From a bacterium (GTDB lineage Bacteria; Zhuqueibacterota; Zhuqueibacteria; Oceanimicrobiales; Oceanimicrobiaceae), in NCBI GenBank assembly GCA_046757165.1, contig JBHHXT010000056.1:1-25831 (forward strand): 25,831 nucleotides of DNA, given 5' to 3'. Shown here piece by piece: positions 1 through 25,831 of this stretch (positions are counted from its first letter, which is position 1; every line of letters begins with the position of its first letter). A program made the translations under genes and the position numbers. Below the pieces are notes generated by a model that saw only the letters and a list, made by a program, of their open reading frames with translations, searched no databases and was not told where the DNA came from.

Positions 1-185
1 AGCTTCAGCTTGCTGGGGTGAGGGGAAAACACGCTAAAGCGTGAACACCCTAACTACCTCAGGCAAAAGCCGGAACGAAAAGAGTTTTCCCTGAATGGAG
101 TAGTTGCTGACCGGCGGGAGGCGGTGTTCAAGCTTCAGCTTGCTGGGGTGAGGGGAAAACACGCTAAAGCGTGAACACCCTAACT
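1..185. repeat. Two identical 55-bp direct repeats (1-55 and 131-185, 130-bp period), each a REP-like inverted doublet of short hairpins
   Basis: AGCTTCAGCTTGCTGGGGTGAGGGGAAAACACGCTAAAGCGTGAACACCCTAACT occurs exactly twice. The full copy is bounded by GGTGTTCA (123-130) and TGAACACC (172-179) and contains the hairpins CAAGCT-TC-AGCTTG and CACGCT-AA-AGCGTG. The first copy is cut by the window edge. Confidence 0.85.
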
Positions 186-331
186 CCGAACACCTGAACC
201 CGTTGAAAAGTTTGAGAAAAATTTGTCACTTATGACTTACGAGAACGTCATCAGTAACCCTGAGTAGTAAAGTCTCGCCAAAACACGGTCACAGACCGTG
301 TTGGATCATTTCCGGTTTTTCTTACCTTTCA

Positions 332-1171
332 TTATTTCATGAGCCCGGCACCGGCCCGCTGCATCGTCCGCAGATAGGTCAGCAGTTTTTCTTTTGGCTT
401 GTCCGTCAGCGTCAGCACCTCGTACATCATCAACGCCCCTTGCCAGTCCTCGCTGTACCAGGTGACCTCTTGCGGCAGGGTCGTTCTGCACAAGCTGTCC
501 GGCATGGGGTAGGCTGAAATGTAGAAATAGGGGTCGGGAATGCCTTCGTCGCCGGTGGTAAAGCCGAAGCTCATTTGTTCGTCCGCGTACTCTTCGTCCG
601 CCGGATCAACGCCCGGGACCCGCCGGCCGGAGAACCAGGTGAAGGCCAGGTCAAAGTGGTGCGGCCAGAAATTCACCGCACTGGTTTCCTGGCGCAGGGT
701 TGATTTGAATTCTTCAAATATCGTAGCGACTTGGCCGAGGACCTGCCAGAACCGCGTGACCGCTGTGCGGTCGTAGACTCTCGGCGAATTGTCTTCAAAA
801 TGGCGGCAATCGATCTCAGGGCGAATGCCCAGGTCGGCGAGAGCGGAGAGTGTTTGATCACAAAAGCTGGCGAGGGATTGGCCGCGCAGCCCGATCTCCA
901 ACTGGCGTCCGGCGCTCGATGCCACCACCAGTTTGTGGTCAACGAGGTTCAACTGCATCTTGAAGGCAAACGCACCGGGCGCCCCTGGTCCGGGAATCGG
1001 CGGTGTGGACAGCCCGGTCACATCCGGGCGCAGATTGATGTGCCACCAATGCTTGCTTCGGGGGGTCAGCGTTCCGCGAATTTCACCCAGGACCTGGCTG
1101 TACTTGTGAATGGTGTCGCGAGTCGGCTGCCAGTCGGCAAGCGACATCCCCGGAAAATTGAATTGAGTCAA
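332..1171 (-). CDS. DUF5996 family protein (about 279 aa)
   Basis: Motifs W.PTRDTIH..SQVLG, HWWH, FWPHHFDLA, FGF..GD...PYFY..AYP. The start is re-called at TTG 1171, 8 nt after a GGAGG RBS. The ORF-track start at 1354 overlaps the upstream gene. Confidence 0.8.
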   Translation of the reverse strand: MTQFNFPGMSLADWQPTRDTIHKYSQVLGEIRGTLTPRSKHWWHINLRPDVTGLSTPPIPGPGAPGAFAFKMQLNLVDHKLVVASSAGRQLEIGLRGQSLASFCDQTLSALADLGIRPEIDCRHFEDNSPRVYDRTAVTRFWQVLGQVATIFEEFKSTLRQETSAVNFWPHHFDLAFTWFSGRRVPGVDPADEEYADEQMSFGFTTGDEGIPDPYFYISAYPMPDSLCRTTLPQEVTWYSEDWQGALMMYEVLTLTDKPKEKLLTYLRTMQRAGAGLMK

Positions 1172-1193
1172 CGGTTCTTCCTCCGCCAAAGAA

Positions 1194-1532
1194 CTACTCC
1201 CTTTTCTCAAATTCTTCCACGTGCAGCTCGGGATGGCTCCGTGGCACGGCCACCCGGAACCAGATGAAAGGCAAGAGCGGGTTGGGCAGCCAGTACATCC
1301 AACCCAGGTTGCGAATTCTCTGCCCCGGCTCGACCTCCAGGTCCATCCAGACATACAGAAACTTATACGGACACACTCCGGGAATGAAGTTGGGTTTGAA
1401 TTTGTCCGTCAGCAAGTACTTGCGGCTGACATAAAGATTGCCTTCAAACGGAGTGATGCCCCAGCCAAGCGGGCCTTCTGCCAACGCAACGCCTGTGGGC
1501 CTGTGGCGGATGCGAACATATTTTCTTTCCAT
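1194..1532 (-). CDS. DUF427-like small protein (112 aa)
   Basis: The pattern EGNLY...CPYK..Y...W.Y..P.P....I...VA resembles DUF427. Its ATG overlaps the ytxJ stop codon (TAATG). Confidence 0.65.
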   Translation of the reverse strand: MERKYVRIRHRPTGVALAEGPLGWGITPFEGNLYVSRKYLLTDKFKPNFIPGVCPYKFLYVWMDLEVEPGQRIRNLGWMYWLPNPLLPFIWFRVAVPRSHPELHVEEFEKRE

Positions 1533-1876
1533 TAGCTCACCACCGATTTGATCTTTTTGACCGAGATGCCCAGGTGCGAAGAGGACAGGATAACCTTGCC
1601 TTCGCGTATGACCAGCACCTGTGGCGATTGGTGGCGCACCCCGAAAACCTTAGCCACGGCGTTCGAGACACCGCGATAGGTGACTAAATCGAGGTAGTAG
1701 ATCGGCAGGTCGTCCTGGCTGAACTTCAAGTTGCGCTCGAGGGCGCTTTTGACATAAGCACTGACCGGGCAGGTGATGCTGTGCTTGTAGATCGCGACCG
1801 GGCCCGTTTTTGATCGGTCAATGATTTCAGTTAGCTGCGTGTCTGATTTCAGTATCTTCCAGTCCATCAGGTTCAT
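1532..1876 (-). CDS. ytxJ: YtxJ family (DUF2847) monothiol thioredoxin-like, bacillithiol-system redox protein
   Basis: The motifs KHSITCPVS, YYLDL..YR.VSN.VA..FGV.HQSPQ and SH..I are characteristic of YtxJ. Confidence 0.9.
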   Translation of the reverse strand: MNLMDWKILKSDTQLTEIIDRSKTGPVAIYKHSITCPVSAYVKSALERNLKFSQDDLPIYYLDLVTYRGVSNAVAKVFGVRHQSPQVLVIREGKVILSSSHLGISVKKIKSVVS

Positions 1877-1956
1877 CTCTCAAGGTTCTCAAGGTATGGG
1901 AATAACTTATGCAAGTCAACCTCAAAATGGTAGAAAAAATTCCAGAAGATTTCTTC

Positions 1957-2050
1957 TGTCATTCCCGCGAAAGCGGGAATCTATTACCAGTTGATTTATC
2001 CGGATTCCTGCTCCCCGCTTCCGCGAACGACAAGCTTCGCAGGAATGACA
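1957..2050. repeat. Palindromic REP/RPE-like element (GTCATTCCCGCGAAAGCGGGAATC type), inverted pair
   Basis: TGTCATTCCCGCGAAAGCGGGAATCT at 1957-1982 and an inverted copy GGATTCCTGC...TTCGCAGGAATGACA at 2002-2050 whose loop carries about 23 extra nt. Confidence 0.85.
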
Positions 2051-2126
2051 AATCCTGGCTCTCTCCCGACTGAGCTGCCGCCATTATTCGCAGTTCCTGC
2101 CGAACAATCGCATTTTGTCCTCTTGC

Positions 2127-2726
2127 GTGAAGACAATTGGAAGCTTTGTGCTATTTCTTTCGATCTGTTTCAGTTTCGGATGCCAGAAGGATATGGACGT
2201 TGCCTCACCCCCTTCAGACTTGACCTCTTCTGAGAGACTCTCCGCCGGCCTGGCGGCCAGCGCCGGCAAGCTGCAAACCAATTGGATATTTGATGGCCAT
2301 TGGGGTACTGATGTGGCTGGTCGCACGCGTTGGTTTCGTGATTTCAACTCCGACAACGGGGGATACAAAGATGCAGACGGTCAGACCGGGACGGACATCG
2401 CCCTCATCAAGCTGGACGCCAGAAAAAAGGGATTGACGCCCATCGAAGATGACAATGAGAAGGGTGTACACCACAACGGAGCGACTTTTGATCCCTGTGT
2501 CAATGAGTACAGACTTCAACCTGTTCGCGCTGATCGGTGGGATTTGGGGACGGAGCCATGGGAAACTTTGAAGTTCCACATCAACCCGAGTGGCCGAAAG
2601 GATGATGTCTATACTTATTCCGGGGCGTTTGGGTTTACGGAGAGCAATACGTCCTTTTTCCCTCCAACCTGGGATGCTGATAATGCAGATTTGGGACCAA
2701 GACTGGTGAAGGAAACCGTTAACTGA
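2127..2726 (+). CDS. Hypothetical lipoprotein (about 199 aa)
   Basis: 600-bp ORF with N-terminus MKTIGSFVLFLSICFSFG-C (lipobox-like), followed by a strong hairpin. The start is uncertain (GTG 2127 or TTG 2115). No family recognised. Confidence 0.6.
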   Translation: MKTIGSFVLFLSICFSFGCQKDMDVASPPSDLTSSERLSAGLAASAGKLQTNWIFDGHWGTDVAGRTRWFRDFNSDNGGYKDADGQTGTDIALIKLDARKKGLTPIEDDNEKGVHHNGATFDPCVNEYRLQPVRADRWDLGTEPWETLKFHINPSGRKDDVYTYSGAFGFTESNTSFFPPTWDADNADLGPRLVKETVN

Positions 2727-2784
2727 CTAAGCTGACTTGAACTAACTTATTTAGCCAGACGAAGTCCGACGAAGCTTCATTACC

Positions 2785-2818
2785 TTGAGAGCCGGCTGTT
2801 GAAATGGCCGGCTCTCAA
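2785..2818. terminator. 12-bp stem-loop, possible terminator or mRNA-stabilising hairpin
   Basis: TTGAGAGCCGGC-N10-GCCGGCTCTCAA; no clear U-tract follows on the + strand. Confidence 0.5.
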
Positions 2819-2840
2819 AGAACCTAGAGGAGGCTTCTAG

Positions 2841-3887
2841 TTGGAGCTACGATGCAAACTGATTGTTGCTTATGTTGCTTATCTTTTTTTACCATGCATA
2901 CTACATGCCCAATTCCCCAAGACACTGGATCTGGCAAACTTTGGTGAGGATGTGAGAATTGTATATCATACCGAAGATGATAAAGACGGTTTTGGCAAGG
3001 ATCTCGCTACGGGTGACTTCAATGGTGACGGATATGATGATATTCTGGCAGGTGCATATACTTATAGCGATAGAGAGAATCTCCGCTTCAATGTCGGCAG
3101 GGCCTACATTGTTTTCGGTGGACCCGCGCTGCCCCGCATCCTTGATTTAGGTCATGCCAGGGCAAGATCAGTCCGGATAACTGGAGATGACCCCTGGGAC
3201 AATACCGGTTTTTATGTTGGCTCTGGCGACGTGAATGGTGACGGTTTTGAAGAGGCTATTGTCGGGAGCATTCAGGTTGGGAGTGTGACCACGCCTGGCA
3301 AATTGTATGTCGTCTATGGCCGGCAAAGTTGGCCCGAGGAATTCGATCTCAATACAAACGGAGGAGCCGTTGAAGGAATTACTCGGATTACCGGAAAACT
3401 GCCCGGCGATATTCTTACGACCCGCTACACCGACCACCGCGATCGTATCGTGCTGCAATTCGAGGGGGAGCCGGATGTGCGAGTGCTGCCATTGAACCTG
3501 GACGAGGTTCCACAGGTCATGACCGGGCCGGAATGGCGGTTGGACATCGGCATCGCGTGGCGACCCCTGAAAAATCTGATGGCTGCGCTGGACCTTTATT
3601 CCGACGGCGGGTTCGGCGCCGGCCTGGAGTGGGAGCCGCTGAAAGGAATCTATCTGCGCCAGGGCATCAACCGCAAAAGCGACGGCCTGTTCAAGCCGGA
3701 AAAACTGTTTTCGCTGGGGCATGGCCTCGGCGTGCGCTATGGCGCAGCCCGCTTCGACCTGACGTTCTACCACAGCCAGGGCCGGGATATCGCAACAGCG
3801 GCCATTCCAAATGGTCAGCTTCACATCCGGCCAAAAATCAGTGGCGACCGCATCTGGATGATGACGGTGTTGTTTTCTGTGAAGTAA
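2841..3887 (+). CDS. FG-GAP repeat protein fused to an outer-membrane beta-strand C-terminal fragment (probable chimera)
   Basis: TTG start with an AGGAGG RBS, signal peptide, and two FG-GAP repeats (GDFNGDGYDDIL..A, GDVNGDGFEE, GRAYIVFG, GKLYVVYG). After about 3418 the protein switches to amphipathic beta-strands (GAGLEW, GLGVRY...FDLTF). Confidence 0.7.
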   Translation: MELRCKLIVAYVAYLFLPCILHAQFPKTLDLANFGEDVRIVYHTEDDKDGFGKDLATGDFNGDGYDDILAGAYTYSDRENLRFNVGRAYIVFGGPALPRILDLGHARARSVRITGDDPWDNTGFYVGSGDVNGDGFEEAIVGSIQVGSVTTPGKLYVVYGRQSWPEEFDLNTNGGAVEGITRITGKLPGDILTTRYTDHRDRIVLQFEGEPDVRVLPLNLDEVPQVMTGPEWRLDIGIAWRPLKNLMAALDLYSDGGFGAGLEWEPLKGIYLRQGINRKSDGLFKPEKLFSLGHGLGVRYGAARFDLTFYHSQGRDIATAAIPNGQLHIRPKISGDRIWMMTVLFSVK

Positions 3888-3908
3888 GTATGTGAACATA
3901 AGAAAGTC

Positions 3909-3992
3909 TCACACAAAGACCCCAAGAGCACGAAGCTTTCAAACGAAAGCTATCTCTTATTTGTTCTTTGCGTACTTTGCGGCTTTGCGTGA
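3909..3992. repeat. Inverted pair of 8-9-nt tandem arrays (CGCAAAG / CTTTGCG) between convergent genes
   Basis: TCACACAAAG ACCCCAAG AGCACGAAG (3909-3935), a 30-nt loop, then CTTTGCGTA CTTTGCGG CTTTGCGTGA (3966-3992). Confidence 0.8.
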
Positions 3993-4043
3993 TGAAAAAC
4001 TTTGCAAGAAAATGCAAAGAATGACTGATAATACGATATGTCC

Positions 4044-6695
4044 TTATTTCAAGACGACCATCTTACGGCTGATGCGACTGCCCTGAGTCATGAGCTGATA
4101 CAGATAAAGCCCCGACGAAATTCCCTCACCTCGATTGTCTGTGCCGTCCCAGAAAGCCTGATGCCACCCTTTTGTCTGCCGTCCGCTGACCAGCCGCCGC
4201 ACTTGCTGACCCAGAGCGTTGTAGATGACCAGGTCGACTTGCTGATCTTGTTCGAGAAAGTAGGGGATGCGGGTCTCGAGGTTGAAGGGGTTCGGGTAGT
4301 TTTGCTCCAGGGCTACCGTTTCCGGAATCACAGGGCCCGCTTCTGTGACAAGGGTCGCCTCCGGCTGCGGCAAACGGCTTTCATAAAAGCCATTGCCATG
4401 TGTGGCGACCCGCAGCACCCGGTTTGAGCGCGAAATGGACAGGTCCATTGCAAAGACGGCGTCCGGCAACCCCTGCATGTGTACCTGCCAGGTTCGCCCG
4501 CCATCGGGGGAAAAGTAAACACCGATATCGGTTCCGACGAAAATCTGCTGCGGAAAATCCGGGTCGATCGTCACGGCCCAGGCCGGGGCATCCGGCAGCC
4601 CGGCACCGATATCTTGCCAGGTGGCGCCGCCATCGTCCGTGCGAAAGAGATGCGAGAGACCGAAACCGCCAAAGGTCACCAGAACCGTCCGGTCGTTGTT
4701 CGGGTCGACCGCCAAGTCGGTGGGAAACCGGTCGGGCAAATCACCTGTGATCGTCACCCATGTCTCACCGCCGGTTGTGGTTTTGAACAGGTTTCCCCGG
4801 CTCTCGCCCGGGCTGGTCGCGCCATAAACAACATCGACATCCTGGTGGGAGCAGCCAAGGGCTATCAACGGGTTGGCATCCAGCGGCTGGCCGCCGTTGG
4901 TGTCTCTCCAGGTCACGCCACCGTTCGTCGACTTGTGCACCCTGTTGCTGCCAGCGTAGAGCGTCTGGTTGTCCACCGGGCTCAAAACAAATGGCGCGAT
5001 GAAATTCGTTTGCATAAGATCGCGCGGCGGCGTAATGTCGATGAAGCTGTTGTTGCGGCCACGGTTCAGACTCATCGAGATTTGTAGCCACTGCAACGAA
5101 ACGTAGATGACGTCGTTGTTGCTCTGGTTGATGGCTGTCCACGCGCCATCCCCGCCAAAGAGGCGCCTCCAGGATTCGCTGCCTTCGTAAGCGGCGCTGT
5201 TGTTGTCCTGCATCCCCCCGACGGTGAACAGAGAATCGGTGTCCGAGCTCGAGACGCCGTTGTAAAACTGCGTGGTCTGGTACCCCCGGTTCAGGTTGCG
5301 AACCGTCCGACCACCGTCCTCGGACCGGAACACGCCGCCATCGTTGGCGAAGTAGATAATCTCCGGATTGGTCGGGTGAAAGACGATGTTGTGAAAGTCC
5401 GCCCAGGAGGAGGTGAGGCCCAGCGCCACCGTCTCGGGATGGGGCCGAAAGAGCCCCTCGCCGCTCACAAACGCCAGGTTATGTCCGCCGTCTGTGGAGC
5501 GAACCGGCGTGAACGGCTGCCCGGCTGCCCAGACGATATCGGGGTTGGTTGGGTCCACCACCACGTCGTGCGCGTACCAGCCTTGAATACTCGAATAATC
5601 GAGGGTCGAGACCACCGACCAGGTATCGCCGCCATCGCTGGTCTTGACCACCCAGGTGCCCGTGGCGCGATTGAAGACCGAGCCGTTGGAGAAGCCGATG
5701 CTGGCGTAGACGATCTCGGGCGAGGAGAGCGAAATAGAAAGCCGCGCCTTGCCATTAAAGGAGGGTACGCCCGGGATGACCATTTGCTGCCACGTTTGAC
5801 CGCTGTCTTGCGTGCGGTAAAGACCGTGTCCCGCACTCCGCATGCCGCCACAGGCGACGAAGACAACGGTGGTATCCTGCGGGTTGACCGCGATGTCGGT
5901 GGCCATGACCACATCGTGCACTTTTTGCCAGCTCACGCCGGCGTCGACCGATTTGAAGGTCCCTTCGGTGGTGGCGGCCCAGACCGTGGCCGACCGCAGC
6001 GGGTTGATGCGCACCATCTGCACACCGCGTTTCTGGTTGACCAGCCAATCGAGACTTTTGCGCCAGGTTTGACCACCGTCAGACGTTTTCAGGATACCAA
6101 TGCCGTAGCTGCCACGGGTCAGCCGCTCGCCCGTGATGCCGGGATGGGTTTCTTCGCTGCCATAGACTTCGCCGGTGCCGATGTAGATGGTGTTGGAATC
6201 GTCCGGCGCAATGGCGATGGCGCTGACGCCGAGCACTGGAAAACCCGTCGTGACCCTGTGCCACGCCCCGGCGCCGACGCCGCCCGTCGTGCTGCGCCAG
6301 AGACCGCCGCTGGCCGAGCCCGCGTAAACCGTATTTGGATTTTGCGGATTGAGGGCAATGGCCAGCGTTCTCCCACCGATGTTGTGCGGACCGATGGGGT
6401 GCCAGGCCTCCAGCTCGACTTGCGCCGTTTGCAGTCTGGCCGCCGCGGCTTTTGTTTTGGAAAAATCAAACGCGGGCGCAATGCCGGCATCCGGTATCGT
6501 TGGCTCAGGGTAAGCGCGCGCGCTGGTGATGAACCGGAGCGCGCGGAGCGCCCCGGAACTGGTTTTATGGTTGTATTGTTTTATTGTTGTATTGCTGGAT
6601 GGTTGGCCAGCCTCACCACCCGAACCTGACCATTTAACAATGAAACAATAGAACAATAAAACAATAAAACAATAAAACAATAAGAATAGTCTCAC
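4044..6695 (-). CDS. Secreted BNR/Asp-box (VPS10/YCF48-like) beta-propeller protein with a C-terminal T9SS-type/FlgD-Ig sorting domain (about 883 aa)
   Basis: W..IGP.NIGGRT, many S.DGG.TW Asp-boxes, ATHGNG, and a C-terminal LEQNYPNPFN...WDG.D..G..SSGLY.Y.L...KMVVLK. The start is re-called at GTG 6695, which overlaps the upstream TGA (GTGA) and is preceded by GGGGGGTAGGT. Confidence 0.85.
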   Translation of the reverse strand: MRLFLLFYCFIVLLFYCFIVKWSGSGGEAGQPSSNTTIKQYNHKTSSGALRALRFITSARAYPEPTIPDAGIAPAFDFSKTKAAAARLQTAQVELEAWHPIGPHNIGGRTLAIALNPQNPNTVYAGSASGGLWRSTTGGVGAGAWHRVTTGFPVLGVSAIAIAPDDSNTIYIGTGEVYGSEETHPGITGERLTRGSYGIGILKTSDGGQTWRKSLDWLVNQKRGVQMVRINPLRSATVWAATTEGTFKSVDAGVSWQKVHDVVMATDIAVNPQDTTVVFVACGGMRSAGHGLYRTQDSGQTWQQMVIPGVPSFNGKARLSISLSSPEIVYASIGFSNGSVFNRATGTWVVKTSDGGDTWSVVSTLDYSSIQGWYAHDVVVDPTNPDIVWAAGQPFTPVRSTDGGHNLAFVSGEGLFRPHPETVALGLTSSWADFHNIVFHPTNPEIIYFANDGGVFRSEDGGRTVRNLNRGYQTTQFYNGVSSSDTDSLFTVGGMQDNNSAAYEGSESWRRLFGGDGAWTAINQSNNDVIYVSLQWLQISMSLNRGRNNSFIDITPPRDLMQTNFIAPFVLSPVDNQTLYAGSNRVHKSTNGGVTWRDTNGGQPLDANPLIALGCSHQDVDVVYGATSPGESRGNLFKTTTGGETWVTITGDLPDRFPTDLAVDPNNDRTVLVTFGGFGLSHLFRTDDGGATWQDIGAGLPDAPAWAVTIDPDFPQQIFVGTDIGVYFSPDGGRTWQVHMQGLPDAVFAMDLSISRSNRVLRVATHGNGFYESRLPQPEATLVTEAGPVIPETVALEQNYPNPFNLETRIPYFLEQDQQVDLVIYNALGQQVRRLVSGRQTKGWHQAFWDGTDNRGEGISSGLYLYQLMTQGSRISRKMVVLK
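6564..6684. repeat. Inverted pair of 8-nt tandem arrays (ACAATAAA consensus) inside the 5' end of the beta-propeller gene
   Basis: 5 units TTTATGGT TGTATTGT TTTATTGT TGTATTGC TGGATGGT (6564-6603), a 25-nt loop, then 7 units ACCATTTA ACAATGAA ACAATAGA ACAATAAA x3 ACAATAAG (6629-6684). Confidence 0.9.
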
Positions 6696-8308
6696 GCCTG
6701 ACCTACCCCCCCATACCTGATTCCCGCCAAACAAGCCAGATCGCGCTTGAAGGTCGTAATATCATCCTGACAGAACTGGTTGAGATGCGTATGCCCGCAA
6801 GCCCGCGCCATGATTTGCATCAATTGCACCGTGGCCTTGAAGAAATTCTCCAGGCGGCGGGCGGAAAGTTCGATGTCGAGTCGCCGGCGCAGATGCGCCT
6901 TCTGGGTCGCGATGCCCACCGGGCAGTTGTTGGTGTGGCAAGCGCGCATCGCCTGGCAGCCGATGGCCTGAATCGCGGCATTGGAGACGGCGATGGCGTC
7001 CGCACCGAGCGCCAGCGCTTTGATGAAATCCGGTGCCGTGCGCAACCCGCCCGTGATGATCAAGGTGATGCCCTGGCATCCGCGTTTGTCGAGATGCCGG
7101 CGTGCGCGGGCAAGCGCCGGGATGGTCGGCACGGAAATGTTGTCACGAAACAGGGCCGGCGCCGCGCCGGTGCCGCCACCGCGGCCGTCCAGGATGATGT
7201 AATCCACCCCCACTTCTATGGCCGCGTCGAGGTCCTCTTCGATGTGGTTCGCAGACAATTTAAAGCCGATAGGAATGCCTCCGGTCACATCCCGCACCTC
7301 GTTGGCAAAATTCTTGAAATCGGTCAGGCAGCCAAAATCGACAAATCTGGGCGGCGAGATAGCCGGTTCTCCCTCGGGGATGCCGCGTACTTGACTGATC
7401 TTGCCTGTGTTCTTGTGTCCGGGCAAGTGGCCGCCGGTCCCGGTTTTGGCACCCTGACCGCCCTTGAAATGAAAGGCCTGCACCTTTTTCGTCAACTCCA
7501 TTTTGAATCCGAATTTGGCAGAGGCGAGCTCGTACAAATAGCGACTGTTCTCTGCCTGCTCCTCCGGCAGCATGCCGCCTTCGCCCGAACAGATGCCCGT
7601 GCCCGCTTTTTCAGCGCCGCGCGCCAGCGCAACCTTGGCTTCTTCAGAAAGCGAGCCGAAGCTCATATCAGATACAAACAGCGGCAGGCTTAATTCCAGC
7701 GGTTTTCCGGCGTTTGGCCCGATAATCACCCTTGTATCGACCTCCACTTCCTCGAGGTGCGGCAAACGCGCCAGTTGCGCCGGCAAGATCTGAATGTCGT
7801 CCCACTTCGGCAGGAGGTGGGTGCCGACCCCCATGGAGGCAACCGCACCGTGATGCCCGTGCTTCGACAATCCGTACTTTGCCAGGTGATGGATCTCAGC
7901 AGTCTTCGGCTCTTCCTCCGCCGGATGCGTCGCCTCGAACGCCCCCAAATATTCCTGCCGGTGGACAAGCTCCGGGTGCTCCTGTTCATAGGCCGCAATC
8001 TCCGCCTCATCGACCCAGACCTGCCCGTCCTCAACCACCGCCGTAAACTTGTGCAGCACCTCATGGTTGTCGTATTCGCTGATGCCGCTATCGAAACGGT
8101 AGTCCCAGTCGTGCACGCCACAGATGATGTTGTGGCCGTCGACATGGCCATCCGCCATGAGCGCGCCGCGGTGCAAACAACGGCCGTACAACACGGACAC
8201 CTGGTCATCGTAGCGGATGATCACCAGGTCGGTATTCCGGACCAGGGCGTGGGCGGGCTGGCGGTCTTTTAGATCCTTCCATCTATGGATCGAGATCCTA
8301 TTTTGCAT
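6692..8308 (-). CDS. Rieske [2Fe-2S] + FMN-binding glutamate synthase family protein (538 aa)
   Basis: N-terminal Rieske CLH...CGVH; FMN domain motifs MSFGSLS, SGEGG, QGAK...GGHLPG, DGRGGGTG; [3Fe-4S] motif C...RACHTNNCPVGIATQ; AGGAG RBS. Confidence 0.92.
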   Translation of the reverse strand: MQNRISIHRWKDLKDRQPAHALVRNTDLVIIRYDDQVSVLYGRCLHRGALMADGHVDGHNIICGVHDWDYRFDSGISEYDNHEVLHKFTAVVEDGQVWVDEAEIAAYEQEHPELVHRQEYLGAFEATHPAEEEPKTAEIHHLAKYGLSKHGHHGAVASMGVGTHLLPKWDDIQILPAQLARLPHLEEVEVDTRVIIGPNAGKPLELSLPLFVSDMSFGSLSEEAKVALARGAEKAGTGICSGEGGMLPEEQAENSRYLYELASAKFGFKMELTKKVQAFHFKGGQGAKTGTGGHLPGHKNTGKISQVRGIPEGEPAISPPRFVDFGCLTDFKNFANEVRDVTGGIPIGFKLSANHIEEDLDAAIEVGVDYIILDGRGGGTGAAPALFRDNISVPTIPALARARRHLDKRGCQGITLIITGGLRTAPDFIKALALGADAIAVSNAAIQAIGCQAMRACHTNNCPVGIATQKAHLRRRLDIELSARRLENFFKATVQLMQIMARACGHTHLNQFCQDDITTFKRDLACLAGIRYGGVGQA

Positions 8309-8803
8309 GGGGAGATCTCCTTCTCTGCTCTCTTACTTCACCAGTATTATTCATAAACTTGTAAAAGACGCTCAAATCTGCCAAACGTCTGAAAGGAAGG
8401 AACGGTTTCTATCGGCAAGGTTCAAGGGAAAAACGGTAGGGTGGGAGATAATGCGACATGAGGTCCTTGTCCGGTTATCGATCCAGCAGAGTAGTCTCCG
8501 GCTGTGTTTTGTTTCAGGCAGTCCGGAGCAAATAGACATTTGTCAACGCATTCCCTCCATGGCGTCTATTCGCTCCTCGTCCTCTGTTCCGATTGACCAC
8601 CTCCAGTGTCCAGCGAAAGATGTGGAACACGATAAGTCCTGGGGGGGGCCAGGGGTCGGTCGAACAGCAAGCCCTCCACACAACTGTAAGGGGAAACAAA
8701 AGATGAATGGACAGTCCCGGATCGTTCTTAATTCCAACAAAATAATGAACCCTGAAACTCAACCGGACTCGACTGGTCTCAGACAGCGTTTTGGGGGGAG
8801 CGA

Positions 8804-9739
8804 TCAAAAATACTTCGTCACCACCACCATGTGCGTGCCGACATTATTGGGCAATGCCAGAAAACTCAACGCATAGCTGATCTCCAAATCCTTGAGAAAC
8901 GACACCAGCCGGTGTTTTGGCGCGAGGCGGTAGGCCACACTGGCGCTGATATTCTGCATCGACGCTTCAGAGCCGGCGAAGAAGGAGGTCAACTGCAGGC
9001 GCGGGATGAGGCGGCCATCCATAAACGGCTGTTCGGCCGCGAAGCTCAAACCGAAATTCGACCCGGCGTAACCATCTCCGGCAATGCCTTGTAACGCGAT
9101 CTTCAGGCCAGCAGGCGTGGTCACCCGGCCGCCTACGATAAAACCGCGACCATAAGAGAGGTCAGAATCGCTCAGCTTCGGGGTGTTGAGATCGACCACG
9201 ACCACTTCCAGGGCAAGCTGACGCCATTTGAAAAGCAGTCCCAGGTCGATACTGACTGAATGGCCGCCAGCGACCGTTTCATCGCCGAACTCAACCAGAC
9301 GGTCAGCCTGTCGCTTGATCGCGAGACCGACTCCGACGGCGCTGTCCTCACCGCCGTAACCGAGATCTTTGCTCGAGAGGGCGAAGGTAAAATGCAGGAG
9401 TCGCTTCTCATGGCGCAAGCCTGGTTGGTCATCTCTGAGCACATCTTGCGCGGAGCTGCTGATGCTCAGATTCGGCGCCATCCAGGAGATGAACGTGCCG
9501 TCCCCCATACCGGAAACGGCCCGGCCAAAGTTGAGGCGATTGTCCGACACAAACGCTGCGTTCGCCGGGTTGGTCAGAATGGAGCTGGCTCCGAGCGCGC
9601 TGAACACCGCGCCGAGGCTGATCGGCTCCTTCCTCCCGAAGATCTGGTAATCGTCTGAGAGAAAGTCGCTTTGCGCAAACCCGGAAGATGCCCTCATCAG
9701 ATGGATGCCGAAAAATGTCACTGCCATTGCGGTCTTCAT
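8804..9739 (-). CDS. Outer-membrane beta-barrel protein, PorV/FadL-like (311 aa)
   Basis: ATG 9739 with an AGGAGAG RBS, signal peptide, N-terminal NPA motif (SILTNPAN), alternating beta-strands, and C-terminal Phe. Confidence 0.65.
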   Translation of the reverse strand: MKTAMAVTFFGIHLMRASSGFAQSDFLSDDYQIFGRKEPISLGAVFSALGASSILTNPANAAFVSDNRLNFGRAVSGMGDGTFISWMAPNLSISSSAQDVLRDDQPGLRHEKRLLHFTFALSSKDLGYGGEDSAVGVGLAIKRQADRLVEFGDETVAGGHSVSIDLGLLFKWRQLALEVVVVDLNTPKLSDSDLSYGRGFIVGGRVTTPAGLKIALQGIAGDGYAGSNFGLSFAAEQPFMDGRLIPRLQLTSFFAGSEASMQNISASVAYRLAPKHRLVSFLKDLEISYALSFLALPNNVGTHMVVVTKYF

Positions 9740-9761
9740 TGTTCTCTCCTGTGTTGATAGA

Positions 9762-9817
9762 CTACGGCCAGGATGAGACCCGCCCGTCCGTGGATCTGGC
9801 CTCAATCCCGGCCATAG
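9762..9817. other. Intergenic stem-loop within the envelope operon
   Basis: CTACGGCCAGGA-TGAG ... CTCA-A-TCCCGGCCATAG; it pairs better on the minus (transcribed) strand through G-U pairs. Confidence 0.5.
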
Positions 9818-9828
9818 ACTCGAGCGAT

Positions 9829-10650
9829 TCAACGCCGAAACGTATAATTCAGTCCTATCCCGACCAGCCTGGTCGGGCCGGACTCGACCATCACCGCATC
9901 CTCGAACAAGCGCTGGCTGTCGATTCTGAAAAACGTGGTCATAAAGAGCGATGAGGTCCACGCCAGTCGAAACGAGATGGCGAAGAAGGCCTCTTCTTTT
10001 TCGTTCAGATGTTTCAGGGAGCCCCCCCAGCTCCCCTCCAGAAGCATTTCGAGTGGGAAATCACGATGGATTTCGCCCGCGCGTCTGCCAAAGGTGATGG
10101 TGGCGCCGGCAAATGCGTGGTACGTCGTCAGCTTGGTGCCGACGCCCGTGTGCAGCGTGATGTCAACCAGCGTGGCATCAAAGAATTTGTCTACCACATA
10201 GTAGGCGCCGTAGGGCAACGCCAGCCCGATTGCCATCGCCACCCGGTGTGTCTTCCGGGTCATGGACATGACCTGATATTTGACCGATGGGAAAATCGGC
10301 ACGGGTGAGTCGAGCTCTGGGAGACCGTTCGCAATGGCCACGCCTCCCAATTCCCGTTTGCTGGCGTAGAAGGGTGTGTTGGTGGCGGCAAACTCCAGCC
10401 CGGGGATGCGGGCGCCATAGCTGAGCTTGACCGAGAAGGGCTGCAAGGTCAGGTCCGCTCCAGTGGCTGGTTTGGCTGTGTAGGCGATGGTGACGTGCTC
10501 AGGCGGTTGCGTCTGCGCCGTTGGAATGAACGACAGGCCGGAAAAGCCGTAGTAAGACTGAGTCCTGAAACTGGCGCCGGCGTACTGCTGGCCAAACGCC
10601 GTGGGCGCCCACATGACCACCAGAAAAATCACGGTTGCGTGCTTCATCAC
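9829..10650 (-). CDS. Secreted/outer-membrane protein, YjbH-like beta-barrel (273 aa)
   Basis: GAGGAG RBS, signal peptide ending AFG-Q, YYGFSGLSFIPTA (YjbH-like N-terminal motif), and a C-terminal beta-strand GIGLNYTF. Confidence 0.6.
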   Translation of the reverse strand: MMKHATVIFLVVMWAPTAFGQQYAGASFRTQSYYGFSGLSFIPTAQTQPPEHVTIAYTAKPATGADLTLQPFSVKLSYGARIPGLEFAATNTPFYASKRELGGVAIANGLPELDSPVPIFPSVKYQVMSMTRKTHRVAMAIGLALPYGAYYVVDKFFDATLVDITLHTGVGTKLTTYHAFAGATITFGRRAGEIHRDFPLEMLLEGSWGGSLKHLNEKEEAFFAISFRLAWTSSLFMTTFFRIDSQRLFEDAVMVESGPTRLVGIGLNYTFRR

Positions 10651-10657
10651 GAACTCC

Positions 10658-12355
10658 TCACTTGGCTAGAAGGTGGAAAAGTAGCCCGGCGATACCTATC
10701 GAGGTGACGCCGAGGATATATCGTTTGGACTTCTTGAATTTTGCCCTGACGACAGAATGGCGGTTGGGCGCGACGGAAACACGCCTGGACTCTTCCGCAT
10801 AGGGCAGGCGAACGGTGACATTGTATTCGCCTTTTTCAATATTCTCGAGCAGAAAAGGCGCGCGCCCTTTGTAGGACCCATCGAGAAAGATGCGGGCATT
10901 CGGCGGCGTGGTTTCGACCAGGATGGCGCCCGGTTTTTCTTGCAGGTCAAAGCTGAGGTCGAGCAACCGTTTGTGCTGCACCACAATTTGTTTGCGCTCG
11001 CGGAAATAATCATCCTTTTCGATAGCGATCGTGTACCGCCCAATCGGCGCCTCGAAGTTCAGGATGGGCGTCCGGCCAATTTCTCGCGCGGTTTGCCCCT
11101 CCCTGGCCAGGAAGACAATCGCGCCTTCCGGCTGCGAAAGAATCGAGAGCGTGCCCATTTTTTCAGCCAATGCCACATCCAGAATCTCCTGCTTGCTCGG
11201 TTGGATCAGCACGGAGGAAGTCCACGCCTCGTACCCCGGCTTTTTGACGCGCACAACAAGCTCGCCCGGTGGAATGTTGGAAAACGTGTGCGGACTTTTT
11301 GCGACTCGCTTTCCCTTCAAGTAGATCTCTGCGCTCGATGGCGTCGAATTTACGGTGAGCATTCCCGGACTCACTTCGAGCGTCGCCTTCACGTCTGTCG
11401 GCTGGAAGCTTCGCACCACCACTTTCTGAGTCCACGGCTTGTAGTTTTCTTTGACCAGCCGGATTTCATGCTCCCCCTCGGCAACTTGTTTCAGGGACAT
11501 CGGGGTCTGCCCGACACGATTGTTATCCAGGAAAACCTGCGCACCAGTCGGCTCGGAATTGATATTCATGGACCCCGGTTTGGCGGTTAGAGACACTTTC
11601 ACGGTGCGCTCCATTTTGGCGAGCACGTCGATCTTCCCTTCCCAATCGAAGTAGCCGCCGCGGATGAGCCGCAAATGGTAGGTTCCCTCGAGCAGATTTG
11701 GAATTTGCAGAAGCTCGAACGCATCAGTGAAGCCGATGAACTTGTGGTCCAGATACACTTCAGCGCCTGCCGGCTGCGAAGTAATGGTGATGCTGCCCAT
11801 CCACTGCCGCAGATACCTCTGCTCCAGCTCATTGGCCAGCCCTTCGACCACGTCCCGAATCTGCTTCAAATCATGACAGGTGCCGTAGAGCGCAACCACG
11901 ATTTCTGAGCTCCGGGTGGCGATGAGCCGCGCGTCAATGTGCAGGGTCTTGTTGATCAACGACACATCCCCGACCAGGATGACCTCGACATCATAGAGCT
12001 TGCCCAACTCTTGCGTTTGTTCCTTTGTCAGACCAGAGCTCGCCAAAACGTGCTCATTCAGGACCCGGTGCAATTCATTGTGCTCCAGAACGCTGAAGTT
12101 GGTCTGATTCCGCAACGCCGTGGCCAACATGGAAGAAACGGTGCGCCCGAGCTCGGCTTCCTTCGCCTGCGCATTGGCGTTGGTGAAAGGCAGAATAGCG
12201 ATGCGCGGTTTCTTGCGGTAGACCGGTTCTTGCTCGACAAGCGAATCGGGGGGTGCAGCATCCGGCAGGCGTGCGTCTGGAAGCGTGCGTTCCTGGGCCA
12301 GGAGCGATAGCGAGAGCAAGAACATCGTTACGGTACACAAGATCGTCTTTTGCAT
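10658..12355 (-). CDS. CsgG/FlgO/TolB-N-like domain + five PEGA domains (565 aa)
   Basis: ATG 12355 with a GAGGAGG RBS; signal peptide; RIAILPF.N...F.VLE...LGKL..V..ILVG.V...IDARLI; five G.L.I.S.P.GA.V.LD repeats; hydrophobic C-terminus. Confidence 0.88.
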   Translation of the reverse strand: MQKTILCTVTMFLLSLSLLAQERTLPDARLPDAAPPDSLVEQEPVYRKKPRIAILPFTNANAQAKEAELGRTVSSMLATALRNQTNFSVLEHNELHRVLNEHVLASSGLTKEQTQELGKLYDVEVILVGDVSLINKTLHIDARLIATRSSEIVVALYGTCHDLKQIRDVVEGLANELEQRYLRQWMGSITITSQPAGAEVYLDHKFIGFTDAFELLQIPNLLEGTYHLRLIRGGYFDWEGKIDVLAKMERTVKVSLTAKPGSMNINSEPTGAQVFLDNNRVGQTPMSLKQVAEGEHEIRLVKENYKPWTQKVVVRSFQPTDVKATLEVSPGMLTVNSTPSSAEIYLKGKRVAKSPHTFSNIPPGELVVRVKKPGYEAWTSSVLIQPSKQEILDVALAEKMGTLSILSQPEGAIVFLAREGQTAREIGRTPILNFEAPIGRYTIAIEKDDYFRERKQIVVQHKRLLDLSFDLQEKPGAILVETTPPNARIFLDGSYKGRAPFLLENIEKGEYNVTVRLPYAEESRRVSVAPNRHSVVRAKFKKSKRYILGVTSIGIAGLLFHLLAK

Positions 12356-12809
12356 GGCGTACCTCCTCTTTGACTTCAAGGTCTTCGTGCGCCCTCGCAA
12401 AGGTCATGCCTGACCACCATCCGTGGGGAGTCAGTTCCCTAAGCGTTTGATAATAAACTAACTATGCTTTCGCTTCAGTCTGTGCTCGGGAGACCATCAG
12501 GTGCTCGACCGGTGTGAAGCCGCCAGGCGAAGGTGTGAACCTTCTTCACGTCGCCCTGCGGGCCTATGAAAATTCAAGAAAATAGAAATAGCGGGGGACA
12601 CTCAGTCTCTCCCGCAATAAAATCGTTGCTTTCTGTTGGCGGAGTTCTATATTCCCTTCAGGATGAGCTTACGGGGATGCAGCCTCCTGCCCGAGAAACT
12701 TCTTTGATCCTGCCGCAGCCTGTTTGCCCCTATCATTCCCTGTCCGAGCTCTGGTTTCTTGAGAGATCACGCTTCAATCGGTGCTCTTTAGGTTAAGGAC
12801 CTAAGCAGG

Positions 12810-12840
12810 AAATTCGAAATCTTAAACTCTAAACGCGAAA
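12810..12840. repeat. Degenerate heptamer tandem array (AAAnnnn)
   Basis: AAATTCG AAATCTT AAACTCT AAACGCG AAA. Confidence 0.5.
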
Positions 12841-12876
12841 AACAACCACCCCCAGCGCCGACATCGCCGGGGAAAC

Positions 12877-12918
12877 ACATCTCACGTTTGGCGTCTCACG
12901 TTCGACATTTCACATTTC
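12877..12918. repeat. Degenerate heptamer tandem array (ACRTYTC-like, 6 units)
   Basis: ACATCTC ACGTTTG GCGTCTC ACGTTCG ACATTTC ACATTTC, about 40 nt upstream of the subtilase start. Confidence 0.7.
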
Positions 12919-12959
12919 TTCACAAAATCTTCTAACAAATCCTCAAAAAGGAGGTTACC

Positions 12960-14675
12960 ATGCAATTCACACGCAAAGTTATTCATTGCAGACTGACAGT
13001 CGCAGTACTTTTGTCAGGGATTGTGGCCATCACAAGCGCACAATCACAGGAGGCGGAGTTCCGCCCGGGGGAGGTGATCGTGAAATTCAAATCCACTGTC
13101 TCGAGGGCTGCCGTCAGCAGCGTCCTGGCCAACACCGGTATTGAAATTGCCCAGGAATTTGGCGAGATCTCTGTCTACAGGTGTACCATCAGTGGCGACA
13201 AATCCGTGCCCGGCGCGGTTGCCGCCTGCAACGCGGACCCGACCATCGAATACGCCGAGCCAAACTACATCTATCGTACTTTCCAAACCCCAAACGATCC
13301 GAGGTTTCCAGAATTGTGGAACATGGTCATGGTCAATGCCCCGCAAGCGTGGGACATTCAAACCGGTGACCGGGCCATCGTGGTCGGTGTCATCGACACG
13401 GGCGTCGATCTCGACCACGAAGACCTTGCGGCGAATATGTGGAAAAACGCCGGCGAAAGCGGCGGCGGCAAAGAAAGCAACGGCGTCGACGATGACGGCA
13501 ACGGGTTGATCGATGATTACCAGGGCTGGGATTTCATCAACAATGACAACGATCCCAATGACGACAATGACCACGGCACCCACGTCTCCGGCACCCTCGG
13601 CGCGGTGGGTAACAACAACATCGGCGTCGCGGGCGTCAACTGGATCGTCTCGATCATGCCCCTCAAGTTCCTGGGCGGTGACGGCAGCGGCACGACCGAC
13701 AACGCCGTTGAAGCGATCATCTACGCGACGAAGATGGGGGCAAAGATCCTGAGCAACAGTTGGGGCGGCGGCGGCCGCTCGCAAGCTCTGGAAGATGCCA
13801 TCAAGTTTGCCAACGACAACGGCGTCCTGTTCATGGCGGCAGCAGGCAATGAAGGCAGAAACACGGACCAGTTTCCAACCTATCCGGCGGGATACGAGCT
13901 TGGCAACGTCATCGCCGTGGCAAACAGCAACAGCGACGATCGCCTCTCGGGCACCTCCAACTTTGGCAGAACGTCAGTGGATTTGGCCGCGCCCGGCAGG
14001 CAAATTCTCAGCACGGTGAGAAATGACCGCTACACCAAATTCTCCGGGACCTCGATGGCGACCCCGCATGTCAGCGGCGCCGCGGCCCTGGTGTGGGCCC
14101 AGTATCCAGGCGTCAGTAGCAGCCAGGTGAAGATTCGTCTGCTCGGCTCGGTTGACCGCAGTTCGGATTACGCCGGTAAAGTCGTCACGGGCGGCAGGCT
14201 AAATGTATTCAAAGCCCTGTCGACCGAACCGGTGATCTTCACCAGACAGCTTGACAACACGGAGGACGAGAGCGGCCCCTATGCTGTAGACGCCGACATC
14301 GTCGACGACACCTCCATTGCCTCTGCTACGTTGACCTACCAGGTGTCTGGCCAGCCTGCTGTGACGAACGCCATGACCCCTTCGGGCAATGACCATTACC
14401 GCGCGGAAATCCCGGGGCAGCCATTGGGCTCCACCATCACTTACTTTGTCAAAGCAAGCGACAGCGATGGCCATGAAACCCGCGACGCGAATTTTACTTT
14501 TGAAATCAAGAAGAAGGATGACGGAGGAATTTGTGGCGACGATGAGGGGGCGGTCGAGCTCACCTCGATTCCCAATCCAGGCTTGCGCAAAACAGTCAAC
14601 GCGGCGCTGAACCTCCTGTTCTTTTTGCTGCCCTTGTTTGCAATCAGAGGACGGGCTAAACGGGCTAAGAAATAA
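12960..14675 (+). CDS. S8 family serine peptidase (subtilase) with pro-domain, C-terminal beta-domain and membrane anchor (571 aa)
   Basis: AAGGAGGT RBS; signal peptide; pro-domain (PGEVIVKFK...YAEPNY); catalytic triad VIDTG, DHGTHVSG, GTSMATPHV; oxyanion AAGN; C-terminus GGIC...LLFFLLPLFAIRGRAKRAKK. Confidence 0.95.
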   Translation: MQFTRKVIHCRLTVAVLLSGIVAITSAQSQEAEFRPGEVIVKFKSTVSRAAVSSVLANTGIEIAQEFGEISVYRCTISGDKSVPGAVAACNADPTIEYAEPNYIYRTFQTPNDPRFPELWNMVMVNAPQAWDIQTGDRAIVVGVIDTGVDLDHEDLAANMWKNAGESGGGKESNGVDDDGNGLIDDYQGWDFINNDNDPNDDNDHGTHVSGTLGAVGNNNIGVAGVNWIVSIMPLKFLGGDGSGTTDNAVEAIIYATKMGAKILSNSWGGGGRSQALEDAIKFANDNGVLFMAAAGNEGRNTDQFPTYPAGYELGNVIAVANSNSDDRLSGTSNFGRTSVDLAAPGRQILSTVRNDRYTKFSGTSMATPHVSGAAALVWAQYPGVSSSQVKIRLLGSVDRSSDYAGKVVTGGRLNVFKALSTEPVIFTRQLDNTEDESGPYAVDADIVDDTSIASATLTYQVSGQPAVTNAMTPSGNDHYRAEIPGQPLGSTITYFVKASDSDGHETRDANFTFEIKKKDDGGICGDDEGAVELTSIPNPGLRKTVNAALNLLFFLLPLFAIRGRAKRAKK

Positions 14676-14713
14676 GGGGGCTCGCGAGAAACGAGACCCG
14701 GGACTTGCATGAA

Positions 14714-14829
14714 ACCTGGCCGAGAAGCAGGCTGCCATTCCCAGCCAGCCTCGTGCTGGCTGGAAACCAGCGGCAGCCTGGTCGTGAGACCCGACCTTGT
14801 CGGCCAGGTCTTACTTTTTTCTTTCCTTT
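14714..14829 (+). terminator. Branched GC-rich RNA structure followed by a U-tract; probable terminator or structured 3' UTR
   Basis: Stems ACCTGGCCGA/TCGGCCAGGT, CAGGCTGCC/GGCAGCCTG, CCAGCCAGC/GCTGGCTGG and GGTCG/CGACC, then CTTACTTTTTTCTTT. Confidence 0.6.
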
Positions 14830-14857
14830 CGCCCTGCGCGCCAAAGCCTCAACCTAA

Positions 14858-14944
14858 TTCGGTGTCTTTCGGTGACTTCGGTGCCCTTCGGTGGGAAAAT
14901 CTTAAGACCACCGAAAATCACCGAAGTCGCCGAAGGTCACTGAA
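14858..14944. repeat. Inverted pair of 9/10-nt tandem arrays (TTCGGTG / CACCGAA), 4 units each
   Basis: TTCGGTGTCT TTCGGTGAC TTCGGTGCCC TTCGGTGG, a 13-nt loop, then CCACCGAA AATCACCGAA GTCGCCGAA GGTCACTGAA; the spacing is exactly mirrored. Confidence 0.9.
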
Positions 14945-15069
14945 ATTTGCTTGATTTATCGTTGCCAATTCGATATTTTGCCTGAACAGCAGTCGCTGAC
15001 CCCGGACGGATGCTATCTTTCAAGGCAGGATGGCTAAACCGATCGCAAGCCTCAAAAAGGGAGAGAATT

Positions 15070-15873
15070 GTGCTTCGCATTGGCTTTTATCAATTCCGGC
15101 CGCTTTTCGGCCGCAAAGACAAGAATATAGCAAAAATAACCGCGGCGCTGAGCAACGTGCAAGCCGATTTGATCGTCTTGCCCGAGCTCGCTTTTACCGG
15201 CTACTATTTCAAGGACCGGGCAGAAACCTTCGCGCTTGCAGAAGACCCGGAAACTTCCTCGACGATAGAAAGCTTGCTTGCCCTGTGCCGGCAGCAGGAT
15301 TTCTATCTGGTCACAGGCTTTTCCGAGAAGCAGCGTGACCGGGTGTTCAACAGCGCACTGTTGCTCGGCCCGGAAGGCCGGGTACACACCTACCGCAAAC
15401 TCCATCTTTTCAACCAGGAAAAACGGTGGTTCGACCCGGGGGATACGCCGCTCGAGGTGCAGAAGGTGCGTGGCGCTAGAATCGGTATGATGATCTGTTT
15501 TGACTGGATATTCCCGGAGGTCACACGCACCCTGACAGTGCAGGGCGCGCAAATCATCTGCCATCCCTCCAATCTGGTGCTCGATTACTGCCAGCAGACC
15601 ATGCTCTCGCGGTGTCTGGAAAACGGCGTGTTTGCCATTACGGCCAATCGCTTCGGCGCGGACCGGCGGCCGCACGGGGACTTGCGCTTTACTGGAAAAA
15701 GCCAGATCGTCGCGCCAAAGGGCAGGCTCATTCACCGGGCACATTCGCAATCTGAAGCGCTCTTTATTGTTACCATTGACCCGGGTCTGGCCGATGACAA
15801 ACAGATCACGGCGCTCAATCATCAAATCGAAGACCGGCGTCCGGAGTTTTATGCACCGCTTTGCCGCACCTGA
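15070..15873 (+). CDS. Carbon-nitrogen hydrolase / nitrilase-family amidohydrolase (267 aa)
   Basis: Glu-Lys-Cys triad: LIVLPEL, YRKLHLF, ICFDW.FPE; also ANR.G. The start is re-called at GTG 15070 after AAGGGAG. Confidence 0.92.
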   Translation: MLRIGFYQFRPLFGRKDKNIAKITAALSNVQADLIVLPELAFTGYYFKDRAETFALAEDPETSSTIESLLALCRQQDFYLVTGFSEKQRDRVFNSALLLGPEGRVHTYRKLHLFNQEKRWFDPGDTPLEVQKVRGARIGMMICFDWIFPEVTRTLTVQGAQIICHPSNLVLDYCQQTMLSRCLENGVFAITANRFGADRRPHGDLRFTGKSQIVAPKGRLIHRAHSQSEALFIVTIDPGLADDKQITALNHQIEDRRPEFYAPLCRT

Positions 15874-15971
15874 GACCAGGCTATTTGACAGGGTGACCTT
15901 GAAAGAAAGGTGAAGCTGCCGATACCTAAGATATTTCTGACTCAAAAGAGACTCGATAAACCTGATCCAAT

Positions 15972-16421
15972 ATGGGTGGAATTGCCAACGTCAACCTCAT
16001 CTTTGCTTTGCACCTCGCTTCCACTTTCGTCATGCTTGGCTTGATCTGGTTTATCCAGCTCGTGCACTATCCTTTGCTGGCTCAAATCAGCCGTTACCGC
16101 GCCGGGGCGTATCACCAGACTCGCATGCGCCTGGCCACCTGGGTCTTCGGGCCTCCCATGGTGACTGAGCTGATCACGGCCGTTCTTCTTGTCTGGCGCC
16201 CGGCGGCAGTGTTTCCTGTCAAGATGGCCTGGGTTGGGCTGGCTTTGCTGGGGGTCATCTGGCTGGCCACCGCCTTTTTGCAGGCGCCGAGGCATGAGAT
16301 CCTGGCCATCGCTTTTGTCGAGGAGACGCACCGCAAACTCGTCAGCAGCAACTGGATTCGAACCGTGGCCTGGACGGTGCGCGGCGTGCTCCTTTGCTAC
16401 TTCCTGCTCATGAATCTCTAA
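15972..16421 (+). CDS. Hypothetical membrane protein (149 aa, about 4 TM helices)
   Basis: GLIWFIQLVHYPL, P.M..EL, P.H..L and NWIRT..W look like conserved motifs; four hydrophobic segments. Its 3' end overlaps gdhB by 14 nt. Confidence 0.75.
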   Translation: MGGIANVNLIFALHLASTFVMLGLIWFIQLVHYPLLAQISRYRAGAYHQTRMRLATWVFGPPMVTELITAVLLVWRPAAVFPVKMAWVGLALLGVIWLATAFLQAPRHEILAIAFVEETHRKLVSSNWIRTVAWTVRGVLLCYFLLMNL

Positions 16422-19400
16422 CAACCCTTGTATTCAAATATTCTACCATCTCATACAAGGTGGCGATGGTCAATTCGCTGCGGGTGTGCATTTCCAGAAT
16501 GTCGCGCACCGTGCCTTTGATCTTTTGCTTTGTGCCGTTCAGATCACTTTCCCGGGCCCGGATGATGCTGGCAAGCAACCGTTCGATCGCGTCTTCCACT
16601 TTCGAGAAGAAGGAGATTTCCCAATTCGAGCTCGCTTTCAAATCTTTCAGGATCTGTCGCAGCTCCCGGATGCGATAGAGCTGCAGAATGGAAAAGTAGT
16701 CCGCAACCGGCCAGGCATGTTTGCTGATCTTGTTGTTCAGGTAGATGCTGAACGTGTCATCGAGAATATCCATGCGTTTGAATGCCGCCATGATCCTGTC
16801 AGCAGCTTCAGGCTGCAGGGCGTGACACAAGATTCTGAGCTTCCTGGGCAGACGATAACTGGAATGTTGCGTCGCTTCGCTGAGCATCTTTCTGAACCGG
16901 GCGCTGTCCTTCTCGTTCAAAGCTGCCAGCAAGGTGGGGTTCAGCAGCAGCTTTTTCGTCATCTGATAAACTTTTTCCTCCAGGTGGAGCAGGTACGCAT
17001 AGTGCAGTTTTGCGTCGAGCCACTCGCCGGACGCTTCGATCTGAGCGCGCATCTCATTCAGATGCAGGAATTCCGACAGCCGCAAATAGACCGCGGCGAT
17101 TCGGGCCGGTGACTTCTGGGTGGCCATGACAGCCCGCTGAAAAAAAGTCAGACCGGCATGGTTGGTGATTTCATTGATGATTTCGGTGATAACGATCTCC
17201 CGTTTCAGGGGGTGCGCCTGGATTTCCTTCCGGTATTTGCGGGCAAGCCCGGAGGGAAAGTAGCGCAGAATGAAGCGGTCATACCACTCGTCGTAGAACT
17301 CGTCTGACTCGATAAAAAGTTGTGTGCCATAGAGCTTGGCAAACCCGAGCAACGCGCACAGCACGGGTCGAGGCAGCATGCGCGAGCTGTGCTCCAGTCT
17401 GTCCAGGTCGGCCTCGAATGGGATGCTGTCCTGCCCGCGGTCGAGGATGCCCTGGCGATTGAGAAATTGGATCAACGCCCGTACGTACAGAAAGTGTGAT
17501 TGCGTTCGCAGCATATCCAGCGAAAGGCCGAGATTGTTCTTGTAGTTCTGGGCCAGCACCAGCGCGACCTGTTGCGCTTCGCATGTTCGAATGATTTGAT
17601 CGCGTTTCTTCTCATCGATTATCTTTTTGCGCAGCAACGAGTTGAGGAGAATCTTCAGGTTGACTTCGTGGTCCGACATGTTGACCCCGCCTGAGTTGTC
17701 GATGGCGTCGGTGTTGAGCCTGACGCCCTGGCTGGCGGCTTCGATGCGTGCGGCCTGGGTCAGTCCGAGATTGCCCCCTTCGGCGACAACTTTGGTGCGC
17801 AGCTCGCAGGCGTCGATGCGCACGCGGTCGTTTGCCGGGTCGCCCGCATGGAAATGGCTCTCGTGGCTGGCCTTGACATAGGTGCCAATGCCGCCGTTCC
17901 AGAGCAAGCCAACCGGTGCGCGCAGGATGGCTTTGATCAATCCTTCGCCAGAAAGTGTCCTGGCTTTGATGCCGAGCGCCTCTCGCATTTGTGGTGAAAT
18001 GTCGATGTGCCGGCTGGCGCGGTTGAACACGCCCCCGCCTTTGGAAATGAGTTCCAGATTGTATTCATCCCAGTTGGCACACTTCCCGAACAGCCGCACT
18101 CTCTCCTGACAGGCTTTTTCTGTGTCGGGATTGGGATCGACAAAAACATACAGATGATTAAACGCTGCCAGCAAGCGGACGCTTTGGGAACAGAGCAGGC
18201 CGTTGCCAAAGACATCGCCGCCCATGTCCCCAATGCCAACGACCGTAATCTCATCCCTCTCCGGGTCGATTTCCATTTCATGAAAATGGCGTTTGACGGA
18301 CTCCCAGGCTCCTTTGGCCGTGATGCCTTGTTTTTTGTGGTCATAGCCATTCGAGCCGCCGGAAGCAAAGGCGTCAGTGAGCCAGAATTGCCGTGCGGTT
18401 GAAATCTCGTTGGCGATATCGCTGAACCTCGCCGTTCCCTTGTCCGCGGCCACCACCAGATAGGTGTCGTCACCGTCAAGGCGTTTGATCTTGGGCGCAG
18501 GAATGACCTTGCCATCGGCGGCGAGGTTGTCGGTGAGCTCCAGCAGGCAGGCGATGTAACGCTTGTAGGCCTCGATTCCGGCAGCCAGATAGGCCTGCCG
18601 GTCGGCAAAGGTCCGGTTTTTGACGACAAATCCGCCTTTGCTGCCCACAGGAACGATCACGGTGTTTTTCACCATCTGCGCCTTCAGCAGGCCCAGAATC
18701 TCCGTTCTGAAATCATCCTGCCGGTCAGACCAGCGAATGCCGCCGCGCGCCACCGGGCCGCCGCGCAGATGGAAGCCCTCCATCTCATAGCTGTAGACGT
18801 AAATCTCGAAATACGGTGCCGGGGGCGGCATATTTTCGATGGCGCTGCTTTTGATTTTGAAGCTGATCTCAGGCTTCCCCAGAAAGTAGTTCGTGCGCAC
18901 GATGGCGTTGACGATACTGAGAAAAGCTTTGCAGATGTTTTCCTCCAGAACCGAATCGAGCGCGTGGAACGATTTTCCCAGGGCGAGTCTGGCTGCCCTC
19001 ATGTCGCGTTCGCGGGCGGCCGGACCGAATTTCGTCTCAAAGAACCGCACGAGATTGGCGACAAACTGCGGATGTTTGACCAGGCATTTTTGAATGGAGG
19101 AAAAAGTGTGCGAAGTCTCAATCTTATAGTAGTAGCCACAAAGTGCCTTGACAAGCTCGAGTTGTCTGGCCGTCAGGCCAGCGACCCGCACCAGCTCATT
19201 GATGGGTTTGGAAGGGGTCTGGCGCCGGAGAACTGCAACGATAGCTTCTGAAATCCGCAGGCGGTCTGCCTTCTGCAAACGCTCATCGCCGGGAACCGTG
19301 AACATGTAGGTGTACTTTTCGCGCGCGTCCGGCTTGTACGGGAAGGTATATTCGCGGTCGACCGTAAAACCGAAGTCTGTCAGAATGGGCACCAGCTCAC

Positions 19401-20958
19401 TCAACCGGGCTGGCGTGCAACTGTAGATCTTGATCGCGTCGGCGTCGCTGTTCCGTTGATAGGCGTAGTTGACTTCGTAGCCATCTTCCGGGGTGAGATG
19501 CTCCAGCGTCTCGAGGTCGCAGAGCACCTCTTCCGGCTCCTGGTGCATCTCGTAGTCTGGCGACATGCCGTTGACGAAACGCGTGAGTCTCTCATCAACG
19601 TTGTGGCCAACGTAGTTTGCATAAACCAGCTCGCGAAACCGCGAGGACCAGGTGGAAAAGAGATCGTGAGCATTCTCCTCCAGCAGCGCCTTCAGCGCCG
19701 GCAACGAGTGGTTGCGCGAACGGAACCCCATGAATACGGTTTCTACTTGATTCAACTGGTACTTAAAGGTGTACAGTTTTTGCACCCCGTACTTTTTCAG
19801 AAACATTTTCATCCGCCGGCCAGGAATCTTTCCGGCATCCGCCAGGGGCAGGATGATCTCAGCCCAGACAATGTTGTACGCCTCGTCGATGGAGAGGTCG
19901 TAAGTGACGTCGGCGGTGTACATGTTCGAGATAAGTTTCACGAACCAGCGCAAAAGCAGATCCTGCGAACGGGTCAGCAGCAGGCCGACCGGCAAAGACT
20001 GCGCTGCTTTGTAGAGCTCTTTGCGCATGTAGGAGGTGGCCGGAACACGGAGCTGTTTCGCCATGTTGTCGATCATGCGCTTGATAGCCGGGATGCTGTA
20101 GCGCACGGCAAGCTGCGCGCGGTGTCTGAAATGTCCCGCCAGAACGAATGTCTGCCAGCGATTGTGCACCACCGCAACATAGATTTGCCGGTACTTGTTG
20201 ATGTTGCTGTGGATTTCGGTTTCGCGGTAAAAAATGCATTCGTGCGCGTTCAATTCTGAAACATCTCTCAGCTCCTGCGACACCCCGCGCCTCACGGTTC
20301 CTTTCCTGAACAGACCCAACCGCTGGCCATTCAGCTCACCCTGCTGCAGCGAGACCAGGCCCAGGAGAACAAAATTCTCCTTGAGCCACCGCAGCTCTTC
20401 AGCCACAAACTCGCTGTCGAAATGGAGCGTATCGAGCACCGGCAGCATCTGGCGGTAATCCGTCACCACACTGCGCAGCTCTTGTAAGTGCGCCGCGATT
20501 TTTTCCCTGAGACCGCGCAGCTCGCTTTCCGGCAACCGATTGATTTCAAGGTAAATGTAGGATTCCGGCTCTCCCGGCTCATCCGGGAAACTGAGGGCCG
20601 TCAGCTCACCACGCTCATTGCGGACGACGTTCAAAATCGGATGAATGATGACTTGAACATTGTGGTTGTTTGCATTGCAGTAGTCGACGATGGTATCGAC
20701 GATGAACGGGGAGTCCGGCATCAGGATTTCGATGACAGAGGAATTGGAGAGCCAGAGATACTCCGGCCCGGGATTGTACACCGCGATCTTGACTTCCTCG
20801 CTGTGCTCCCTGAAAAAGTCATAGCGGGCGCGCAAAAACAAATTCAGATCTTCAGATGAATAGAAGTTCTTATGGGACTGGGGGATATAGAATGAATATT
20901 TCTGGCAAAATGAGTCGAAGGAATGACTGACTGAGGACTCCACTGCTGTGCTGCTCAT
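16408..20958 (-). CDS. gdhB: Large NAD-specific glutamate dehydrogenase (1516 aa)
   Basis: HLRGGPVARGGIRWSDR..DFRTEILGL.KAQMVKN.VIVPVGSKGG, YLVVAADKGTA, GYDHKKQGITAKGAW, GIGDMGGDVFGNG, LLWNGGIGTY, EGGNLG, NTDAIDNSGGV..SDHEVN; CAGGAG RBS. Confidence 0.95.
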   Translation of the reverse strand: MSSTAVESSVSHSFDSFCQKYSFYIPQSHKNFYSSEDLNLFLRARYDFFREHSEEVKIAVYNPGPEYLWLSNSSVIEILMPDSPFIVDTIVDYCNANNHNVQVIIHPILNVVRNERGELTALSFPDEPGEPESYIYLEINRLPESELRGLREKIAAHLQELRSVVTDYRQMLPVLDTLHFDSEFVAEELRWLKENFVLLGLVSLQQGELNGQRLGLFRKGTVRRGVSQELRDVSELNAHECIFYRETEIHSNINKYRQIYVAVVHNRWQTFVLAGHFRHRAQLAVRYSIPAIKRMIDNMAKQLRVPATSYMRKELYKAAQSLPVGLLLTRSQDLLLRWFVKLISNMYTADVTYDLSIDEAYNIVWAEIILPLADAGKIPGRRMKMFLKKYGVQKLYTFKYQLNQVETVFMGFRSRNHSLPALKALLEENAHDLFSTWSSRFRELVYANYVGHNVDERLTRFVNGMSPDYEMHQEPEEVLCDLETLEHLTPEDGYEVNYAYQRNSDADAIKIYSCTPARLSELVPILTDFGFTVDREYTFPYKPDAREKYTYMFTVPGDERLQKADRLRISEAIVAVLRRQTPSKPINELVRVAGLTARQLELVKALCGYYYKIETSHTFSSIQKCLVKHPQFVANLVRFFETKFGPAARERDMRAARLALGKSFHALDSVLEENICKAFLSIVNAIVRTNYFLGKPEISFKIKSSAIENMPPPAPYFEIYVYSYEMEGFHLRGGPVARGGIRWSDRQDDFRTEILGLLKAQMVKNTVIVPVGSKGGFVVKNRTFADRQAYLAAGIEAYKRYIACLLELTDNLAADGKVIPAPKIKRLDGDDTYLVVAADKGTARFSDIANEISTARQFWLTDAFASGGSNGYDHKKQGITAKGAWESVKRHFHEMEIDPERDEITVVGIGDMGGDVFGNGLLCSQSVRLLAAFNHLYVFVDPNPDTEKACQERVRLFGKCANWDEYNLELISKGGGVFNRASRHIDISPQMREALGIKARTLSGEGLIKAILRAPVGLLWNGGIGTYVKASHESHFHAGDPANDRVRIDACELRTKVVAEGGNLGLTQAARIEAASQGVRLNTDAIDNSGGVNMSDHEVNLKILLNSLLRKKIIDEKKRDQIIRTCEAQQVALVLAQNYKNNLGLSLDMLRTQSHFLYVRALIQFLNRQGILDRGQDSIPFEADLDRLEHSSRMLPRPVLCALLGFAKLYGTQLFIESDEFYDEWYDRFILRYFPSGLARKYRKEIQAHPLKREIVITEIINEITNHAGLTFFQRAVMATQKSPARIAAVYLRLSEFLHLNEMRAQIEASGEWLDAKLHYAYLLHLEEKVYQMTKKLLLNPTLLAALNEKDSARFRKMLSEATQHSSYRLPRKLRILCHALQPEAADRIMAAFKRMDILDDTFSIYLNNKISKHAWPVADYFSILQLYRIRELRQILKDLKASSNWEISFFSKVEDAIERLLASIIRARESDLNGTKQKIKGTVRDILEMHTRSELTIATLYEMVEYLNTRVVRDS

Positions 20959-21024
20959 GAATGACTCCTGAATTTAACATCACAATCTCGACACTCAACC
21001 CGGACGCGCCGGATCCAAACAGGA

Positions 21025-21088
21025 AACCGCGAATCGACGCGAATAAAATCAAGATAATATTGGCGTTCATTCGTGTTCATTAGCGGTT
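21025..21088. repeat. Inverted pair of 10-nt tandem arrays (CGCGAAT / ATTCGYG) upstream of gdhB
   Basis: AACCGCGAAT CGACGCGAAT, a 14-nt loop, then ATTGGCGTTC ATTCGTGTTC ATTAGCGGTT. Confidence 0.75.
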
Positions 21089-21298
21089 GTCAATCCTGAC
21101 TTCACCCGTGCCACTGACTGATGTGAATGTCATTGCAGTATGACTACCAACGATTAAAGGCATTGCAGAAAAGACGAACCAGAATAATCCTAATCAGTGG
21201 CCCACGATAGAACTTATCGTCACAATTGGGGCGGGAATGAAAGGGGGTCTGAGGAGGGGCTTCCGGGCATGTTGTAAATCATCGTGTGCTTGTTTATC

Positions 21299-21339
21299 TT
21301 GACATCGTCGAAAAAACTTCCTAATATTTTGATATCAAA
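21299..21339 (+). promoter_or_regulatory. Putative sigma70 promoter of the R-M locus with a palindrome over the predicted start site
   Basis: TTGACA (21299-21304), a 17-nt spacer, TAATAT (21322-21327), then the perfect palindrome TTTGATATCAAA (21328-21339). Confidence 0.55.
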
Positions 21340-21372
21340 TTGTTAAGACTCCCTCTCTATCAGGTCGCCATT

Positions 21373-24300
21373 ATGAACGATCAATTCTTCGAACACCCCG
21401 TCCTCAACTCTCCCTACGAATATCCCTGCCGGCATTGGGAGCTGGATAAGCAGGGGCAACCGACCCAGCAGATCATTGACAAACGCCGGCATGTTGCGTT
21501 CATCACCCCGATCCCGAAGCCGAGAAAAAGAAAACGCACAGCGGACCAGCAACAAATCGTCTTTGACGAGGGCGAGGCCCTGTCGACAGCCGCGCAGCAG
21601 TACGACCCCACGCCGGTAATCAATGCCCTGCGCAAGCATGTCGACCAGTGGCGCAGCCTGTCGAATCCGGCGGACTGGCGGGTCACACCCGAAACCGCGC
21701 GTTTGCTGCAGCACTGGCGGCATTTTCATTTCAACAGCTTCCGGCCGTTTTTCTGCCAGATCGAGGCAGTAGAAACCCTCATTTGGCTGACCGAGGTGGC
21801 GCCACAAATCGGCAAAGCAGGAAAGCAATTTCTCGAGCATCTGGCCGATGCCAACAACGAGGCCAATCCGGGACTGGCGCGGCTGGCGCTCAAGCTGGCC
21901 ACCGGCGCCGGCAAGACCACGGTGATGGCCATGATCATCGCCTGGCAGACCATCAACGCCGTGCGCCGGCCCACCAGCAGCCGGTTTACACGAGGGTTCC
22001 TGGTGGTCACGCCGGGCCTGACAATTAAAGACCGCCTGCGGGTGTTGCAGCCCAACGATCCGGACAGCTACTACCAGAGCTGCGAGCTGGTGCCCGGCGG
22101 CCTGCAGGAGGATCTGAAGCGCGCCAAAATCGTCATCACCAATTACCACGCTTTCAAGCTGCGGGAGCGGCTGGAGCTTTCCAAAGGCGGGCGCATGCTG
22201 CTGCAAGGACGCGGCCCGGCTCTGAACACGCTTGAAACCGAAGGCCAGATGCTGCAAAGAGTCATGCCCGGACTCATGGGCATAAAAAACATCCTGGTGC
22301 TGAACGATGAGGCGCACCACTGCTACCGCGCCAAACCCGATGATGACGGCGAAACCCTGCGCGGGGACGAGAGGAAAGAAGCCGAGCGCAACAACGAAGC
22401 GGCACGCCTGTGGATCAGCGGTCTGGAGATCGTCGAGCGCAAGCTCGGCCTCAGCCGGGTGGTCGATCTCTCGGCCACGCCGTTTTTCCTGCGCGGCTCC
22501 GGTTATGCCGAAGGCACGCTGTTCCCCTGGACGATGAGTGATTTTTCCCTGATGGACGCCATCGAGTGCGGCATCGTCAAGCTGCCGCGGGTGCCGGTGG
22601 CTGACAACATCCCCGGGGAGGACATGCCCAGGTATCGCAATCTCTGGGAGCACATCCGCACGCGCATGCCTAAGAAAGGCCGCGGCAAATCCGGCAAGCT
22701 GGACCCGCTGAGCCTGCCGGTGGAGCTGCAGACCGCGCTGGAAGCGCTCTACGGGCATTATGAAAAAACCTTCGCGCTGTGGCAAGAGAGCGGCATCCGG
22801 GAGCCGCCGTGTTTCATCATCGTTTGCAACAACACCTCGACCTCCAAACTGGTGTATGATTATGTGTCGGGATTCTACCGCGAGAAGGAAGACGGTTCTA
22901 CCATCCTGGAAAACGGCCGGCTGCCGCTGTTTCGCAATTTCGATGAGCACGGCAATCCGCTGGCACGGCCCAGTACGCTGCTGATAGACAGCGAGCAGCT
23001 CGAATCCGGCGAGGCGCTGGACAGCAACTTTCGCAAGATGGCAGCAGACGAGATCGAGCGCTTCCGGCGCGAGATCATCGAAAGAACGGGCGACCGGCGG
23101 CAGGCCGAGACGCTGACCGACCAGGATTTGCTGCGCGAGGTCATGAACACCGTGGGCAAAAAGGACCGGCTGGGCGAGTCCATCCGCTGCGTGGTCTCGG
23201 TGTCGATGCTCACTGAGGGATGGGATTGCCAGACGGTGACCCATGTGCTGGGCGTGCGCGCGTTTGGCACGCAATTGCTGTGCGAGCAGGTCATCGGCCG
23301 GGCGCTGCGCCGGCAGTCTTATGAGCTGAATGAGGACAGTTTGTTCGAGGTGGAATACGCCGACGTGCTGGGCATTCCGTTTGATTTCACGGCAAAGCCG
23401 GTGGTGGCGCCGCCGCAGCCGCCGCGCGAAGTCATCCAGGTCAAAGCCGTGCGCCCGGAGCGCGACCACCTGGAAATCCGTTTCCCGCGGGTGCAGGGCT
23501 ACCGGGTCGAGCTGCCCGAGGAGCGGCTGACGGCCGAATTCAACGACGATTCCGTGCTCGTGCTCAGCCCGGAGCTGGTGGGCCCGTCGATTACACGAAA
23601 CGCCGGCATCATCGGCGAGGGGGTGGACCTGGATTTAAAGCATCTCGGCGACCTGCGGCGCTCAACGCTGATTTATCATGTCACCACGCGGCTGCTGTAC
23701 ACCAAATGGCGCGATCCGGGCGAGGAGCCGAAGCTGCATTTGTTCGGTCAGCTCAAGCGCATTACCCGGCAGTGGCTGGACACCTGTCTGGTCTGCAAGG
23801 GCGGCACCCACCCGGCGCAGCTCATGTACCAGGAGCTGGCCGATATGGCCTGCGAACGCATCACCGCGGGCATCACCCGGGCCCTGATCGGAAAAAAGCC
23901 GATCAAGGCGGTGCTCGATCCCTACAATCCCACCGGCTCGACCGCGCATGTGAATTTCAGCACTTCGAAACGCAACAGATGGGAGACGGATTCGCGCAAG
24001 TGCCACATCAACTGGGTAATTTTAGACAGCGACTGGGAAGCCGAACTCTGCCGTGTGGTCGAATCGCACCCGCGGGTTCGGGCCTACGTGAAAAACCATG
24101 GTTTGGGGCTGGAAGTCCCGTATCGCTACGGCTCGGCGACGCGCAAGTACCTGCCCGATTTTATCGTGCAGGTGGATGATGGCCGGGATGATCCGCTGCA
24201 CCTGGTCATCGAGATCAAGGGCTACCGCCGCGAGGATGCCAAGGAGAAGAAAGCCACGATGGAAGAATACTGGGTGCCCGGGGTGAACAATCTAGTAGGC

Positions 24301-24393
24301 CAGTACGGTCGCTGGGCCTTTGCAGAGTTCACCGAAGTCTACGAGATCGAAAGTAAGTTCAATAAGATGATCGACGATTTCTTGCAGAGGTAG
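21373..24393 (+). CDS. res: Type III restriction endonuclease Res subunit-like SF2 helicase/nuclease (BPTD_3080-like, 1006 aa)
   Basis: FFCQIEAVET, Walker A ATGAGKT, Walker B DEAHH, SATP, MLTEGWD, EQVIGRALRR, and a C-terminal nuclease motif YLPDF...IEIKG. ATG 21373 is preferred over TTG 21340. Confidence 0.92.
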   Translation: MNDQFFEHPVLNSPYEYPCRHWELDKQGQPTQQIIDKRRHVAFITPIPKPRKRKRTADQQQIVFDEGEALSTAAQQYDPTPVINALRKHVDQWRSLSNPADWRVTPETARLLQHWRHFHFNSFRPFFCQIEAVETLIWLTEVAPQIGKAGKQFLEHLADANNEANPGLARLALKLATGAGKTTVMAMIIAWQTINAVRRPTSSRFTRGFLVVTPGLTIKDRLRVLQPNDPDSYYQSCELVPGGLQEDLKRAKIVITNYHAFKLRERLELSKGGRMLLQGRGPALNTLETEGQMLQRVMPGLMGIKNILVLNDEAHHCYRAKPDDDGETLRGDERKEAERNNEAARLWISGLEIVERKLGLSRVVDLSATPFFLRGSGYAEGTLFPWTMSDFSLMDAIECGIVKLPRVPVADNIPGEDMPRYRNLWEHIRTRMPKKGRGKSGKLDPLSLPVELQTALEALYGHYEKTFALWQESGIREPPCFIIVCNNTSTSKLVYDYVSGFYREKEDGSTILENGRLPLFRNFDEHGNPLARPSTLLIDSEQLESGEALDSNFRKMAADEIERFRREIIERTGDRRQAETLTDQDLLREVMNTVGKKDRLGESIRCVVSVSMLTEGWDCQTVTHVLGVRAFGTQLLCEQVIGRALRRQSYELNEDSLFEVEYADVLGIPFDFTAKPVVAPPQPPREVIQVKAVRPERDHLEIRFPRVQGYRVELPEERLTAEFNDDSVLVLSPELVGPSITRNAGIIGEGVDLDLKHLGDLRRSTLIYHVTTRLLYTKWRDPGEEPKLHLFGQLKRITRQWLDTCLVCKGGTHPAQLMYQELADMACERITAGITRALIGKKPIKAVLDPYNPTGSTAHVNFSTSKRNRWETDSRKCHINWVILDSDWEAELCRVVESHPRVRAYVKNHGLGLEVPYRYGSATRKYLPDFIVQVDDGRDDPLHLVIEIKGYRREDAKEKKATMEEYWVPGVNNLVGQYGRWAFAEFTEVYEIESKFNKMIDDFLQR

Positions 24394-24395
24394 CC

Positions 24396-25037
24396 ATGTC
24401 AGAGGAAGAAGGGTTGTTTCCAAAACACGGCGGCTACCGGAAGTTGAAAAGCTTTCAAATCGCACAGTTGGTATACGATGTGACGGTGCGTTTCTGTGAC
24501 CGCTATATCGACAAACGCAGCCGCACGCACGATCAGATGGTGCAGGCGGCCCGCAGCGGGGTACAAAACATCGCAGAAGGCAGCCAGGTCTCCGGCACCT
24601 CGAAGAAAATGGAGATGAAGCTGACCAACGTGGCCCGGGCCAGCCTGGAAGAGCTGCGGCTGGATTATGAGGATTTTTTGCGGCAGCGGGGGTTGGAGAT
24701 GTGGGGGCCGAATGATCCAGCTCTGGTTCGATTTAAAAAGAAACGCTGCTCAAGTTTGGAAGAGGTACAAGCTTGGGTGGAAGACGAACACCGACGAGCA
24801 CGGACAAACACTGACTCTATAAAGGATCATCAAAAGGCAAAGTCCGTGTCTGCCGATGAAAGTCCGAGCCAGAACAGATTATATTCAGAGATTGCGGCTA
24901 ATGGAGCCCTTTCTCTTCTGAATATTTGCTGCTACTTTTTAGACCGCCAGCTCGCCGCACAGGCCCGCGCCTTTGAAGAGGAAGGCGGCTTCACAGAACG
25001 GCTCTATAAACACCGCAAACGCCGCCGGGGTGGATGA
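24396..25037 (+). CDS. Four helix bundle protein (S23-IVP/bAvd-like) with four-helix-bundle suffix domain (213 aa)
   Basis: GGYRKLKSFQ.A...YD.T..FC, RT.DQMVQAARSG.QNIAEGS, VARASLEEL.LDYEDFLRQRG, and the suffix LDRQL......F..EGGFTERLY..R. Confidence 0.9.
   Translation: MSEEEGLFPKHGGYRKLKSFQIAQLVYDVTVRFCDRYIDKRSRTHDQMVQAARSGVQNIAEGSQVSGTSKKMEMKLTNVARASLEELRLDYEDFLRQRGLEMWGPNDPALVRFKKKRCSSLEEVQAWVEDEHRRARTNTDSIKDHQKAKSVSADESPSQNRLYSEIAANGALSLLNICCYFLDRQLAAQARAFEEEGGFTERLYKHRKRRRGG
24785..24870. repeat. In-frame inverted pair of 10-nt tandem arrays (CACGGAC / GTCCGTG) inside the four-helix-bundle gene
   Basis: CGAACACCGA CGAGCACGGA CAAACACTGA C, a 26-nt loop, then GTCCGTGTCT GCCGATGAAA GTCCGAGCC. 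Confidence 0.7.
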
Positions 25038-25072
25038 ATAGAAACGATGAAGAAGCACTGAGGGAAAGAAAC

Positions 25073-25831
25073 ATGGCCAGAAAAAAACAAACGAAACCCA
25101 AATCCATCGAAGCGCTGCAGCACAGAGACGCCAAACGCACAAACATCCCCACGGCAGAGTACCAGTCCGTGCTGCGGGAGGAGGACAAAAGCCCGATCCG
25201 GGTGGCGTACGAGCGCCGCAACCGGGACCTGGACCCGCAGTTGGTGTGGCGCGGCAAGGATATGCTGGACTGGTCCGACCTGGTGGTGCCGGCGCCGCCG
25301 CTGTATATTCAGGAGAAGATTCATCCGAAGGTGCTGATCGATGATTTAGTGAGGAGTGGCCAGTGGTTAGTGGCGAGTGGTGAGAAAGCGGCACCGGAAA
25401 ATACACAGATAGACTTGTTCTCTGACTTCAACGGCCTGCCCGACGAGGCGGCGCGCACCGAGTTTTATCAGCACGAGGCCAACTGGAGCAACCGCATGAT
25501 CCTGGGTGACTCGCTGCAGGTCATGGCTTCCCTGGCGGAGCGCGAGGGGCTGCGCGGCAAGGTGCAGTGCATCTACATCGACCCGCCGTACGGCATCAAG
25601 TTCAACTCCAACTTCCAGTGGAGCACCACCAGCCGCGATGTGAAGGACGGCAAGGCCGAGCACATCACCCGGGAGCCGGAGCAGGTGAAGGCGTTCAGGG
25701 ACACCTGGCGCGACGGCATCCACTCCTATTTGACCTACCTGCGCGACCGCCTGACCGTGGCGCGGGACCTGCTGACCGAGTCTGGCTCCATTTTTGTGCA
25801 GATCGGGGATGAGAATGTGCACCGGGTGCGG
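25073..25831 (+). CDS. mod: Site-specific adenine DNA methyltransferase, type III Mod-like, beta class (3' truncated by the window)
   Basis: Absent from the ORF track because it has no stop in the window. My translation: MARKKQTKPK...DPQLVWRGKD...NRMILGDSLQVM...VQCIYIDPPYGIKFNSNFQ...SYLTYLRDRL...GSIFVQIGDENVHRVR; DPPY is catalytic motif IV. Confidence 0.93.
   Translation, partial: MARKKQTKPKSIEALQHRDAKRTNIPTAEYQSVLREEDKSPIRVAYERRNRDLDPQLVWRGKDMLDWSDLVVPAPPLYIQEKIHPKVLIDDLVRSGQWLVASGEKAAPENTQIDLFSDFNGLPDEAARTEFYQHEANWSNRMILGDSLQVMASLAEREGLRGKVQCIYIDPPYGIKFNSNFQWSTTSRDVKDGKAEHITREPEQVKAFRDTWRDGIHSYLTYLRDRLTVARDLLTESGSIFVQIGDENVHRVR
25348..25382. repeat. In-frame heptamer tandem array (AGTGGnn x5) in mod
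   Basis: AGTGAGG AGTGGCC AGTGGTT AGTGGCG AGTGGTG, encoding (L)VRSGQWLVASG(E). Confidence 0.8.

Follow-up and report, generated by a model that had tools for sequence, protein, structure and literature searches.

A tandem octanucleotide repeat hairpin at the signal-peptide position of a bacterial beta-propeller gene

In the window, i.e., the whole 25,831-nt stretch of DNA that was analysed, a 133-bp repeat hairpin built of 8-nt units forms the 5′ end of a minus-strand gene for a beta-propeller protein and stands where homologues carry their signal peptide. Together with a gene from another genus, this makes two cases in which a repeat hairpin of a common type has replaced a whole signal; the function of the replacement we infer. 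The features of the propeller locus, in the order of transcription, are:

6692–8308, minus strand: upstream gene, 538 aa, with a Rieske domain and an FMN glutamate-synthase domain (Pfam)
6701–6712, minus strand: G-rich Shine-Dalgarno-like (SD-like) site near the 3′ end of the upstream reading frame, within its last codons (−10.8 kcal/mol for the duplex with a generic anti-SD)
6692–6695, minus strand: GTGA stop/start overlap, proposed coupled start (seen in the sequence)
6636–6690, minus strand: T-rich arm of six 8-nt units and a degenerate end, encoding residues 3–20, the hydrophobic stretch
6654–6656, minus strand: TTG start of the database gene call P0002 (870 aa), with no SD (+1.5) and 7 hydrophobic residues left
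6605–6635, minus strand: hairpin loop, encoding residues 21–30, with about 16 nt more than other loops of the family
6558–6604, minus strand: A-rich arm of 5.5 units, encoding a polar linker (residues 31–46), with short microhomology to native codons
4044–6557, minus strand: gene body from S47, a BNR/sortilin-type beta-propeller (Pfam)
about 4044–4298, minus strand: FlgD-Ig/T9SS-type C-terminal domain (Pfam, FlgD_ig above cut-off)

A sequence-only reading of this DNA had described a hairpin of inverted 8-nt repeats between positions 6564 and 6695, and the structure was recovered by computation: TRF detected the 8-nt unit in 6.0 copies at 6636–6683 and the inverted unit in 5.5 copies at 6562–6605, the two arms pair at 79–84%, and the RNA fold of 6540–6720 reached −56.8 kcal/mol (z −3.5), a value that none of 200 shuffles equalled. 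The element lies within the limits proposed, except that its arms extend slightly past the left one, to 6558. The three perfect unit copies are present as consecutive identical units in the T-rich arm and are the only ones there, and the described AT-rich segment in a gene of about 60% GC corresponds to a GC content of 33% in the element vs 61% in the gene body. The stable stem begins about 17 nt past the proposed GTG start. Both ends of the loop match, by eye, loop words in other family copies, so that the loop is mostly element; a loop that is a remnant of the native linker was ruled out by these family words and by the first unit being in the register of the arm. No flanking target-site duplication was seen by eye, and neither the promoter and terminator scan nor Rfam returned anything at the element, the four weak Rfam matches all being far below the gathering score. 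The best of the other BLAST matches to the element span a single arm, or the two arms together at about 70%, and include no near-identical second copy.

The minus-strand GTG at 6695–6693 overlaps the TGA of the upstream gene at 6694–6692 and opens an 883-aa frame, the N-terminus of which reads MRLF-LLFYCFIV-LLFYCFIV-KWSGSGGEAG-QPSSNTTIKQYNHK-TS-SGAL. The overlap of this GTG with the upstream stop, from which coupling had been proposed, is confirmed; at −4 it is the commonest co-directional gene spacing (183 of 3216 pairs, crude gene calls). A strong SD-like site precedes the GTG, as strong as or stronger than the site of 96% of the 2695 ATG genes in the crude calls. The anti-SD motif behind these duplex energies is a generic one. 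G-rich SD-like flanks are common beside family copies when inspected by eye, and the flank at GTG 6695 may be incidental. Gene calls for the source genome came from a crude hexamer model that often skips signal peptides. The end position of the upstream gene is that of four of the seven homologues examined, and the propeller genes of two relatives, G016 and G007, also begin with GTG-AGR, so that GTG-AGA here may be the preserved native start, although the match is partly repeat sequence. In-frame ATG, GTG or TTG codons occur at residues −12, 1, 6, 14 and then 154, leaving no other usable start before residue 154, and the first ATG is residue 227, deep in the propeller as had been claimed.

Among the six frames of the element, only the gene's own is open. 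For 19 other hairpins of the family, 30 of 114 frames were open (26%), or 30 of 342 placements once the register is required; at about 1 in 4 to 1 in 11, an open frame by chance is not improbable. Within the A-rich arm, two in-frame triplets fall where a stop is usual for the family (in 62% of 250 units), and in this gene both are non-stop variants. The duplicated octapeptide to which the earlier reading had drawn attention is present; it follows from the arithmetic of six 8-nt units in any frame and is not separate evidence. The inverted arm does encode the polar stretch described before SGAL, ending at residue 46, and the frameshift predicted upon gain or loss of one unit follows from the sequence as well: adding or removing one or two units would truncate the frame at 17–40 aa, while a change of three units would keep it.

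Residue R2 followed by 18 uncharged residues forms a basic n-region and a hydrophobic core. The Kyte-Doolittle value of the 18-mer is 2.93, vs a homologue median of 2.27 and inside the homologue range, and the n-region charge of +1, vs a median of +2, is among the lowest values of the 116 homologues. The linker of 27 aa is matched or exceeded in 1% of homologues, and as many Cys residues as the two in the encoded leader are present in 3% of them. Small residues at 23–30, noted by eye and encoded by the loop, could act as a cleavage region. The composition of the family accounts for part of this picture. In 96 arrays of at least four units, T-rich frames were open in 237 of 288 instances with a mean Kyte-Doolittle value of 2.1, and A-rich frames in 101 of 288 with a mean of −1.5. 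Since the T-rich arm is hydrophobic in any frame, a captured copy resembles a signal, and the resemblance alone proves nothing about selection; since the T-rich arm always comes first, a capture at the 5′ end reads as hydrophobic and then polar. In yeast, Kaiser and co-workers reportedly observed in 1987 that many unrelated hydrophobic sequences are able to act as signals. The hairpin-encoded N-terminus probably does the job of an export signal now.

The alignment with homologues that the earlier reading had suggested places the repeat at their signal-peptide position. Of 119 homologues listed, 116 could be measured; their N-termini are hydrophobic, and the RxYP motif is preceded by a median of 51 residues in them, vs 59 here. 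Two relatives, G004 and G016, have the same upstream gene ahead of the propeller gene, with spacers of 43 nt and about 100 nt, and their propeller genes carry ordinary signal peptides and no repeat. DNA and protein similarity to relatives starts at S47-G48-A49, exactly where the A-rich arm ends, and a short microhomology of K-T codons is common to G016 and the last unit of the element. Relative to these syntenic relatives, the alignments indicate that the element took over about 40 codons, comprising the native spacer, the signal peptide and the linker. The suggestion that a repeat replaced or was exapted as the export signal stands in respect of the replacement, with an h-region in the homologue range and a second case; it is refined in that ordinary signals at the same place in homologues imply that export is ancestral and that an older signal was replaced, by a member of a common intergenic repeat family. 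The C-terminal domain scored 21.5 bits against Por_Secre_tail, below the cut-off of 27, and homologues of SprA (SprA_N) and PorV, both over cut-off, are encoded in the source genome.

The gene body does not have the appearance of the pseudogene disrupted by an insertion for which the sequence-only reading had allowed. At 202 conserved columns it departs from the consensus with 2 real mismatches, vs a homologue median of 4, and it is 65–68% identical to its nearest relatives, which are 64% identical to each other, in a set of relatives that is drawn from outside the genus. On this comparison the body shows no decay and no sign of relaxed selection. The protein cluster of the propeller gene has one member, from one contig. 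The label of a homologue suggests that the host probably belongs to candidate division KSB1. A metagenome scan returned 11 loci, none above 67% identity. In a separate listing, four DNA data sets came up, all from one study and possibly of the source sample, and no RNA data set.

The repeat family is multicopy and mainly intergenic. A three-unit core pattern gave 123 matches in 47 clusters of the source genome, vs 1–2 in each of three shuffles, and two of the 47 clusters are degenerate, which leaves about 45 dispersed 8-nt-unit elements. Based on crude gene calls, 26 of the 47 begin within 30 nt after a stop codon, and four overlap gene calls, namely the propeller gene, a gene overlapped at its C-terminal end next to a contig edge, and two degenerate matches. 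All 20 complete hairpins, 52–124 nt long, run from a T-rich arm through a variable loop to an A-rich arm; the hairpin script searched the T-first order, and no reversed pair was seen by eye among the core matches. Copies differ in unit number and loop. The hairpin pattern occurs in 5 of 61 related genomes, all from the same family, and a reversed control never matched. A GTDB scan returned at least 120 loci in Bacteroidota, Patescibacteria, Ignavibacteria, a cyanobacterium and others. Among the GTDB matches listed, 80 loci had full flanks and 14 loci had an in-frame stretch of at least 100 codons, with no clear third signal replacement and one ambiguous locus, L199; at L199:787–1530 there is a lipoprotein-like signal of words resembling the T-rich arm, which may be chance. 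A search with the N-terminal peptide in proteins of 485–1546 aa yielded 8 candidates and two matches, i.e., the protein itself and a eukaryote-type RasGAP with a C-terminal repeat run. No link of the family to four-helix-bundle or GxxExxY genes emerged from their 6 and 3 matches in the source genome, which lie on contigs devoid of 8-nt clusters, with the exception of the contig of the window, where such a gene is located about 18 kb from the element. At another locus (L183:1101–1511), a four-helix-bundle (23S_rRNA_IVP) gene follows directly after an element.

Among the matches listed, we screened 130 arrays from five genomes, and 23 had a long open frame through the array. Twenty-one of the 23 were set aside by eye, as they had their own ATG after the repeat, were shadow frames or were false repeat matches. 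Both captures that were retained concern secreted proteins, the propeller protein and the following gene:

L095:103–1209 (G013:C783), minus strand: second, independent case, a Peripla_BP_6 protein with the same 8-nt repeat, in another genus

Its layout consists of a stop codon, the strong SD AAGGAG, 7 nt, a TTG inside the first T-rich unit, and a hydrophobic stretch of 12 residues; the loop and the second arm, both degenerate, come next, and then the P-I-E-V-V-K of the Peripla_BP_6 protein. Among genome homologues the nearest is G006 (60%), whose native leader of 57 residues ends in the same P-I-E-V-V-K, and 90 of 114 measurable sequences of the Peripla_BP_6 family have a hydrophobic N-terminus. 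Microhomology is present at the junction, just before the conserved domain. This second case lacks a positively charged n-region and starts with TTG, and its database call, P0124, starts after the signal.

Repeats of related type were also observed in frame elsewhere. In the source genome, a 7-nt-unit hairpin (L277, G000:C76:14280–14540) spans a coupled ATGA, its purine arm lying in the reading frame that terminates at that stop and its pyrimidine arm starting the signal of a SCO1/SenC protein; in the G009 orthologue (L283), a basic n-region resembling the repeat appears to take its place. Another 7-nt repeat hairpin (L278, G000:C479, about 2080–2115) lies in a loop of a Ser/Thr kinase, the length of which equals that of repeat-free paralogues, and four paralogues (C365, C418, C494 and C497) carry similar residues; the unchanged length suggests overwriting in place. 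Both arms of a third 7-nt hairpin (L279, G000:C285:5550–5634) are in frame within the first 37 residues of an ORF for an iron-containing alcohol dehydrogenase. The 8-nt hairpin type itself is found in frame, at the same site, in the 5′–3′ exonucleases of two Patescibacteria (L179 and L210).

The explanation that we regard as likely is that a member of the repeat family replaced the 5′ end of the propeller gene, with an open frame and a coupled GTGA restart, and that selection would have kept the allele since the T-rich arm makes a usable Sec signal or anchor. A paired 8-nt hairpin of the kind usually located just past stop codons would have taken the place of spacer, signal and linker, either by a single insertion-deletion at microhomology or by stepwise overwriting. 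We infer that ribosomes finishing the upstream gene would restart at the overlapping GTG 6695, that translation of the T-rich arm would give a hydrophobic core of 18 residues and that of the loop and A-rich arm a polar linker, and that the protein would thereby retain a Sec signal or signal-anchor through which a T9SS-type route could be reached.

The same arrangement could result from recent neutral damage, in which the element landed past the upstream stop and deleted the 5′ end; the open frame and the GTG would then be accidental, and what is left would be a young, undecayed pseudogene. This reading is supported by the frequency with which clusters begin directly after stops (26 of 47), by the 26% of element frames that are open by chance and by T-rich arms that are hydrophobic regardless, and the single-member, single-contig protein cluster agrees with it as well; however, frame, start and SD coincide in the propeller gene, the body is free of decay, both captures among the 130 arrays strike secreted proteins, and in both cases found the junction falls at the first conserved residue, an argument that is post hoc. 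We judge neutral damage unlikely. A dedicated regulatory device, either an on/off switch by unit slippage, as in Neisseria opa (PMC3960869), or a hairpin that tunes coupled translation or mRNA processing, would make use of the sensitivity of the frame to one or two units, its tolerance of three, and the stable stem shortly after the start. Against it, only three units are identical, the same hairpins stand at about 45 sites beside unrelated genes, and relatives have the same gene pair without the hairpin; we hold such a device to be improbable, and phase variation by gain or loss of units is only a possibility. A join of two repeat copies during assembly could be suspected from an assembly fragmented into 531 contigs, several of which end in these repeats. 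Nevertheless, the flanking genes are adjacent also in G004 and G016, and the 133-bp element, the loop of which is unique, has no near-identical counterpart elsewhere, which makes an artefact of this kind very improbable.

Beyond the replacement at the propeller gene, it may be that the hairpins are written by an undescribed process which overwrites permissive stretches such as gene ends, signal peptides and surface loops, in place of a plain insertion, and which would be a recurring source of export signals across bacterial phyla. We offer this wider idea tentatively and consider it rather doubtful. It draws on the two N-terminal replacements with microhomology junctions, the equal-length kinase loop and the exonuclease copies of Patescibacteria; under such overwriting, a hydrophobic-coding T-rich arm that always comes first would be a ready-made source of export signals.

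Several known systems resemble parts of this arrangement. Geobacter metallireducens has class 1 paired tandem octanucleotide sites with the consensus GTTGCTYN (Aklujkar et al. 2009, PMC2700814), and that report describes multicopy sequences even within genes. Like those sites, the present family consists of tandem 8-nt units in opposite-strand pairs with variable spacing and many copies, and its unit word, ATTGYTNN, is similar and not identical, as compared by consensus word only. Unlike the present case, the Geobacter sites are read as binding sites of a regulator or IHF in the passages of PMC2700814 on them, which give no signal-peptide role. Rickettsia palindromic elements are dispersed palindromes of about 150 bp that lie in frame in unrelated genes (as summarised in PMC10969869); according to that summary they add a conserved peptide to metabolic proteins, whereas here a low-complexity tandem hairpin replaces a signal peptide. 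In contrast to both these elements and MITEs, the present element is without conserved sequence and length and without a target-site duplication that could be seen. The opa genes of Neisseria carry CTCTT coding repeats in the leader peptide, as described in PMC3960869, and share with the hairpin a pyrimidine-rich repeat that has a period not a multiple of three and is translated in a leader; in that account, opa is a phase switch of a gene family with a measured rate, while the hairpin has an inverted partner, a genome-wide intergenic family and three identical units. For Enterobacterales, insertion and deletion of whole signals are documented (PMC5952966), and the survey's passages on such N-termini report no transposable elements near them and judge gain by the prepending of random residues unlikely; here a repeat would be the signal donor, a donor type absent from those passages. 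The cases in the relevant parts of PMC2996958 and PMC2996986 are less close to the hairpin. A literature search that covered few subscription papers turned up no account of a signal peptide being replaced by a repeat hairpin.

If the natural fusion of hairpin-encoded N-terminus and propeller is exported, the gene would be a clean natural case in which non-coding repeat DNA replaces an entire signal peptide, and the polarity of the arms together with their codon content would be a simple reason for its working. Repetitive DNA would then be recyclable into a working part of a protein. For annotation, the database calls P0002 and P0124 both appear to start too late, which hides the putative signal. 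The two cases also give a handle on a very widespread and barely described class of repeats.

The window contains further repeats and unusual genes. A 10-nt-unit repeat at 14858–14944 forms a clear hairpin, a 14/7-nt-unit repeat is located at 12877–12913, an 8-nt-unit repeat at 3966–3990, and a 7-nt-unit repeat at 25355–25381 is in frame inside a DNA methyltransferase-like ORF. Positions 21340–25831 hold type III restriction (ResIII), four-helix-bundle (24396–25037) and methyltransferase-like genes in a row. At the contig end, an identical 55-nt direct repeat occupies positions 1–55 and 131–185. The ORF at 2841–3887 combines an FG-GAP repeat N-terminus with an apparently unrelated barrel-like C-terminus and is possibly a fusion or a deletion remnant.
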